Shown here: positions 1-64,000 of the stretch, piece by piece
How the letters are laid out: each line of letters opens with the position of its first letter
Position numbering within the stretch: position 1 is the stretch's first letter
IMG/VR virus record: IMGVR_UViG_3300045988_130225
Span: 1-64,000 of that record
Source: a virus
Strand: one strand, 5' to 3'
DNA: 64,000 nt
The notes under the pieces: model-generated
The model's database searches: none
What the model was told of the DNA's origin: nothing
What the model saw: only the letters and a program-made list of their open reading frames with translations
Made by a program: the position numbers and the translations under genes

Positions 1-2
1 TG

Positions 3-68
3 GTAGAAGTCTACGAAAACCAAGTAGCAAAACATAAAATATTAAGAAAGGAAAAGCTACTTAGATGA
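3..68 (+). CDS. 3' end (22 codons, ...KHKILRKEKLLR*) of a CDS entering from upstream of the window; possibly the C-terminus of a second TnpB-like gene
   Basis: Frame 3 is open from the window edge to TGA at 66-68. The next 134 nt are homologous to the sequence at and after the 3' end of the tnpB at 60096-61289. Confidence 0.3.
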   Translation, partial: VEVYENQVAKHKILRKEKLLR

Positions 69-69
69 A

Positions 70-240
70 ATCTGTATCTAATCAAATATAAGAATTTACA
101 GATATGTACCGATGGCTAAGTCGGGAATTAACGACTGTGGAGTGTACAAGAACCTGTGAGTAGCGTATTACTTGTAATCGCCAAAGCATACACAATGAAG
201 CAGTAACTATAAATCGTGAGATTATAGCAAATCATCTAGC
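70..240 (+). ncRNA. TnpB right-end / omega-RNA-like scaffold, diverged copy 2
   Basis: Positions 70-203 align by eye with the minus strand of 59976-60108 (shared blocks ATCTGTATC, ATATGTAC, TGGAG, CAAGAAC-TGTGAGTAG, AAAGCATAC, TGAAGYAG). A hairpin CTATAA/TTATAG follows at 207-227. Confidence 0.45.
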
Positions 241-283
241 ATATGCACATTTGTATATGTTTTTAGTAGCAGATAACTAAACT

Positions 284-1294
284 ATGAAGAATGTAAGACA
301 GACAACTAACACAGGACTTTTAATTGGTACTCTTTCTGAAAAGAATACAGAGATTAAGCAGATTGAATTAACAAAAGACGATAACACCAAGTTTAAGTGC
401 AATGCTGTACAGGGAAATATTGTAGTTTCTACTGTAAACGGTGATTTTAATTTAAGAGTTAATTGTCCAGAGTGTAAGAAAGATGGTACAAAGACCAAGC
501 TGTATGCAAATTTTGAAACACTTCATAACAGCTATGTATCTGCTGTAGAAGCCGCAAAAGATAAATCACTTACACCAAGTATTATTGGTGCTACCGTAGG
601 ACTTAGCTGTTGGGATAGATATAACCAGAATAGTGGTAAAATGGTATCTTCACCACAGATTAGATTAAGAGTTGTAAATAGAGAAAATTCAGATGCAGAA
701 TCTCAGACAGATTTTTCACTTGAAGGTGTTATTCGTTCTATTAAACCAGAAACGACAATCCCTAAGAGCGATACAGAAGAAGCAGAAGAAACAGGTAGAT
801 TACTTGTAGAATTTATTACAATTAATTTTAACAGCGAAGCAGAGCCTTATAGTTTAATTGTTCCAGAAGATTTAGCAGAAGCATTTGTAAATGGTTGGAC
901 TGATGATGATGGAACAGTAGTAAACGGTTATGCTGTAGGCGATACTTGCTGTTTAGGTGTTGAACTTGTTATGCGTCATGTAGGTGGCGAAAAGAAGAAA
1001 TCTGCGGGATTTGGCAGAAAAGCAAAGGTAGCAGAGGGATTTGATGTATTAGAACTGGTTGTAATTGGTGGTGAGCCTGCTTATACAGATGATACCGAGG
1101 ACGAAAAGAAAAAGCCTTTCACACCAGAAGTAATGAAAGAACTTATGAATGAGCGTAAGATGAAACTTGAAAAGATTGAAAAGGACGCAAAAGAAAATAA
1201 AGACAGTGGTTCTTCTCAGAAATCAAGTGGCAAAGGTCTTGGTGGACGTAAGCCAAATGTGAACATGGCTGATATGGGTGACGCTCCTTTCTAA
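284..1294 (+). CDS. Early protein of unknown family with an SSB-like acidic C-terminal tip (...ADMGDAPF)
   Basis: 336-aa ORF. Its Gly/Ser/Lys-rich linker followed by D-A-P-F resembles the bacterial SSB tip DDDIPF. It lies next to recombination and replication genes. Confidence 0.55.
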   Translation: MKNVRQTTNTGLLIGTLSEKNTEIKQIELTKDDNTKFKCNAVQGNIVVSTVNGDFNLRVNCPECKKDGTKTKLYANFETLHNSYVSAVEAAKDKSLTPSIIGATVGLSCWDRYNQNSGKMVSSPQIRLRVVNRENSDAESQTDFSLEGVIRSIKPETTIPKSDTEEAEETGRLLVEFITINFNSEAEPYSLIVPEDLAEAFVNGWTDDDGTVVNGYAVGDTCCLGVELVMRHVGGEKKKSAGFGRKAKVAEGFDVLELVVIGGEPAYTDDTEDEKKKPFTPEVMKELMNERKMKLEKIEKDAKENKDSGSSQKSSGKGLGGRKPNVNMADMGDAPF

Positions 1295-1323
1295 AAATAA
1301 GTAGTTATGAGTTAGTATAAAGT

Positions 1324-1348
1324 GGTTACAAGCGGTTAGGATAGGTTA
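1324..1348. repeat. Three GGTTA half-sites phased exactly 10 bp apart
   Basis: GGTTA occurs at 1324, 1334 and 1344. All three sit inside the loop/5' arm of an 11-bp inverted repeat, TACAAGCGGTT (1327-1337) / AACCGCTTGTA (1378-1388). Confidence 0.5.
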
Positions 1349-1407
1349 GATGATAAATTGGTAATCTAAAAAATTCAAACCGCTTGTACTAATTTAAGAC
1401 GAGAATT

Positions 1408-1611
1408 ATGAATAAAAATGAAATGACAACAAACGAAGTAATAAAATTACTTCTTAATAAAGAGATAGAAATTGATAATAAAATTATAAATACTGTTTCA
1501 GAATTGTTGCGTTTAGGTTATGAATCAGATCGAGGGAAACAGTATGTAAAGGATTTGAGAGGTTCTATAGAGTATACATTGGAAGATATTGAAAGAATTT
1601 TAAACAAATAA
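1408..1611 (+). CDS. Hypothetical protein (67 aa)
   Basis: ORF in the co-directional early gene array. Confidence 0.65.
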   Translation: MNKNEMTTNEVIKLLLNKEIEIDNKIINTVSELLRLGYESDRGKQYVKDLRGSIEYTLEDIERILNK

Positions 1612-1639
1612 AATGATTTTATATGGAGGAATTTAAACA

Positions 1640-2674
1640 ATGGCAGACGAAAAGAAAAGAAACAACCCACTTTTAGACCTTGAAATTGAAGAAATGGTAG
1701 GAGGTTTAGCTGGTCAAAAAGCATTAGTTTATGGGTCAAATTCATTGGGGAAGAGCTACCAAGCAATGCATTGTGAAAGACCTTTACTTTTAATGACTGA
1801 GAGTGGTGGTAATGGTCTTAAAGGATATAAAATGCCTATCAACTCTTGGGTTGAGTTTGTAACCAATGTTGGTTATCTTACAGCACCACAGACTAGCGAA
1901 GCTATGCACAAGAAGTTTTTTACTATTGTTATTGATACTACAGAAAATCTTGTTGACCTTTGTGAACAGTCTGTATGCAAAGAGTTTGGCGTAAGAGATT
2001 TAAGTGAAATTGAAGGAAAATCTAATGGTTATAAGATTGCCAGACGTAAGTTTGCGGTTCAGATTAATAAACTTACATCACAAGGATATTTTATTATTTT
2101 CATTGCTCACGAAGAAGTTGACGAAAACCATGTTGATGAATTAACAGGTGAAACTACAACTTTTGTTCAGCCTAAAGGTTCTGGAAACGTTAAATCTTCT
2201 ATGCGTATGATTAGAGATATTTGTGATTTTACAATTTATCTTAAATCAAATGGTATCGACCCAGAAACAAATGAAACAATAATGTCTACTGGTATTTGTA
2301 AGCAGACTTCTCATGTATTCGCTAGAAGTAGATATGCTATGCAAGCATTTATTGACCCATTTACAGCAAAGAACATGTGTGATGCAATGGAAAAAGCTAT
2401 TAAGAAATCTGCTGAGAATGAAAATGTAGGTCTTACTACATTTAAACCTTATGAAAATGTAACAACTAAAGAGGAATGGTTAGCTTTAATTCAGCCATAT
2501 GTACAGAAACTTTGGAAAACTTATCCAGAGTATATTAATCAAGTTGTTGCTGACCAGTTAGGAAAGGGTAGGAAGATTAGTTCTGCTACAGATGATGAAC
2601 TTGCTTGTCTTGAAAGTATTTATAATAATTTTGTAGACTTCTGTTGTGATAGAGGAATTGTTGTAGAGGTGTAA
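1640..2674 (+). CDS. Sak4-like / AAA_24-type recombination ATPase
   Basis: Walker A-like YGSNSLGKS and Walker B-like TIVIDT. Size and position match phage Sak4-type proteins. Confidence 0.65.
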   Translation: MADEKKRNNPLLDLEIEEMVGGLAGQKALVYGSNSLGKSYQAMHCERPLLLMTESGGNGLKGYKMPINSWVEFVTNVGYLTAPQTSEAMHKKFFTIVIDTTENLVDLCEQSVCKEFGVRDLSEIEGKSNGYKIARRKFAVQINKLTSQGYFIIFIAHEEVDENHVDELTGETTTFVQPKGSGNVKSSMRMIRDICDFTIYLKSNGIDPETNETIMSTGICKQTSHVFARSRYAMQAFIDPFTAKNMCDAMEKAIKKSAENENVGLTTFKPYENVTTKEEWLALIQPYVQKLWKTYPEYINQVVADQLGKGRKISSATDDELACLESIYNNFVDFCCDRGIVVEV

Positions 2675-2675
2675 A

Positions 2676-2987
2676 ATGCCATTTCAATCTAAAAAGAAAT
2701 CCAGATACAAACAAGTAAAAATAAGTAGAGAAACTTTTATTAATCAGTATATAATGAGCATGAATACTGGGTTTAAATACATTGCTGTACTGATTAGGAA
2801 TGATGAAGAAATAAAGCCGGACATTCATATTATTATGAATGAAAACCAAGAAGAAAGATTCAAAAGCTATCTGGACGATTATGATAGCAACTTAAGAGAA
2901 AAGAGAAACAAAGCTAATCGGATTGTCGGTATTACGGCTTTTGATGAATTTAACGAAAATATCATTTCTCCGTCAATGTTAAGATAA
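2676..2987 (+). CDS. Hypothetical protein (103 aa)
   Basis: ORF preceded by the GAGGTG Shine-Dalgarno; starts 2 nt after the previous stop. Confidence 0.65.
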   Translation: MPFQSKKKSRYKQVKISRETFINQYIMSMNTGFKYIAVLIRNDEEIKPDIHIIMNENQEERFKSYLDDYDSNLREKRNKANRIVGITAFDEFNENIISPSMLR

Positions 2988-2998
2988 TAAAATTTATA

Positions 2999-3040
2999 AT
3001 GAAACTCTTTGCTTTAATCGGTAAAGAGTTTCATTTTTTG
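2999..3040 (+). terminator. Rho-independent terminator
   Basis: Stem ATGAAACTCTTT (2999-3010) / AAAGAGTTTCAT (3023-3034) followed by a TTTTTT run. Confidence 0.75.
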
Positions 3041-3042
3041 TA

Positions 3043-3071
3043 TTGACAAATCATATAATTTGTGATAGAAT
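3043..3071 (+). promoter_or_regulatory. Sigma-A-type promoter, extended -10
   Basis: TTGACA, 17-nt spacer, TAGAAT, with TGn directly upstream of the -10. Confidence 0.75.
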
Positions 3072-3096
3072 TTATATATATTGAAAGGGAAATAAT

Positions 3097-3747
3097 ATGG
3101 AAGAAAAAATTAAAAAAGGCGATACAAAAGTAAAATGTAGATACTGTAAAAATAGTATTTATAAGAGCAAAAGTTTTATAAGCCCAAATAAACCAAGAAT
3201 GTATTATTGTAATGAAGAGTGTTATAATAACGCAATAAAGGAATTATCGGCAAAAAAAACGAATAGTAATAATGCTGATAAGACAGCTACTTGCCGTTGT
3301 TGTGGTAAAAAGATACAAAAAGATAAAGCTTTTATGACAAAACAAGGTTACTATTATTGTTCGGAAAATGAATATAATAATAAATATGTTGGTAGCGAAG
3401 CATATTTTGAAGAAACATTTCTTGATTATATCTACTTTGATATGAGCAATAAACAATGTGATTTTCCTTTATTACAAAGGCAAGCACCATTGATACATGA
3501 TAAGTTTGGATATAAGTGGACTGGTATGATAATGACATTGAAATTCTTCCATGAAACTTTAAAACTAGATTGGAATAATGAATGGGGATTAGGACAAATT
3601 TTTCCAAAATATTATATACAAGCTAGAGATTTTTGGAATCAACAAAGAAAAATCAAAGAGATTACAGATGAAATTGAAGAAGATGAAACGATATTTATTG
3701 AACGAAAGAAAAAAGAAACAAATATTCCTAAATGGGAGGAATTGTAA
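3097..3747 (+). CDS. Zinc-ribbon repeat protein directly upstream of the helicase (possible helicase loader or replication organiser)
   Basis: Two CxxC...YYC(N/S)E(E/N) repeats (CRYCKNS...YYCNEECYN; CRCCGKK...YYCSENEYN). Its stop abuts the helicase start. Confidence 0.6.
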   Translation: MEEKIKKGDTKVKCRYCKNSIYKSKSFISPNKPRMYYCNEECYNNAIKELSAKKTNSNNADKTATCRCCGKKIQKDKAFMTKQGYYYCSENEYNNKYVGSEAYFEETFLDYIYFDMSNKQCDFPLLQRQAPLIHDKFGYKWTGMIMTLKFFHETLKLDWNNEWGLGQIFPKYYIQARDFWNQQRKIKEITDEIEEDETIFIERKKKETNIPKWEEL

Positions 3748-5253
3748 ATGTTATATTCAGCGTCAGACGCTTCAATGTGTTTAGGGGTATTATTACAAAA
3801 TCCCTCTTTAACAGTCAGTAAGAAATTTCCTATTAATTCAGATGATTTTAAGCCTATTTTATTCCATGAGATTTTATATAAATCTATATCATGGTTATTT
3901 AAAAATGGTGCAGAACAAATAGACGAAATTGTTTTGGATAAATTTTTACAGAATTATCCAGAACAGTTAGAGGTTTGTACAGATAACAATTATCTTGAAT
4001 TTATAGCAACTATTAAGAAATTAGTTAATATAGATAATTATGAACTGCATTATAATATTATTAGAAAATATAGTTTGCTTAGAAAAGCTAAAGAATTAGG
4101 TATTGACATTACAGAGTTTTATGACGAAACTAAACCAGAAGAAACAGAAGTAGAAAAGTTCAATCGTTTTTCTATGCAAGAAATTCTTAATAAGATTGAG
4201 GGTAAAATGACCACTCTTAGAATGGAATTTAATACAGAATTATGTAGAGAAACATTAAGAGCAGGCGAAAAATGGGAAGATACTTTAAACGGTTTTGAAA
4301 GTGAACCTGTTATTGGTGCTATACTTCAAAGTAAATATTTAACTACTTTATACAGAGGTTGGCAAAGAGGACATTTATTATTAAGGTCTGGTTCATCTGG
4401 ACAAGGAAAGACAACAACTTCCATTGGTGATTTATGTAATGTATGTGCTAATCGTTATTGGGATTTTGACGAAGAAAAATATGTAGATAATCCTTATAAA
4501 TCTGGTGATGGATTTATGATTAACACAGAAATGGATTTATCAACTGAGATTCAACCTAAGTTTATCTCTTGGATAAGTGGTGTTCCATATCATAAAATCC
4601 TTGACGGAAAATATAACAAATTTGAAAAAGAACGTTTGGTTGAAGCAGGAAAAATTCTTTATGAAAGTCATATTGAACTATTCGACCAACCAGATTTTAC
4701 AGCTACAAAATTAAAAGAAATATATCGTCAATGTCATTTATGGGGAGCGAGTTATTGCTTTTTCGATTACATTTGGGACAACTCAGAGTTTGGAACTGAA
4801 TATAAGCAAATGACAAGTATTCCAATTCGAGAAGATAAGGTTCTTTTCCAGATTGCAACTACGCTTAAAAGTTTATCTGAGGAATTTAATATAGGTACTT
4901 GTACTGGCACTCAGTTAAATGGTAATGAGCAAGTCAACGAACTTTTAGATGAAAGATGTATTTATGGTTCTAAACAAATTAAGACTAAACTAGATAACGG
5001 TGCTATATTATCTTTTCTTAGACCTAAAGAATTGGAACTTGTAGATACATTAATCAATCGGAAGGGGTTCGGAAGTAAAAAAAGACCTACTCATATTCTT
5101 CATAATTTTAAAACAAGATTTTCACGTTATGGGCAGAACATTAAAGCATGGGTTAATGTAGATATGGGAACTGGCAGAATAAGTGATTGTTTTTGCACAG
5201 ACCAATATAATCAGCCGATTAACGTGGATAAGACAGATATAAAACTAGGATAG
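3748..5253 (+). CDS. DnaB-like replicative DNA helicase
   Basis: 501 aa with Walker A GSSGQGKTT in the C-terminal RecA-like half and a DnaB-N-like N-terminus. Confidence 0.8.
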   Translation: MLYSASDASMCLGVLLQNPSLTVSKKFPINSDDFKPILFHEILYKSISWLFKNGAEQIDEIVLDKFLQNYPEQLEVCTDNNYLEFIATIKKLVNIDNYELHYNIIRKYSLLRKAKELGIDITEFYDETKPEETEVEKFNRFSMQEILNKIEGKMTTLRMEFNTELCRETLRAGEKWEDTLNGFESEPVIGAILQSKYLTTLYRGWQRGHLLLRSGSSGQGKTTTSIGDLCNVCANRYWDFDEEKYVDNPYKSGDGFMINTEMDLSTEIQPKFISWISGVPYHKILDGKYNKFEKERLVEAGKILYESHIELFDQPDFTATKLKEIYRQCHLWGASYCFFDYIWDNSEFGTEYKQMTSIPIREDKVLFQIATTLKSLSEEFNIGTCTGTQLNGNEQVNELLDERCIYGSKQIKTKLDNGAILSFLRPKELELVDTLINRKGFGSKKRPTHILHNFKTRFSRYGQNIKAWVNVDMGTGRISDCFCTDQYNQPINVDKTDIKLG

Positions 5254-5394
5254 GGGTTAGTAACATATGGTAACAGACGTTCTAAGACTTGTAGGCATAC
5301 AAGTAATCAAGTTAAATCTGAAAGCAGTCCGTAGTTGGGTATGCTTTTTAGAAAAATTATATAATAAGATTAAATAAACAAGGAGGAAACGCAA

Positions 5395-5907
5395 ATGGCA
5401 GTAACAGGAACTTTAAGGGAAATCACAGGAGAAATGATGCAGTTAATGATTATGCTTGAAGATGAGCCAGATTCAGATGTATTGAAAGATACATTAGAGG
5501 GCTTGTCTGGGGAATTAGATACCAAAGCAGAAAATTATGTGTACGTCATCAAAGAGTATGAGGGTCAGATTGAGAATATCAAGAAAGAGATTGATAGATT
5601 GACTGCAAGAAAGAAAACAGCAGAAAACGCTATCGAAAGACTTAAAAATGCATTATTATATGCTATGCAGACCACAAATACTAAAAAGTGCGGTGGTAAT
5701 TTGTATACTATCTCAGTAAGAAATAATGCACCACAGTTAGGACAATTAGACGAAAGCCGTATTCCAGAAAAGTATTTCAATGTAGTAACAGAAAAGAAAC
5801 TGGATAAAAAAACTTTGTTAGCTGATGTAAAGGTTGCAGAAAAAGAGGGAAAACATATTGATGGTGTTGACGGTTTAAGAATTAGTCAGTCACTTTCAAT
5901 TAAATAA
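5395..5907 (+). CDS. Siphovirus Gp157-like protein
   Basis: 170-aa coiled-coil protein that resembles the Gp157 family from memory. AGGAGG Shine-Dalgarno upstream. Confidence 0.45.
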   Translation: MAVTGTLREITGEMMQLMIMLEDEPDSDVLKDTLEGLSGELDTKAENYVYVIKEYEGQIENIKKEIDRLTARKKTAENAIERLKNALLYAMQTTNTKKCGGNLYTISVRNNAPQLGQLDESRIPEKYFNVVTEKKLDKKTLLADVKVAEKEGKHIDGVDGLRISQSLSIK

Positions 5908-5930
5908 TTTATATAAAGGAGAATAAAAAA

Positions 5931-6227
5931 ATGATTCATGTAATTGACGGTTTTTATATTTTAGTAAACGCTTATCAGTATATCGCACAGGAAGATAGTG
6001 GTGCAAAATTATCATCTAAAGGTAAAGAATACATCAAATGGAATGTACTTGGTTATTATTCTTCTATTGATAAAGCCGTAGAAAGAATTATCACAGAACT
6101 GATTAATAGAAGGATGAAAAAGAAAACTTATGAATTGGCTGATTATATTGCTGATTATAAAGCTGAAACGTTAAGATTAAAGAAACTGATTAAAAATTCA
6201 ATGAAAGAAGTAAGCAATGAAAAGTAA
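5931..6227 (+). CDS. Hypothetical protein (98 aa)
   Basis: ORF with an AAGGAG Shine-Dalgarno. Confidence 0.65.
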   Translation: MIHVIDGFYILVNAYQYIAQEDSGAKLSSKGKEYIKWNVLGYYSSIDKAVERIITELINRRMKKKTYELADYIADYKAETLRLKKLIKNSMKEVSNEK

Positions 6228-6245
6228 AGGTAAAGACGGTCAAAC

Positions 6246-7373
6246 ATGGGTATTGACGCAAAACGCTTAACTAAACAGTTAACTATAGATGATTATAGAA
6301 AAGTTGCTGTATCATTAGGTGCTACAGTGATTCACGAAAATGACAGAGAAATATTATTTACTTCTATATGCCATGAGAGAAATCCAGATGGTAAAAAGAA
6401 TAAACTTTATTTCTATAAAGATAAAAAGATATTTCTTTGTTATATATGTGACATTTCTTACTCTGTTTATAGTTTAGTTCAGAAAAGAAAAAAACTTCTG
6501 GGAGAGGAATATACTTTCCCAGAAGCATTACAATATGTTTGTGATGTTTGTAACATTCCATATGATGATATACAAAGGATTCATAAGAAAAGTACAAAAG
6601 TATATAATTGGGAAGATGATTTAAGTAGATATATTCGTATAAAAAACGGAGATTCACTCACACAAACTTATGATAAAGCTATCTTAGATTTTTTCCCAAA
6701 AATATATCACACTTCTTTTCTTAATGATGGTATAAGTATTCAGACTATGGAAATGTTTGGAATAAGATTTTATCCATATGCTCAACAAATAGTGATTCCT
6801 GTTTTTGATGAGAATGGAGAACTGGTTGGATTACATGGTAGAAATCTCAATCCAGAGTTAGTAGAAACGGGGTACAAGTATCTTCCAGTTAAACTTATAG
6901 AGAACAACGCAGAATATAGGTTTAACGCTTCTACTGTCTTGTACGGATTAAACTGGACAAAAGCAAATATAGAAAACACCAAAGAAGCTATTTTATTTGA
7001 AGCACCAAAGAGTGTAATGCAAATGGAAGATATATTAACAATCAATAATACTGTTGGTATGTTTGGAATGAATTTGCAAAACGCTAAAAGAAATAAACTT
7101 ATCCAATTAGGTGTTGAAAAAATTGGAATTGCTTTAGATAAACAATATCATACGGTATACGATGATAATGGTGAACTTACGGAAGAATACGTTAAATGGA
7201 AAGCAAAAGTAAATAAAATCATTGATAAGTTTAAAGGTTTTGTAAAAGAGATTTATGTTATCTATGACGATAATGATAAAGAACCTTTGTTAAGCTATAA
7301 AGATTCTCCTTCTGATAAAGGCAAGGAAGTATGGGAAAAGTTATATGAAAAAAGAGAAATTGTTGAACAGTAA
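6246..7373 (+). CDS. DNA primase (zinc finger + TOPRIM)
   Basis: N-terminal CH...CxxC zinc motif (CHERNPDG...LCYIC), then TOPRIM-like FEAPKS and acidic IALDKQ / YDDND motifs. Confidence 0.75.
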   Translation: MGIDAKRLTKQLTIDDYRKVAVSLGATVIHENDREILFTSICHERNPDGKKNKLYFYKDKKIFLCYICDISYSVYSLVQKRKKLLGEEYTFPEALQYVCDVCNIPYDDIQRIHKKSTKVYNWEDDLSRYIRIKNGDSLTQTYDKAILDFFPKIYHTSFLNDGISIQTMEMFGIRFYPYAQQIVIPVFDENGELVGLHGRNLNPELVETGYKYLPVKLIENNAEYRFNASTVLYGLNWTKANIENTKEAILFEAPKSVMQMEDILTINNTVGMFGMNLQNAKRNKLIQLGVEKIGIALDKQYHTVYDDNGELTEEYVKWKAKVNKIIDKFKGFVKEIYVIYDDNDKEPLLSYKDSPSDKGKEVWEKLYEKREIVEQ

Positions 7374-7518
7374 AAAAGAATCATATAATTGGTTAAGATT
7401 TTTTGGTGAATTAATATTGGTTATTTTAATTTCACCGATTTTAATTATATTAACTATTGTATTTGTTATTGTAGAATGGTTAATAAAATTATATGAAAAA
7501 TATTTCAAAAAGCATTGA
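7345..7518 (+). CDS. Possible small membrane protein (57 aa), below the ORF-track cutoff
   Basis: An ATG at 7345 overlaps the primase 3' end. The product has a hydrophobic core (LILVILISPILIILTIVFVIV). Confidence 0.3.
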   Translation: MKKEKLLNSKKESYNWLRFFGELILVILISPILIILTIVFVIVEWLIKLYEKYFKKH

Positions 7519-7543
7519 CATATCGTACAAAATATGTTATGAT
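7515..7543 (+). promoter_or_regulatory. Sigma-A-type promoter, extended -10
   Basis: TTGACA, 17-nt spacer, TATGAT with TGT upstream. Confidence 0.7.
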
Positions 7544-7581
7544 AAATCTATCAAATTAATAACGAAAGGAAAATATAAACA

Positions 7582-8406
7582 ATGGCAGAGAATACAACTG
7601 AATTAAAAGAAGTAGAGTTAGAACTTAACAAGGTGGTTTTAACAGGAACTATCACAGAGGATTTTACTTATCATCATTCTACTAAAGGGGCGAATATTTA
7701 CAAGAGTTTTATTTCTGTAAAAAGAGATAGCGGTACTGATGATGTACTTCCTATTCTAGCTTCTGAAAAAGTCCTTAAAGAAGCGTTTTCACTTACTGAG
7801 GAAAAATCCTATGGTTCACAGAATTATACAGTCTGCATTGAAGGAATCATGGCTTCTTATAATGAACATGTTGAGAACGGTAAGAGTAAGTTAATCTTAT
7901 TTGTTAAGCCAAATAACATCTTAATTGTTGCCGATAATACAAAACCAAGTAACAACATTGAACTTACTGGTTATGTTGTAAAGGATGTGACTGTAAGAAA
8001 AACACCTGGTCTTAAAGACGAAAAAGGTATTTGGGTTAAACAGGAAAGAACCATTGCTGACGTTATGTTAGGTGTTAATATCAATACAAATAAGCGTAGC
8101 GTATCTTATTACATTCCTTGTATCTTTTGGGGTAAAGCCGCTTCTGCTATTGGTAAATTAGGAATTGGTACACAGGTTAATATTCGTGGACGAGTTCAGA
8201 GTAGAAAGTACAATAAGCGATATGATAACGGTAATGTTGAAGAAAAGGTTGCTTATGAGGTTTCTGTAGCCGATGCAATGTTAGTTAGCAAAAACGGTGA
8301 AGTAAGCAATTTAGTAAAAGTTGAACCAAAGAAACCTGCAAAAGAAAAACGTAATAAAGTCACAGTAAAAACTAGACATAATCCAAATGGATTCAACTTA
8401 GATTAA
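7582..8406 (+). CDS. ssb: Single-stranded DNA-binding protein with tandem OB folds
   Basis: Two SSB-like OB segments (VVLTGTITED...; IELTGYVVKD...IFWGKAA...VNIRGRVQSRKY...YEV). Confidence 0.75.
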   Translation: MAENTTELKEVELELNKVVLTGTITEDFTYHHSTKGANIYKSFISVKRDSGTDDVLPILASEKVLKEAFSLTEEKSYGSQNYTVCIEGIMASYNEHVENGKSKLILFVKPNNILIVADNTKPSNNIELTGYVVKDVTVRKTPGLKDEKGIWVKQERTIADVMLGVNINTNKRSVSYYIPCIFWGKAASAIGKLGIGTQVNIRGRVQSRKYNKRYDNGNVEEKVAYEVSVADAMLVSKNGEVSNLVKVEPKKPAKEKRNKVTVKTRHNPNGFNLD

Positions 8407-8420
8407 TTCAGAAAAAAAGT

Positions 8421-8452
8421 AAAAGCACTCTTATATAAGGGTGCTTTTATTA
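8421..8452 (+). terminator. Rho-independent terminator
   Basis: Stem AAAGCAC (8422-8428) / GTGCTTT (8441-8447) followed by a T-rich tail. Confidence 0.6.
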
Positions 8453-8467
8453 GTATAAGGAGTATAT

Positions 8468-10183
8468 ATGCAAGTAAAAGAAATTTTGCCTAATATTGAT
8501 TTATCAAGATGGGAAGAACAATATTTAGAAGCGTTTGGTATTAAAGATGTTGAAGAATATTTGTATCCTACTTACAAATACGTAGAACGCCCAGAACGAT
8601 ATGATAATATGGAAGAGGGAAAAGAATTATTACACAAAATATTAAGCAATCAGACTAACCATATAGGAATCGTACAAGACTGTGATTGTGACGGTTTGTT
8701 TTCTGCTGTTATGATGTATAATTTTCTTAAAAACGATTTAAAAGTTAAGAATCCTATTTTCATATATTTTCATTCAGATAAAAAACATGGCATTACAGAA
8801 AATGTGCAAAACTGGGTATTATATAATGAAATTAATTTGTTAATCGTGCCAGATGCAGGTAGCAATGACTATCAAGCACAAGAAGATTTGAATTTCCTTA
8901 ATACCCATATACTAATATTAGACCATCACAAGATTGTTCCATATAAAAGGGAATATATTAGTAATTATGAAACAGTGGTGATTAGTAATCAGCAAGGTTG
9001 GGTAAAGAATAAATGCCTTAGTGGTACTGGTGTTGTGAATAAATTTATTAAATATTATTGTAATAATACTCAAAGTTGTAAAACAAGTGTAAGTGCAAAA
9101 TATGTAGACTTGGTAGCATTTAGTTTAGTGTCTGATAATTGCAATATGCTTTCACAAGAGAATAGAGATTTTCTAATGGTAGGCACTTCTATAGCAAATA
9201 TGCAGAATGAATTTTTAGCTTATCTGAATGAAAATTTAAACTATACTAATGAAGTTACTTGGAAGTCGATAGGATTTATGATATGTCCTTATCTTAACGC
9301 AGTATGTAGGAGTGACAACCAACAATTGAAAGCTGAATTGTTTTTCTGTTTTACTGATAGTCATTCAGAAATGTTTGAAAGCGTACTAGCCAAAATTAAA
9401 GACCAGAAAGCTATACAGGATAAGATTGTCGCTGAAACGGTTAAAGACGGCTGTAGCATGGTTCTACGCACTGATAACGTACCGTTGTTAGGTATCAAGT
9501 ATCTTGAAAACGTGGAACAGTACCCTTACACTGGTTTGATTGCCAATAAACTGAAAGATGAAACTCCGATTGTATTTGCTACACATGAAAGTAATGGTTG
9601 TGTAACTGGTTCTTGCCGGTCTGATTATGAAATCCTTGAACTATGTCAAGATAGTGGGTTATTTGAAATTGCACAAGGACACGATAAAGCCTTTGGAATT
9701 GAATATAAAAAAGAAAATGAAGAAAAGATTTATAAATATATTCAAGATAAATTTACTAATGAAAAGATAGAATTACCGTCAATTCCAGTTGTAAAAAGTT
9801 ATGATTTGGAAAAAGATAATTTGCCAAAATGTTTGTTTGGGTTTGCAGACCAATGGGAATGTATTTGGAATAATGATTTAATTAAACCAGTTTTTGCCAT
9901 TGATTTTAAGTTGAATGTTTCTGATGTAGAGGTAATTGGAAAAGACAAAAAGACGCTACGGTTTAGTAAAGATGGGGTAACATTCATTAAGTTTAAAGAG
10001 AGTGAGAACTGGTTAGATGATATGTCAGAACGGCTTGTACTGGCTTCTACTATTTGCAACCTATCTATAAATTATTGGAATGGTCGGAAATATTATCAAG
10101 TCATTATTGAAGAATGGGAAATTAAGGAAATTCCACAAGAAGTAAAAAAAACTAAAGCGATTTTATGGGACGATGTATGGTAA
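8468..10183 (+). CDS. DHH-family RecJ-like phosphoesterase/exonuclease
   Basis: DHH motifs DCDCDG, VPDAGSND and LDHHK are present. Confidence 0.7.
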   Translation: MQVKEILPNIDLSRWEEQYLEAFGIKDVEEYLYPTYKYVERPERYDNMEEGKELLHKILSNQTNHIGIVQDCDCDGLFSAVMMYNFLKNDLKVKNPIFIYFHSDKKHGITENVQNWVLYNEINLLIVPDAGSNDYQAQEDLNFLNTHILILDHHKIVPYKREYISNYETVVISNQQGWVKNKCLSGTGVVNKFIKYYCNNTQSCKTSVSAKYVDLVAFSLVSDNCNMLSQENRDFLMVGTSIANMQNEFLAYLNENLNYTNEVTWKSIGFMICPYLNAVCRSDNQQLKAELFFCFTDSHSEMFESVLAKIKDQKAIQDKIVAETVKDGCSMVLRTDNVPLLGIKYLENVEQYPYTGLIANKLKDETPIVFATHESNGCVTGSCRSDYEILELCQDSGLFEIAQGHDKAFGIEYKKENEEKIYKYIQDKFTNEKIELPSIPVVKSYDLEKDNLPKCLFGFADQWECIWNNDLIKPVFAIDFKLNVSDVEVIGKDKKTLRFSKDGVTFIKFKESENWLDDMSERLVLASTICNLSINYWNGRKYYQVIIEEWEIKEIPQEVKKTKAILWDDVW

Positions 10184-10189
10184 AATGTA

Positions 10190-10218
10190 TTGATTTTATA
10201 TAAATTCTATGATATAAT
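10190..10218 (+). promoter_or_regulatory. Sigma-A-type promoter, extended -10
   Basis: TTGATT, 17-nt spacer, TATAAT with TGA upstream. Confidence 0.65.
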
Positions 10219-10240
10219 AGAGAATATGAAAGGAGAAATT

Positions 10241-10672
10241 ATGGAAAAATTTAAAGACAAAACTTATGTTGTAGTTTGTAGTGATTTTGAAAAAGCTAGA
10301 AACGCCATGAGAAAAGAAATGTATAAGCATTATCAAAGAGATAGTGACGAACCAAGTATTACCAGAGAAATTAAAAGTACAATGATTAATGGTAGTAAAA
10401 TCAAAGAAACTTGCAGAGGGAATTTAAGATTAATGGAAAATGTTGATAAAAATTATCTTTTTGGATATATTTATTCCAGATTAAATCCTTTTGAAAGTAT
10501 TAAGATTTCATGGCTGAATATTGGTGAATTTAAGAATCCGTCAAAAGGTAATTTTGGATTTTATGATGATGTTGTAAAAATTATTATTGTAGGTAATGAC
10601 GGTTTATCGTTTTATCTTGATAATTTAAAGAAAAGTTTTGGTGCAGACGTAGAAATTGAAATTGTGATGTAA
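10241..10672 (+). CDS. Hypothetical protein (143 aa)
   Basis: I moved the start to the ATG at 10241, which follows AAAGGAGAA. The track's upstream start lies inside the promoter. Confidence 0.65.
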   Translation: MEKFKDKTYVVVCSDFEKARNAMRKEMYKHYQRDSDEPSITREIKSTMINGSKIKETCRGNLRLMENVDKNYLFGYIYSRLNPFESIKISWLNIGEFKNPSKGNFGFYDDVVKIIIVGNDGLSFYLDNLKKSFGADVEIEIVM

Positions 10673-10686
10673 AAGGAGAGAATGTT

Positions 10687-11082
10687 ATGATTAATGATGT
10701 AACTTATGAACTGATTAGAATTGTAAAGAAAATTGATTTAAACAATAATCTGTTTGAGAGAACGGAAGAAAGCAACATTAGTAAAATTGTAAATAAGGAT
10801 ATTGAGAATGTTATTAAAGAAATGGTGGAAACTGATAGCCAGTTCAGATTTAAGAAAAGCATTTTCGATAGACAATACAAAATGAGTGTTGATTATTCAA
10901 AATGTGGTGAAGTGGTTATTAAACCTAAAGAAGGGTTGGGGTTGGTAACTATTATGGAGATTGATGAATTTTTAGAGGTGCTGAGTTTTAGGATTTATAA
11001 AGGGATTGAGAAAGCAAAAGAAGAGCATGAAAATTGGAAGTTATGGAAAATGAATAAGGTGAAGTTAGAGAAATATATTTAA
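10687..11082 (+). CDS. Hypothetical protein (131 aa)
   Basis: ORF with an AGGAGAG Shine-Dalgarno. Confidence 0.65.
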   Translation: MINDVTYELIRIVKKIDLNNNLFERTEESNISKIVNKDIENVIKEMVETDSQFRFKKSIFDRQYKMSVDYSKCGEVVIKPKEGLGLVTIMEIDEFLEVLSFRIYKGIEKAKEEHENWKLWKMNKVKLEKYI

Positions 11083-11104
11083 GTTGTACTAAAGGAGAAT
11101 TAAT

Positions 11105-14100
11105 ATGATTGATACTTATACTACTTTGCATTGCCATTCAGAAATAAGTTCGGCTGTATTAAGATTTGCTGATGCTATATGTCATATTAAAGATAGTATG
11201 GAATGGTGTTATGAAAATAATCTTAGAGGTTATGCCATTACTGACCATCAAAGCTGTAGCGGATATGTCACTCTTGAACAGAGTTACAATGCTTTAAATG
11301 TCGAAAGACCATTTCAGCATATCTTTGGTAATGAATGTTATTTAATTTCACAAGACGAAGATAATTTAAGATTCTCAGAAAATCAACGTCCTTATTATTG
11401 GCATTATTTAGTAAATGTACTTGACCCAGAGGGTTTAAAGCAGATGTATGAATTATCTGCTAGAGCATGGCTACGGAGTTATACTTATAAAGGTTTACTC
11501 CGTAGACCTAATTTCTATTCAGATTTTGAAGAAGTAGTAGGAAATAACCCCGGACATTTAGTTGTTTCAACAGCTTGTGTTTCTGGATATTTACCACATT
11601 GTATCTTAACAGATGATATGGTAAACGGTGATAAATTTATTAAATGGAATCAGCAAGTATTTGGCAAAGATAATTTTTATCTTGAATGTCAGCCTTGTTA
11701 TTCTGATAATGAAGAACAGATAAAAGTAAATAAAGCGTTATGGAAAATTCACGAAGAAAAAAATATTCCTATTATTGTTACTACTGACGCTCATTATCAA
11801 AGACCAGAAGATAGATTTATTCATACTACGTTTTTAAAAAGTAAAGACGGCGGTGATAGTAGAGAACCAGAAAAATTTTATAAAACTACTTATTTATTTA
11901 CACCACAAGAATTAAGAGAAAGATTATACGATAGTGGTTTTAACGATAATCAGATTGATATAATGTTTCAGACCACTAATGAAATCGCAAATAAAGTACA
12001 ACCTATTATCATTAAGAAAACTACCAGAGTACCAAGCTTACCTAGTTTACCAGATTTTGAGATTAAGCATAAATATAAAGAATATTACGAAAAATACGAA
12101 TATATAAAATATTATGCTAATTCAGACGATATAAAAGAACGCCATTATTATTACGAAATAGAAAAAGGCTTGATTAAGTTATTTGATAAACACCCAGAAT
12201 ATGATTTAGAGAAATATTTGGCAAGAGCAAATATTGAAATGAAGCAAGTCTATGAATTAAGCGAAATATTCAAAGGTAGAATGTCTGATTATTTTACTGT
12301 TGTACAGAAAGTAATTGATTTAATTTGGACTGAGGGTGATAGTTATGTAGGGATTGGCAGAGGTAGCGCAGGAGCGTGGCTTACAAACTATTTACTTGGT
12401 GTTACTGGAATAGACCCTGTGCCAGATAACATAAAGGATTTCTATAGATGGTGGAGATTTTGTAGCACTTCTCGCTCCTCTTCGCTGATGGACATTGATA
12501 TAGATATTCAAAGCTTTAAAAAAGAAAAAGTTATAAAAGCTATAAAGAATTACTTTGGCGAAAGAAGAGTTTGTCAATGTGTAACATGGGGAACATTATC
12601 TTCTAAGACAGCTTTTGAACGAGCAGGTAAAGGTTTAGGTATTCCAGAAGAGCAAATTTCTTACATTAAGGCACTCATACCTGTTAAGAGGGGGTTTATA
12701 TATTCTATAGATGATTGTTTAAACGGCAACAAGAAAAAAGAAAGAGAAAAAGTTCCAGAATTTATAAAAGAAGTAAATAAATATCCAGAACTACTTAGAG
12801 TTGCGAAAGCTTTTGAGGGAATGATAGTTTCTTCGGGAACTCACGCAGGTGCTGTAAATATTCTTAAAGGTGATTTTACTGAAACTGGTTCATTAATGGT
12901 TTCTACAAACGGAAGTATAGTAAGTCAATATGATTTACACCAAGCAGAATACGCCGGTGATTTAAAATTTGATTTACTTTCTATTGATTGTCTTGAACTT
13001 TTAAGAGCGGAAATGGATAGTCTTTTAGAACATGGCTATATTAAATGGCAAGGTAATTTAAGAAATACTTATAACTATTATCTTGGATATGAACAATTAG
13101 ATAAAACTAATAAATCAATGTGGAATGAATTACCTAAAATGTTAAAAGCTTTTCAGTTTGATAGTATGGCAGGTAATCAAGCTTTAAAAAAAATTAATCC
13201 ACAAAATTTAACTGAATTAACATTAGCAAATGGTTTAATGAGATTGCAGACCGCTGAAACAGAACAGCCTATGGATAGATATGTTCGTTATAAAAATGAT
13301 ATTAATGAATGGTATAAGGATATGACTGCTTATGGTTTAAACAAAGAAGAGCAATCTATATTAAATGAATATTTATTTCCTTATTGTGGAATGTGTATTT
13401 CTCAAACTACAGTAATGTCTTTACTTATGGACAAAAGGATTTGTGGGTTTAATTTAAAAGAAGCTGACCTCGCCAGAAGAAGTATAGCCAAAAAATCAGC
13501 AGAAGCTTTAGCTAGGACAGAAACTAATTTATATGAAAAAGGTAAGGAAATTGGTAATAGAAAAGTATTTTTAGACTATATTTGGTTAGTACAAATTGCT
13601 ATGTCTTGGAGCTATAGTTTTGATTTTTCTCATAGTTTTTCGTACAGTTCTGAGTGTTTACAAGAAATGAACCTTTATACAAAATATCCGAAAGTATTTT
13701 GGAATTGTGCTGTAGTAACAACACAAGCACAGTCAGAAGATGAAAGAGAACGTGCTTCTAAGACAAAAAACTATAGCAAAATTGCTCAATCCATTTACAA
13801 AGCGAAAGAAAATGATGTATTAGTTGATACACCAGATATTAATAAGTCCGAACTATCTTTTACTCCTTTAGTAGAAGAGGATAAAATTTTATTTGGACTT
13901 GGTGGTGTAACTAAAATCAATCGTGATGTTTATTCAGATATTTTATCTGGTAGACCATACAATTCATTTAAGGAATTTTATGATTATCATAAAACTCATA
14001 AATTCCCTACAAATGAAGTTGATGAAAGCGGTAATGTAATTTATCGTAATTCATCAGTAACAAGAAGTATTATGATTGTATTAATCAAGTCTGGGTGTTT

Positions 14101-15088
14101 CAATTATTACTCTACAGATAGGGTATCAATGATTAAATGGTTGGTAACTTGGGAGTTTCCTGCTAAGACGGAACTTTCTACGTCTAATCTTCCCAAAGCC
14201 TTAGAATTAGGTTGTACTTTCTCGCCTACTCTTGTAAAAACTTACAAATTTAGAAAATATGTATTAAGTCCACAATTTTTTTATAAGAAGAATGATAATT
14301 TTAAATCCAAAAAAGATTATATACTAGAACCTAAGTTTGCAAGACCTTACTTTGAAGAAAAATATATTGATAAACTTACAGAGGAAAAAGATTACTATTA
14401 TGAAAATGATATGCTTATTGTAGTAGATAAATCTTTAGACAAAGTATTAAAACCAGAACTTGAAGCGTTATCAAAAGAAATGAATAACGAGAATATTATA
14501 AAGGAATTTAATAAGAAAAATTGGCAGAATGAATATCTCAATCTTGTTAAAACCGAAAATCAAGAAATGTGGTATTTTGATACTGTATCTTATTTTCCAG
14601 AAAAACATGTGTTATGGGGAATCGATAAAAACTTTTATAATATTCAAGATTACAAAGATTTACCGCAAGAGCCACAGTTTATTGAAAAATCTGATAAGTC
14701 TGGTAAACGTACTTGGCGAATTTATGATTTATCTAAAATAGCAGGGTGTGTTTTATCACGTCAAGATGATAAACATTATCTTAATGTTTTAACAACTGAC
14801 GGAAAAGTTGTTATCGTTAGATTTAACGCAGGACAATATGCTTATTATAAACGTGATATTGCAGAAACAGATGAATACGAAGCGGACAAATCTTGGTTAT
14901 CAAGAGGAAGTATATTGATTATCAGCGGCTATCGTAGAGGTGAGGACGAATTTGTAGCAAAAAAATATCGTAACTCTATTTATCGTCACAGTGTAATCAA
15001 AGTAACCAACATTAATCCAGACCGTAGTTTAGATTTACAGTTTGATCGTATTGATAAATTGGACGAAGGAGATGATAATAATGCCTAA
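11105..15088 (+). CDS. dnaE: DNA polymerase III alpha subunit (DnaE-type) with N-terminal PHP domain
   Basis: PHP motif LHCHSEIS and the Pol III alpha signature GIGRGSAGAWLTNYLLGVTGIDP; 1327 aa. Confidence 0.9.
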   Translation: MIDTYTTLHCHSEISSAVLRFADAICHIKDSMEWCYENNLRGYAITDHQSCSGYVTLEQSYNALNVERPFQHIFGNECYLISQDEDNLRFSENQRPYYWHYLVNVLDPEGLKQMYELSARAWLRSYTYKGLLRRPNFYSDFEEVVGNNPGHLVVSTACVSGYLPHCILTDDMVNGDKFIKWNQQVFGKDNFYLECQPCYSDNEEQIKVNKALWKIHEEKNIPIIVTTDAHYQRPEDRFIHTTFLKSKDGGDSREPEKFYKTTYLFTPQELRERLYDSGFNDNQIDIMFQTTNEIANKVQPIIIKKTTRVPSLPSLPDFEIKHKYKEYYEKYEYIKYYANSDDIKERHYYYEIEKGLIKLFDKHPEYDLEKYLARANIEMKQVYELSEIFKGRMSDYFTVVQKVIDLIWTEGDSYVGIGRGSAGAWLTNYLLGVTGIDPVPDNIKDFYRWWRFCSTSRSSSLMDIDIDIQSFKKEKVIKAIKNYFGERRVCQCVTWGTLSSKTAFERAGKGLGIPEEQISYIKALIPVKRGFIYSIDDCLNGNKKKEREKVPEFIKEVNKYPELLRVAKAFEGMIVSSGTHAGAVNILKGDFTETGSLMVSTNGSIVSQYDLHQAEYAGDLKFDLLSIDCLELLRAEMDSLLEHGYIKWQGNLRNTYNYYLGYEQLDKTNKSMWNELPKMLKAFQFDSMAGNQALKKINPQNLTELTLANGLMRLQTAETEQPMDRYVRYKNDINEWYKDMTAYGLNKEEQSILNEYLFPYCGMCISQTTVMSLLMDKRICGFNLKEADLARRSIAKKSAEALARTETNLYEKGKEIGNRKVFLDYIWLVQIAMSWSYSFDFSHSFSYSSECLQEMNLYTKYPKVFWNCAVVTTQAQSEDERERASKTKNYSKIAQSIYKAKENDVLVDTPDINKSELSFTPLVEEDKILFGLGGVTKINRDVYSDILSGRPYNSFKEFYDYHKTHKFPTNEVDESGNVIYRNSSVTRSIMIVLIKSGCFNYYSTDRVSMIKWLVTWEFPAKTELSTSNLPKALELGCTFSPTLVKTYKFRKYVLSPQFFYKKNDNFKSKKDYILEPKFARPYFEEKYIDKLTEEKDYYYENDMLIVVDKSLDKVLKPELEALSKEMNNENIIKEFNKKNWQNEYLNLVKTENQEMWYFDTVSYFPEKHVLWGIDKNFYNIQDYKDLPQEPQFIEKSDKSGKRTWRIYDLSKIAGCVLSRQDDKHYLNVLTTDGKVVIVRFNAGQYAYYKRDIAETDEYEADKSWLSRGSILIISGYRRGEDEFVAKKYRNSIYRHSVIKVTNINPDRSLDLQFDRIDKLDEGDDNNA

Positions 15089-15323
15089 TCCAGTAGGTAG
15101 ACCACCAATCTATCCAAAAGAAAATTGTTCAGATTGTGACCATTGTATCTATGATAAAAACCATAAATTAGATACTTGTATATTTACATTTAATTTCTTT
15201 GAAGCAAGAAAAACCCCTAGATGTGAAAACTTTACTAATGAATATGGTAATCCATATCGCAAGAAAAAGGTTGTTAAGACCACAAAGAAATTAAGAAAAA
15301 TCAAAAGAAAAAGAGAGATTTAA
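15081..15323 (+). CDS. Small Cys-containing protein with a strongly basic tail (80 aa)
   Basis: The ATG at 15081 follows AAGGAG and overlaps the dnaE stop. The C-terminus reads KKKVVKTTKKLRKIKRKREI. Confidence 0.55.
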   Translation: MPNPVGRPPIYPKENCSDCDHCIYDKNHKLDTCIFTFNFFEARKTPRCENFTNEYGNPYRKKKVVKTTKKLRKIKRKREI

Positions 15324-15340
15324 TTCTCTCTTTTCTTTAT
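15309..15340 (+). terminator. Rho-independent terminator
   Basis: AGAGAGA / TCTCTCT stem followed by a T-rich tail. Confidence 0.6.
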
Positions 15341-15346
15341 ATCCTA

Positions 15347-15375
15347 TTGACAAAATGCTTGAATTATGCTATAAT
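15347..15375 (+). promoter_or_regulatory. Sigma-A-type promoter, extended -10
   Basis: TTGACA, 17-nt spacer, TATAAT with TGC upstream. Confidence 0.75.
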
Positions 15376-15425
15376 TTTCCTAGAGTTGAGATAATATTAT
15401 CAAATTTAAGTAAGGAGAAAACATT

Positions 15426-17786
15426 ATGGAGAATATCATTAAAAATGTCAAATGTAAAATTGTTAGACAAATTTACGCTTCTAATAATTTCCGTACATTT
15501 GGTTGTATTTTAACAGATAACAAAGACGAAGATAAAATTGTATTAAACAAATATGGTAATTTTACTATTTCTGGTGATTTACCTTTCCTTAATGAAGGTG
15601 AAGAATATACTTTAGACCTTAAAGAAACTACTCACCCTAGATTTGGTGTTCAATACACAGTAGATAAAGTTGCTGACTATGAAATGATGAGTGACTTAGA
15701 CTATATGCCAGTTGAACAGTCTAAGGAAATTCTTACAAAATTCACCACAGAAAAACAAGCTGATACATTACTTTCGGTTTATCCTAATTTCATTTCCATG
15801 ATTATCAATGGTAAAGCAAATGAGATTGATTTATCTAAATTGAAAAACATTAAAGAATACCGTATGAATTGTTATATTAGAGAAATCAATACACGTTTCA
15901 AATACTACTATATACTAGCCAATAACAAGCAGTACAAGCTGACTATTAAGGATTGTCAAGAATTAGATAACCTTTATGGTACTGTAGAGCATGTAGATGA
16001 AAATATTCAGAAATACCCTTATAAAGTATTTATGGACAATTTACATAGGAGTTTCCCAACGGTGGATAAAATGCTTATGGAGATTCGCCCAGAATTAAAA
16101 GAAACAAATGATAGAATTGAACACTTGGCACTACACATTCTCAATCTTAACGAAGAAGATAATAATACCTATATGGACGCAAATACAATGGCTATGTATT
16201 GTGCTGAAATTGATAAAGATTGTATCAAGCATATTAAGGATATTTGCGTTAATAGTCCACTTATTTGGTATGATGATGAAAGCAAACGTATTGCAAAAGC
16301 AGAAACATATATAGCTGAAAGTAATATTGCTAATTTCGTTTTAGATAAGATTAAAAATAATAAAGAGTTAGATTTGCCTTGGGAAAGATATAAAAAGATT
16401 AAAGATGGTGAATTGACGGAAGAACAGAGTGAATTACTACATCAGTTTTGCAAAAAGTCAATAGTAATGCTTACTGGTTCAGGAGGCACAGGCAAATCTT
16501 CCTGTGTAATGGCATTGCTTTCCATGTTAGACGATAACGGAATTTCATATACTCTTCTCGCTCCGACTGGTCGCAGTTCTAAGAGATTAGCTGAACAAAC
16601 TAATAAAATGGCTTATACAATTCACAAAAGATGTTTAACTAATGAGATAGATTCTGATGTAATCATAGGAGATGAAATTAGCATGTGGGGGCTAGAACAT
16701 TATAATATGGTAATAAAAGCATGTACAAACCCTAAAGTACGTTTGGTTCTTTTAGGCGATGAACATCAGCTACCGTCTATTGCTTTAGGTAATGTTATGA
16801 ATGATTTTATTAAAGCTGATATTATTCCTAATATTAAACTTACCAAAGTATTTCGTTACGGGCAAGGTGGCTTATCAGCAGTAGCAAAAGATATTTACGA
16901 TAAAAAACTTTACACAACACAGCTTAACCCAGATAAACTTATCAATACTCTTGGTGCTAACAAAGACTACACTTTAATCAAAGCTGATGGTACACCAGAA
17001 CAGATTGTAGATGTTTATGTAGAGAAAATCAACAAAGGTATTAAACCTATTGATATTGCTGTTATTACCCCATGGAATGTTAAAGAACTTGGCACTTACA
17101 ATCTTAACAATATGATACAATCGGCTATCAATCCATCTAAAGCGAATGAACGTAGTGTTACAAGGCAGTACAGTAAAGTAACAATCACTTTTAGAAAAGG
17201 TGATATAGTAATGAATACCAAGAACAATTACTCCGTTCCTACTTATGAGGGCTATAAAGAAATGTTAGACGAGGGTAATAACGATACTACACTTATCACG
17301 AAAACGATTGCTGTATTTAACGGCGATATTGGAAAAGTCCTTGAAATCGACCAGTTTAACAATATTATCATTCAGTTCAATGAAGATATGGTAGTATTTG
17401 ATTATTCTTTGGCTCAGAATCTTGTGCTTGGATATTGTGGAACTATTCATAAATATCAAGGTTCGCAGTGTCCACATATTATCTTACTTACGGAAACTTG
17501 CCATGAAAAGAGTTATAATAACAATTTGCTTTATACTGGTGTTTCAAGAGCAAGTAAAGAAGTAACTCATATTGCTGATATTGGGCTTGTTAATCGTTGT
17601 ATACCTATTGATGGAAACGAAAATAGACAGACACAGTTGAAAGACCTTTTACTTGACGGTTACAAGAAAATTTCAGAGGATTACAACTCAGTAACAGACA
17701 GTACAGACGTTTCTGATACGGAAGATGAAGAAGATTACGAAGATGAAGATGATAGCTTAGATTTAGATTTTGATGATTGGGATTAA
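15426..17786 (+). CDS. RecD-like SF1 DNA helicase with an acidic C-terminal tail
   Basis: Walker A GSGGTGKSS, Walker B GDEISMW, LLGDEHQLPS and TIHKYQGSQ. The tail is rich in D and E. Confidence 0.85.
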   Translation: MENIIKNVKCKIVRQIYASNNFRTFGCILTDNKDEDKIVLNKYGNFTISGDLPFLNEGEEYTLDLKETTHPRFGVQYTVDKVADYEMMSDLDYMPVEQSKEILTKFTTEKQADTLLSVYPNFISMIINGKANEIDLSKLKNIKEYRMNCYIREINTRFKYYYILANNKQYKLTIKDCQELDNLYGTVEHVDENIQKYPYKVFMDNLHRSFPTVDKMLMEIRPELKETNDRIEHLALHILNLNEEDNNTYMDANTMAMYCAEIDKDCIKHIKDICVNSPLIWYDDESKRIAKAETYIAESNIANFVLDKIKNNKELDLPWERYKKIKDGELTEEQSELLHQFCKKSIVMLTGSGGTGKSSCVMALLSMLDDNGISYTLLAPTGRSSKRLAEQTNKMAYTIHKRCLTNEIDSDVIIGDEISMWGLEHYNMVIKACTNPKVRLVLLGDEHQLPSIALGNVMNDFIKADIIPNIKLTKVFRYGQGGLSAVAKDIYDKKLYTTQLNPDKLINTLGANKDYTLIKADGTPEQIVDVYVEKINKGIKPIDIAVITPWNVKELGTYNLNNMIQSAINPSKANERSVTRQYSKVTITFRKGDIVMNTKNNYSVPTYEGYKEMLDEGNNDTTLITKTIAVFNGDIGKVLEIDQFNNIIIQFNEDMVVFDYSLAQNLVLGYCGTIHKYQGSQCPHIILLTETCHEKSYNNNLLYTGVSRASKEVTHIADIGLVNRCIPIDGNENRQTQLKDLLLDGYKKISEDYNSVTDSTDVSDTEDEEDYEDEDDSLDLDFDDWD

Positions 17787-17805
17787 ATTGAAAGGAAGTG
17801 ATAAT

Positions 17806-18135
17806 ATGTTTGAAAGGTCATATGCTATTACTATTAAAGATAAACAAGGTAAAATTTATTACCTTACAGAAGAAATGACTTCTAATATTTGGTCAAGAAA
17901 AGACGGAAGTAAAAAAAGTAGTAACGAATATAATTATTTCTTTAGAAAAAGAACAGAAGATGTATGTTTACACAATGTTAAACTTTTTTCAACAAAACAG
18001 ATTGCTAAAGATTTTTGGAACGAAAAATTTGAAAACAATGAAAATGTTTGGAACCAGATTTACAGTTGCTATGATACAAACACACTTGCTGTTTGTAAAA
18101 TCGTCCTTGTTAGAAAGGTTAAAGAACTGTTATGA
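17806..18135 (+). CDS. Hypothetical protein (109 aa)
   Basis: Start moved to the ATG at 17806, which follows GAAAGGAAG. Confidence 0.6.
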   Translation: MFERSYAITIKDKQGKIYYLTEEMTSNIWSRKDGSKKSSNEYNYFFRKRTEDVCLHNVKLFSTKQIAKDFWNEKFENNENVWNQIYSCYDTNTLAVCKIVLVRKVKELL

Positions 18136-18437
18136 AATATTATATTAAAACATTCTGTGATATTTATGAAGATGAACAAAAACCCCTTACGCTAGTTTGG
18201 TGTAAGGGGGAATATTACGAAGTATATAGTGAAAGTGATAACTATATATACTGTGATAACGAATATTTAAGAAAACTCAATCAAGATAACTTGTCTTTAA
18301 ATAATTATATAGCAAAAGCGTGGTTAAATATTAAAGGCATTGCAAAAGTTAAAGGCAGATTACCATTAAATTTCATTAAACTTTCAGAGGAAGAAGTTAG
18401 TGCAGAAAAGGAGAAAAGTAATGTTAGAGAGAATTAA
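18132..18437 (+). CDS. Hypothetical protein (101 aa)
   Basis: ATGA overlap with the upstream stop suggests translational coupling. Confidence 0.6.
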   Translation: MKYYIKTFCDIYEDEQKPLTLVWCKGEYYEVYSESDNYIYCDNEYLRKLNQDNLSLNNYIAKAWLNIKGIAKVKGRLPLNFIKLSEEEVSAEKEKSNVREN

Positions 18438-18897
18438 AAATTGGATAATCAAAGTATGGGATAAGCGTAAGGACAATTTAGAGCCAGAAGAATATAATTT
18501 ATCACATGATAAATTTGCAAAACTTATATTTAATGATATACTTACAATAATACCATCACTTATGCAGTCGGAATATAATACTATTTCAGTTAATTTTTGC
18601 AATATAAAAAAAGAAAGGCTTATTATTCAAGTATTTTGTAATATTTACAGAAATAGCAAAAATTCTAAATTTCAAAGAGAACGTTGTAATAGAAAAGATT
18701 ATTATTGGCATTTTGATTTATATATTGATAAAAACAACTTCGGTAGTAGTTATCAACAATTAGTTACTGCTAGAAATATTTTAAAAAGTCTTATTAAAGA
18801 AGAACCGCATTATTCACAAGACGAGATAAGTAATTTAATGGAAAAAGCTAGGGAGTTAGATAGAGAGAATATCGAAGAAGATGTAGATAACTCTTGA
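18421..18897 (+). CDS. Hypothetical protein (158 aa)
   Basis: Start moved to the ATG at 18421, which follows AAAGGAGAA. Confidence 0.6.
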   Translation: MLERIKNWIIKVWDKRKDNLEPEEYNLSHDKFAKLIFNDILTIIPSLMQSEYNTISVNFCNIKKERLIIQVFCNIYRNSKNSKFQRERCNRKDYYWHFDLYIDKNNFGSSYQQLVTARNILKSLIKEEPHYSQDEISNLMEKARELDRENIEEDVDNS

Positions 18898-18923
18898 CAA
18901 CTCAACATATAGTATGCTATAAT
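18894..18923 (+). promoter_or_regulatory. Sigma-A-type promoter, extended -10, for the nrd operon
   Basis: TTGACA, 18-nt spacer, TATAAT with TGC upstream. Confidence 0.7.
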
Positions 18924-18925
18924 AA

Positions 18926-18975
18926 AAACGTGCCTAAATCTAGTGGTTTTATTTAAAATCCGATTAGGCACGTTT
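18926..18975 (+). promoter_or_regulatory. Leader stem-loop at the predicted 5' end of the nrd transcript
   Basis: 12-bp stem AAACGTGCCTAA (18926-18937) / TTAGGCACGTTT (18964-18975) with a 26-nt loop, followed by TAGTTTTG. Confidence 0.5.
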
Positions 18976-19112
18976 TAGTTTTGTGGTAACACTTAGTACA
19001 AGCGTTCCAGATTCACAAATGATAAAGTTATCGTATAAGTAGATTAAATAGGAGTTAGCATGGTTGTAATGCTTGATAACCTATTGCAAAAATAGAAAGT
19101 GAGGAAAAAATA

Positions 19113-19319
19113 ATGAAAATAACTTTGTACACAACTCATTGTCCTAGATGTATGGTTTTAGAAAAAAAACTAAATGCAAAAAACATTGATTATGTAGAAA
19201 ACACAAATGTAGATTTAATGATTGACAAAGGTATAATGGCTGTGCCAGTTCTTGAAGTAGAAGAAAAACGATTAAACTTTAAAGAAGCTAATGAATGGCT
19301 TAACAATTATAATAAATAA
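19113..19319 (+). CDS. nrdH: NrdH/glutaredoxin-like small redoxin
   Basis: 68 aa with a CPRC active-site motif at residues 10-13. It lies directly upstream of nrdD. Confidence 0.7.
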   Translation: MKITLYTTHCPRCMVLEKKLNAKNIDYVENTNVDLMIDKGIMAVPVLEVEEKRLNFKEANEWLNNYNK

Positions 19320-19337
19320 AAAAAGAGGTAAAAAAGA

Positions 19338-21269
19338 ATGAATATTAATATCAAACTTAATAAGAATTTTACAACTCAATATAATAAACTTCAAGAAGAA
19401 TTTGGTATAGATATAGCCAAAATCAACGGATTTGACGATAATCAACTTAGCCATACAAATTTTATTGATAATTTTATCGACCAATCTACAGTAGCAGATG
19501 CAAGTATTGATGGAAATAGTAATGTATCTCATAAAGACATTGTTACTCTTGAAAAAGAAATGCCAAAACCCCATGAAAAATTACTTGCTTTTAATAAAAT
19601 TTATTATGAACTACAAAAAAAATATGGATTTCAAACAGCTAATGAATGGTTACGTGCTGAATGGATTGGACAGTTATATATGCATGATGCTAATACAACT
19701 ACGTTCAAACACTATTGTTTCGCTTACGATTTAAAGGATTTAGCTGAAAAAGGTCTATATTTTATTGAGGGAAGAAACGCAAAACCTGCAAAACATTTAA
19801 TCACTTTCGTAGACTTTGTAAAAGAATTTATTAGTTATGCTTGCAATCGTAGTTCTGGTGCAGTTGGTTTACCTAACTTAATCCCTTATATGTATTATTT
19901 CTGGAAGAAAGATGTAGACAACAACTATATTCTTCGAGATAAAGAATATTATGCAAAACAAGCGTTCCAAAGATTTATCTATGCTGTAAATCAACCTTAT
20001 CTTCGTGATGGCTCTCAATCAGCTTTTACTAATACCTCTGTATTTGACAGACCTTATTTTGAAGCATTGTTTGGTGGTTCTGAATTTCCAGATGGAACTT
20101 TTATGATAGATTATGAAGAAGAAATTATTGAGTTCCAAAAATGGTATATGGAAACAATGGCAGAAATCAGACATGATAATATGTTCACATTTCCTGTATC
20201 TACAATCAGCTTACTTAGACAAAACGGTGAATTTGTAGATAAAGAATTTGCTGAATGGGGTATTAAACATAATATGGAATGGTCTGACAGTAATTTATTT
20301 GTTGATACTTCTGTAAATTCTTTAAGTAATTGTTGTAGATTAAAGAGTAATATCAAAGAGTTAGGTTATTTTAATAGTGTGGGAGGCACAGCTTTAAAAG
20401 TAGGTTCAGTCAAAGTGTCTACTGTAAATCTTGCTAGAATTGCTCTTGATACAAGTACAGAATATGAATATTTGAAAGAATTAGAAAAAAGAGTAGTTAT
20501 CAATTTAAAAGCATTGGATTGTGTAAGACATATTATTAAAAGAAATGTAGAAAAAGGTTTGTTACCTAATTTTAGTCATGGATTAGTTGACTTCCCTCAT
20601 CTTTACAATACTATTGGATTCATTGGAATTTATGAAACAATGAAAAAGTTTGGTTATACTAAGTTAGATGAATTTGGAAATACTTATTATACACATCAAG
20701 CATCTGAATTTGGCAAAAAGATTTTTGAAGTTATGAGAAAAACTGCTGATAATTTCATTAAACAATATAACTGTGATTACCAGATTAACACAGAACAAAT
20801 TCCCGGAGAATCAGCGGCGGCTAAACTTATGAAGAAAGATAAATTTTTCTATCCAGAAGCTAATATTTATGACTTACCTCTTTATGGCAATCAATTTATT
20901 CCTTTAGGTATTAAAACTACTGGGCAAGAACGTGTAAGAATTGCATCTGAATTTGATGGATATTGTTCTGGTGGTTCTATTCTTCACTACAATATTGATG
21001 CACCATTTGATTCTTTTGATAAAGCATGGAAGATGGTTAATTATATTGCAGACCAAGGTGTTACTTACTTTGCTTTTAATACAAAAATTCAAGCATGTAA
21101 ACACAACCACGCTTTTTATGGAAAAATTTGTCCTGTTTGTGGTGAACCAGTAGATACAGAATTTACCCGTATTGTTGGATTTTATACACCAGTTAAATCA
21201 TATTCACAAGAACGTAAAGAAGAATTTAAAATGAGAAAATGGGAGAACGATAAGAATTTGGGAGAATAA
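19338..21269 (+). CDS. nrdD: Anaerobic (class III) ribonucleoside-triphosphate reductase
   Basis: NCCRLKS active-site loop, C-terminal Zn ribbon CKHNH...CPVCG and glycyl-radical motif RIVGFYTPV. Confidence 0.92.
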   Translation: MNINIKLNKNFTTQYNKLQEEFGIDIAKINGFDDNQLSHTNFIDNFIDQSTVADASIDGNSNVSHKDIVTLEKEMPKPHEKLLAFNKIYYELQKKYGFQTANEWLRAEWIGQLYMHDANTTTFKHYCFAYDLKDLAEKGLYFIEGRNAKPAKHLITFVDFVKEFISYACNRSSGAVGLPNLIPYMYYFWKKDVDNNYILRDKEYYAKQAFQRFIYAVNQPYLRDGSQSAFTNTSVFDRPYFEALFGGSEFPDGTFMIDYEEEIIEFQKWYMETMAEIRHDNMFTFPVSTISLLRQNGEFVDKEFAEWGIKHNMEWSDSNLFVDTSVNSLSNCCRLKSNIKELGYFNSVGGTALKVGSVKVSTVNLARIALDTSTEYEYLKELEKRVVINLKALDCVRHIIKRNVEKGLLPNFSHGLVDFPHLYNTIGFIGIYETMKKFGYTKLDEFGNTYYTHQASEFGKKIFEVMRKTADNFIKQYNCDYQINTEQIPGESAAAKLMKKDKFFYPEANIYDLPLYGNQFIPLGIKTTGQERVRIASEFDGYCSGGSILHYNIDAPFDSFDKAWKMVNYIADQGVTYFAFNTKIQACKHNHAFYGKICPVCGEPVDTEFTRIVGFYTPVKSYSQERKEEFKMRKWENDKNLGE

Positions 21270-21271
21270 TA

Positions 21272-21733
21272 ATGAAAATCAAAGGTATTATTTCAGAAGA
21301 TTTTGTAAATTATAAAAAATCTGCTATGACTATTATGTTTCCGTATTGCACTTTTAAGTGTGGTACGGACTATTGCCAAAACAGTTCTTTAGTACGTGAG
21401 CCTAATATTGAAATCTCTGTGGAAGATTTAATACAAAAATATATTAACAATCCAATTACGGAATCAGTAGTAATGCAAGGACTTGAACCTTTTGATTCTT
21501 GGCAAGAAATGTATGAATTTATTTCTAAATTAAGGTTGTGTTGTGATGACGATATTATAATTTATACTGGTTATAATAAGGATGAAATTTTAGATAAGGT
21601 TAATATTTTAAAGAAATTTAAAAATATTATAATTAAGTTTGGTAGATATATTCCTAATCAAAAATCACATTATGATACTATATTGGAAATTAATTTAGCA
21701 AGTGATAACCAATACGCAGAAAGGATATGTTAA
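21272..21733 (+). CDS. nrdG: Class III RNR activating protein (radical SAM, short form)
   Basis: 153 aa, directly after nrdD, with the N-terminal Cys cluster YCTFKCGTDYCQN. Confidence 0.7.
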   Translation: MKIKGIISEDFVNYKKSAMTIMFPYCTFKCGTDYCQNSSLVREPNIEISVEDLIQKYINNPITESVVMQGLEPFDSWQEMYEFISKLRLCCDDDIIIYTGYNKDEILDKVNILKKFKNIIIKFGRYIPNQKSHYDTILEINLASDNQYAERIC

Positions 21734-21913
21734 ATGATTAAGTTAAATGAAGATAAAGAACTTGTAGATTCTATTAGAAAAAAACTTAAAGAAAATAATT
21801 ATTTTTGCCCGTGTAGGCTCGTGAAAAACGAAGATACAAAATGTATGTGCAAAGAGTTTCGTGAGCAAACCGAAGGTGAATGTCATTGTGGTCTTTATGT
21901 TAAAGTAAAGTAA
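21734..21913 (+). CDS. Ferredoxin:thioredoxin-reductase catalytic-subunit-like small protein (59 aa), below the ORF-track cutoff
   Basis: My own translation gives MIKLNEDKELVDSIRKKLKENNYFCPCRLVKNEDTKCMCKEFREQTEGECHCGLYVKVK. It carries a CPC / CxC / CHC triad, and its ATG abuts the nrdG stop. Confidence 0.5.
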   Translation: MIKLNEDKELVDSIRKKLKENNYFCPCRLVKNEDTKCMCKEFREQTEGECHCGLYVKVK

Positions 21914-22044
21914 CAAACCCTCTCAACTCACACCCTAACACTTTATCAACCAGAGTAGTCAAATGTCTGTTACCATAGTTCTACTGGTTAGTAACCATAT
22001 CAGAATAAAGTTTAAATTCACAATTTCAACAATTATATAAAACA

Positions 22045-22071
22045 AACCCTCCGACTTATTGCCGGAGGGTT
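22045..22071. terminator. Bidirectional terminator between convergent operons
   Basis: Stem AACCCTCCG (22045-22053) / CGGAGGGTT (22063-22071) with T-rich sequence flanking it on both strands. Confidence 0.7.
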
Positions 22072-22076
22072 ATTTA

Positions 22077-22286
22077 TTACTTTGTAATCGGTAATTTTAA
22101 TTCCTTTTGTTTTTCTTTAATTCTTAAAGGAATATATAATTTATTATATTGTTTTTTACATAAATCACAATTTCCAAAACTATGACCCCAACACCAATTA
22201 CAATATTTCTCAAATTGATTTTTAAGAGATTGTGAATTTTCTATATTAACGTATCCCTGCAATATTATTTCAGTATAAAAACTCAA
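22077..22286 (-). CDS. Hypothetical Cys-rich protein (69 aa, TTG start)
   Basis: ORF with a GAGGTG Shine-Dalgarno; contains CNWCW...CDLC. Confidence 0.55.
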   Translation of the reverse strand: MSFYTEIILQGYVNIENSQSLKNQFEKYCNWCWGHSFGNCDLCKKQYNKLYIPLRIKEKQKELKLPITK

Positions 22287-22303
22287 TTACGCACCTCATT
22301 TAA

Positions 22304-22474
22304 TCAATCATCAAGTTCCCAAACGTCATAAGAACAATTCTTATCCTTGTGTTCTTCACAATACTTCTTAACGTTTTCTTTATTTCTAAACACTTTTTCA
22401 ATTACTTGCATTGCTTCTCCTGCAATATTTTCAGTACCATAAACCACATAGATTTCTTTCTCTAAAATATCCAT
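22304..22474 (-). CDS. Hypothetical small protein (56 aa), below the ORF-track cutoff
   Basis: My own translation gives MDILEKEIYVVYGTENIAGEAMQVIEKVFRNKENVKKYCEEHKDKNCSYDVWELDD. Confidence 0.4.
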   Translation of the reverse strand: MDILEKEIYVVYGTENIAGEAMQVIEKVFRNKENVKKYCEEHKDKNCSYDVWELDD

Positions 22475-22608
22475 ATTATTTATTACCTGCTTTCTTTTTT
22501 TATTTTTATTATACTGTTTTTTTCTAAATTTTCAATCAGAATACTAAACACACTAATTATATCAAGTCCCATAACCAAACTCCTTATACTCTTTGTTACT
22601 AATCTCTA

Positions 22609-23181
22609 TCATGTATTAAAATTATATTCTTCTTTAGGTAAAAGACATTTAATACTTTTTCTATCAACTATACTAATATTTTTGTTTTCTTTATTATAAA
22701 CAGCAATATTCTTTTCATTTATATCGATTATAATTCCATAAATATTAATATTTACGAAATTATTATTGATTACATTGCCATCAAAAATACAAACATATTC
22801 TTCATCATTTTTAATTGGATATTTTAAGCAATCATTTACATACACTATATTATCCTCATTTTTATTTACAATTTTAACGTTTTCTGGTAACATATTATTT
22901 TTCTCCTTTTCTTCTATATTATCTTTAACTTCCCAAATTCTATTAGAATTTTCACCAGTATACACTCCATCAAAAGTATAATAAACTGGTAACATTCCTC
23001 TTTTTTCTGCTATAAAACGCCTACAAATCTTATAGTATTTGCAAATAATATTACATTTATTGTTTGGTACTTTACTACAATACTCACACAATTCTTTTTC
23101 TGTAATTTCCATTTTATTCTCTCCTTTTTTAATTCCTGTCATTAATTCTACATTTATAGGTTTAGTTTTTTCAACTTTCAT
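22609..23181 (-). CDS. Hypothetical protein (190 aa)
   Basis: ORF in the minus-strand accessory cluster. Confidence 0.65.
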   Translation of the reverse strand: MKVEKTKPINVELMTGIKKGENKMEITEKELCEYCSKVPNNKCNIICKYYKICRRFIAEKRGMLPVYYTFDGVYTGENSNRIWEVKDNIEEKEKNNMLPENVKIVNKNEDNIVYVNDCLKYPIKNDEEYVCIFDGNVINNNFVNINIYGIIIDINEKNIAVYNKENKNISIVDRKSIKCLLPKEEYNFNT

Positions 23182-23261
23182 TTTATTTCTCCTTTAATAT
23201 ATTTTTACGAGTATTGTTAAATCAAGTTTTTTAAAAATTACTTTTATTATCTCCTTTTCTA

Positions 23262-23840
23262 TTATTTAATAAATAACTTACGATTCATATTAGGATATTT
23301 CATTTTTACAATAGCACCACTTTTCTTAGCACTTTCACTAAAAATTTTATGGCACTTATCACATACTGTACTTTTACTATCTTTATCTAAAGGTGTGCCA
23401 CAAGTATAGCACAAATGATTTTCTAATCTATATTGTCTATTTTTAGTTGGGTCTTTTAATTCGGCGTTCTTTAAATTATGTCTTTCCCTATCTTTAGTAA
23501 GGCAAATGCCACAACGTACTCTATTGTTCATAGCTTTTCTTTTACCACATTCTACGCATAAACCTTTTTCTTTTCTTTCTAATTTAACCTTTCTCTTTTG
23601 TTCTAAATCTTTATCACGATATTTTAGTTTAAACTCTTTATATTCTTCCTCCGACATTGATTCTTTTCTTTTCTGTCTATATTCATATGCTTTTACTTTA
23701 CATAATAAACACATTCGTTCATCACCATAAGTACGTTCTTTAAAACAACATGTACATAAATGGTGTTCTAAAGCAAATTTTCTACTATCTTTGCCCCATT
23801 GCCTACAATATTGAAGTCTTTTTTCTTTATCTTTATACAT
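23262..23840 (-). CDS. Protein with three zinc-ribbon repeats (192 aa)
   Basis: Three (H/G)LCxxC...CxxC units separated by basic K/R/E-rich linkers. Confidence 0.7.
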   Translation of the reverse strand: MYKDKEKRLQYCRQWGKDSRKFALEHHLCTCCFKERTYGDERMCLLCKVKAYEYRQKRKESMSEEEYKEFKLKYRDKDLEQKRKVKLERKEKGLCVECGKRKAMNNRVRCGICLTKDRERHNLKNAELKDPTKNRQYRLENHLCYTCGTPLDKDSKSTVCDKCHKIFSESAKKSGAIVKMKYPNMNRKLFIK

Positions 23841-23886
23841 TCTTCGCTCTTTCTTCTTTGATTGATATATTGTTTTTTATATAATA

Positions 23887-23915
23887 ATATTAACACTTTT
23901 CATATAAAAAGTCAA
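23887..23915 (-). promoter_or_regulatory. Sigma-A-type promoter (divergent pair, leftward)
   Basis: Minus strand reads TTGACT, 17-nt spacer, TAATAT with TGT upstream. Confidence 0.65.
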
Positions 23916-23950
23916 TAAGATATTAATGGATTTTATTAATAAAAACACTA

Positions 23951-23979
23951 TTGACTTTCGCATAAAATAGTGATAAACT
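23951..23979 (+). promoter_or_regulatory. Sigma-A-type promoter (divergent pair, rightward)
   Basis: TTGACT, 17-nt spacer, TAAACT with TGA upstream. Confidence 0.6.
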
Positions 23980-24024
23980 TTTAATATCACAGTAAATATT
24001 AATAAAGAAAGGAAATAAATTTAT

Positions 24025-24741
24025 ATGAAATATGTAGGTTCTAAAGCAAGATTAGTAAAATATATTGCTCCGATTATTCAGTCTTATATTGACGAAAATA
24101 ATATAAAAAAATACTGGCAACCATTTGTAGGAGGGGCAAATCTTATAACGCATATTAAATGTAAAGAACGATTTGGTTCTGATATTAACCCATATTTTAT
24201 CGCACTTCTTAAACAAACGCAAATTGACGTTTCTATATTTCCTCAAACCGTTTCAGAAGCCGAGTACAAAGCAGTACAAACAAGTAAAAACGATTATCCA
24301 GACTGGTATGTGGGGATTGTTGGGTTTGGTTCATTTGGTGGTAAATTTTTTGGTGGATACCCAAGAGGATTTAAAAACGATGGTATAACACCAAGAGATT
24401 TATTTAATGAACATTACAGAGCATTAATAAAACAAGCACCTTTACTTAAAGATATTCATTTATCTTGTTGTGATTTTAGAGAAACTAAACCAATAGAAAA
24501 CTTTGTTATTTATTGTGACATACCTTATCAAAACACTACAAAATATTCTAATAAAGACCCTTTTCCTTATGACGAATTTTATAAATGGTGTTTGGAACAT
24601 GCTAAAAATAATATAGTTTTAGTTAGCGAGTATTCTATGCCTAAAGATTTTACATGTATTTGGGAAAAAGAAGTTAATACTATGTTAGATAGTAAAGGAA
24701 ACGGCAAACCCAGAACAGAGAAATTATTTATTGTAAAATAA
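24025..24741 (+). CDS. dam: Dam-family (D12 class) N6-adenine DNA methyltransferase
   Basis: N-terminal MKYVGSKARL and catalytic DIPY (a DPPY variant). Confidence 0.85.
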   Translation: MKYVGSKARLVKYIAPIIQSYIDENNIKKYWQPFVGGANLITHIKCKERFGSDINPYFIALLKQTQIDVSIFPQTVSEAEYKAVQTSKNDYPDWYVGIVGFGSFGGKFFGGYPRGFKNDGITPRDLFNEHYRALIKQAPLLKDIHLSCCDFRETKPIENFVIYCDIPYQNTTKYSNKDPFPYDEFYKWCLEHAKNNIVLVSEYSMPKDFTCIWEKEVNTMLDSKGNGKPRTEKLFIVK

Positions 24742-24763
24742 AAGAGAGGATATTTCCTCTCTT
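24742..24763. terminator. Bidirectional terminator between the convergent methyltransferase genes
   Basis: Stem AAGAGAGGA / TCCTCTCTT with a 4-nt loop, flanked by an A-run on one side and a T-run on the other. Confidence 0.7.
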
Positions 24764-24766
24764 TTA

Positions 24767-25288
24767 TTATTTTTTATCAATTTCTTTAAACATAATTTTC
24801 TTTGGTAACATATTATGACAAATATAAACAGAACTAAAAGGTAGATTTAAACTTGGTTTTTGTTCGTTATAATCTTTAAAATAAGCAACTCTTTTATTGA
24901 AATACATTATTTCAAATTCATTATCTCTAAACATTTCAAAACGTTTTTTGCTTTCAAATAAACCTACAATTCCTAATAACATAGCAAAAGGAATATCAAA
25001 TTTAAACAATCTTTCAAGAACTTCTGTTTTCAAACTATAAGGTGGATTTGAAATAATATATTTTGTATTTTCTGGAACTTCTATTTCAAAAAAGTTCTGA
25101 CCATTTAATAAACTAGAATATACAACCTCATTTGTTTTACTTAATTCTTTTACAAATAAAGATTGCTCAGTATCAAAAGGACACCATACCTTCACTGAAG
25201 GCGGAATAAATTCTAATATTGGTTTAATAGCATATAAAGGTGTGTAAAATTCATCATTGTGGCTATTTGCAACTTTATCTAATTTCAT
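24767..25288 (-). CDS. Second N6-adenine DNA methyltransferase (NPPY type)
   Basis: DEFYTP and ISNPPYS motifs. Confidence 0.75.
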   Translation of the reverse strand: MKLDKVANSHNDEFYTPLYAIKPILEFIPPSVKVWCPFDTEQSLFVKELSKTNEVVYSSLLNGQNFFEIEVPENTKYIISNPPYSLKTEVLERLFKFDIPFAMLLGIVGLFESKKRFEMFRDNEFEIMYFNKRVAYFKDYNEQKPSLNLPFSSVYICHNMLPKKIMFKEIDKK

Positions 25289-25339
25289 TTTTTAAATCTC
25301 CTTTTAATTTATTATATTTATATATAAATAGCGATACTA

Positions 25340-25651
25340 TTAAGCACCACCACCATATAAATTTCTATTATTTATTTTTCTATATTCCCAACCAGAATCA
25401 ACATTATATATTAACTTATCTAAACAACAATTATACTGTGGCTTTAATATATCATAAGAAATATTATTGCACCAATCTAATTCAAAATCTCTAATATCAG
25501 CATAAGTAGTTGTTTTCTCTTCAAACCAATTTACTTTTTCTTTTTCTAATATTTTATCAAATTCTTTAATTATTTTTTCAAAATATTTTATAATATCTGA
25601 TTCTTCAAAATATTTTACAATAAATTCTCTACCTGCTGAGTTATCTTTCAT
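25340..25651 (-). CDS. Hypothetical protein (103 aa)
   Basis: ORF whose ATG overlaps the upstream stop (ATGA). Confidence 0.65.
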   Translation of the reverse strand: MKDNSAGREFIVKYFEESDIIKYFEKIIKEFDKILEKEKVNWFEEKTTTYADIRDFELDWCNNISYDILKPQYNCCLDKLIYNVDSGWEYRKINNRNLYGGGA

Positions 25652-25827
25652 ATAATTTTTCTCCTTTTATTTTTATTGATATTTCTTGATTTTTTCATAG
25701 TTTTTCCATAATCAATTATTCTTTTTATATTATTGGTATATTTAGGTTTATTTGTATTATATATCACACCAATATCCCCTAAACTTAATACCACCACTTT
25801 ACTATAATTTTCTGTACCAGTTTTCAT
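25648..25827 (-). CDS. Hypothetical small basic protein (59 aa), below the ORF-track cutoff
   Basis: My own translation gives MKTGTENYSKVVVLSLGDIGVIYNTNKPKYTNNIKRIIDYGKTMKKSRNINKNKRRKII. Shine-Dalgarno is AAAGGCGGTGA, and the stop makes an ATGA overlap with the next gene. Confidence 0.5.
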   Translation of the reverse strand: MKTGTENYSKVVVLSLGDIGVIYNTNKPKYTNNIKRIIDYGKTMKKSRNINKNKRRKII

Positions 25828-25853
25828 ATGCTCACCGCCTTTCTTATATAGAA

Positions 25854-25882
25854 ATTATACAACACTTCCTATATAAAATCAA
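25854..25882 (-). promoter_or_regulatory. Sigma-A-type promoter
   Basis: Minus strand reads TTGATT, 17-nt spacer, TATAAT. Confidence 0.65.
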
Positions 25883-25959
25883 TAGTAATTTCACTTTAAA
25901 TAGTCTGAATATTTAATAATTTTCATATAAAAGTCTAACACATAATTTTATAAATTTCA

Positions 25960-25988
25960 TTGACTTTTCCTATGAAATGTATTATGAT
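25960..25988 (+). promoter_or_regulatory. Sigma-A-type promoter
   Basis: TTGACT, 17-nt spacer, TATGAT. Confidence 0.65.
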
Positions 25989-26031
25989 TAACATATCAAA
26001 GCAATACAAAATAAATCAAAGGAGATTAGAT

Positions 26032-26739
26032 ATGAAAAGAAATGAATTAAAATTCAAAAAGAATGATGTTGTTGTTCTTGAAAAATTACCTGATTTATTT
26101 AGGAAATTAGAAATATGTGGTATTTATCATCCAGAAAGAATATTAAACTCAAAAGGTAAAATCATTGGTATAGACATAGAAGATGAAGATTTACCTTATT
26201 GTGTTTGTTTTGACAACGAAAAAGAAAAATGTTATTATTTACCAGAGTATTTACTTGAATTAGTCACCACAGAGAAAAACGTAACAAACAATACAGATAG
26301 CGAAACAATCAAAATCAAATACCATGAACCTATCACACCTCTTGAAAATATCAACGGTGCAAATTCAGATTGGATTGATTTAAGATGTGCTGAACCTAAT
26401 GGAGTTGACTTGAAAACTGGTGAATTTAAACTTATTTCTCTTGGTGTAAGTATGAAACTTCCAGATGGCTATGAAGCACATATTGTTCCAAGAAGTAGCA
26501 CGTTTAAGACTTGGGGATTATTACAGACAAACCCACATGCTGTTATCGACAATAGTTATTGTTCAGATACAGATGTGTGGAAATATCCAGTATACGCAAC
26601 CAGAGATACACATATCGACTTTAATGACCGTATTTGTCAGTTCCGTATTGTAAAAAAACAGCCTACTATTATTTTTGAAAAAGTAGACCATTTAGACGGA
26701 AAATCAAGAGGTGGTTTTGGTAGTAGCGGAATTAAGTAA
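26032..26739 (+). CDS. dut: Trimeric-type dUTPase with an N-terminal extension of about 90 aa
   Basis: Motifs IVPRSS, VIDNSY and C-terminal RGGFGSSG. Start moved to the ATG at 26032, after GGAG; the track's start lies inside the promoter. Confidence 0.85.
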   Translation: MKRNELKFKKNDVVVLEKLPDLFRKLEICGIYHPERILNSKGKIIGIDIEDEDLPYCVCFDNEKEKCYYLPEYLLELVTTEKNVTNNTDSETIKIKYHEPITPLENINGANSDWIDLRCAEPNGVDLKTGEFKLISLGVSMKLPDGYEAHIVPRSSTFKTWGLLQTNPHAVIDNSYCSDTDVWKYPVYATRDTHIDFNDRICQFRIVKKQPTIIFEKVDHLDGKSRGGFGSSGIK

Positions 26740-26762
26740 ATTTTATAAAAAGGAGAACAACA

Positions 26763-26924
26763 ATGAAAAAAATTTTTACTTATCTTAATTTAATTGTTTT
26801 CATTATCTTATTGATAATGGTTAATATAGCTATATGGGCAGAAAAAATAGATTATGCAATTCTTTATTCAATTTGGTTCTTAATTGAATTTGTTTTATTA
26901 ATTTTATTGACAAATAAAAAATAA
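26763..26924 (+). CDS. Small two-TM membrane protein (53 aa), below the ORF-track cutoff
   Basis: AAGGAGAA Shine-Dalgarno. My own translation gives MKKIFTYLNLIVFIILLIMVNIAIWAEKIDYAILYSIWFLIEFVLLILLTNKK. Confidence 0.5.
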   Translation: MKKIFTYLNLIVFIILLIMVNIAIWAEKIDYAILYSIWFLIEFVLLILLTNKK

Positions 26925-26938
26925 AGGAGAAAAACATT

Positions 26939-27493
26939 ATGACACTTTTAGAAACAATCAAGAAAGCAGAAGAAAAACAGAAAACTTTAGATGCTTGTGG
27001 TAAAGTTTATATTCGTAGAAAAAGTTGGGAAAATTTAATTGACCCAGTTAGCTTTAGATGGTTTTATGGTGAGCCGCTTTTTAAAAAAACTGATATTAGT
27101 TATACTCCTAGTAAAGAAAGTTTATTAAGCAATGACTGGGAATTATTTACACGTTATTATTATTCAGAAACAAAAGAAAAAGAGCCTAAACCAGAAACTA
27201 CAACTATTTCAAAAGAAAACATTACAAATTCTATTGAGCAGATTATGCTTGTTAAAGGACTCCTCAAAGAAACACTTAAAAACGCAGATTTGATTGTAAA
27301 AGTCTTTCAAACTCGATATGGCATTAATTTTAATGACTTTGTGAAAAAACCAGAACTTATTACAGATAACGAAACAAGATTTTTATACTTGTTCACTAAA
27401 CTTACAATGGAATGTATTGAGAATGTAGGGGGCTGTTTAAATAAAGTTATTGCAGAACTCGGTAATCCAGAAGTAGACGAAAAAACCGAATAG
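26939..27493 (+). CDS. Hypothetical protein (184 aa)
   Basis: ORF with an AAGGAGAA Shine-Dalgarno. Confidence 0.65.
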   Translation: MTLLETIKKAEEKQKTLDACGKVYIRRKSWENLIDPVSFRWFYGEPLFKKTDISYTPSKESLLSNDWELFTRYYYSETKEKEPKPETTTISKENITNSIEQIMLVKGLLKETLKNADLIVKVFQTRYGINFNDFVKKPELITDNETRFLYLFTKLTMECIENVGGCLNKVIAELGNPEVDEKTE

Positions 27494-27505
27494 ATACGAA
27501 TAAGT

Positions 27506-27536
27506 AAAGAGGGGCTAACACCCCTCTTTTATTTTG
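27506..27536 (+). terminator. Rho-independent terminator
   Basis: Stem AAAGAGGGG / CCCCTCTTT with a 6-nt loop and a T-rich tail. Confidence 0.75.
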
Positions 27537-27626
27537 TTAATCAAGTTATCGTTTTTAATGTCGTAATCTTCCTAACTCTTTGTTACTAACTGATACCATG
27601 TAATTTAATTATGACATTCCGTATAA

Positions 27627-27652
27627 TAAAAAAAGGGCTGTTTAAGCCCTCT
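27627..27652 (-). terminator. Rho-independent terminator ending the lysis/late operon
   Basis: Minus strand has the AGGGCT / AGCCCT stem followed by TTTTTTT. Confidence 0.65.
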
Positions 27653-27659
27653 TAATAAT

Positions 27660-27848
27660 TTAACAAAATTTAAAAATTAGTACAAGTAAAACAATCATTA
27701 TTAATATAATTCCTATTATAGATAACAAAGCCTGTGGTTCATTTAAACCAAGGTCTACTATAAAAGCAATAAATATTACAATTAAGAAAAATATAAGTAT
27801 CACTGCCACTGCTAAGAGCATTAAACCAACGATTGATAACATACTCAA
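27660..27848 (-). CDS. Small two-TM protein, holin/antiholin candidate
   Basis: 62 aa, almost entirely hydrophobic, located downstream of the lysin. Confidence 0.5.
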   Translation of the reverse strand: MSMLSIVGLMLLAVAVILIFFLIVIFIAFIVDLGLNEPQALLSIIGIILIMIVLLVLIFKFC

Positions 27849-27915
27849 AAGTTATTTCTCCTTTAAACCTTTATTTATTGAACCTCACACCACTAAAGTA
27901 ACGAGTGTTCTCGCC

Positions 27916-28107
27916 TTATTTAATAAAAACAGCTATAAGCATTGTCACCGTAGCAAATACTGATAAATAAGTAACAGCCTTTGCAAGTATAACAGCATAG
28001 TCATAATTACGTTTAGAAGAATTAATCATAAATATAATTACAAGTAAAATAAATGCAAATATTAAACTTAAAATAGAAATTGCCGATAAAATAGAAGCTG
28101 TACTCAT
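27916..28107 (-). CDS. Small two-TM protein, holin candidate
   Basis: 63 aa with two hydrophobic segments, directly downstream of the lysin. Confidence 0.5.
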   Translation of the reverse strand: MSTASILSAISILSLIFAFILLVIIFMINSSKRNYDYAVILAKAVTYLSVFATVTMLIAVFIK

Positions 28108-28134
28108 ATTTTTATTTTCCTTTCGCTTTTTATC

Positions 28135-29055
28135 TTAATCTTCTTTATTAGTAAGTCCACTAAATTTAAGACTTCCATCATCACTTGCGCTAAATTTAAT
28201 ATTAACGTCTGATACCATAGCACCGTTTTCATCAAGATAATACCAACTACCATTATCTTCTAACAGTCCTTTTCTCATAGCACCAGTATCATCTAAATAA
28301 TACCATTTATCATGGTACTTATACCAAGTATTAGTTAAACATGCCCCTGCACCATCAAAATAATACCAATTATCTTTATATTCAAGCCACTGATTAGAAA
28401 TCATACCACCATCACCAGACAAATAGTACCACTTTCCATCTTCATAAAACCACTGACTTGTGATTAATTTCCCCTCACCGTCCATAACATACCAACGGTT
28501 ATTATCATTAACCCATGAGTTCACTACAATAATTCCATTTCTATAATATCTCCATGAGCCGTTTACCTTAAAGAAACCGTTTTTATATTCAGTAACGGTA
28601 TTATCATATATAATATCTTTAATCTTAAATGCTTTTTTCCATGGTGTCGAATTTAAGTTACTCTGGATAACCCCGTAATTGATACCTTTTGCTTCGATTA
28701 CATGGTTACGGTCAAGTACAATGCCGATATGACCTTGTTTCCACACTGCGTAACCCAGTTTATCATCTGTTAATTTAGACGGTGGGATTTTGCTGTTACC
28801 AGTCTGTTCAAACTGTCCAGAACCACGAATGATACCAGTATACCATGAAATTAGTCCAGAACAGTCAACAGCTTCTTCACCTACCCATTGTAAAGCCTTA
28901 TTAATATAAGCTTGTGTGTAAATATTTGGATATTGCCTAGCCCATGAATAAATCTTAGTCTTAGTAAGAATCTCACCTTTAGCACCATAAACATAATGAA
29001 CGCCTATTTTACTTTTGGCAAATTCCACTAAACCTTTTGCTGTTTTATTAGCCAT
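28135..29055 (-). CDS. Endolysin: NlpC/P60 endopeptidase plus CW_binding_1 (choline-binding-type) repeats
   Basis: Catalytic AVDCSGLISW and GHIGIV. The C-terminus carries repeated W(Y)YYxxxxGxMxxxxW units. Confidence 0.9.
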   Translation of the reverse strand: MANKTAKGLVEFAKSKIGVHYVYGAKGEILTKTKIYSWARQYPNIYTQAYINKALQWVGEEAVDCSGLISWYTGIIRGSGQFEQTGNSKIPPSKLTDDKLGYAVWKQGHIGIVLDRNHVIEAKGINYGVIQSNLNSTPWKKAFKIKDIIYDNTVTEYKNGFFKVNGSWRYYRNGIIVVNSWVNDNNRWYVMDGEGKLITSQWFYEDGKWYYLSGDGGMISNQWLEYKDNWYYFDGAGACLTNTWYKYHDKWYYLDDTGAMRKGLLEDNGSWYYLDENGAMVSDVNIKFSASDDGSLKFSGLTNKED

Positions 29056-29079
29056 TATTCTACTTTCCTTTCATATAAT

Positions 29080-29136
29080 TTTAGAAAGCTATATGCTTCT
29101 ACTTACGATAATAGCACATAGCTTTCTAAAAGTCAA
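29080..29136 (-). promoter_or_regulatory. Sigma-A-type promoter embedded in a 17-bp inverted repeat, upstream of the lysin
   Basis: Minus strand reads TTGACT (29131-29136), 17-nt spacer, TATTAT (29108-29113). The spacer itself (29114-29130) is one arm of the inverted repeat; the other arm is 29080-29096 (one mismatch). Confidence 0.6.
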
Positions 29137-29153
29137 TAGATACACTTATATTT

Positions 29154-30815
29154 TTACTGATTTTTTATCCACACAAGTCTTACTTTACAGTTACAAGTCT
29201 TATCGTCACCTTGGGATTTAAGATAAATCAAAGCATTGTAAGTACCATCTGGTGTAATATCCAAAGAGCAATGACCTACAAATGGGTTAGTATCATCAAT
29301 AACCAAAGTAGCAGATATTGGAGTATAACCACTTTGCATTGCTAAATCGTAACTATACCATTGTTCCTCGCCACTTGCGATTGTCAATTCATAAGCAACA
29401 TCTGTATATTTAATAATAGAATTTACAGTATTTGCAACTTGATTTTCGTCAAAAGTCATTTTCCAAGCGTTCAAACTTTCAACGTCATGTTGGCATCTTT
29501 CAAAAGAATCCGCTAATGTTTTAAACTGGTTATAATTTACTGCGTCATTTTTCTGTTGTCCTGCCCTAATACCTCTTAAAATTACATCTTGGTTTGTATC
29601 ACCAGTATGAACACCAGTAATAACCTTTACATATTCTGGAATTTCTGTATCAGTATTAATAGAAGCTTGTGAAGTTTCTCTGATAAAATACGTGTTATTT
29701 GCACTATCATTAATTCCACCATAAATCTCTACAGCAGAAGTATTGATTAATTTATACTGTTTCATATCTAAATCTTTAGTAGGAATAAAATCAGTGGGTA
29801 AATGAGTTTCAAAATATTTTTTATTAACAGCGTCAGTATTTTGAACAGGGGTATCTACACCTCTAACAATAACTGGATTGCCGTTTTTATCTGTTAAATC
29901 CAATATACCACTTGCTTCATCACCGTTTACAGTAAGATTAATACACATATTGGCGTTATCAGCTTTTTGAATAGTGACTTGATTTTCTGTAACAGAATTT
30001 ACAATATCATCAACATATTTCTTATTAACAGCCATATTATCACCAGTAGGTTCAGCAATACCATCAATTTGAACTGGTGCAAGTGTTCCATCTTGAACAC
30101 CTTTAGGATAAGTACCAACCAGTAAATGATATTCCTCACCAGTCATAGCAGAAGTTATAAAAGGAACTAATCTACCGTCTGTTAATGATACTGGGTCAGC
30201 AAAATAAAATCTGTCCCCACTATCCATTACCATGGAATTTTTAAACACATAAGCCAAATCATTTTGACCTAAAACAAATTCTTCTTGACCACTGTCCAAA
30301 ACTGGACTATGCTCAATCCCATATTCTTTTATATTATCAGCATATTTCTTATTTACAGTATCATTATCGTTTGTTGGTGTATCAATTCCCCTAAGTTTAA
30401 TATCTTTCTTTGTCTTAGGATTAGATAATTCAACAGTAGTTCCGTTATCAATTTCACTTGTAATTTCGTGAGGAATGATACCAACATATCCAGTTTCACC
30501 TAATGTCAATTCACTTGCGTTTTCAACTTGATAACCAGACATATTTATAGCACCTTGCATAGTACCACCAGATAAAGGCAAGTAATCACCAGTAGCAGTC
30601 ATTCCACCACCCGTTGTAACAGAAGTAGCAGAACTTATCTTTTTCCATACGCCATTTTCTTTATCCCAACGGTACTCTTGCATATTGTGATCTATTTCAT
30701 AAAACACACTACCGTTAGGGATTGTATCATCAGTAGGTTTAATGTCTGTGGAAATACCATAAAATTCAGTATAGGAAAGTCCGTTAGCACCACCAACTTT
30801 ATTTACTGTTCTCAT
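29154..30815 (-). CDS. Tail fibre / receptor-binding protein B
   Basis: Its N-terminal ~60 aa are a paralog of fibre A. It contains repeated (N/D)D(T/A)VNKKY(A/V/F) motifs and sits just upstream of the lysis genes. Confidence 0.75.
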   Translation of the reverse strand: MRTVNKVGGANGLSYTEFYGISTDIKPTDDTIPNGSVFYEIDHNMQEYRWDKENGVWKKISSATSVTTGGGMTATGDYLPLSGGTMQGAINMSGYQVENASELTLGETGYVGIIPHEITSEIDNGTTVELSNPKTKKDIKLRGIDTPTNDNDTVNKKYADNIKEYGIEHSPVLDSGQEEFVLGQNDLAYVFKNSMVMDSGDRFYFADPVSLTDGRLVPFITSAMTGEEYHLLVGTYPKGVQDGTLAPVQIDGIAEPTGDNMAVNKKYVDDIVNSVTENQVTIQKADNANMCINLTVNGDEASGILDLTDKNGNPVIVRGVDTPVQNTDAVNKKYFETHLPTDFIPTKDLDMKQYKLINTSAVEIYGGINDSANNTYFIRETSQASINTDTEIPEYVKVITGVHTGDTNQDVILRGIRAGQQKNDAVNYNQFKTLADSFERCQHDVESLNAWKMTFDENQVANTVNSIIKYTDVAYELTIASGEEQWYSYDLAMQSGYTPISATLVIDDTNPFVGHCSLDITPDGTYNALIYLKSQGDDKTCNCKVRLVWIKNQ

Positions 30816-30858
30816 TATAAATCTCCTTTCAAAAAATAGAATTAATATATGTAGGCAT

Positions 30859-30888
30859 GAAAAAAGAGAGGGCTAATAGTCCTCTCTA
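30859..30888 (-). terminator. Rho-independent terminator
   Basis: Minus strand has the AGAGAGG / CCTCTCT stem followed by TTTTT. Confidence 0.6.
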
Positions 30889-30898
30889 AAGTAAAATT

Positions 30899-30965
30899 TC
30901 CTCGCCAATTTCCTCTTTATCCAAAATCCTTATCCGAAGAACTAGACACATGAGTTACTGTAGCC
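30899..30965 (-). pseudogene. Decayed fragment of the 3' part of a 33519..34079-like gene
   Basis: 30899-30922 and 30945-30965 match 33621-33645 and 33655-33675 nearly base for base. The fragment's reading frame is broken by a ~13-nt internal duplication and a stop. Confidence 0.55.
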
Positions 30966-30969
30966 ACAT

Positions 30970-31209
30970 TTAACTAACTGTTTCGGCATCCTCGGTAGGC
31001 TCGTTTGTTTTGCTGTCTTTTGCATCCAGCGCATCATAATACGCCTGTGCCAGGGCTTCAACCTCGGCAATGTCGTATTCAGTCAGCAATCCACTGTCCA
31101 GATGACTGTAAGCCTTGTCAAGCCAATAAGCCACATCTCTGCCTGCGGCAATTTCGCGCTTGATACTGCGCAATGTCAAGTCGTGCCGTGCTTTACTTTT
31201 GATAGCCAT
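30970..31209 (-). CDS. Hypothetical acidic 79-aa protein in the GC-rich patch (possible fibre chaperone or accessory protein)
   Basis: ORF immediately downstream of fibre A that shares its atypical high G+C. Confidence 0.6.
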   Translation of the reverse strand: MAIKSKARHDLTLRSIKREIAAGRDVAYWLDKAYSHLDSGLLTEYDIAEVEALAQAYYDALDAKDSKTNEPTEDAETVS

Positions 31210-31223
31210 AATGTATACCTCCT

Positions 31224-33074
31224 TTAGGTGGTAGTCATGGATGCAATGGCATCCTCAAACTTTTTGATTACAATATTCACATCACGCTGATATTCCAGCT
31301 TAACCCCTGCGCCATCGCTCGCTTGCACCACGGTGTCGGGTGCGTAAGCGGTTAGGGCTTTGTAGGCAGCAATTTCAGCAGGGGTGAGCGGAGTTTCGAT
31401 GGGGGTAGCGAGCAGTGCAATTAACGTCATTGGCGTTTGTTGTAAATACTGCTGTAACTCGTTCACAGAAGTGATGTTTTCGATGTTAATGTATAACCGC
31501 GTATCCACTATTGTGAACACATTAATCTGAGTGTGTGTACTCCCTTGTGCGCCAAGTGGCAAAGCAGAGCATAAAGCACTAGATGTTAACGTCCCGGTAT
31601 CGGCACTTAAAGTATCACCGATAATATTATGAAAACGTACCAATCCCAGCGCTACTTGTTCCATTACAAAGCCATCAGAACTGTAAAACTTATAGACGCC
31701 CACCCTCTGCACCTTCACCCCTCTCTCCAAGTCCACCTCGTCACACACCCACTGCTGTCCCTGCGGGTCAGTGTAGTTGCCGCCAGAGGTGACAGGGATG
31801 CCTGGTAAGCCGTTGGGGGTGGGTAGGGTGATGAGTCGTTCACGGTAAGGGGAGTAGGTAGTGGCGGTTGTGCCGAGTTCGAGCTGGATCTTTACGCCAG
31901 TGATGTTATATGTTTGTCCTTTAGTGACTACGAAAACAACACGATTTACCATATCAGACATTTTATTGGCAGTGTTTTGCGAAAGAACAGCTTTCCATGT
32001 TTGTGATACAAGTTTCACGAGTGGAAATGTGATGCTCGACGATAAAATCACCACGCCGGATATAATAAATGGTGAAATTTCTAACGCGGCGTAACCATTT
32101 TCAGTTGCCGTTCCAGAAATTGATATTAACCCATTTTTTGCAGTAATCGTTACACCCCTATTAGTACCTGACCCGTCTGAGATATACAGCAAGTTTTTTC
32201 CCGTCACCTTCACCGTCACACTCCCACCGTCACCTGCACTCACGATAGGCACAGGATTATCAGGGCTGGGTGTTCCGTCCTGCGTACTCTTTCCGTATAC
32301 ATTCAGGCCGCACAGTGGGGCAGCAAAAGCGTCATTACAGCTTACCGGGTTGCCTGTCTCGCTTCCAACAAGCACATTCTGGCGCTTCTGCAACGCAGTA
32401 GTATCTTCATTTAGCTGATTAGTCTTATCATCTAATTCTGTCTTAATATCATCAGCATATTTCTTAGTTACAACGTCAGTATCGTTTACAGGAGTGCTAA
32501 CGCCAGTAATAGTGCTTTTGCCATTAAATTTGACAACGCCTGTAACTGGATTGTCCTCTGTGGTTCCTGTCAAAGGTATATAATTATTACCCAGATAACG
32601 TAAATTAACCACATCGGTATCGGACAATGGGTCAGCAACGCCTGTAATTACATATTGTTTACTGGTATCATCAGAGTTAGAAAACTCTATAGCTTCATAA
32701 GAAAATGGCTCTCTTGTTTCTGGATTTGTTGTTTCAAGATGTACTAAATTTAATGCTACAGTATATTCACCAGTTTCATCTTTTAAAGTAATAGACTTAG
32801 CGTTAAGCAATGAATTACCATTCATGTTAATGTCACCAGTCATAATACCACCTGATAACGGTAAGTAATCATCACTTGGAGCAGTACCACCTCTAGTTAT
32901 TGGATACCAAATTTTGTTTTCTTTATCAAAACGGTATTCTTGCATGTTATTATCAACTTCATAAAAAGCACTACCGTTAGGAACATCTTCTGTTGGTTTT
33001 ACATCTGTGGTATTGCCGTAAAATTCTGTAAAAATTGTGCCGTTAGCACCACCAACTTTGTTTACTGTTCTCAT
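31224..33074 (-). CDS. Tail fibre / receptor-binding protein A (chimeric: AT-rich N-terminal third, GC-rich C-terminal two thirds)
   Basis: N-terminus MRTVNKVGGANG...TEFYG...NMQEYR.DKEN is shared with fibre B. DTDVV(N/T)(L/K)(R/K)Y motifs are present. Confidence 0.75.
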   Translation of the reverse strand: MRTVNKVGGANGTIFTEFYGNTTDVKPTEDVPNGSAFYEVDNNMQEYRFDKENKIWYPITRGGTAPSDDYLPLSGGIMTGDINMNGNSLLNAKSITLKDETGEYTVALNLVHLETTNPETREPFSYEAIEFSNSDDTSKQYVITGVADPLSDTDVVNLRYLGNNYIPLTGTTEDNPVTGVVKFNGKSTITGVSTPVNDTDVVTKKYADDIKTELDDKTNQLNEDTTALQKRQNVLVGSETGNPVSCNDAFAAPLCGLNVYGKSTQDGTPSPDNPVPIVSAGDGGSVTVKVTGKNLLYISDGSGTNRGVTITAKNGLISISGTATENGYAALEISPFIISGVVILSSSITFPLVKLVSQTWKAVLSQNTANKMSDMVNRVVFVVTKGQTYNITGVKIQLELGTTATTYSPYRERLITLPTPNGLPGIPVTSGGNYTDPQGQQWVCDEVDLERGVKVQRVGVYKFYSSDGFVMEQVALGLVRFHNIIGDTLSADTGTLTSSALCSALPLGAQGSTHTQINVFTIVDTRLYINIENITSVNELQQYLQQTPMTLIALLATPIETPLTPAEIAAYKALTAYAPDTVVQASDGAGVKLEYQRDVNIVIKKFEDAIASMTTT

Positions 33075-33101
33075 TTACGAACCCCTTTCTAATTTATGAT
33101 A

Positions 33102-33135
33102 ACAAAAAGAGAGGAACTATTATTAATTCCTCTCC
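33102..33135 (-). terminator. Rho-independent terminator
   Basis: Minus strand has the GAGAGGAA / TTCCTCTC stem followed by TTTTT. Confidence 0.7.
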
Positions 33136-33158
33136 ATTGTAATATATTTATTTAATTA

Positions 33159-33338
33159 TCAATCCTTAACAGGTCTTTGGGTCTGAGGTCTTACACGTTC
33201 ATCTGTTTTACCAGTTGCAGGGCCAGTTGTTACATAGGTTGTATCCTGTGCGCCCTTTGGTCTTTTAGTCTGTGCTAAATCATTTGCCATCTGTTCCTTG
33301 GTTCTATGGTCTGCATGCTTTCCAGTTGCTACTGCCAT
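33159..33338 (-). CDS. Small hydrophilic, probably disordered protein (59 aa); a moron-like unit
   Basis: The ATG at 33338 follows AAAGGAGG. Product: MAVATGKHADHRTKEQMANDLAQTKRPKGAQDTTYVTTGPATGKTDERVRPQTQRPVKD. The unit has its own promoter and terminator. Confidence 0.6.
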   Translation of the reverse strand: MAVATGKHADHRTKEQMANDLAQTKRPKGAQDTTYVTTGPATGKTDERVRPQTQRPVKD

Positions 33339-33473
33339 AATAATTACCTCCTTTAAGGTTAATATACAGAAATACATAATTTTTAAAATAGTTTTAGAAC
33401 AATTTTTATAGCACTTTATTTTTCATTTAAAACAGTAAGTCTGTAAACTTTCTATATGAATTGTTCTTTATTT

Positions 33474-33502
33474 ATAATACTACTTGTCACCTTATTTGTC
33501 AA
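33474..33502 (-). promoter_or_regulatory. Sigma-A-type promoter
   Basis: Minus strand reads TTGACA, 17-nt spacer, TATTAT. Confidence 0.7.
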
Positions 33503-33518
33503 GCGAATTTTAATCACT

Positions 33519-34079
33519 TTATGATAATTTTATCCATTTACTTGTAGTTGGAATTTCATCTTCAACACTTGTCAACATAATTCCATTATCATCATTCTCA
33601 AATGAATTAGTAACAGCCGTTTCCTCACCAATTTCCTCTTTATCCTTAGAATTGGACACATGAGTTACTACAGCCTTGTATAACTCACCGTACTCGTTAG
33701 TAACCCTATCTCCCTCTTTATATTCAACGCCCTCAGTCCATACTGGATAGAGTTCTGGAACTTCTACGGCTTGTTCGTCTGTGAAATTCTGTGCTGATAA
33801 TTTAGCTGTTTTATAAAGGGTCTTATTAATTTGTTGTAAAGTCGCAACTTGCTGTTCTTGTGTTGGAACGTAAGCAATTTCATTATCTTCTAAGTCATAA
33901 AACTTGCCGTTTTTATATTTGCAACCTATAAAACAAGGGTATTGTAAACAGTCTACTGCGATAGCTTCATTGCCGTAAGTACCTCTTGCAATCTGATTAG
34001 CAAGTTCATAATTGTCGCATACAATAATATTCTGTACAGTTTCCTCATGTACAATAGCAAAAACTTGATGTACAATCAT
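33519..34079 (-). CDS. Hypothetical tail-module protein with one CBM5/12-like segment
   Basis: 186 aa containing W..GVEYKEGDRVTNEYGELYKAV. Confidence 0.6.
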   Translation of the reverse strand: MIVHQVFAIVHEETVQNIIVCDNYELANQIARGTYGNEAIAVDCLQYPCFIGCKYKNGKFYDLEDNEIAYVPTQEQQVATLQQINKTLYKTAKLSAQNFTDEQAVEVPELYPVWTEGVEYKEGDRVTNEYGELYKAVVTHVSNSKDKEEIGEETAVTNSFENDDNGIMLTSVEDEIPTTSKWIKLS

Positions 34080-34104
34080 ATCATTTCTATCCTTTCATTC
34101 TATA

Positions 34105-34350
34105 TTAATAAGCGAAAATACTATTCACTGTTAAAGTGCCAGTTTGTTGGGCTTGTGGATTAGTGGTATAAAAAGTTGTACCAGTTAATACTTGATTTAC
34201 ATTGGCGTTACCAGTTAATTCAAGAGTTCCAATTTGTTCATCATCAGAACCTAAACCAAGAAAGATATAACCTTTCATAACTTCTGATTTGGTTGCAGTC
34301 AATTCAGAAGTATCAACGCCACCAGATATAAAATTATTAATTATAGCCAT
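34105..34350 (-). CDS. 81-aa stand-alone paralog of the N-terminal domain of the glycine-rich protein
   Basis: Shares (V/N)(M/L)KGY.F.G..SDD.Q.GTLELTGNA......G.TFY.T with residues 1-75 of 34366..35703. Confidence 0.6.
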   Translation of the reverse strand: MAIINNFISGGVDTSELTATKSEVMKGYIFLGLGSDDEQIGTLELTGNANVNQVLTGTTFYTTNPQAQQTGTLTVNSIFAY

Positions 34351-34365
34351 ATGATACTCCTTTCT

Positions 34366-35703
34366 TTATTTGAAACGGATAAGGATAATTCCAGAACCAC
34401 CAGTACCACCGTCCCTACCACTATAAGCATAGCCACCACCGCCACCACCTGCTCCACCACCAGTATTAGCAGAACCATTGCCGCCCGCACTAGCAAAAAT
34501 GTAATCTGGTTCACTAGAAGAACCTCCACTTCTATAGGTACCATTACCACCATGACCGCCACCTATAGAACCACCAGAGCCACCCCAGTTACCCGGTGTT
34601 AAAGCACCTAATCCTTGTCCACCAGAACCACCACCGCCAGAATAAACAGTACCAGAACTTTCACCAAATGGGCGAGTTGTTGTTCCTTGACCTAATCCTT
34701 GACTATTTGTGACACCAGGACTATTACCACCATTGCCACCATTACTACCGCCATTATTTCCATAAGTATATCCATACGCTGAACCACCTACTCCACCGCC
34801 ACTACCGCCACAACTAGCACGATAATATGGTGAAGTAGTTTCACCGTCACCGCCATATCCACCAGAAGCAGTACATAATGTAGTTCCGCTTCTTGTTACA
34901 GAAGTAGTGCCACCAGTACCCCCATTAGCGCCGCCACCGCCACCAATAGAGCATACTAAAGTTTGTCCAGAAGATACACTAACATTAGAAGCAGTTTTAG
35001 TGTAGCCACCACCGCCACCACCGCCACCATAAGTTGAATTTCTATCTCGACTTTCTCCATGCCCACCACCGCCACCACCACCAACACAAAATATATCAAC
35101 TTGACTATATCCACTTGGTACAGTTACATTTGTACTACTTGTAATCGTCTGTGTATATGTACTACCACTTACAATATTACCTTGTATTGGTGTTCCTATC
35201 AATTCCCCATTACTTGTCACACAATAACTATACACACTTATGTAATACCTAGTTCCAAGATTAGGAAACCCCAAAGTAACACTACTTCTACCACCACTTG
35301 TAGTATTATTTCCAGTACCTTTATAAATCTGAGTACCACCAGTCCCAGGATTTCCACTTGTGCTATATTTAACATATACACCACTATAAGGTCTACCAGT
35401 AGTTTGTATAGGGTTAGACCAAGTAACAGTAATATTTCTACCACTAGAAACAGCTAAGTTTAAATTACTTACATTACCAACTTCCATTGTGCCAGTAACC
35501 TTAATTTTAGCGTCTGTATTATAAAACGTAGCACCTTTGATAACATGACTTTCTATAGCGTTTCCAGTCAGTTCCAATGTGCCAGTTTGTATATCGTCAC
35601 TATCTTTTCCTACGAATGTATATCCTTTTAATACATTATTTGGTTCAGCAGTTGCAATATCAGAACTACCACCACCAGTAGGAAATCTATTCATAATTGA
35701 CAT
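34366..35703 (-). CDS. Glycine-rich tail/fibre-associated protein
   Basis: 445 aa: an N-terminal domain, an FN3-like segment (NITVTWSNP...YVKYS), then long poly-Gly/GGxGG tracts. Confidence 0.75.
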   Translation of the reverse strand: MSIMNRFPTGGGSSDIATAEPNNVLKGYTFVGKDSDDIQTGTLELTGNAIESHVIKGATFYNTDAKIKVTGTMEVGNVSNLNLAVSSGRNITVTWSNPIQTTGRPYSGVYVKYSTSGNPGTGGTQIYKGTGNNTTSGGRSSVTLGFPNLGTRYYISVYSYCVTSNGELIGTPIQGNIVSGSTYTQTITSSTNVTVPSGYSQVDIFCVGGGGGGGHGESRDRNSTYGGGGGGGGYTKTASNVSVSSGQTLVCSIGGGGGANGGTGGTTSVTRSGTTLCTASGGYGGDGETTSPYYRASCGGSGGGVGGSAYGYTYGNNGGSNGGNGGNSPGVTNSQGLGQGTTTRPFGESSGTVYSGGGGSGGQGLGALTPGNWGGSGGSIGGGHGGNGTYRSGGSSSEPDYIFASAGGNGSANTGGGAGGGGGGYAYSGRDGGTGGSGIILIRFK

Positions 35704-35730
35704 AAAATCACCTCTTTTTGTTAATAAAAC

Positions 35731-36096
35731 TTATCCAATAATCAGCACTTGGATGGGTAAATCTTCCGTTGGCTTATTCTTATAAGCTGTAAGAGTAATC
35801 TGATTTTCTGCTTGTGCTGTACACTGAATGATACATTTCATGGATAGTTTAATTTGGTCTAAGGTTGCATTTGAAGCTAAACCAACCTCAATATTATTCT
35901 CAGCCGTAACACCATTTACTGTTAAAGTTAATGTATATGGTGCATTATCACCTTGCCAATCTGCACTAGGAGCATTTACTTGCACACTTACAGATTTAAA
36001 AGCACCATTTTCTACATTTTTTATTTTAGTCTGAGGATATAATTGGTCATATCCAGTATCAGTTTTTACATTCATTTCTATGTTATAACTTGCCAT
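35731..36096 (-). CDS. Hypothetical tail-module protein (121 aa)
   Basis: Start moved to the ATG at 36096 (MASYNIEMN...), just downstream of the upstream gene's stop. Confidence 0.6.
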   Translation of the reverse strand: MASYNIEMNVKTDTGYDQLYPQTKIKNVENGAFKSVSVQVNAPSADWQGDNAPYTLTLTVNGVTAENNIEVGLASNATLDQIKLSMKCIIQCTAQAENQITLTAYKNKPTEDLPIQVLIIG

Positions 36097-36116
36097 ATTT
36101 TCACCAACTTTCTTTA

Positions 36117-36806
36117 TTAAACTTCGATAGATAAAATTTTCCACCATTGACCACCAACTTCTAATTGTTCGTCAGTTGGTTCTGTTTCAGATACAATAAC
36201 TCTTGCTTTTGGAAACTTCATAAATACCTGCCATGTGCTAGGTGTGGTATCTGGTTGAACATTTGTATTCGCTTTTAAAGCAATATACATTACATTTTCA
36301 TAAGTAACAACGTCATTAATAGCATAATTTACTGTTTTATCCCAAACATCTTTTAACTGAACGTCAATACTTGTCGCACCAACCTCACCTTTTAAGCCAA
36401 TCAACACCCAGTATTCCATATCAGTAGGCAGATTTCCAGTTGATTGTTTTAAACACATATAAACTTGTTTGTCATAAACAACAAAGTTATACATTTCATA
36501 TTGTATATCAGCTTGATATTCTTTCTTATTTATGTAATTATTAAGCATTGTCTGAAATAATTGTTCATCTTCTGCAAGTTTAACCTCTACTGCATTGTAA
36601 TATAAATTCTGTAAATATTCAAGAGCCGTATGAATCATATTGAAACATATTGGCATAACCGTTTCAGAATCAATGTCATCATTGTTCATAATTAACGCTA
36701 ATGCTTGACTAAAATAACCCTCTCTAAAATATTGAGAAAACTGTTGCATTAAGTTTCTATTACTTAATGATAAGTCTTGCCAACGTCTGACTTCAAAACT
36801 TGCCAT
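36117..36806 (-). CDS. Tail/baseplate protein with a C-terminal CBM5/12-like repeat
   Basis: WDKTVNYAINDVVTYENVMYIALKANTNVQPDTTPSTW. Confidence 0.65.
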   Translation of the reverse strand: MASFEVRRWQDLSLSNRNLMQQFSQYFREGYFSQALALIMNNDDIDSETVMPICFNMIHTALEYLQNLYYNAVEVKLAEDEQLFQTMLNNYINKKEYQADIQYEMYNFVVYDKQVYMCLKQSTGNLPTDMEYWVLIGLKGEVGATSIDVQLKDVWDKTVNYAINDVVTYENVMYIALKANTNVQPDTTPSTWQVFMKFPKARVIVSETEPTDEQLEVGGQWWKILSIEV

Positions 36807-36820
36807 ATTTTTTTCCTTTC

Positions 36821-37552
36821 TTAGTTCACAATTCTAAACCATAAATCACCAGTTTCTTGTTGACTTGGCGTTCCCCCTTGTACTGGAATTTCTCTAGGTC
36901 TAACAGAACCAATATTAACCCAGTATTGCGAACCCTCAAAAGGTGCTTGGTTATTATTAGCTTCAATACAAGCCCACACATAGTTACCGTATGTTACTAC
37001 GTTCTGTGTGGTGTAATGTACTGTACTATCCCATTCTCCTAAGAAAGACAATCCCTCACCAGAATCACCTTTTTCACCACGAATAGAAAGCACTCGCCAA
37101 TAAGTTGTATTTGTGGGATCTGTTCCCAAAGGTGGATTAGTAACAGCAATATACACATAATTTACACCGTTATAGGTGTATGTTACAAAGTTATTCTTAG
37201 AATAGGTTATAGTAGGGTTATATATTCCCTTATAGCCAAATAAATTGATGATATTCTGCCATTTAATTTGCTTGCCCTCTACATAAGGTTGCACATCAGT
37301 TTTATAAAAATTTTCCAACGCTTCACAAGTATTGATAATCGTATTTAATTTTTGAGCATTGATAATCTTTTGATTACCGTTTGGAATTTGTGCAAATATA
37401 TTTTGTGCGGTTTCATAATCATTAGACTGAATAGCTGTCTGATATTGCTGAATTAATTGTGCGTCAGAAGCCGTAATATCCAAAAAAGTTGTAAATGTTT
37501 GTACTTGATTAGGAAAAGTCGTACTCGGAAATTGAGGGTAACGTTCACTCAT
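36821..37552 (-). CDS. Tail/baseplate protein with two CBM5/12-like repeats
   Basis: YSKNNFVTYTYNGVNYVYIAV...YW and WDSTVHYTTQNVVTYGNYVWACIEAN...YW. Confidence 0.65.
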   Translation of the reverse strand: MSERYPQFPSTTFPNQVQTFTTFLDITASDAQLIQQYQTAIQSNDYETAQNIFAQIPNGNQKIINAQKLNTIINTCEALENFYKTDVQPYVEGKQIKWQNIINLFGYKGIYNPTITYSKNNFVTYTYNGVNYVYIAVTNPPLGTDPTNTTYWRVLSIRGEKGDSGEGLSFLGEWDSTVHYTTQNVVTYGNYVWACIEANNNQAPFEGSQYWVNIGSVRPREIPVQGGTPSQQETGDLWFRIVN

Positions 37553-37586
37553 AAATCACACTTCCTTTCTATGTAATCTAAATATT

Positions 37587-37615
37587 ATTATATATTATTC
37601 TTTATTTTATTACAA
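37587..37615 (-). promoter_or_regulatory. Sigma-A-type promoter restarting the baseplate/fibre operon
   Basis: Minus strand reads TTGTAA, 17-nt spacer, TATAAT, immediately after the terminator. Confidence 0.55.
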
Positions 37616-37650
37616 CAAAAAAGAGTGAATCTATTAAGAAACACTCTTTC
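37613..37650 (-). terminator. Rho-independent terminator of the non-coding unit
   Basis: Minus strand has the AAAGAGTG / CACTCTTT stem (37620-37627 / 37642-37649) followed by TTTTTTG. Confidence 0.7.
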
Positions 37651-37995
37651 TTGCTACCAAAAACGTATTACAGGAGGTTTAATGAAAATAAGAAAAATAT
37701 GCTTAGTTCTTTTTTCCAAGCATTATGTCACCATTCACCTTTTATCTCTCGCACATAAAAGGGTTCAGCTTTTTGTGACTAACTACCTATCTAATCATAG
37801 GTTAGTTTGAATTGTCACCATCACAGGCTTTTTTCAACTTTAGCTGAATTAATTTCATTATCACTATGGCAAGTAAATGATAATGAAAATCCAGTTAAGA
37901 AAAGGAACGTTGTGGATTTTTCGCACATGGATACGAACAACAATGTATACAATTTATAAGGAGAACATATATCTTTTATTTCCTTTCCTTAACTT
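37620..37995 (-). ncRNA. Candidate structured non-coding RNA (~380 nt)
   Basis: It lies between its own promoter (38002-38030) and terminator. No minus-strand ORF reaches 60 aa, and it contains at least five internal perfect 5-9-bp hairpins. Confidence 0.5.
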
Positions 37996-38001
37996 AATTA
38001 T

Positions 38002-38030
38002 ATCTTACCATACTTTACGCCTTGTGTCAA
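38002..38030 (-). promoter_or_regulatory. Sigma-A-type promoter, extended -10, for the non-coding unit
   Basis: Minus strand reads TTGACA (38025-38030), 17-nt spacer, TAAGAT (38002-38007) with TGG upstream. Confidence 0.7.
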
Positions 38031-38057
38031 TAGTTATTTTGAAATATTTCCACTTAT

Positions 38058-39470
38058 TTAGAAACTTTCGTATTCTGGATAATAAGCAATCATACTTATA
38101 TTCATTGAACCACTTTCTTGCATATCAGCACTAAAACTTTTTACAAGATACTGTTTTGGAACTGTAGAATCTTTAGGTGTGTATGAAACAACTATATTTA
38201 CGTCAAGCCACCATATAGGGACACATGTCAAACTTACACTGTCATTCATTCTGGTTCGTAAATATAATTCATATTTAGCACGTTGTCTTGCTAAATCATT
38301 AGTATATATATTATCATATTCACCCCCAGACAAAGGAATTGCTATCTCACCTATTGTACCCCCTACATAATAAGGGCTTTGTGGATTATCGTCTTTAGCT
38401 TCACCGTATATCTGTTGATAGCCTAGGTATATAAACTTACCATTCTGGTATCTGGCAACGTAATACTGGTTGTTACGGTCTAGTACCGCCGCTGTTCCGT
38501 CCTCATTAACCAAAGGTAATGCGCTGTTATCATTCACTTTAATATAAGGACTTGCAACTGCTGTAGTAGCCGTCCAACCTACTGTGAAACTTGTATCTGC
38601 ATCAAAAGTTGTTGGATAATCTGCAATAGTAAGAGTATAAGTATTTCCACTCTGAGTTATATTACTTGGATAATATGTTGGGTCGATTGATTTTCCAAAT
38701 ACTCTTACTACATTTTTAACGCTTTCAAAATCAGACGTAATACTTTCTGATGTTACAATATTATCCCATACATCGTCATCCAATAAAGACGGTTCATTAT
38801 GTCCACTTGGAATCTTTTGATACCTAAATACTCCGTTTACATCAAAGAAAATTTCCATAGTTGCATCTACATCTCTTAATTGAGAAAGTAATGAATAAAC
38901 ACTATCACCAACGTCTACTTGTATATCATAAGGTAAAGCATATGGCAATTCTTCAAGGACATATTTAGTTACTCCTACTAACTTTAACACACTAATCATA
39001 GCGTTTCTTACGTTACTACCTTGTGGAATCGTTGTTGGCATATCTGAAATATAACCATTTCTTGTACCATTCAGTCTTGCCATAAGGTCAAGTCCCTCAA
39101 ATGATAATGAATTAGTAGAAGCGTCATAATTCCATGTAGGGGTATTGATAAGATAAATACCTAAATTTACCCATTCCCAGTCTTTTGCAAGTATATCATA
39201 TTCACCTATATAAATCTGAACATATCTATCCAACCATATTCTTCCACCAGATTTTATCTCAAAATCAGCGGTATCTTTCAGTGCTAAAGTAATACTACAT
39301 GAACGCCTTTGGTCATTGTTACTATCACAATTTATATTACCACTGATAACATAACCCTGTATTTCATTTACGGTCTGATACTCATAATTGAGCAGATTTA
39401 TCTTTATTTGACGTTCTCTCATTCGTTGTTTTGCGATATTGTATAAATTTTGCGTTATATTTAATGGCAT
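38058..39470 (-). CDS. Tail/baseplate structural protein (470 aa), function unassigned
   Basis: Large ORF in the post-tape-measure array. Confidence 0.65.
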   Translation of the reverse strand: MPLNITQNLYNIAKQRMRERQIKINLLNYEYQTVNEIQGYVISGNINCDSNNDQRRSCSITLALKDTADFEIKSGGRIWLDRYVQIYIGEYDILAKDWEWVNLGIYLINTPTWNYDASTNSLSFEGLDLMARLNGTRNGYISDMPTTIPQGSNVRNAMISVLKLVGVTKYVLEELPYALPYDIQVDVGDSVYSLLSQLRDVDATMEIFFDVNGVFRYQKIPSGHNEPSLLDDDVWDNIVTSESITSDFESVKNVVRVFGKSIDPTYYPSNITQSGNTYTLTIADYPTTFDADTSFTVGWTATTAVASPYIKVNDNSALPLVNEDGTAAVLDRNNQYYVARYQNGKFIYLGYQQIYGEAKDDNPQSPYYVGGTIGEIAIPLSGGEYDNIYTNDLARQRAKYELYLRTRMNDSVSLTCVPIWWLDVNIVVSYTPKDSTVPKQYLVKSFSADMQESGSMNISMIAYYPEYESF

Positions 39471-39483
39471 AATTTATCCTCCC

Positions 39484-40416
39484 TTACGTTCCAGTAGTAG
39501 AAACTCCACTTACTACTGGTTCTACTAATCCAAATTCCATAAGGTCTTTTTCGTTATTTGCGTCACCAACCTCAACGTAATCAAAGGAAATATCTACCTT
39601 TCCCATACCCCAGTTGTTGTCATATGTAATGTTTGGTTCTGAACTTGGATAAACCAAATGTATCGAGTTATTCCAATCCTTTATGATTTTTGCTTTATTA
39701 TTTGTGATATAATTCAATATTTCTTCTGTTAATTTATTGATTTCGTATCTATTCATTATCCTATTCTTTTCATAATCCAAAGGTAGGACAGTAAAACTGA
39801 TACTATTGCTGTAATAATTCGTCTTAGCATTAGCAACAATTACTGGATATTTACTACCATAAGGCTCAAATACACCTATCTTCTTAACACGTTTACCAGT
39901 ACCATATGCTACCCCAGCGTAGAATTTATATATACTATCCTTTTCACAAATGAATACGCCCTTGAATTGAGAAGTGATACTATTGGTAATATAATCGCCC
40001 TCAGCACCGTTCAATATAGGAACTAAAGCATATTCATAATCTGTATTATTAGCGGCTATATAATCATTAAAAGCAAAGTTTAAATCTTCAAATGCTTTTA
40101 CTGTAACTGTCTTTAAAGTAACCCAGTTAAATGTACCTTTAATTCTACGTTTTACTTTAATAGCGGTCAAATATTGCAGTAAGAAATCTACATTACCGCC
40201 ATTGATATTACCGTCAAAATTAGCAACAATAATATCAAGATAAGCCCATTCAGTATTTTTAATAGGTGAATAATCACTAGTTACATTACTAGTTAAATGA
40301 AAATGGTCAAAGATACCGTTCTGAACTTGAACTGTTGTTACATTATTTACACTGGTAGGTGCAATATCTAGGCTGTTACCGTCTTGTACGAAATTGTACC
40401 CTAAGAAAGAAAACAT
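39484..40416 (-). CDS. Tail/baseplate structural protein (310 aa), function unassigned
   Basis: ORF in the post-tape-measure array. Confidence 0.65.
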   Translation of the reverse strand: MFSFLGYNFVQDGNSLDIAPTSVNNVTTVQVQNGIFDHFHLTSNVTSDYSPIKNTEWAYLDIIVANFDGNINGGNVDFLLQYLTAIKVKRRIKGTFNWVTLKTVTVKAFEDLNFAFNDYIAANNTDYEYALVPILNGAEGDYITNSITSQFKGVFICEKDSIYKFYAGVAYGTGKRVKKIGVFEPYGSKYPVIVANAKTNYYSNSISFTVLPLDYEKNRIMNRYEINKLTEEILNYITNNKAKIIKDWNNSIHLVYPSSEPNITYDNNWGMGKVDISFDYVEVGDANNEKDLMEFGLVEPVVSGVSTTGT

Positions 40417-40452
40417 ATTATCCTCTCACCTACTTTCTATTTGTTGTTATTA

Positions 40453-41577
40453 TTAATTTGTTGCAGTAGGAATTACGCTACCTAAATTTATCAAAGAAAT
40501 ATTATAAACATTTCCTATTCTTCTCACCCATAAAGTAAGATAATCTGTATTTTGTGGTAATGGAATATATTGAGAATATCTATAATAAACATCTTCTGCA
40601 ATACCACTGTCCACAGTCATATCTACATAGGCTTTAAGTTCTGTTTCGTTTCTATAATATCCGTTCCTATAAGTAAACGTAATCTTTTGACCTTGTGAAT
40701 TAGTAAAAAATGAGATTGGTGTGTCTACGTTCATATCTCTAAACCACCATTGAGCCGTAAAATCTCCGTTTAATTGGAAACCACTTGTCCACTTTGTCCA
40801 GTAACCGTCTGGTCTTAAATCAATTTCTTTACCGTCTACATTAGTAATATATATTGGTTCTTCTGGATTGCTTGAACCCTCAATAATACTAACAATACTT
40901 TCACCAGTGATATAACCATTAGTGCAATCATTAGTCAAACCAAGAATACCAAACACAGTTGGACTGGAATATGTAACAGTGATTAATATTTCACCAGTTG
41001 TTACATAAGTTCCATAAATAGTATAACCCTTGATTTCAATGTAATAAGTTGCTTTATCATCTAATCCAGTCAATAAATAAGTTTGAGTTACTGGTGGTTT
41101 AATACTCTGACCACCATAAATCTCACCACTGTTATTAATTTCAACATGGTTAGAATTATATAGAATCACATTATAATAGTTTAATAATTCACCCTCAATC
41201 TGATTATATGTAAACTCAAATAAAAAACTTGAAGAATTGATAATATTATTTGCGGGTAAATTGGTAAACTCTATTGTAGGTTGAGTATAGCACCAAAACT
41301 GTATAGGGTCACTTGGACTACTTACTTCGCCTTGTGCGTCATAAGTAGTTACATAAGCGTTATAATATGTACCATTAGTTAATGTATTAGGTGGAACAGT
41401 ATGCTCAAACTTAAATGAGTCCACAGACTGTTGGTATACAACTTGGTTTGTGGTGTTGTTACGAATTGTTAATTGGTTCTTTACAACTTGATTACCACCT
41501 GTTGAATAGAATGTAAATGTTGACTTTTGAGAAGCGTCAAATGCATTTATTGAATATAATATCGGTTTAGTTACCAT
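40453..41577 (-). CDS. Tail/baseplate structural protein (374 aa) with beta-rich FN3-like repeats
   Basis: ORF in the post-tape-measure array with repeated beta-strand-like segments. Confidence 0.6.
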   Translation of the reverse strand: MVTKPILYSINAFDASQKSTFTFYSTGGNQVVKNQLTIRNNTTNQVVYQQSVDSFKFEHTVPPNTLTNGTYYNAYVTTYDAQGEVSSPSDPIQFWCYTQPTIEFTNLPANNIINSSSFLFEFTYNQIEGELLNYYNVILYNSNHVEINNSGEIYGGQSIKPPVTQTYLLTGLDDKATYYIEIKGYTIYGTYVTTGEILITVTYSSPTVFGILGLTNDCTNGYITGESIVSIIEGSSNPEEPIYITNVDGKEIDLRPDGYWTKWTSGFQLNGDFTAQWWFRDMNVDTPISFFTNSQGQKITFTYRNGYYRNETELKAYVDMTVDSGIAEDVYYRYSQYIPLPQNTDYLTLWVRRIGNVYNISLINLGSVIPTATN

Positions 41578-41597
41578 AAAATTTAATCACCTACTTT

Positions 41598-42452
41598 TTA
41601 AGATGTTCTTTGCCAAATATAACAACAAAGATATGGCTGTACAGTTGAAATAGTTTGTGTTGTTAATGTTACATCTCCGTGTGTATGTCCTTGTTCTCCA
41701 CCTGCACCTAATGTAGTTGTAATAGTACCTTTACTCCAATCATTAAACCAACCACCGTTGTTATGAATTTGAAAACCATTATTAGCCGAAATTGGAGAAA
41801 ACTCATTAGGCGCCGCAGAGTCATGTTTTACTGCTATAATACTTGTATTGCTATCCATACCATGTTGATGGTTTGGAATTTCATTTATTGTTAATACATG
41901 ATTTTGCGTTGTGTGTGCGTGAGTATAATCATTACTATACACACCGCCCAGTTTTCCTGCTTGATTAAAGCTATCTTGATTAGTGTCAACGCCTACTAAA
42001 GTTCTTCCTTGTCCTATTAACAACCAACTTCCACCAAAAAAAGTTGAAGGATTAGTAGCAACCAAAGAAAGATAAATTGAACCAACAGGATAAACATCTA
42101 AAGCACTAATACCACCAGATTTGCTACTTCCACCACCGCTTATATACATATTACTTGCTTGATTTTGTGGGTATGTGACTTTTACAATATCATTTATCTT
42201 AAAGTTTGCGACAGAGTAACTAGGAACTCTGCTATATTCTTTATTATCTATAACAACATTATATGTACCATCAGAATTTAAACTTTTAATCAAACCAGTT
42301 TTAGTAATATCTCTAGGTGCTTTATTAACTTCCTGCTTTGCAATAATTCTCATAGCTTCAAGTATTTCTTTATTTATATCCCATGTTTTAGCATCAAGGC
42401 TACTATTCCCTCGCTTAACATCGGTTCCTTTATTGTTGTATAAATTTTGCAT
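41598..42452 (-). CDS. Tail protein with a phage tail-collar-like domain
   Basis: VYPVGSIYLS......FFGGSWLLIGQGRTLVG, then His-rich HTTQNH / NHQH / GHTHG segments. Confidence 0.65.
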   Translation of the reverse strand: MQNLYNNKGTDVKRGNSSLDAKTWDINKEILEAMRIIAKQEVNKAPRDITKTGLIKSLNSDGTYNVVIDNKEYSRVPSYSVANFKINDIVKVTYPQNQASNMYISGGGSSKSGGISALDVYPVGSIYLSLVATNPSTFFGGSWLLIGQGRTLVGVDTNQDSFNQAGKLGGVYSNDYTHAHTTQNHVLTINEIPNHQHGMDSNTSIIAVKHDSAAPNEFSPISANNGFQIHNNGGWFNDWSKGTITTTLGAGGEQGHTHGDVTLTTQTISTVQPYLCCYIWQRTS

Positions 42453-42509
42453 AATTCAATTCACTTCCTTTACCAAAACAAACAAAATCTTTATAGTAAA
42501 AGGAGAGAA

Positions 42510-45500
42510 TTAATCTCTCCTTCCACCCATCTGTAATGCTCTGTTTTTTAAATTCTTTAATTCGTCAATAAATGATTGTGCGTTGGTAACATTTGGTAAT
42601 GTAAGATTTTCAAAAGCGTAGTTATAAATAGGTGCAGACTGTCCACCCATTTTTCCTACAATACTGTTTAACCATTGTGTAGGTGAGAATTTACCAAGTT
42701 GCATAAGATTCTCAGTCAAATGATTAGGAATAATACCGTCACCCTCATTAGACCTTGAACCAAGAACTCTTAATTCTCGACCTTTTTCACCAACCATAGA
42801 TAAACCATAACCTTTTGTTGTACCGTTTGCATAAGCCCCCGGGCCATGTGAAGTATCATCTTCATACCAGTTATCACCACCAGACCCATGAGAATATTCA
42901 GGTTCTTTATCAGTCCAATGTTCTTCTGGGTCAAGTTCGTCACCAAATTCTTCATCATCATCATCATCGTAACTTTTATATCTTGTCTTAAGTGTACTCA
43001 TTATTTCATTATATCTATCTACATAATCTTGAAGATTACCAAGACGTTTCTCCCAGTTTTCACCCTCTAAACTAATGCCTAATACTTGTTCAGCAAGAAG
43101 TTTATTCTGTTCAGTTGTATAATTATCTGTAACATTTCCCCATTCATCTTTATACTTTTGCCAATACTTTATCTGTTCTTCAACTGAATTAATTGTAGCG
43201 TCACGAATATCTTCTAATCGTTTTATCTCTTTCTTGGTGTCTTGCTCTTTCTTATATTGTGTAAGAGCAGTTTTAGCTTCGTCTACAGCAGATTGGTCTG
43301 TTTCGTAAACAAAACCTTGTCCCTCTCTATATATTCTTACTTTCTTTTGTTGTGCTTTTGCTAAAGCATCTAACTTTTCTTGTAGTTCAATTTCGTCATT
43401 TGTTGCATCGTTCTTTTCGTTTATTTTGTCAATCTCAGCATCGTACTGGTCTTGAATAGCTTGTTTTCTTTCGTTAAGTGCATCAATTTCTTTTTGCGCT
43501 AATGAAGCAACATAACTAAACGCTGTTTCCAGATTAGATTGTTGTTCCTCATACCAAGCCTTTTCTTCCTCCCACTCTTCTTTACGTGCTTTCTTACGCT
43601 TTTCTGCTTCTTGCTCTGCTTTTCTTGTATTTTCTTCTTCAAGTTTATTACGTCCAGAATAAATCTCTTCTTCAATTTTCCAACGTTGCTCTGCGTATTT
43701 TTCTTCATTACTATAGAACTCTTTCATTAATTCTTCAAGTTCGTCATAGTATTCCTGTTCAGAAATCATATCCATAGCAAGTTGATGTTTTAAGAGGTTA
43801 TAACGCTCAGTATAAGCCGCATCATGGGCTTTTGTCATACCGTCTAAGGCTTTCTCATGATACTTGTTATATTCATCCTCATACCCCTCTTTATCTTTGT
43901 AGTATTTATTTGTAAGTTCTTCAAGCTGTTCATAATACCATTTATCTGTAGCGGCATTATCTTTCATTGAAGCCTTTTGTTTATCTAAAGTAGCAAGTTC
44001 TTTTTCAAATGCTTCTTTATATGCTTTAGCGTCTGCTTTTGCTTGTTTTTCTGCATCTGAGGTTGAGGATTTCTTAGAACCACCGCCACCTTTACCAGAT
44101 TTGCCACCAGATGTAGACGGTTTAAACTGTAATCCTTTTCTCAATTCCTCTAAAAGTTTTTGATTTTGTTGATTACGGTAAGCTTGAACTTGTGCGTCAA
44201 ATCCTTCTGAGTAAGATTGAACACCAACACCGCTACTGCCTGTTCTAGCTTTTGGTGCGGCACCAGATACAGCATCTAAACTAGAAGCAAATTGTAAAAT
44301 TCCTTGCGCTCCTTGTGCAAATTGGTTACCTGTTGTTATAGCCGTATTACCAATCGTTGTTAAATAAGGATTTGCTTGTGAACTTGCTGTTCCCACTTGT
44401 TGAATAGAAGTTCCTAAATTATCAGAACCTTGTTTCCCTATTTCTGCGTTTGTGCCAACTTTTTGCTCACTTTCACTAAAAGTATCTAATCCTTGTGAAC
44501 TAGAAATAGCAGAAATCCCACTTTCAGTAAAGCTTTGTGCCATTGACATTAAAGAAGCATCGTTAACAACTAATTGACCATTTACCATTTGTAAAGAATT
44601 AAGATATTCTGGGTTTAAAGATAATAAATCAGCCATTGTATCTATTGTAACACTACCAGTTTTATTGTATTCGTCTGCTACTTCATGTAAAGTATCATAA
44701 GCGTCTTGAACACCTTTTAATTCTGATGTAAGACTTTTAATAGCTTCTTCAAATTCTTCTGTTTGAGAAGCGGCTTCACCTGCATCTTCACCATATTGAT
44801 TTACGCCATCAGCGGCTTCTTTTGCTTTATCACCATTATCTTGTAATTCAATTCCTAATGCTTTTGCAAAATCTGGAAATTGCGTAGCAACAACTTCATC
44901 TAATGCTTCTTTAAATAACGGAATCTGCGAATTATTTTTAAGCAACGCATTGTATACACTTTCAAAAGAACTAAGACTATCATATTGAGTATTTATAAAA
45001 GATTGCGTCTTTTTATCAACATCAACCGTTGCATCAGCGGCTTCTCTTGTAAGTGTAGCAGTTTTATTATATTTATCCTCTAATTCAACAAGAGTATTAC
45101 TTAAGAACGCTAAAGTTTGCTGATGTAATTTTGTTTGATTATCTTCTTGTTGCATTGCGGTAATAGTAGTGTTTAAATCCGCTATTAATTCTTTATAACC
45201 ACCTGCCGCTTCATAAACGCCTTCACCCAAACTCTTTGTATATTTATTATAAAACGCCTTAAAAGATTCACTGGATTCAGTATCAGAGGTAAATTTCAAA
45301 GGAATATAAAACGAAGTTCTATTTAACATATCCTGTGTTGCTTTTTGCGCTTTCTGAATTTCAGCTTGATTTCTGTTCAAAAAATCTTGTGATTTTTCAG
45401 CATTTTCTTTACTAAGTAAATCTAAACCTTCTGCTCTTGTTCCGTTCAAATTTGATAGTGCTTCTTCTTCAACACCATAAGCCTTAGCAAGTTTGGAAAT

Positions 45501-47174
45501 TGTAGATTTCAATTTCTGCTTATCTTCATCTTCGTTGCTTGCGGCATCTTTAGCATTAATATATTCAAGTCTTAAATTATAAAGATTTTTTCTTTCATCT
45601 TCAAAACTACTACCTGCTTGTTCTGCGGCTCTTCTTGCGTTTTCTTGTTGAGTATTATAATAACCATAAGCGGCTACAAGTCCAGTAACAACAAGTGATA
45701 CTGCACCTAAACTTGCAGTTAATAAACTACCTGCACCTGCCATAGCCGTAAATCCTTGTGCTAAAGAACCTGTAGCGGCATAAGCATAATCAAATTTAGC
45801 AATCATGTCTAAAACATTTGTAGATATTTTTGCTATCATTTCTGGTACTTTATGTCCATTAAGAGTAATAAAAGCACCTGTAATAGCAGTAAGTACAGTG
45901 GGCATACCGCCTAAATCATTAATAAGTTTTAATACTTGCGTACCAAATTCTACAAGGCGTTTTACACTATCTGAAGAAATACCCTCAGTCCAAAACTTTT
46001 CTAATTCAGATGTGAACTGAGATACTTTACCTTGAATAGAATCAAGATAACGTGCGTTTTCTTTAAGTGCTGAACCTTGGGAGTCTAAAGCTATTTTATA
46101 AGCTTCTGTAGCCGAATTAAGGTTTAGCATAACCGAGTTAAATACAGAAAATTGGTTCTTACCTGCCAACGCCAAACCCAGTGATTGCTTTTCAGCTTGT
46201 GACATATCATCCCAACTGGATTTTAAATCTTGAAAAACTTGATATGTACTTTTCATTTCTCCTGTAGATTTATCAAATAAATCTATGGATTTTGTCACAC
46301 CTTGTACTTTAAAACTTAATTCACCTGCTTCATTAGCGGCTTTTGCTATATTGTTTCCTATTGTAGTTAATCCCCTTGCAACCTGTGCGCTTCTTCCTGT
46401 AAGTATTTCTGTACCTGAGGTGATTAACGCTATAGATTGCTCAAAATCGTTGCCTAATACGGAAAGACCTGCACCTGCTACAGTAAGACCTTTTGCTAAA
46501 TCATTAGTTCCAACAGCCATGTTATTAGCAACCTCATTAGTGACATCTATGATATGTTGAGCATCTTCCGCTGTCATATTAAATGCTTTCATCTGAGAGT
46601 TCACAAAACTTGCACTATCTCCTGCTGAAATTGCAGTATCCGCAATATTCTGGAACATAGTTGCTACTTTTCCTAATTGTAAACTTTCTTGGTCTGAATA
46701 ACCCATTTTCTTGAACTGAGTTCCTGCTTCTATAAATTCAGTAGCACTTTTTCCTACTTCAAGACCCATTTCTCTTGCTGTGCTTACAAAACTTTTCATT
46801 CCCTCGTCTGTTAAATCAGACACTTTCTTATATTCAGTAACAGCCGCATCTAATTCCCTAACAGCATCTACACCTTCCATTAACGATTGTCTTAACTCAT
46901 TAATAACAAGTGTTACACCACCAAACTTAGACACCTTAGTAAATATATCACCAATACTTTGAGAAGTTTTTTCTGCACTTGTAGATGTATCATCAAATCC
47001 AACTTTTAATCCTTTAAGTCCACTTAACGCATCGTTAAGTTTACTTGTATCAACATCAATGCCAACTTTCATAGTTGCATATTTTTGACTTATCTTATCT
47101 AATTGTGCTTGAATATTTTTTGCGTCCAATACTGCGTTTACAAGTATTTGAAAATCTCTACTATTCAATGCCAT
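42510..47174 (-). CDS. Tail tape measure protein
   Basis: 1554 aa with long coiled-coil K/E-rich stretches, hydrophobic segments and a GGKSGKGGGGSKK linker. Position fits the tail operon. Confidence 0.9.
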   Translation of the reverse strand: MALNSRDFQILVNAVLDAKNIQAQLDKISQKYATMKVGIDVDTSKLNDALSGLKGLKVGFDDTSTSAEKTSQSIGDIFTKVSKFGGVTLVINELRQSLMEGVDAVRELDAAVTEYKKVSDLTDEGMKSFVSTAREMGLEVGKSATEFIEAGTQFKKMGYSDQESLQLGKVATMFQNIADTAISAGDSASFVNSQMKAFNMTAEDAQHIIDVTNEVANNMAVGTNDLAKGLTVAGAGLSVLGNDFEQSIALITSGTEILTGRSAQVARGLTTIGNNIAKAANEAGELSFKVQGVTKSIDLFDKSTGEMKSTYQVFQDLKSSWDDMSQAEKQSLGLALAGKNQFSVFNSVMLNLNSATEAYKIALDSQGSALKENARYLDSIQGKVSQFTSELEKFWTEGISSDSVKRLVEFGTQVLKLINDLGGMPTVLTAITGAFITLNGHKVPEMIAKISTNVLDMIAKFDYAYAATGSLAQGFTAMAGAGSLLTASLGAVSLVVTGLVAAYGYYNTQQENARRAAEQAGSSFEDERKNLYNLRLEYINAKDAASNEDEDKQKLKSTISKLAKAYGVEEEALSNLNGTRAEGLDLLSKENAEKSQDFLNRNQAEIQKAQKATQDMLNRTSFYIPLKFTSDTESSESFKAFYNKYTKSLGEGVYEAAGGYKELIADLNTTITAMQQEDNQTKLHQQTLAFLSNTLVELEDKYNKTATLTREAADATVDVDKKTQSFINTQYDSLSSFESVYNALLKNNSQIPLFKEALDEVVATQFPDFAKALGIELQDNGDKAKEAADGVNQYGEDAGEAASQTEEFEEAIKSLTSELKGVQDAYDTLHEVADEYNKTGSVTIDTMADLLSLNPEYLNSLQMVNGQLVVNDASLMSMAQSFTESGISAISSSQGLDTFSESEQKVGTNAEIGKQGSDNLGTSIQQVGTASSQANPYLTTIGNTAITTGNQFAQGAQGILQFASSLDAVSGAAPKARTGSSGVGVQSYSEGFDAQVQAYRNQQNQKLLEELRKGLQFKPSTSGGKSGKGGGGSKKSSTSDAEKQAKADAKAYKEAFEKELATLDKQKASMKDNAATDKWYYEQLEELTNKYYKDKEGYEDEYNKYHEKALDGMTKAHDAAYTERYNLLKHQLAMDMISEQEYYDELEELMKEFYSNEEKYAEQRWKIEEEIYSGRNKLEEENTRKAEQEAEKRKKARKEEWEEEKAWYEEQQSNLETAFSYVASLAQKEIDALNERKQAIQDQYDAEIDKINEKNDATNDEIELQEKLDALAKAQQKKVRIYREGQGFVYETDQSAVDEAKTALTQYKKEQDTKKEIKRLEDIRDATINSVEEQIKYWQKYKDEWGNVTDNYTTEQNKLLAEQVLGISLEGENWEKRLGNLQDYVDRYNEIMSTLKTRYKSYDDDDDEEFGDELDPEEHWTDKEPEYSHGSGGDNWYEDDTSHGPGAYANGTTKGYGLSMVGEKGRELRVLGSRSNEGDGIIPNHLTENLMQLGKFSPTQWLNSIVGKMGGQSAPIYNYAFENLTLPNVTNAQSFIDELKNLKNRALQMGGRRD

Positions 47175-47177
47175 TAT

Positions 47178-47762
47178 TTACATGCACCTACCTTTCTTGG
47201 CGTTTATATTTGGCTTCTTACCAAATCCCTTACTTATTTCAGTAGGTTTAATCTGTGACCATGCTATTCCAATAGCATCTCCAATATCATCATCATTTTT
47301 CACGCTTTTAGGTTTATCTAAATCATAAAACAATTCCAACCCAAAAATATGATTGACTTTTTCTATAGTTTTCCATTTCATTACTGGGCGTTTAGTTCCA
47401 TCTCTAGTACCATCATAAACACCCAAATCACTACGCCATTTACTAGGCATAAGAAATTCTATTTTTACATTATGTACTGCACAAACACCTAATACAATTC
47501 CTTGTAACACTGATAATTGTTTTACTGTTTGTACATTATTACCACATTCACCACTTAAAATTGTATCTTCACAATAAATAAAAAATGGGGAATAAGTGTC
47601 CAATAGCGTGGATAACTCATTCCCCATATATATACAACGTTCTCTCCAAGCTATCTCTTGCTTCTGTTTCCAAACGCCAAATTTAATCAATTTACCATTT
47701 TTAAAAACTGAATATCCAGAACTTTTCGTTGACATATCCAGTCCAATTACAACATTTTCCAT
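47178..47762 (-). CDS. RuvC-like Holliday-junction resolvase
   Basis: VIGLDMSTKSSGYSVF (Asp 1), YCEDT (Glu) and DDDIGDAIGIAWS (Asp 3/4). Confidence 0.8.
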   Translation of the reverse strand: MENVVIGLDMSTKSSGYSVFKNGKLIKFGVWKQKQEIAWRERCIYMGNELSTLLDTYSPFFIYCEDTILSGECGNNVQTVKQLSVLQGIVLGVCAVHNVKIEFLMPSKWRSDLGVYDGTRDGTKRPVMKWKTIEKVNHIFGLELFYDLDKPKSVKNDDDIGDAIGIAWSQIKPTEISKGFGKKPNINAKKGRCM

Positions 47763-47782
47763 ATAATCCTCTTTTCCAAATT

Positions 47783-48292
47783 TTACCAGAAAGAGGATAT
47801 ATTTTTGCCTCTTCCTACACTTCTACACTGTATTCCTTGTTTTTGCATACCCTCAATGAACCATTTCTTTAATTCGCCTTTGTTCAACTGTTCAATTAGT
47901 GGTGTCCAAGCATCTCTTGGTTTGCACCACCAACCGTATCCAAACAAATCACCACCAAGACCTTGATATATAATTCCAGTTAATTCATCTCTTACATCAC
48001 CATAAGTAGTATATAAACTACCATGCTGAAACATTTCTGGATTATAAGACATAAAAGTAGGGTCTTGAGATAAAATCCCAGACCCACCTTTGCTTGTTTT
48101 TTGTGAATTTGTTTGCCAACTTTCCAGAAACTCATATGTTCTTTCATACTCTTCTGGCATATGTGTATATACAATCTGATTGATTAATTCTTTGTATTTT
48201 ATAATCATTTGTTGCATTACATATTCAACAGCTTTAAAAACTGGTTCATTGTACAAGGAATAAAACTCAGCTACATTTTTAGCATAAGCCAT
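47783..48292 (-). CDS. Hypothetical protein (169 aa)
   Basis: ORF in the tail operon. Confidence 0.6.
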   Translation of the reverse strand: MAYAKNVAEFYSLYNEPVFKAVEYVMQQMIIKYKELINQIVYTHMPEEYERTYEFLESWQTNSQKTSKGGSGILSQDPTFMSYNPEMFQHGSLYTTYGDVRDELTGIIYQGLGGDLFGYGWWCKPRDAWTPLIEQLNKGELKKWFIEGMQKQGIQCRSVGRGKNISSFW

Positions 48293-48301
48293 TTTACTTT
48301 A

Positions 48302-48751
48302 TCACTTCTTTCCAAACGCTTCAACCAACTTTTTACTGTCTGCTAACATATCCTCAATCTGCTTATTATTAGGCATTTTCTTAGCATATTTATCTAAAGT
48401 CTTATTCAACTGTTCTAAAAATTTATTTACATTAGTTCTGATTGATAATTCATCTTCTACATAATCGTCAATTTCACTAACGTTAAACACATCAAAATTC
48501 ACAGTTTCAATAATTCCAGATTTAACAAGCATATCATAATCTTTAGCAATTTCCTCTGGAATATCAGTCATTAACTTAACAAGCATTGTATTTTTAATAA
48601 CATTTCTCTCAACAGCATTTGAACACTTTAACATATTATTTCCAATAAGTTCAACCTGTTCTGGTGTTAAATAGTGTTTTACTGTATATTTTTCACCTTT
48701 TTTGTCCTCGGTATAAGGAATTGTTATCACTTTTTCTTCTAAATTAATCAT
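48302..48751 (-). CDS. Hypothetical acidic protein (149 aa), tail-assembly chaperone candidate by position only
   Basis: Start moved to the ATG at 48751 (MINLEEK...), which follows GAAAGGAA. Confidence 0.45.
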   Translation of the reverse strand: MINLEEKVITIPYTEDKKGEKYTVKHYLTPEQVELIGNNMLKCSNAVERNVIKNTMLVKLMTDIPEEIAKDYDMLVKSGIIETVNFDVFNVSEIDDYVEDELSIRTNVNKFLEQLNKTLDKYAKKMPNNKQIEDMLADSKKLVEAFGKK

Positions 48752-48878
48752 TTTATTCCATTCCTTTCGTTTTATTCCATAATCTATGTACAAGGGTGTA
48801 ACGAAACGTGACACCCTTTCAAAAAGTTTACCCTACCAATTTATCATACAATCCATTCAAGCCAATGTCGCCCTATTT

Positions 48879-49148
48879 TTACTTATCAGTAACCACTTTC
48901 TTTGCAACTTGGTCTACCCATGTAGAAGCCATTCCAGACACAATACCAATAGCAACAGCCGTCATAATATCGTCAGCAGGAAAATCAACCATATATCTAT
49001 AACCTAAAACACCTGCAATTCCACCAATCAATCCAACAATCGGCAAAATTTTATTATTATCTAACTTAGTATAATTTTTAACAAACTGTCCTGCAAGATA
49101 AGCAATAACTACAATTACAGGTACACTTACAATTCCGAAATCTGGCAT
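48879..49148 (-). CDS. Holin-like three-TM protein (89 aa)
   Basis: Three hydrophobic segments and a charged C-terminus (QVAKKVVTDK). The layout recalls Hol118-type class I holins (recalled from memory). Confidence 0.5.
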   Translation of the reverse strand: MPDFGIVSVPVIVVIAYLAGQFVKNYTKLDNNKILPIVGLIGGIAGVLGYRYMVDFPADDIMTAVAIGIVSGMASTWVDQVAKKVVTDK

Positions 49149-49163
49149 AATATCAAGTCCTTT

Positions 49164-49544
49164 CTATTTGAATCCGTATTTAGTTGCTAATATATATCCT
49201 ACAAAAGATATTGCAATAATTATTGTGGGAAAATTTTTCTTTATGTATTCCATAATATTAAAATTGGATTCTTCTTTAATTTTATTAAAATCCGTTTTAA
49301 TATCGTTTACTTGAAGTTTAACGTCTGAAACGTCACTTTGTAAAGAAATCATTGTAATTTTAATATCTTGAATAGTTTCATTTAAAGCAGTATTAGTTTT
49401 TACAACTTGTTCTGATAATTGCTGAATAAATTTATGACTTTCTTGAAGTCTGGTAATATCTTGTGTATGTTCATCTACTTTTAACTTAACTTCTCTTAAA
49501 TCCTCTTTAATTTCATGTGCTGTCATATCTTCCACAAATCTCAC
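49164..49544 (-). CDS. Coiled-coil protein with a C-terminal membrane anchor (126 aa)
   Basis: Heptad-like N-terminal 95 aa followed by FPTIIIAISFVGYILATKYGF. Confidence 0.6.
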   Translation of the reverse strand: MRFVEDMTAHEIKEDLREVKLKVDEHTQDITRLQESHKFIQQLSEQVVKTNTALNETIQDIKITMISLQSDVSDVKLQVNDIKTDFNKIKEESNFNIMEYIKKNFPTIIIAISFVGYILATKYGFK

Positions 49545-49602
49545 CTACTTTACCATAAAATACCCTTCTTTCTTTTTTATCCGTCCATTCATTTCATTCC
49601 AA

Positions 49603-49977
49603 TTAATCACCACAAAGGTTAGCAAATACAATACCAGTAATTGCTCTCAAATCAGCCTTATTCAAAGTTCCAATATAGTTCTTAAACCTTGACTTATCCA
49701 CAGCACGAATTTGTTCAGCACAAGCAACGCTATCATCTACAAGAAATTTATTTTTTTCTTTAGATAATGTATAGTGTGTAAGCAAATCTTCTCTTTTAAC
49801 TTTAGAAGTTAAAGGTACTATGATTATGGTAGGGCTATAAAAATTTCCAGTATCATTCTGTAAAATTAATACTGGTCTTACTCCGCCTTGTTCTGAACCT
49901 TGGGTATTCCTTAAATCAGCATAATAAACTTCCCCTCTTTTGAATGTTCTTGCGTTATTGTTTATTGTTGTAAACAT
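49603..49977 (-). CDS. mazF: MazF/PemK (EndoA-like) endoribonuclease toxin
   Basis: RGEVYYADL....GSEQGGVRPVLILQND.GN..SPT.I.VPLTS closely parallels Bacillus EndoA/NdoA. Confidence 0.9.
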   Translation of the reverse strand: MFTTINNNARTFKRGEVYYADLRNTQGSEQGGVRPVLILQNDTGNFYSPTIIIVPLTSKVKREDLLTHYTLSKEKNKFLVDDSVACAEQIRAVDKSRFKNYIGTLNKADLRAITGIVFANLCGD

Positions 49978-50025
49978 ATTCAGTTCTCCTTATGTACTAT
50001 ATTTTTATATAACTTTCATATAATA

Positions 50026-50054
50026 TATATAGCACTTTTTATTTACAAAGTCAA
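50026..50054 (-). promoter_or_regulatory. Sigma-A-type promoter, extended -10, dedicated to mazF
   Basis: Minus strand reads TTGACT (50049-50054), 17-nt spacer, TATATA (50026-50031) with TGC upstream. Confidence 0.7.
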
Positions 50055-50059
50055 TACTT

Positions 50060-50407
50060 TTATTTACCATAACCCTTATTTTTATTAATACCATACCCAT
50101 TTTTTGTCTTATATAAAGTAACATATTTAGGTACAAAATTAAAAGGATTTTTCAATGTAATCACCATATTGTTCTCAACTTCAATATACAATTCGCCTTT
50201 CTTTTCAAAACGAACCCTTGAAGCCTTTTCTGGAACAATATATTCACTTTTTAACCTACAAGTATCTTGACTTGGTAATGGTTTCCAACAATCTGATATA
50301 TTGCACCAACGAACAAAAGGACAAATATTACCATTTTGTCTTTTACATAAAACCCTATTTCTATTATCTATTTTGCCAATATATGAATCTGGACACAAAA
50401 TAATCAC
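50060..50407 (-). CDS. Cys-rich hypothetical protein (~112-115 aa; start uncertain, GTG at 50407 or TTG at 50398)
   Basis: Six Cys in the N-terminal 50 aa (CPDS...CKRQNGNICPFVRWCNISDC...C) and a beta-rich C-terminal half. Confidence 0.6.
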   Translation of the reverse strand: MIILCPDSYIGKIDNRNRVLCKRQNGNICPFVRWCNISDCWKPLPSQDTCRLKSEYIVPEKASRVRFEKKGELYIEVENNMVITLKNPFNFVPKYVTLYKTKNGYGINKNKGYGK

Positions 50408-50426
50408 TTCCTTTACAGCAAAATTT

Positions 50427-50465
50427 AAAATATGTAAAATGCGTAGAGCATATCACCCTACGCAT
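50427..50465 (-). terminator. Rho-independent terminator after the major tail protein gene
   Basis: Minus strand has the ATGCGTAG / CTACGCAT stem (50439-50446 / 50458-50465) followed by a T-rich tail. Confidence 0.7.
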
Positions 50466-50489
50466 ATAGATACAAGCCAGTAACAGAGA

Positions 50490-51536
50490 TTAACCGACAG
50501 TTACGTTAGCATAGCCTTCAACTGCTTGATTCTTAGTAAGAACAGCGTGGATAGTGGTTGTACCAGTTGCTACGCCCTCTACCTCACCAGTTGCGTCATC
50601 TACTTTAGCTGTACCAACAGCACCACTTGTAAAAGTAACAGCAGTTGGGTCTACTAACTTAGGCAGAGCATTTCTGATAAGAGCATAAACCTTAATGGTT
50701 TCTTTCTCAGCTACTTGTAAATCAATATCAGCCGGAGTTAAAGCTAATGCGTAAGCATCATTTTCCCACTGAGCAGTGGACAGAATTTCCTTAATAGTAC
50801 CATAAATAGCTTCGTCACTACAACTAGAGGTTTCAGCAGAAGCCAGAGCAGAACCATTAAGAGGTGTGTTAGCCGCACCAGTCATACTCATAGAAATCTC
50901 CTGTGAACCGTTTAACATTAAACGTGGAATATCAATCTGAACCTCACCGACCTTAGTAGTAGAAGCTTCATTTGGATTAGTGCTACTACCTGCAAACAAA
51001 GTACCAGTCATTACAGCATGTACAGTAGCAGGAATAAAGTTAGCACCTACTGTAAGCACTCTCATGGAATCATTGTTTACTATATACTTAACGCAATAAA
51101 CATCACCAGACATAGCACCTGCGACAGTGATAATCTTGTTGTTGAAAGTACCCTTAGTCCATGTAGAATCATTAGGTTTCTTATACCAACCAATAGTACC
51201 AAAATTACCAAATGCTACAGGAATACCTGCTACAGTAATCTGTCCTGCATCTGTTACAGTAACTTCCTCAACAGTTAAAGCACTGCCACCAATCGCAATA
51301 TCAGAACCAATGTTCTTTGCGATAAATTCAAGACGGAACATTACATCAGTAAGAGTTACGTCCATTGTGGAAGAATGTGCGTATTTACCATACAGTTTTG
51401 CACCTTGTCCACCACGAATATCTTCAAGAGATACATCAAAACTAAAAGTAGAATCTGTTAAAGTTTTTGCAGTAGCAAACAGTTCATCACCTACAAAAAG
51501 GTCAACATTTGCTACACCGGCTAAAAAAGCATCCAT
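50490..51536 (-). CDS. Major tail protein with a C-terminal Ig-like (Big_2-type) domain
   Basis: 348 aa, richer in G+C than its neighbours. The C-terminus reads VTFTSGAVGTAKVD..G.V.GVATGTTTIHAVL. A terminator follows directly. Confidence 0.65.
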   Translation of the reverse strand: MDAFLAGVANVDLFVGDELFATAKTLTDSTFSFDVSLEDIRGGQGAKLYGKYAHSSTMDVTLTDVMFRLEFIAKNIGSDIAIGGSALTVEEVTVTDAGQITVAGIPVAFGNFGTIGWYKKPNDSTWTKGTFNNKIITVAGAMSGDVYCVKYIVNNDSMRVLTVGANFIPATVHAVMTGTLFAGSSTNPNEASTTKVGEVQIDIPRLMLNGSQEISMSMTGAANTPLNGSALASAETSSCSDEAIYGTIKEILSTAQWENDAYALALTPADIDLQVAEKETIKVYALIRNALPKLVDPTAVTFTSGAVGTAKVDDATGEVEGVATGTTTIHAVLTKNQAVEGYANVTVG

Positions 51537-51556
51537 TATATTACTCCTTTCATATT

Positions 51557-52357
51557 TCAGACATTTTTAAATCCTTGTCCAATATTCTTTTTATTTATAA
51601 AAGCATCTGCATATTTACCTTTCTTGTTTTTATACGCAAAATGCTCTATAGGTTTTTTAAACTTTCCACCATTTGCTTCAAAATTCTTGTTTACAATATA
51701 ATCAATTTGTTCAACAACAGCATTAAACAAAGACGTAAAGCTATAAAAAGTCATTTCAAGCAAATCTTTTTTTAACATGCCATTATGTGCTGAAATGATA
51801 GATATTTTTCTTTCTAATGTTATAGGTTCTTTATTCTTATTCACCAAGCTATAATATTCATCAATAGCTTTCTTATAATCTGGGTCTAAATCTCTTTCAT
51901 CTTCATAATCATAAATATTTTGATATTGTATTATCTGTATAATATCCTCAAAATCTTTATAATCTATGATAACTCCATTTATTTCAAGAATAAATTTACC
52001 CTTATCATCAACTTTGATTGTAAGTTGTTCTTCAATTTTATCAAGTCCAAAACACAGTTCTATAATTCTAACAAATTGCCAATATCTTATAGAGTGTTTT
52101 TCAACTTTTCCAAATAATTCTTCGCCTAAAACCATTTGCAAAAGAAATTGTAAATAAGAACTTTGAATAACTTGTATATCATTAATCGCATTTTTATCTA
52201 TTGTTAATACATTGTAACAATTTATAAAATCATTAGCATTTTTTACCGTAACTGGATATAACATTATAACTTGTTTATGTCTTGTAATATAAGGAATAGG
52301 TTCATCCATTTCAATATAACTTTCATAAGGTGCTATATCAAATTTCACTGAACACAC
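51557..52357 (-). CDS. Head-tail joining / neck module protein (266 aa), function unassigned
   Basis: ORF between the capsid and tail genes. Confidence 0.55.
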   Translation of the reverse strand: MCSVKFDIAPYESYIEMDEPIPYITRHKQVIMLYPVTVKNANDFINCYNVLTIDKNAINDIQVIQSSYLQFLLQMVLGEELFGKVEKHSIRYWQFVRIIELCFGLDKIEEQLTIKVDDKGKFILEINGVIIDYKDFEDIIQIIQYQNIYDYEDERDLDPDYKKAIDEYYSLVNKNKEPITLERKISIISAHNGMLKKDLLEMTFYSFTSLFNAVVEQIDYIVNKNFEANGGKFKKPIEHFAYKNKKGKYADAFINKKNIGQGFKNV

Positions 52358-52911
52358 CCACTTCCTACATCACCAATCTGAACAGCCATAAATATACTTG
52401 CACCATTGTAGTTTCTTGTATTATTCAAAGCCGCCCTAGACCTACAATATTGTGATAGTTCTGCGTTAAACTGAAATTGTCCAACACCGTCCATAGCATA
52501 AGAACCATTAAGTGTTTTCATAATCTCAGTTTCCATAACATCAGCCCTATTACAAGGAATACCATTATAGTCCACAATAGCAATTTTATCACCAAATAAA
52601 ACATCAAATTCATATACAACAGTACATAAATAAGGATTTATTGGATAACTGTCATACTTAAAACATTTCAATATGGTTGTTGCATCATATTGCATATTTT
52701 CAACCAAAGGATTTAAAAATATCCTATATTTTTGTTGTTGGTCTTTATTTTTATAAATCATTCCCATTTTTTCTTCAAACGTAAGATTAGGTTTGCTTAA
52801 ACAATCATAAGTACCATACTTAAGAAGTTTAAATATATTTTCATTATTTTGAGCCAATGTCATTATAATTTTATAAGGAACATATGGCAAATTTGCAAAA
52901 TTATTAAACAT
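52345..52911 (-). CDS. Head-tail joining / neck module protein (188 aa), function unassigned
   Basis: ORF overlapping the next gene by 13 nt. Confidence 0.55.
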   Translation of the reverse strand: MFNNFANLPYVPYKIIMTLAQNNENIFKLLKYGTYDCLSKPNLTFEEKMGMIYKNKDQQQKYRIFLNPLVENMQYDATTILKCFKYDSYPINPYLCTVVYEFDVLFGDKIAIVDYNGIPCNRADVMETEIMKTLNGSYAMDGVGQFQFNAELSQYCRSRAALNNTRNYNGASIFMAVQIGDVGSGCVQ

Positions 52912-52927
52912 TTACACATACTCCTTT

Positions 52928-54205
52928 CTAAAACGCAGACACTAGCTTGACTTCTTTTTGTAATGTTAAATCTTCAGCTTCTATTGTTAAAACCAATACA
53001 TCAGACGTAGGTTTTATACAAGTTAAAGCATATGTATTATCTGATTTAGACAAAGTATAATATCCTTGTTTAACACCAGCTGCAGTTACAGTAATATCAA
53101 CATTTTGTTTAATGCCATTAATCATCAACATTGGTTCAAAAATTTGAACATTACCTTGACGTACTTGTGTGAAAACAGGTGTTATAACAATCTCTTTTTT
53201 CTCAGCTACAGTTTCTACCACAGTACATATTGCTTCGTCTTGTACTGTCTTGTACTGACTGGTAGCCACATGAAATTCAATTTTAGACCCCAACTCAACA
53301 TCAGCTGAAATCTGATAATTACCGTTTTCATCTATTGTCGCACTTTCAGACGGTACAGCCCACCATTGCAAAGGAATAGACAACTGCTCGTTGTCCCTCA
53401 TTACAATAGCTTGTAACCTACCGCTACCACCTTGTACCACTTCAAATTCACCATCTTGTATCATAATCGAAAAAGTATGTTCGTAACGATTAGCCACATT
53501 ATTTTCAATATCATCAGACGGTTGAATTTCATCAAGATATAAGTCTATATAAAGAATAGTAGTATCTTGGTCTATATAACTATTCTGCATATAATTATTA
53601 TACCCAGTAATCTTAAAAGGTCTACCGTTAAATATAAACCTTTTATTTTGTTTCCATTTAATTGTTTCCTTGTTTCCTTGCACTATCATTACAACATGAT
53701 TATCTGGGGTAACAATATCTTCCATGTACTTAGGTGAAGGTGATGTAGGTGTATAGTCCAAAATACAAGGTATTGATATAATATCACCAGTATTTTCATC
53801 TACATATTTTGCAAGATTATTACAACGTCTGACAACAACAGCCTCGGAAACACTGTTATAGTTGTCTGTAAATGTTGTAATCCAGAAATTATCGTCAAAT
53901 TGATATAATAATCCTCTAGTATTTCTATCAGAAGAACCATTTTCTTGAATAATATCCTTGAAAATTAACTTTCTGAAATCATCACCATTTTTACGTCCGG
54001 TGCTTGTTTCCTCTATGACATGGTTTATATAAACAGCTATAGGATTAAACTCAAAAGAACCTATTTCAGTTTCTTCACTCACATCATATTGCACAGTGGT
54101 ATTATCCCATTGAGAATCAACTGATGCTTGCATATCGTTTCTATACTTACTGTTAGGGGTCATAGCCAGACCCTCTAGGTAAGCACCATAATAAGTTAAT
54201 GCCAT
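52928..54205 (-). CDS. Structural protein (425 aa), function unassigned
   Basis: ORF in the head-tail region. Confidence 0.55.
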   Translation of the reverse strand: MALTYYGAYLEGLAMTPNSKYRNDMQASVDSQWDNTTVQYDVSEETEIGSFEFNPIAVYINHVIEETSTGRKNGDDFRKLIFKDIIQENGSSDRNTRGLLYQFDDNFWITTFTDNYNSVSEAVVVRRCNNLAKYVDENTGDIISIPCILDYTPTSPSPKYMEDIVTPDNHVVMIVQGNKETIKWKQNKRFIFNGRPFKITGYNNYMQNSYIDQDTTILYIDLYLDEIQPSDDIENNVANRYEHTFSIMIQDGEFEVVQGGSGRLQAIVMRDNEQLSIPLQWWAVPSESATIDENGNYQISADVELGSKIEFHVATSQYKTVQDEAICTVVETVAEKKEIVITPVFTQVRQGNVQIFEPMLMINGIKQNVDITVTAAGVKQGYYTLSKSDNTYALTCIKPTSDVLVLTIEAEDLTLQKEVKLVSAF

Positions 54206-54220
54206 GGCTATGTCCTCCTT

Positions 54221-54457
54221 TTATTTTACTAAATCTATTGCTTGAAAAATAGAAGCCTTTACCATATAATGTGTAGCTTCTGTTCCTAATTTGTTTAAAC
54301 CTCTTATGATAATAATAACTTGTTCGTTTATCTCGTTTTTCTTTACACCGTTTAACCAAACTAATAAGGTTTCTAAATATTTATAATAATCTTCTCTTGA
54401 AGTTTCATAAATACATAAAGCCTTATACAATTTCCCAATAATCAAATTCTTATTCAT
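54221..54457 (-). CDS. Hypothetical protein (78 aa)
   Basis: Its start overlaps the upstream stop by 1 nt. Confidence 0.55.
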   Translation of the reverse strand: MNKNLIIGKLYKALCIYETSREDYYKYLETLLVWLNGVKKNEINEQVIIIIRGLNKLGTEATHYMVKASIFQAIDLVK

Positions 54458-54903
54458 TAAAACACCAACTGCAAATCTTTTATTTTGTCTATATTATCAT
54501 TCTGATAATCCAAACTATCTTGCTTTATCTTTTCTCTCATTCTATCCAGATATTCAGATTTAGCGTCCAGATTATTTGCTTCTGCATAATGTTTAAAGTC
54601 TGTATTAGTAAGGTGTAAATTAAATTGAGTAACATCATTAACATTGGTTTCAAACCAAGTGTATACAAACCAATCTGCTAAAATACTTTGTTCTTTCAAA
54701 GTTAATTCATTAGCAAATTCTCTAGTTTCCACATCATAATCAAGAGGTTGTAAACATTCAACAAATTTAGGTATAGATTTAATTAACATTCCATCAGTAT
54801 ATTTTTGAAAATCATCAGCACTTTTTTCATAAAGTTTATCCAATTTGTAGTCACGAATAATAATTAATGCTAAGTCTTTTATAGAATCAAAGGAAGTAGC
54901 CAT
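54457..54903 (-). CDS. Head-tail connector candidate (148 aa)
   Basis: Assigned from position downstream of the capsid genes. Confidence 0.5.
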   Translation of the reverse strand: MATSFDSIKDLALIIIRDYKLDKLYEKSADDFQKYTDGMLIKSIPKFVECLQPLDYDVETREFANELTLKEQSILADWFVYTWFETNVNDVTQFNLHLTNTDFKHYAEANNLDAKSEYLDRMREKIKQDSLDYQNDNIDKIKDLQLVF

Positions 54904-54927
54904 AGTCTTTCACCTCCTTTTCATTAA

Positions 54928-55590
54928 TTATTCAGCTTCGATTCCAACAAAATCAATTCCAGTAAGTTCACCAAGTTTAACCAGAACATTTGCATCTACA
55001 TCAATTCCTTGTAAACGCTTATTCTTAATCATTTCTACAATGGTTTCTTTCTGACCTCTTGGAGCCATATTATAAAGGTCAATGATTTTATTTGCATCAT
55101 TCTTGAAAATATTCTCAATGACATCTGGTGGTAACATCTTATTATATTCAGACGTTTTTCTTAATTTCTTAACAACTTCTTCGTCAGCGATATAGAAATA
55201 TCCCTCATTAGCAAATCTCTGATTGTGCTGTACAATATCTTTCAAATCACCAAATGGAATATCCATAATCTGTCCAAAATCAGTAAAGGTGTAAATATTT
55301 CCTTGACCTCTACCTTGTGTTGCTAAGTTTAATTCGCCTTGACACATACTTACAACTGGTACTTCAACTTCGAGGTAGTTGTAAAACCTATCGTTACCAG
55401 ACGGTACAGACTGGGCAACTCCTTGTGTCTTAACCTTCCCCTCTAAGTCATTAAGTCTGTTCATAAGTGCTTCAAATTGCTCTGTACTAAGTGTTACCGT
55501 ATTAGCAGATTTTTCTTCTACGTTTTCTGTTACAGTTTCCTCAACAATAGGTGCTGTAGCAGTCTTTTTTGCTGTTTTTGCGGTTGCCAT
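54928..55590 (-). CDS. Hypothetical head-module protein (220 aa)
   Basis: ORF after the capsid terminator with an AGGAA-type Shine-Dalgarno. Confidence 0.55.
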   Translation of the reverse strand: MATAKTAKKTATAPIVEETVTENVEEKSANTVTLSTEQFEALMNRLNDLEGKVKTQGVAQSVPSGNDRFYNYLEVEVPVVSMCQGELNLATQGRGQGNIYTFTDFGQIMDIPFGDLKDIVQHNQRFANEGYFYIADEEVVKKLRKTSEYNKMLPPDVIENIFKNDANKIIDLYNMAPRGQKETIVEMIKNKRLQGIDVDANVLVKLGELTGIDFVGIEAE

Positions 55591-55623
55591 ATCGTTTCAT
55601 TCCTTTCATTCATTTTATTCATT

Positions 55624-55666
55624 AAAAAAGAAATGCCAAGAAAGCATAAAACTTCCTTGGCATTTT
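55624..55666 (-). terminator. Rho-independent terminator after the major capsid gene
   Basis: Stem AAATGCCAAG (55631-55640) / CTTGGCATTT (55656-55665). The minus strand continues with TCTTTTTT. Confidence 0.7.
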
Positions 55667-55697
55667 TATGCTTAAGTCTTAAAAAGACCAATTAAAA

Positions 55698-56807
55698 TTA
55701 GTCAAGTTTAACTAAACCAGCAGTTGAGTTAGTAATAAGTTCACATGCCCAACTCTTATTAATAGTAGTGTTAGATGTAAGATTTGCGTTATCGTAGTAG
55801 TTATTTCCATTGCTGAGTTGAGTACCTTCAATTACCATTTTAACTAACTTATCTGTAGACGGAGATACAACATAAATCTTCTTATCATCAAGTGCCAGAG
55901 AATACTTAGAGTAATCACCAGTAGCGACCTGTGGCAGAACCATAATGTCATAGTCAAAGAAGTTCTTGATAAGCTGAATACTCTGGGAGTTACTATCTGT
56001 TACGATTCTGTAACCATTAGCGGCGTTTGGAATAATCTTAGATAATGCAAGTGCAGTACCTACGATTACAGCCTTATCACCCTGATTATAAGCGGTTACA
56101 GTCTGACACAGACCAAGCAGAGTGTCCTGTGTATAACCAGTCTTAACTAAAGCCGTAGGATAAGTAGCCGCAGTTAAACCTGCGTTCAGTGCATTGTAAG
56201 CGTCCAGAGAGAAAGCAGTTTCCATAGAACGAACAGCGGTTCTTACAAACTCAGCTAAATTCTCCTTGCCTGCTAGAGCCTTATACAGAGAAGCGTAAAC
56301 AGTGATGTTGTGGTTTACTGGATTAAGGGTCTTGTTTGCACTAAACTGTTTCTGACGAATAGTAGTTCTCTGACCATGTGCGCCAGTAGAAACAGTCATT
56401 AACGCTCTTGGCTTAATCTCAAACTGTGCAGAATCACCCCAAGCAACATTACGAACTTCGGTATACACTCCAACAGAACGAATAATGGTTTCTGGTAATA
56501 CTGCCTGAATCAGCATATCAACAACAGCAAAAGCTGCCCACTGCATCATTGGATTAGCAACTAAATGCATAGGCTGAATATCTTCTGGCAGATTACAACC
56601 TGCAAATCTCTGAACTTCACCTAAGAAAGACTTGTTAATCTTATCTTCCTTTTCACTCAGAGAAACAGAATTATCAAAATCACCTAATTCTTTTTTGTTT
56701 ACCTTAGACATGTAATGGAAATAATAATCTCTGAATCTGTCAACAAATTTTAAAGTGTCCTCATTACCGTTAGAGAACTTAATAATGGATAAATCCTTAA
56801 TAGCCAT
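55698..56807 (-). CDS. Major capsid protein candidate
   Basis: 369 aa with visibly higher G+C and a different codon style from its neighbours, followed by a strong terminator. It sits downstream of the scaffold-like gene. Confidence 0.6.
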   Translation of the reverse strand: MAIKDLSIIKFSNGNEDTLKFVDRFRDYYFHYMSKVNKKELGDFDNSVSLSEKEDKINKSFLGEVQRFAGCNLPEDIQPMHLVANPMMQWAAFAVVDMLIQAVLPETIIRSVGVYTEVRNVAWGDSAQFEIKPRALMTVSTGAHGQRTTIRQKQFSANKTLNPVNHNITVYASLYKALAGKENLAEFVRTAVRSMETAFSLDAYNALNAGLTAATYPTALVKTGYTQDTLLGLCQTVTAYNQGDKAVIVGTALALSKIIPNAANGYRIVTDSNSQSIQLIKNFFDYDIMVLPQVATGDYSKYSLALDDKKIYVVSPSTDKLVKMVIEGTQLSNGNNYYDNANLTSNTTINKSWACELITNSTAGLVKLD

Positions 56808-56858
56808 AAGTCTAAAATCCCCTTTCTAATATATACTCAATTATATACCCAATCAAAA

Positions 56859-57407
56859 TTACTGAACTCTTTCAAGAATCCAACCTGCTTCGCTATCAGT
56901 ACCAATAGCAAAAGGCATAGCTTTGCGAATAGCAAATCTTAAACCAGTATAAGCACTTGTAGCTTCTGCAATAGCTTTCCAACCAGTACCTGCGGTATAT
57001 TCTACAAACTTAGCTGTAGCACCAATGGTTGCAGGGTCTTGTGCGCTTGCGAAGAATGGTGTAGAAATTTGCACACAGTCACCAATCTGTACAGAAAATA
57101 CATCAAATTCTACATTCTTAACATTGGTGTAATTTCTTGGGTCAACACTAATACCTTTGTACAGTAAAGTACCATCAGCAAGTACGTTTACTTCTGGAGC
57201 GCAAGCCATCCAATACTGAGCGTGTTTACCTGCATCACCTAAAGGGGTAGCTGTCCATACAAATTCCTTACCTGCTGTTTCACTAAAACCATTTTCAAGA
57301 GTAACTACAGTACCGTTCATAACATCTTCACTACAAATAGCACTACGATTATAAGCGTCTACGTTATCAGCCGCAATTCTGGATAAAACTAAAACTGTAT
57401 TAGCCAT
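56859..57407 (-). CDS. Capsid-associated protein (182 aa; decoration or second capsid component candidate)
   Basis: Composition matches the capsid gene, and it sits between the scaffold-like and capsid genes. Confidence 0.45.
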   Translation of the reverse strand: MANTVLVLSRIAADNVDAYNRSAICSEDVMNGTVVTLENGFSETAGKEFVWTATPLGDAGKHAQYWMACAPEVNVLADGTLLYKGISVDPRNYTNVKNVEFDVFSVQIGDCVQISTPFFASAQDPATIGATAKFVEYTAGTGWKAIAEATSAYTGLRFAIRKAMPFAIGTDSEAGWILERVQ

Positions 57408-57441
57408 ATTCTAATTACCTCACTTTTCTTATTATTTTTTA

Positions 57442-59208
57442 TTAATCAGCCCATAAACCAGTATTTTTATTTGTTTCAACAGGTGAACCCATACGCCATA
57501 ATCCCTGTCTTGATTTATTAGACTTTTTACTTGCTTCAAAAGCTACACTCTTAACCTTGTTCTTCCAACCGTCTAATTCAGACATCTTACAAAGTTTTCC
57601 CTCACACTCAAACTTTTCAAATTCGTCTTTGTCAACAAAATTTTTAACTTCTTCAAGTGTCTTTGCAACTTCCATTTCTACAGATTTCTTTTCTGTATCT
57701 TCTTTGAACTTTCTCAATTCACCAAGTTCTGTATCTTTCTGCATGATAATATTGTCTTTATCCTCTAAATCTTTTGCTAACTTAGCGTTCTTTTCAGCTT
57801 CTTTTTCAAGCATTTCACAATAAGCAGAAGCATCTACATTAGCATCTGTGGAAAGCTTTTTAATGAAATCTACACATTCAGACATAGTAATTGCCTTGTC
57901 CTGTTTTTCTTCCATTTTAGCTTTTTCTTTATTATCTTCATGTTCATCATCATCTGCTTTTTCTTCCATTTTCTGAACTTTATCTTTCTTTACAGTGTTC
58001 CACTTAATATCAGCAGAAACCTTTTTATCGTCTTTACTAACTTTAACATCAGCTTCAACACGATACCTTTCATCACCTTTAGTATAAATAATATGGTCTT
58101 TTTCTACGGAATCAACATAGACATCTTTACCCTCATGGTCTTGAACCTTAGCAATAATATCACCCCATGCTTTTCTTCCTTCAATTTCAAATTTCTGTTC
58201 TTGCATAGTTTTACTTTCCTTTCCTTTACTCTCTTTATTATCGTCATTATCTTCAATATCAAGACTTTTATAAATCTTTTCAATTTTAGACACAACATCA
58301 GTTTCATTTTCAGCTTTAGCGTAACCTAAAGCAGAACTTAAACCATTACGATTATATACTAAAGTATCACCTTTAAACTGCATAACTGGATATTTCAGCT
58401 TATCAGATGGTGCGTCTTTCCAACCATTTTCTACTTTCATGTATACATCTTTAACGAGAGTATCAGCATTAGAAGCATCAATAATTTTCTTATAAAGTTC
58501 AGTTTTATCTACTTCACCCCATGGTGTATCTACCATAGAATCCTTAGATTTATCTACTTTATATGTTTTCTTTTCCATGTTTACCCTCCTTTCTTTTGCG
58601 AATTTCTTTAATTCAGATAAACTATTACTTTTGCAATTTTCGTAAAATTTATTAGCTTTTTCTTCAAACTTTACCAATTTTGCATTTGCTCCGGGACTAC
58701 TTGGATTTATCCTTTTGCCCAGAACAGTTAAACCTACGATACAAAAATTGGAAATCAAATTATTATCAACTTCACCGTTTTCCAATTCTGTGCCTACGGT
58801 CAACATTTCCACTGATACGCTTCTGCGATTATCGTTATATTTAAACATATTATACACATCTTCTGCATAAATCTTAGAAATAACAAAATCACATATTGCT
58901 AAAAGATAGCCGTCTTTATCATATTCAAAGCGAATATCTTGATTTTCAGGTATTCTTCCAGATATGCACTCGTCAACCGTATGACCTTCACCATCTTTTG
59001 TATAAGGATTTACCTTACACACAAGCCATTTACCCTTTATTGTATCAGCACAATTTCTTAATACTTCTTCTGAAATAATTAACCCATGGGTATTAGGTCT
59101 TGTACTCAGAAAAAGTGTAGTTCCATAGGCAAATTCTGGGTCATCATCATCAACAAATTTTTCAATAACATCTACTGAAAAATTTCGTTTAATCTGTTTT
59201 ATTTCCAA
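57442..59208 (-). CDS. Head maturation/scaffolding protein candidate
   Basis: 588 aa: a globular N-terminal ~200 aa, then a long K/E/D-rich coiled-coil region. Confidence 0.45.
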   Translation of the reverse strand: MEIKQIKRNFSVDVIEKFVDDDDPEFAYGTTLFLSTRPNTHGLIISEEVLRNCADTIKGKWLVCKVNPYTKDGEGHTVDECISGRIPENQDIRFEYDKDGYLLAICDFVISKIYAEDVYNMFKYNDNRRSVSVEMLTVGTELENGEVDNNLISNFCIVGLTVLGKRINPSSPGANAKLVKFEEKANKFYENCKSNSLSELKKFAKERRVNMEKKTYKVDKSKDSMVDTPWGEVDKTELYKKIIDASNADTLVKDVYMKVENGWKDAPSDKLKYPVMQFKGDTLVYNRNGLSSALGYAKAENETDVVSKIEKIYKSLDIEDNDDNKESKGKESKTMQEQKFEIEGRKAWGDIIAKVQDHEGKDVYVDSVEKDHIIYTKGDERYRVEADVKVSKDDKKVSADIKWNTVKKDKVQKMEEKADDDEHEDNKEKAKMEEKQDKAITMSECVDFIKKLSTDANVDASAYCEMLEKEAEKNAKLAKDLEDKDNIIMQKDTELGELRKFKEDTEKKSVEMEVAKTLEEVKNFVDKDEFEKFECEGKLCKMSELDGWKNKVKSVAFEASKKSNKSRQGLWRMGSPVETNKNTGLWAD

Positions 59209-59416
59209 TGAACTCCACTCTCCTTTCTTTTAATATTCCATGAGTTTCGCTCAATTTCATATACTTATCTACAAATTTCTTATCAATCTTATAATAAGTT
59301 GCTTCTCTATCCATATACATAGGCATAAGACCATTTTCTTGTAACAACAAATTCTCTTGTGAATTGGTTACTCGCCAATAGTCTGTATCATTTAAAGGTG
59401 TACTACGAAAAATCAT
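59189..59416 (-). CDS. Hypothetical protein (75 aa)
   Basis: Start moved to the ATG at 59416, which follows AAGGGGTG and makes an ATGA overlap with the upstream stop. Confidence 0.55.
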   Translation of the reverse strand: MIFRSTPLNDTDYWRVTNSQENLLLQENGLMPMYMDREATYYKIDKKFVDKYMKLSETHGILKERRVEFIGNKTD

Positions 59417-59919
59417 AATTTCACCCCTTTGATACCCCATTTGCTAATATTAAAATCGAACTTATCAAAATCTGTAGGCATTTGTTGTGCTTTATCATTT
59501 AATGTATTTACTTGTCCCATAATGATATTGTATTTTCTAAATAATCTATACATATCGGAAGTTACGTTTCTATCCCTATGAGCAATAGCAATGTCTACTA
59601 CTTTATTCATAATTTCATAAACTTCGCTAAACTCTTTTAAGACCGTAGAAAACATATCAGATAAATTAGAATAATTTCTATCATCTTTATGGACTTCTGG
59701 GCGAATAGAAGATAAATTATAATTATCTTTAATTTCACTCACAACATCTGCAAGCAAAGGCATAGTATGACTTATGTTAAGATGTACAATTTCTCCTGCG
59801 TTTGGCATAGAAAAATCGTTTAGCATAACAGAAGCTACTCTATCCAAAGTTGCGTTCAAATCAAAAAACGCTCCATACAGCACGTCTAACGCTTCACTTG
59901 TTTCTTCATGTATCAACAA
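59413..59919 (-). CDS. Hypothetical head-module protein (168 aa, TTG start)
   Basis: ORF with GGTGAG 8 nt upstream of the TTG. It lies directly downstream of the tnpB element. Confidence 0.6.
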   Translation of the reverse strand: MLIHEETSEALDVLYGAFFDLNATLDRVASVMLNDFSMPNAGEIVHLNISHTMPLLADVVSEIKDNYNLSSIRPEVHKDDRNYSNLSDMFSTVLKEFSEVYEIMNKVVDIAIAHRDRNVTSDMYRLFRKYNIIMGQVNTLNDKAQQMPTDFDKFDFNISKWGIKGVKL

Positions 59920-59939
59920 ATCAACTCACCGTTACTGAA

Positions 59940-60108
59940 AACTTATAAAAAGTTATAAACTTTTATGTTTCATTCCTACTTCAACGAGTATGCTTTCATA
60001 ATTATTTCTAATATACTACTCACAAGTTCTTGCACTCTCCATAGGCGTAAATTCCGAACTAACGTATTCGTACATATTTATATCAACCTGAAATGCTATG
60101 ATACAGAT
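59940..60108 (-). ncRNA. Predicted omega-RNA (reRNA) scaffold of the TnpB element
   Basis: In this family the omega-RNA spans the 3' end of tnpB through the right end. This stretch is conserved relative to 70-203 and preserves a hairpin through compensatory changes. Confidence 0.5.
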
Positions 60109-61289
60109 TGATTTAAAACATTTTCTCCATATCTTTTAAGATTTAAAGATGCTTGATAATCTCTGTCAATCATATTACCGCAATCACATTTATAAACACG
60201 GTCTGATAATTTTAAATCTTTTTTAATTTTGCCACAACAACTGCATAATTTAGAACTAGGAAAAAACCTATCAGCAACTATTACAGTAATATTATTCCAT
60301 TTACTTTTATATTTAATTTGCCGTCTAAACTCATAAAATCCTTGCTGTTGTATAGCTTTGGATAAATGTTTATTTTTCATCATACCTTTTACATTCAAAT
60401 CTTCAATACAAATAAAACTTGGTTCTCGCTTTATAATTTCAGAAGTTATTTGATGTAAATAATTCTTGCGAATATTTGTTAGTTTATGATTTACTTTTAA
60501 AAGTTTCTTTTCGCTTTTTACAATGTTACTTGTTTTACAATAACTATCTCCTTTCTTGTTTTTTAAATATTCCCTAGAAACAGAACGCTGTAACCTACGT
60601 TTTTTCTTCTCTAACTGTTTTATCTTTTGTGATTTATTTATATTTTGATATTTATAATTATTAGAACAAATAGCTAAATCTTTAATTCCTAAATCAATAC
60701 CAATTCCTTCTTTATTAGGAATATTTACACTATCTGGATATTCTACACCAACTGTAATCCACCAATTTAATCCGTCAAATTTAATTCTAGGATTATAATA
60801 TTTACAATCTGTCGGTATACGATTACGTTCAGCAAGTCGTATCCAGTTTAATTTCTGCTTATTTTTCTTTTTAGATTTTGTAAATCCTTCAACTTTTACA
60901 TGAGTTTCAGAAAATTGAATTTTTACACTATCTTGGTAAAAGGAGGGTGTAGATTTTTTTCTGTTTTTAAATTTAGGAAAGTTTGTCAAGCCTTTAAAAA
61001 ATTTCTTATAAGCATCACAAGCATCTTTAATAGCTTGTTTTGTGACATTGTTAGAAATATCATTTAACCAGACATATTTCTGTGTATGTTTCATTTTTGT
61101 AAATTCTTTTCGCAAATCCGTATCAGATAGAAATTTACCACCATTTTTATAATTTTCTTGTTCTCTTGCTAATGCCCAGTTATAAGCAAATCGAGCAGTG
61201 TAAGCATACTGAAGCAATTTTGTCTTTTGTTTATTGTTTGGAATTAACATTACTCGAATCGTTTTTAACACATTGTTCGCCACCTTCAT
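60096..61289 (-). CDS. tnpB: TnpB RNA-guided nuclease (IS605 OrfB family)
   Basis: GIDLGIKDLA (RuvC-I Asp), CIEDLNVKGM (RuvC-II Glu), Zn finger CSCCG...CDCG and DRDYQAS (RuvC-III Asp). The true start may be the GTG at 61271, which follows AAGGTGG. Confidence 0.9.
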   Translation of the reverse strand: MKVANNVLKTIRVMLIPNNKQKTKLLQYAYTARFAYNWALAREQENYKNGGKFLSDTDLRKEFTKMKHTQKYVWLNDISNNVTKQAIKDACDAYKKFFKGLTNFPKFKNRKKSTPSFYQDSVKIQFSETHVKVEGFTKSKKKNKQKLNWIRLAERNRIPTDCKYYNPRIKFDGLNWWITVGVEYPDSVNIPNKEGIGIDLGIKDLAICSNNYKYQNINKSQKIKQLEKKKRRLQRSVSREYLKNKKGDSYCKTSNIVKSEKKLLKVNHKLTNIRKNYLHQITSEIIKREPSFICIEDLNVKGMMKNKHLSKAIQQQGFYEFRRQIKYKSKWNNITVIVADRFFPSSKLCSCCGKIKKDLKLSDRVYKCDCGNMIDRDYQASLNLKRYGENVLNQSVS

Positions 61290-61430
61290 CTATAAGTTCT
61301 TTTACAAATTTCTTTGCTTTGTCTTATAAAACTTATAAAAATCAACATTCAATTATAACTTTTTATAAGTTTATAATCATTGTTATTCACCTCTTTCAAC
61401 CAGTGTTACTCACTGTTACTAATCAGTACC

Positions 61431-63044
61431 CTATTGATTTCGTGACCGTTCAGCAGAATCAGAAATGGCTTCTTCACTTTGAGGTCTACCAACTTGTCCA
61501 CTACCCCCACTCATGGTATGAATAGACAAAAGTTGTGATAAATTGTCTAAGAAATCACTATTATGTGCTTCTTCCAACATTCTCTCAAAATCCATAGGTT
61601 TATATCCAAAAGCAGACGCATAAGCACTTGAATTAAGTACCATACCCACATCTGCTAATTTCATAATAGCATCTTGCTTCTTTTTACGCCAAAATGGTTG
61701 TGTACATCCATCAAACGTAAACTTAAACTTAAATTGTTTAGTTTTCTGATTAGCATAGAACTCTAAGAAATTGTTAAATTGAGTATATAATTTAGCCACA
61801 ATCTCATAATCAGCAGTAATAGCCGCTTGAAGTTCTTCGTTTGACATTCTATCCGTAGCGTAAATTAAACGGCTTGCAGAACTACCATATCCCACTGTAT
61901 CTTTAGCGGCAGTAGTAGCCATATCTGTGTTTTTATCCTCAAACTGTTTAAATTCAACTTCTTCAAGAGGTAAAGCAATAGAACGAACAATTTTATCTTG
62001 TGTCATAGAGTTTTTCAATCCACTAGCGACAAGTTTCATTAATCGTCCTAATGTACTTGGTTTGACTGCAAACCTATCAGCAACCTCACCAGATTTTGCA
62101 GAATCTTGCATTTTCATCTCACCGTAAAGTATACCAAAAGCACTGGCAATATCTTTATTTTTTTGTAACTTTGCAATCTCTGTGTTATTGAAAACATTCT
62201 TTAAATACGGAGCCATAAAAGGAACACTTGCAAAATTACTTGTGTCAAACTTGAAAGCCCAGAAACCATCATTAGGACTTGTCTGGTGATAAAGAGTAAA
62301 AGTACCATCACGATTACTTAAGCCGTTTGACGGAATATAATCTTTAAAATCTTTACCGTCCCATACTTCTCTAAGGTATTTTTTAAACACAGGAGCATAG
62401 CAATCTATATCTACACCTTGCATACCAATAAAGTACATCATGTCGAAGTCGAATAATAAGCCACTTTCAAAATAACCAGTTAAGATACATCTATCTTGTG
62501 GCAATGTTTGTAGAGCATATTTAGGATTGTTTCTATCCATGTTTGTTCTAAAACTTGTATAGTGTACTTCATGTCTTAAAAGCTGTTTTACAACTTTTTT
62601 AAATTCACCTTTGTAATCAAAATTATCAAGGAATTTATAAATTCTTGCTTTATCAGCTTTATAATTATCAGACTTATAATCTTCTTTCTTAGCGTTTTTA
62701 CAAGTAATTTGCAAATCAAAAGAAAGGAGATTTGTGTAGTATTCAATAGTTCTGTTATAAATCATATCGAATACTTCCATAAACTCACTATAAGCCTGTA
62801 AGTTTGTAGCACCAGTTTTATACTCGCTTAAAGCCTTTATAATATCGTCATATTTTGGAATCTTAGCATTGTTGTTAAGATTAACCAAATTCTGATTACT
62901 TAACCATGGACTATATACTCCAAAACTATCCAATCCATATAAACTCTGAGCAAAACTTACTACATCATAAACCTGTTGTTCTGATAACATAACAGGTTCT
63001 TCTACTTTAGGAGTTAATCTTTGACTATTTTTCGTAGTTCTCAT
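61431..63044 (-). CDS. Portal protein candidate
   Basis: 537 aa, directly downstream of the terminase-like gene and upstream of the head genes. Confidence 0.6.
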   Translation of the reverse strand: MRTTKNSQRLTPKVEEPVMLSEQQVYDVVSFAQSLYGLDSFGVYSPWLSNQNLVNLNNNAKIPKYDDIIKALSEYKTGATNLQAYSEFMEVFDMIYNRTIEYYTNLLSFDLQITCKNAKKEDYKSDNYKADKARIYKFLDNFDYKGEFKKVVKQLLRHEVHYTSFRTNMDRNNPKYALQTLPQDRCILTGYFESGLLFDFDMMYFIGMQGVDIDCYAPVFKKYLREVWDGKDFKDYIPSNGLSNRDGTFTLYHQTSPNDGFWAFKFDTSNFASVPFMAPYLKNVFNNTEIAKLQKNKDIASAFGILYGEMKMQDSAKSGEVADRFAVKPSTLGRLMKLVASGLKNSMTQDKIVRSIALPLEEVEFKQFEDKNTDMATTAAKDTVGYGSSASRLIYATDRMSNEELQAAITADYEIVAKLYTQFNNFLEFYANQKTKQFKFKFTFDGCTQPFWRKKKQDAIMKLADVGMVLNSSAYASAFGYKPMDFERMLEEAHNSDFLDNLSQLLSIHTMSGGSGQVGRPQSEEAISDSAERSRNQ

Positions 63045-63114
63045 CTCCTTTCTTCAAATATTTTTATTTAAAGGCAGTCAAATCATAGCAGTTGATAAGA
63101 CCGCCTATATACAC

Positions 63115-63999
63115 TTAGAACACAAGTTGGTCTAACTCATCTAAATTGGTATCTCTTTGTTCATCTACAGCATACTTATCACCTATTAAGGTTGCAATAT
63201 GGTTTCCGTAACTCAAAGCTACAATTTTATCCTTTGTCGCACTATTTCTGTTAGGTTCTGATAATTTCAAAATACCGTTATTCCATGTTTGAGTTAAACT
63301 AATAGCTTCTGACATCATTAATGCAGTTTGAACATATGGCAACTTAATATTAACTTTTTCCTCAGAACTCATAGTAAGATAATTTACATCTTCTTCAAGT
63401 TCTGTTTCAATCGTTAATTCATCTACCAAAAATTCAATCATTTCATTATCTAGGGCTTTCTTTAAATCAAGCCACATTAAACTATTTCGTTCACTTGTAC
63501 CAACAATAGGTATGATACATGGTATAGCTTCTGCATCAACCGTTTTGCCTTTAAGTTCTTGAATTTTAGCGTCTGGAACTATCTGTAAAGCAGATTCATA
63601 ACAAACTGTAAATCCATGTGGATTCCAATTACTTCGTGATGGGTGTTCAAAAGGTTTAGATAACTCTGTATAATAAAGAGTACCACCGCTTCTTTCGTCC
63701 ATTACGATATAATCTGCTTGGTAATCCCAAAAGAACTCTCTAATCTTTTGTTGAAATCCCTCACTATCACTAGCAGGGTGCGTTCCAATATATTCTACTT
63801 TTCGTCTTGTCTTACCATCTTTCATAATGACAGACATACAACCAATAACACTATTATCGTTATCGTTTGTATTGCTGTTTACAAAAGCATAATCAATGAA
63901 AAGTAAACGTTTTTCAAATTCACCTTTAGGTCTGTTACCTAAATCAGTTGACATAAATATATCCATAGGCGTAGGTGGTTTATAGGCTTTTTTTATCAC
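63115..63999 (-). CDS. Terminase large subunit, C-terminal (nuclease) part; the 5' end lies outside the window
   Basis: The ORF is open to the window edge. It has acidic motifs FIDYAF and IVMDERSGG. Position is upstream of the portal candidate. Confidence 0.55.
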   Translation of the reverse strand: MIKKAYKPPTPMDIFMSTDLGNRPKGEFEKRLLFIDYAFVNSNTNDNDNSVIGCMSVIMKDGKTRRKVEYIGTHPASDSEGFQQKIREFFWDYQADYIVMDERSGGTLYYTELSKPFEHPSRSNWNPHGFTVCYESALQIVPDAKIQELKGKTVDAEAIPCIIPIVGTSERNSLMWLDLKKALDNEMIEFLVDELTIETELEEDVNYLTMSSEEKVNIKLPYVQTALMMSEAISLTQTWNNGILKLSEPNRNSATKDKIVALSYGNHIATLIGDKYAVDEQRDTNLDELDQLVF

Positions 64000-64000
64000 T

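What the first reader, a model, noticed from the sequence alone, without database searches (positions are those of the whole stretch)
49603..50054. EndoA-like MazF toxin with its own strong promoter and no recognisable MazE/RHH/AbrB antitoxin
The 124-aa product matches the MazF/PemK core almost motif for motif (GEVYYADL, GSEQGGVRPVLILQND, VPLTS).

Canonical mazEF loci have a small antitoxin gene immediately upstream and co-transcribed. Here the 82-nt upstream gap instead holds a consensus promoter (TTGACT, 17-nt spacer, TGC-TATATA) with no small ORF. The nearest upstream gene encodes a 115-aa Cys-rich protein of a different type.

Either the toxin is deployed unneutralised (host shut-off), or one of the neighbours (Cys-rich protein or coiled-coil membrane protein) is a non-canonical antitoxin.
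Basis: partly seen in the sequence, partly recalled or inferred. Interest (0 to 1): 0.65.

Follow-up and report, generated by a model that had tools for sequence, protein, structure and literature searches.

The report
Antitoxin-less phage MazF RNA cutter
A gut-bacterium phage carries a working copy of the bacterial "toxin" RNA-cutting enzyme MazF with no antidote gene, and conserved copies of the enzyme's likely cut site at gene boundaries suggest the phage may use it to process its own messages.

Summary
Window 49603-49977 (- strand) encodes an intact EndoA-type MazF (Pfam 2.4e-28; catalytic residues conserved; dN/dS 0.05-0.28). An 82-nt gap upstream holds a host-type promoter. It is not a consensus by scan, but it is conserved in position across diverged relatives. 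No antitoxin is detectable.

The window is a ~100-kb phage related to the lytic Enterocloster phage PMBT24. Both proposed neighbour antitoxins are unlikely, because both persist in a relative that has lost mazF. A better candidate partner, ORF52 (a new zinc-ribbon protein), sits directly upstream of mazF only in the sister clade and is a pseudogene in one mazF-intact lineage. Lacking a MazE is also common in cells: 41 of 71 Clostridia homologues have no small upstream ORF.

The new finding concerns UACAUA, the hexamer cut by B. subtilis-type MazFs. It is conserved abutting the mazF ribosome-binding site and at the foot of hairpins after the tail-tube and holin genes. In mazF-bearing relatives it occurs 24 times in 6.4 kb of intergenic sequence against 18 times in 125 kb of coding sequence. 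The one mazF-less relative has none in 20 kb.

Best reading: an unneutralised, self-limiting phage RNA endonuclease like T4 RegB. Activity and specificity are untested.

The parts
49603..49977 (-). mazF: 124-aa EndoA-type MazF/PemK endoribonuclease gene
   Evidence: Pfam PF02452 E 2.4e-28. PDB S. aureus MazF 1.6e-26. Catalytic R34 and T57 conserved. dN/dS 0.05-0.28.
50026..50054 (-). Host (sigma-A) type promoter: -35 TTGACT (50054-50049), 17-nt spacer ending in TGC, -10 TATATA (50031-50026)
   Evidence: Read from the sequence. Not listed by the consensus scan. Conserved in position in 7 lineages and invariant at -35/TG in 11 close relatives. PhagePromoter score 1.000 for the PMBT24 counterpart (PMC11035940 Table S3).
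49991..49996 (-). UACAUA hexamer in the mazF leader, abutting the Shine-Dalgarno AGGAG (49990-49986): candidate MazF self-cleavage site
   Evidence: The only word shared by the mazF leaders of four diverged lineages, also present in L027, L040, L132 and L133. At codons 2-3 in L131. Base rate of TACAT in leaders is 4 of 76 genes. Leader unstructured.
50431..50465 (-). Hairpin (50465-50439) after the tail-tube gene, followed by UACAUA (50436-50431), in the leader of the Cys-rich gene
   Evidence: Fold -17.1 kcal/mol, z -4.65. Hairpin plus TACATA at this position in 8 of 10 mazF-bearing lineages; hairpin without the hexamer in mazF-less L045.
48785..48818 (-). Hairpin (48818-48792) after the holin gene, followed by UACAUA (48790-48785)
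   Evidence: Fold -15.7 kcal/mol, z -2.2. Present in 11 of 11 mazF-bearing lineages and absent from L045.
50060..50407 (-). Cys-rich 115-aa protein gene (clade-restricted, function unknown); upstream neighbour, unlikely to be a dedicated antitoxin
   Evidence: Only 12 clusters in 5.8 billion proteins. Retained without mazF in L045. AF2 pLDDT 70 with no PDB match better than E 0.6. 3-nt junction with mazF in L028/L029.
49164..49544 (-). Coiled-coil protein with C-terminal TM segment; probable lysis-cassette partner of the holin, not an antitoxin
   Evidence: Always directly upstream of the holin, also in mazF-less L045. Only coiled-coil noise in Pfam.
48879..49148 (-). Hol44-family holin
   Evidence: Pfam PF16079 E 1.2e-14; phrog_1129 holin.
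50490..51536 (-). Tail-tube (major tail) protein with Big_2 domain; upstream boundary of the block
   Evidence: Big_2. Homologues carry YomU_Tube. Annotated as major tail protein in PMBT24.

Best explanation
SHOWN:
- The gene encodes an intact EndoA-type MazF endoribonuclease under purifying selection.
- It has been inherited vertically at this locus in a clade of ~100-kb siphophages with SPbeta-like tails, related to the lytic Enterocloster phage PMBT24.
- In the window's lineage it stands alone behind a conserved host-type promoter, with no adjacent or detectable antitoxin.

INFERRED:
- Host RNA polymerase transcribes it from that promoter, and free MazF dimers cut single-stranded RNA at U^ACAUA, the strict site of its B. 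subtilis, Listeria and S. aureus homologues.
- Its preferred substrates include the phage's own late transcripts at three conserved positions in the window. Two lie at the 3' foot of stable hairpins, after the tail-tube gene and after the holin gene. One abuts its own Shine-Dalgarno sequence.
- Cutting at the hairpin feet would divide the long late transcript into units. The upstream fragment would end in a protective hairpin and the downstream fragment would start with a 5'-OH end.
- Cutting its own leader would cap MazF synthesis. That would make a protein antitoxin unnecessary in a cell the phage will lyse anyway.
- Host mRNAs carrying UACAUA would be cut collaterally.

The logic is that of T4 RegB: a phage nuclease with a toxin fold, its own promoter, a self-site in its ribosome-binding region, and no known antitoxin.
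For: Family, residues and selection:
-.

Vertical inheritance and locus history:
- Tail-tube and MazF trees are congruent, and mazF is present in both sister clades and in the outgroup.
- No prophage or close cellular copy exists in 185,000 species genomes.

No antitoxin found:
- tblastn with MazE, PemI and ORF52.
- Pfam scan of 42 small ORFs.
- MazE-helix mimic motif.
- Rfam and tandem repeats.
- The 43-aa ORF is not conserved.

A partner is dispensable:
- ORF52 is a pseudogene next to an intact mazF in L132.
- Solo mazF is stable to dS above 1 in the window's clade.

Promoter:
- Conservation.

Site identity:
- U^ACAUA for the Bs, Lm and Sa MazFs (bioRxiv 10.64898/2026.08.06.743204).

Site placement:
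- TACATA is the only word shared by the mazF leaders.
- Hairpin plus UACAUA modules have different stems but an invariant hexamer.
- In mazF-bearing relatives, sense sites number 24 intergenic against 18 coding; the reverse complement numbers 3 against 66 (Fisher 4e-10).
- Mazf-less L045 has 0 sense sites in 20.3 kb yet keeps both hairpins.
- Cellular mazF leaders are enriched for UACAUA (11 of 71 against 20 of 363 control genes, P 0.009).

Precedent:
- RegB (PMC3014915).
Against: - Activity and UACAUA specificity are extrapolated from homologues only 40-48% identical.
- The link between the sites and mazF presence rests on a single mazF-less lineage, and the lineages counted are related, so the Fisher P overstates independence.
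- The window phage's tail and baseplate genes carry a normal density of sense UACAUA (9 observed, 8.9 expected). Free MazF would also cut inside essential late mRNAs, which argues for low or late expression or an unseen neutraliser.
- UACAUA avoidance elsewhere in the clade does not track the phage's mazF (L045 0 against 6.6; PMBT24 10 against 33), so host MazF could be the enzyme acting on these sites.
- The hairpin plus hexamer could be another signal, such as a terminator tail or a recognition element for the phage RNA polymerase or sigma factor.
- About 35-40 kb of this phage's genome lies outside the window.
- Pfam recognised only 4 of 25 MazE-sized ORFs in the positive control, so profile negativity is weak evidence.
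Confidence: 0.45

Rival explanations
1. Pure host shut-off weapon. MazF is made unneutralised simply to destroy host mRNAs and free ribosomes and nucleotides. The conserved UACAUA sites in the phage are incidental, or serve host-MazF sensing.
For: Own host-type promoter and no antitoxin. PMBT24, a lytic relative, has purged sense UACAUA from coding regions (10 against 33 expected; the top strand-specific avoided hexamer apart from one overlapping a restriction site), which would make its messages resistant. The window's replication block is depleted (1 against 6.7, P 0.003).
Against: Avoidance is equally strong in the mazF-less L045 (0 against 6.6) and absent from the window's structural genes (6 against 4.2; L027 6 against 3.0), so it does not track the phage's mazF. 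A 6-nt-specific EndoA-type MazF is described as a narrow, non-lethal regulator, not a global shut-off enzyme. This reading does not explain the invariant hexamer at hairpin feet.
Confidence: 0.2
2. The toxin is neutralised after all by a partner not recognisable here: the upstream Cys-rich protein acting as a non-canonical antitoxin, a phage inhibitor encoded in the ~35-40 kb outside the window, or the host's own MazE by cross-neutralisation.
For: The Cys-rich gene lies upstream of mazF in every lineage and abuts it in L028/L029 (TAG tcc ATG, with an SD-like GGTGGA inside its 3' end). SPbeta-family phage phi3T makes non-canonical MazF inhibitors, AimX and YosL (PMC10769878). Cross-neutralisation between non-cognate MazEFs is reported in the title of PMC10893535. 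Antitoxins are hard to detect (4 of 25 in the control). Normal UACAUA density in late genes would be safer with a neutraliser.
Against: The Cys-rich gene is kept in mazF-less L045. In most lineages it is separated from mazF by a promoter, by ORF52, or by 240-aa or 187-aa ORFs. Its model has no MazE/AbrB-like fold. No MazE-helix mimic motif occurs in any window ORF of 20 aa or more. No ORF52 homologue was found in near-complete IMG/VR contigs of the window's sub-clade. No antitoxin is annotated among PMBT24's 173 CDS.
Confidence: 0.2
3. An inter-phage or anti-defence accessory gene. The cassette is a moron that harms competing phages or host defence transcripts containing UACAUA, or manipulates the host MazEF switch as SPbeta-like phages do, without acting on the phage's own RNA.
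For: Cassette behaviour: the promoter, optional ORF52 and mazF are gained or lost as a unit (absent from L045). The slot content is variable. SPbeta-family phages activate, repress and sense host MazF.
Against: mazF is old and vertically inherited here, not sporadic. No direct evidence exists for any target. This reading does not explain the position-specific hexamers.
Confidence: 0.1
4. The downstream coiled-coil/TM protein is the antitoxin, in a reversed gene order.
For: It lies 58 nt downstream with no terminator between the genes.
Against: It is present in mazF-less L045 and always directly precedes the holin by 15-50 nt in every lineage. It has a membrane anchor. This is typical of a lysis accessory protein, although an XhlA assignment was not obtained.
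Confidence: 0.03

Closest known systems
B. subtilis EndoA (MazF/NdoA) and S. aureus MazF of the type II mazEF system
   Same: Same protein family and sub-type (40-48% identity). All catalytic and RNA-contacting residues named in the literature are conserved, so it probably has the same U^ACAUA specificity.
   Different: It is phage-borne, has no mazE, and is not next to alr or the rsb genes. It has its own promoter inside a late structural/lysis region. Candidate target sites are conserved in the carrier's own genome.
Bacteriophage T4 RegB endoribonuclease
   Same: A phage-encoded sequence-specific endoribonuclease with a TA-toxin fold and its own host-type promoter. It cleaves its own transcript at the ribosome-binding region to limit its synthesis, targets phage mRNAs at intergenic or SD positions, and has no known antitoxin (PMC3014915).
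   Different: RegB has a RelE/YoeB-like fold, cuts GGAG with ribosomal protein S1's help, and is an early gene that inactivates early mRNAs. Here the fold is MazF, the site would be UACAUA at hairpin feet, and the gene lies among late genes.
SPbeta/phi3T arbitrium-MazEF network (AimX, YosL, phi3T_93)
   Same: Phages with SPbeta-type structural genes whose biology is tied to the activity of a UACAUA-specific MazF. That network includes non-canonical phage proteins that bind MazF (PMC10769878).
   Different: Those temperate phages manipulate the host's MazF and encode inhibitors. This clade, lytic in PMBT24, encodes the MazF itself. No AimX/YosL-like helix motif was found.
Solo 'MazF-like growth inhibitor' genes of other phages (PHROG 1936; e.g. 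Psychrobacillus phage Perkons, Lactobacillus phage P1, Faecalibacterium phage Lagaffe) and PMBT24 ORF53 'mRNA interferase'
   Same: Phage MazF homologues without an annotated or Pfam-detectable antitoxin. PMBT24 ORF53 is the orthologue at 53% identity. Perkons also has UACAUA in its mazF leader.
   Different: None has been functionally studied in the literature I could search. Most lie in replication or early modules, not beside the lysis genes.
T7 RNase III processing sites (from general knowledge, not checked here)
   Same: Hairpin-associated cleavage sites between genes of a long phage transcript, leaving upstream fragments with a stabilising 3' hairpin.
   Different: T7 uses the host's double-strand-specific RNase III and cuts within the hairpin. 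Here the proposed enzyme is phage-encoded, single-strand specific, and would cut just 3' of the stem.

Membership tests
MazF/PemK endoribonuclease family (Pfam PF02452) | Significant profile match over the whole domain | tested here: met
   E 2.4e-28, 99 bits against a cut-off of 23.1, residues 13-113 on profile positions 1-101 of 109. phrog_1936 at 1.3e-28.
MazF/PemK endoribonuclease family (Pfam PF02452) | Catalytic Arg and Thr (Bs R25, T48) and the GSEQGG loop | tested here: met
   R34, T57 and G27-S-E-Q-G-G32 are conserved. Across the clade R34 is invariant and position 57 is Thr or Ser.
MazF/PemK endoribonuclease family (Pfam PF02452) | Sequence-specific cleavage of single-stranded RNA leaving 5'-OH ends | not testable with these tools
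   Needs an enzyme assay. UACAUA specificity is inferred from homologues.
EndoA-type (UACAUA-class) MazF sub-family | Closest solved or characterised relatives are the Bs, Sa and Ba enzymes, and the residues contacting UACAU are conserved (G18, P26, N36, R85) | tested here: met
   PDB ranking. Residues listed in PMC8634880 are invariant in alignment A1.
Type II mazEF toxin-antitoxin system | Small antitoxin gene immediately upstream of, or overlapping, the toxin gene and co-transcribed with it | tested here: not met
   The 82-nt gap holds a promoter, and its only ORF is not conserved. Note that 41 of 71 cellular homologues also fail this test.
Type II mazEF toxin-antitoxin system | A recognisable antitoxin fold or family (MazE/AbrB, RHH, Phd, HicB-like) somewhere in the element | tested here: inconclusive
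   None was found in the 64-kb window. However, the Pfam control detected only 4 of 25 MazE-sized ORFs, and about 35-40 kb of the genome is outside the window.
Type III (RNA antitoxin) system | Tandem repeat array or structured RNA adjacent to the toxin gene | tested here: not met
   No Rfam hit at E 1 or below. Only weak coding repeats. Leader unstructured.
RegB-like phage regulatory endoribonuclease (functional class, not homology) | Phage-encoded, own promoter, no antitoxin, and the enzyme's cognate site in its own translation-initiation region | tested here: met
   Promoter and UACAUA abutting the SD are conserved across lineages. This is sequence evidence only; cleavage was not shown.
RegB-like phage regulatory endoribonuclease (functional class, not homology) | Demonstrated cleavage of phage mRNAs at defined intergenic sites | not testable with these tools
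   Only positional conservation of hairpin-UACAUA modules is available.
XhlA-type holin-associated protein (for the coiled-coil/TM neighbour) | Match to the XhlA family profile | tested here: not met
   No XhlA hit at E 0.1 or below for the window protein or three homologues. Architecture and position beside the holin are the only resemblance.

The most novel reading that the evidence does not exclude
The phage-encoded MazF and the hairpin-UACAUA elements form a self-contained, co-inherited RNA-punctuation system. The enzyme excises the lysis-proximal block (Cys-rich gene, mazF, coiled-coil gene, holin) from the long late transcript, sets the relative stability of the tail-tube, lysis and tape-measure messages, and throttles itself at its own ribosome-binding site. 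A bacterial 'toxin' would thus have been domesticated as a viral mRNA-processing enzyme. In the sister clade the new zinc-ribbon protein ORF52 would act as its timer or antagonist.
Probability: 0.25. Interest if true: 0.85.

Novelty: new variant of a known kind. Interest (0 to 1): 0.6.

Why it matters
MazF is a widely studied toxin whose physiological role remains debated. Solo MazF-like genes are common in phage genomes (100 records in one phage database), but I found no functional study of them.

If this phage uses a hexamer-specific MazF to process its own transcripts and limit itself without an antitoxin, several things would follow:
- A long-standing annotation, 'MazF-like growth inhibitor', would gain a concrete and testable function.
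- The T4 RegB idea would extend to a second toxin fold and to Gram-positive gut phages.
- There would be a natural example of a toxin turned into a viral RNA-processing enzyme.

PMBT24 and its Enterocloster bolteae host can be grown in culture, so the prediction can be tested directly: 5'-OH ends at three or four named positions that depend on the phage's mazF. ORF52 would also be a candidate for a new class of MazF partner.

Tried and rejected
1. **Antitoxin searches.** All were negative:
   - tblastn of E. coli MazE, PemI, S. aureus MazE (sequences recalled from memory) and PMBT24 ORF52 against the window.
   - Pfam scan of 42 small window ORFs.
   - Regex for the MazE/AbrB-independent MazE/AimX/YosL helix motif in all ORFs of 20 aa or more.
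   - Rfam and tandem-repeat searches for RNA antitoxins.
   - The positive control shows Pfam is insensitive for this purpose (4 of 25).
2. **The 43-aa ORF overlapping the gap.** Rejected, because it is interrupted in L027.
3. **Self-protection by site avoidance.** Pentamer UACAU 69 against 79.5 expected; hexamer 14 against 20.4; no depletion in the window's late genes. Rejected as an explanation for how the window phage tolerates MazF.
4. **Avoidance as evidence for the phage's own MazF.** Rejected, because mazF-less L045 avoids UACAUA completely.
5. **Cys-rich protein as a structural antitoxin analogue.** AF2 pLDDT 70 and no PDB match better than E 0.6, with only faint OB or cold-shock-like resemblances.
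6. **ORF52 fold.** A confident model (pLDDT 82) with no PDB match, so its role stays inferential.
7. **'ORF52 was lost in the window lineage'.** Not the most parsimonious reading, because the outgroup has mazF without ORF52. ORF52 decay does occur, however (L132).
8. **Prophage or host copy of this mazF.** None in 185,000 species genomes.
9. **XhlA assignment for the coiled-coil/TM protein.** No profile support.
10. **TACATA as a promoter -10 element.** Disfavoured. In the mazF leaders a transcription start placed by it would fall within or after the SD, and L045 expresses the same late genes without the hexamer (inference).
Full report
**1. What is there**

The window is a phage. All genes around the finding lie on the minus strand, in this order:

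| Coordinates | Gene |
|---|---|
| 50490-51536 | Tail-tube/major tail protein with a Big_2 domain |
| 50060-50407 | 115-aa Cys-rich protein |
| 49603-49977 | The 124-aa ORF in question |
| 49164-49544 | 126-aa coiled-coil protein with a C-terminal membrane segment |
| 48879-49148 | Hol44 holin |
| 47783-48814 | Two ~170-aa ORFs |
| 47178-47762 | RuvC-like resolvase |
| 42510-47174 | 1554-aa tape measure protein |

- The plus-strand block at 0.3-22 kb is replication (SSB, RecJ, Pol III alpha, RecD-like helicase, NrdD).
- The endolysin (NlpC/P60 plus choline-binding repeats) lies about 20 kb away at 28135-29055.
- The 124-aa protein is an unambiguous MazF/PemK (Pfam E 2.4e-28; phrog_1936).
- Its best solved relatives are the S. 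aureus, B. anthracis and B. subtilis EndoA-type enzymes.
- All residues reported as catalytic or specificity-relevant are conserved.

**2. The relatives**

- There is no nucleotide-level match in the phage database.
- The locus is syntenic with the ~100-kb Enterocloster bolteae phages PMBT24 and CB457/CB473.
- PMBT24 is described as virulent, pac-type and siphoviral, and encodes a sigma factor. Its authors annotated the orthologue (ORF53) as 'mRNA interferase' without comment (PMC11035940).
- Its annotation also lists an 'RNA-dependent RNA polymerase', which I take to be a YonO-type phage polymerase. No antitoxin appears among its 173 CDS.
- Homologues of the tail genes carry the SPbeta YomU, YomW and YomX families.
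- From IMG/VR, Logan, ENA and NCBI assemblies I collected about a dozen distinct lineages of this clade.

**3. Anatomy of the slot across lineages**

| Lineage | Between the Cys-rich gene and mazF |
|---|---|
| Window, L027, L131 | ~82 nt holding a promoter |
| L028, L029 | 3 nt (TAG tcc ATG), no promoter |
| PMBT24/CB457, L040-42/CB473, L034/L046, L036, L133 | Promoter, then an ORF52-family gene (148-160 aa); L133 has an extra 187-aa ORF |
| L132 | Promoter, then an ORF52 pseudogene (in-frame TAG and loss of the zinc-ribbon half); mazF intact |
| L030 (outgroup) | A 240-aa ORF |
| L032/L033/L045 | No promoter, no ORF52 and no mazF; the Cys-rich, coiled-coil and holin genes are retained |

- Tail-tube and MazF trees are congruent.
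- The window's sub-clade (mazF only) is sister to the ORF52 clade. L045 nests inside the ORF52 clade, and L030 is the outgroup.
- mazF is therefore an old, vertically inherited resident of this locus.
- ORF52 is either a later addition in one clade or was lost in the window's clade. L132 shows that it can decay while mazF stays intact.
- The solo mazF is under purifying selection (dN/dS 0.05-0.28 at dS up to above 1), like its neighbours.
- No prophage or close cellular copy exists in 185,000 species genomes.

**4. The promoter**

- By a simple consensus scan the element is unremarkable. It is not listed, and hits in the region equal chance.
- However, TTGACT/TTGACA, then 17 nt, then a TG-extended TAnnnT box follows the Cys-rich gene's stop codon directly in seven lineages. 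These span both sister clades.
- In PMBT24 the element scored 1.000 in the authors' PhagePromoter table.
- It is missing where the cassette is missing (L045).
- The gap evolves 2-4 times more slowly than synonymous sites.
- I accept it as a real host-type promoter. 'Consensus' overstates the window's -10 (TATATA; most relatives have TATATT).

**5. Is there an antitoxin?**

- Nothing was found in the window by BLAST, Pfam, a MazE-helix motif, Rfam or repeat searches. The one ORF in the gap is not conserved.
- Two caveats came from controls:
  - Pfam recognised only 4 of 25 MazE-sized ORFs upstream of cellular homologues.
  - Among those 71 cellular loci only 21 have an abutting small ORF. 41 have none within 150 nt, 14 follow alanine racemase directly, and 7 follow a Na/Ca exchanger.
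- A 2026 preprint also notes Bacillota with mazF and no upstream antitoxin. It describes the hexamer-specific enzyme as a non-lethal, narrow regulator.
- Unrelated phages carry solo MazF-like genes as well.
- So the missing MazE is real but not exceptional for this sub-family.

- **Coiled-coil/TM protein.** It is part of the holin neighbourhood in every lineage, including the mazF-less one.
- **Cys-rich protein.** It belongs to a family of only 12 clusters in 5.8 billion proteins. It also persists without mazF, is usually separated from mazF by a promoter or other ORFs, and has no antitoxin-like fold. Its 3-nt junction with mazF in L028/L029 keeps a small probability alive.

ORF52:
- It is the better partner candidate where it exists. 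It is always directly upstream of mazF and evolves faster than the toxin.
- Its model is confident (pLDDT 82): a three-helix bundle, a zinc ribbon and a conserved C-terminal helix. It has no PDB match.
- It is absent from the window and from near-complete contigs of the window's sub-clade.

**6. The cleavage-site evidence**

B. subtilis, Listeria and S. aureus MazFs cut the strict hexamer U^ACAUA.

*Site avoidance as self-protection.* The window as a whole is barely depleted (14 against 20.4 expected). Its tail genes are not depleted (9 against 8.9), though its replication block is (1 against 6.7, P 0.003).
- PMBT24 is strongly depleted on the sense strand only (10 against 33). TACATA ranks second of 1420 strand-specific hexamers, behind one that overlaps a restriction site.
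- The mazF-less L045 is equally depleted (0 against 6.6).
- Avoidance therefore does not track the phage's mazF. It more likely reflects host MazF pressure that differs between hosts.

*Site placement.* This is the unexpected result.
- TACATA is the only word shared by the mazF leaders of four diverged lineages. It lies 0-5 nt upstream of the Shine-Dalgarno sequence and is also present in L027, L040/L132 and L133.
- In L131 it has moved to codons 2-3.
- The base rate of TACAT in 35-nt leaders is 4 of 76 window genes, and two of the four are mazF and the Cys-rich gene.
- Stable hairpins directly after the tail-tube gene and after the holin gene are each followed within 0-4 nt by UACAUA. The stem sequences differ between lineages, but the hexamer does not.
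- The post-holin module is present in 11 of 11 mazF-bearing lineages. The post-tail-tube module is present in 8 of 10.
- The sister clade has a fourth module after the tape-measure gene.
- L045 keeps both hairpins but has no sense UACAUA anywhere in 20.3 kb.

| Structural modules of mazF-bearing lineages | Intergenic (6.4 kb) | Coding (125 kb) |
|---|---|---|
| Sense UACAUA | 24 | 18 |
| Reverse complement | 3 | 66 |

- Fisher's test gives 4e-10. The lineages are related, so this is not an independent-sample probability.
- Cellular mazF genes are also enriched for UACAUA within 60 nt upstream (11 of 71 against 20 of 363 control genes, P 0.009).
- The unrelated phage Perkons has the hexamer in its mazF leader too.

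**7. Interpretation**

*Shown:*
- A functional-looking, selected, vertically inherited EndoA-type MazF gene without a dedicated antitoxin in this lineage.
- A conserved host-type promoter.
- Conserved UACAUA hexamers at its own ribosome-binding region and at hairpin feet flanking the block.

*Inferred:*
- The enzyme is active and UACAUA-specific.
- It is made in free form.
- It cuts the phage's own late transcripts at these positions and its own leader, and cuts host messages collaterally.

*Precedent:* T4 RegB is the close functional parallel. It is a phage nuclease with a toxin fold and an early promoter. It cleaves its own SD, and the T4 review argues it may need no antitoxin.

*Main weaknesses:*
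- Only one mazF-less lineage supports the co-variation.
- Specificity is extrapolated from homologues.
- The window's late coding regions have normal site density.
- Host MazF may be the acting enzyme.
- Part of the genome is unseen.

**8. Novelty**

- The gene family, solo MazFs, and phage MazF-like genes as an annotation category are all known.
- I found no functional study of a phage-encoded MazF in the searchable literature.
- The comparative anatomy of the cassette, the ORF52 family, and above all the conserved hairpin-UACAUA sites that co-occur with the phage's mazF appear to be new.
- I class it as a new variant of a known kind.

Noticed in passing
window, whole (coding strands); e.g. 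GATC-containing hexamers, CTGAAG, GAATTC, AGTACT, CAATTG, TCATGA, TCCTGA/TCAGGA: Several restriction-type sites are almost absent on both strands relative to synonymous shuffles: GATC words 0-1 against 15-21 expected, CTGAAG 1 against 25.8, GAATTC 0 against 15.7, AGTACT 0 against 17.5, CAATTG 1 against 21.7, TCATGA 1 against 16.1. PMBT24 shows the same pattern. This suggests heavy restriction pressure on an unmodified genome.
   Followed up: partly
window 24025-24741 (+): A D12-class N6-adenine DNA methyltransferase gene is present, even though GATC is almost absent from the genome.
   Followed up: no
window 28135-29055 (-): The endolysin (NlpC/P60 plus choline-binding repeats) lies about 20 kb from the holin at 48879-49148, as in PMBT24. 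The choline-binding repeats hint at a host with choline-decorated wall polymers.
   Followed up: no
window 47178-47762 (-), site at 47471-47476: A RuvC-like resolvase gene sits between tail-chaperone-like genes and the tape measure. A sense UACAUA inside it (codons V-H-N) is conserved in the window, L131, L046 and L133 although synonymous alternatives exist.
   Followed up: partly
PMBT24 (L043/L044) whole genome; L045: There is strong strand-specific avoidance of UACAUA in coding regions of PMBT24 (10 against 33; structural 2 against 14, replication 1 against 10.4, but 6 against 5.5 in the 84-100 kb block) and of mazF-less L045 (0 against 6.6). This looks like the footprint of host MazF as an anti-phage pressure.
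   Followed up: yes
L132:8186-8587: ORF52 is a pseudogene (in-frame TAG after about 28 codons, and the zinc-ribbon half deleted) behind an intact TTGACA-N17-TGATATAAT promoter and upstream of an intact mazF.
   Followed up: yes
L051-L130 (cellular Clostridia mazF loci): Over half of the EndoA-type mazF genes in Clostridia genomes have no MazE-sized ORF upstream: 14 follow alanine racemase directly and 7 follow a Na/Ca exchanger. UACAUA is enriched in their 60-nt upstream regions (15.5% against 5.5%).
   Followed up: partly
window 30830-30900 (-) and 37565-37575 (-): Two further intergenic sense UACAUA sites. One lies 11 nt after a terminator-like hairpin upstream of the 553-aa gene. The other directly abuts the SD of the 243-aa gene at 36821-37552.
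   Followed up: partly
L030:5457-6179 and L133:8894-9457: Other cargo occupies the same slot between the Cys-rich gene and mazF: a 240-aa Thr/Ser-rich repeat protein in the outgroup and a 187-aa protein in L133. Their functions are unknown.
   Followed up: no
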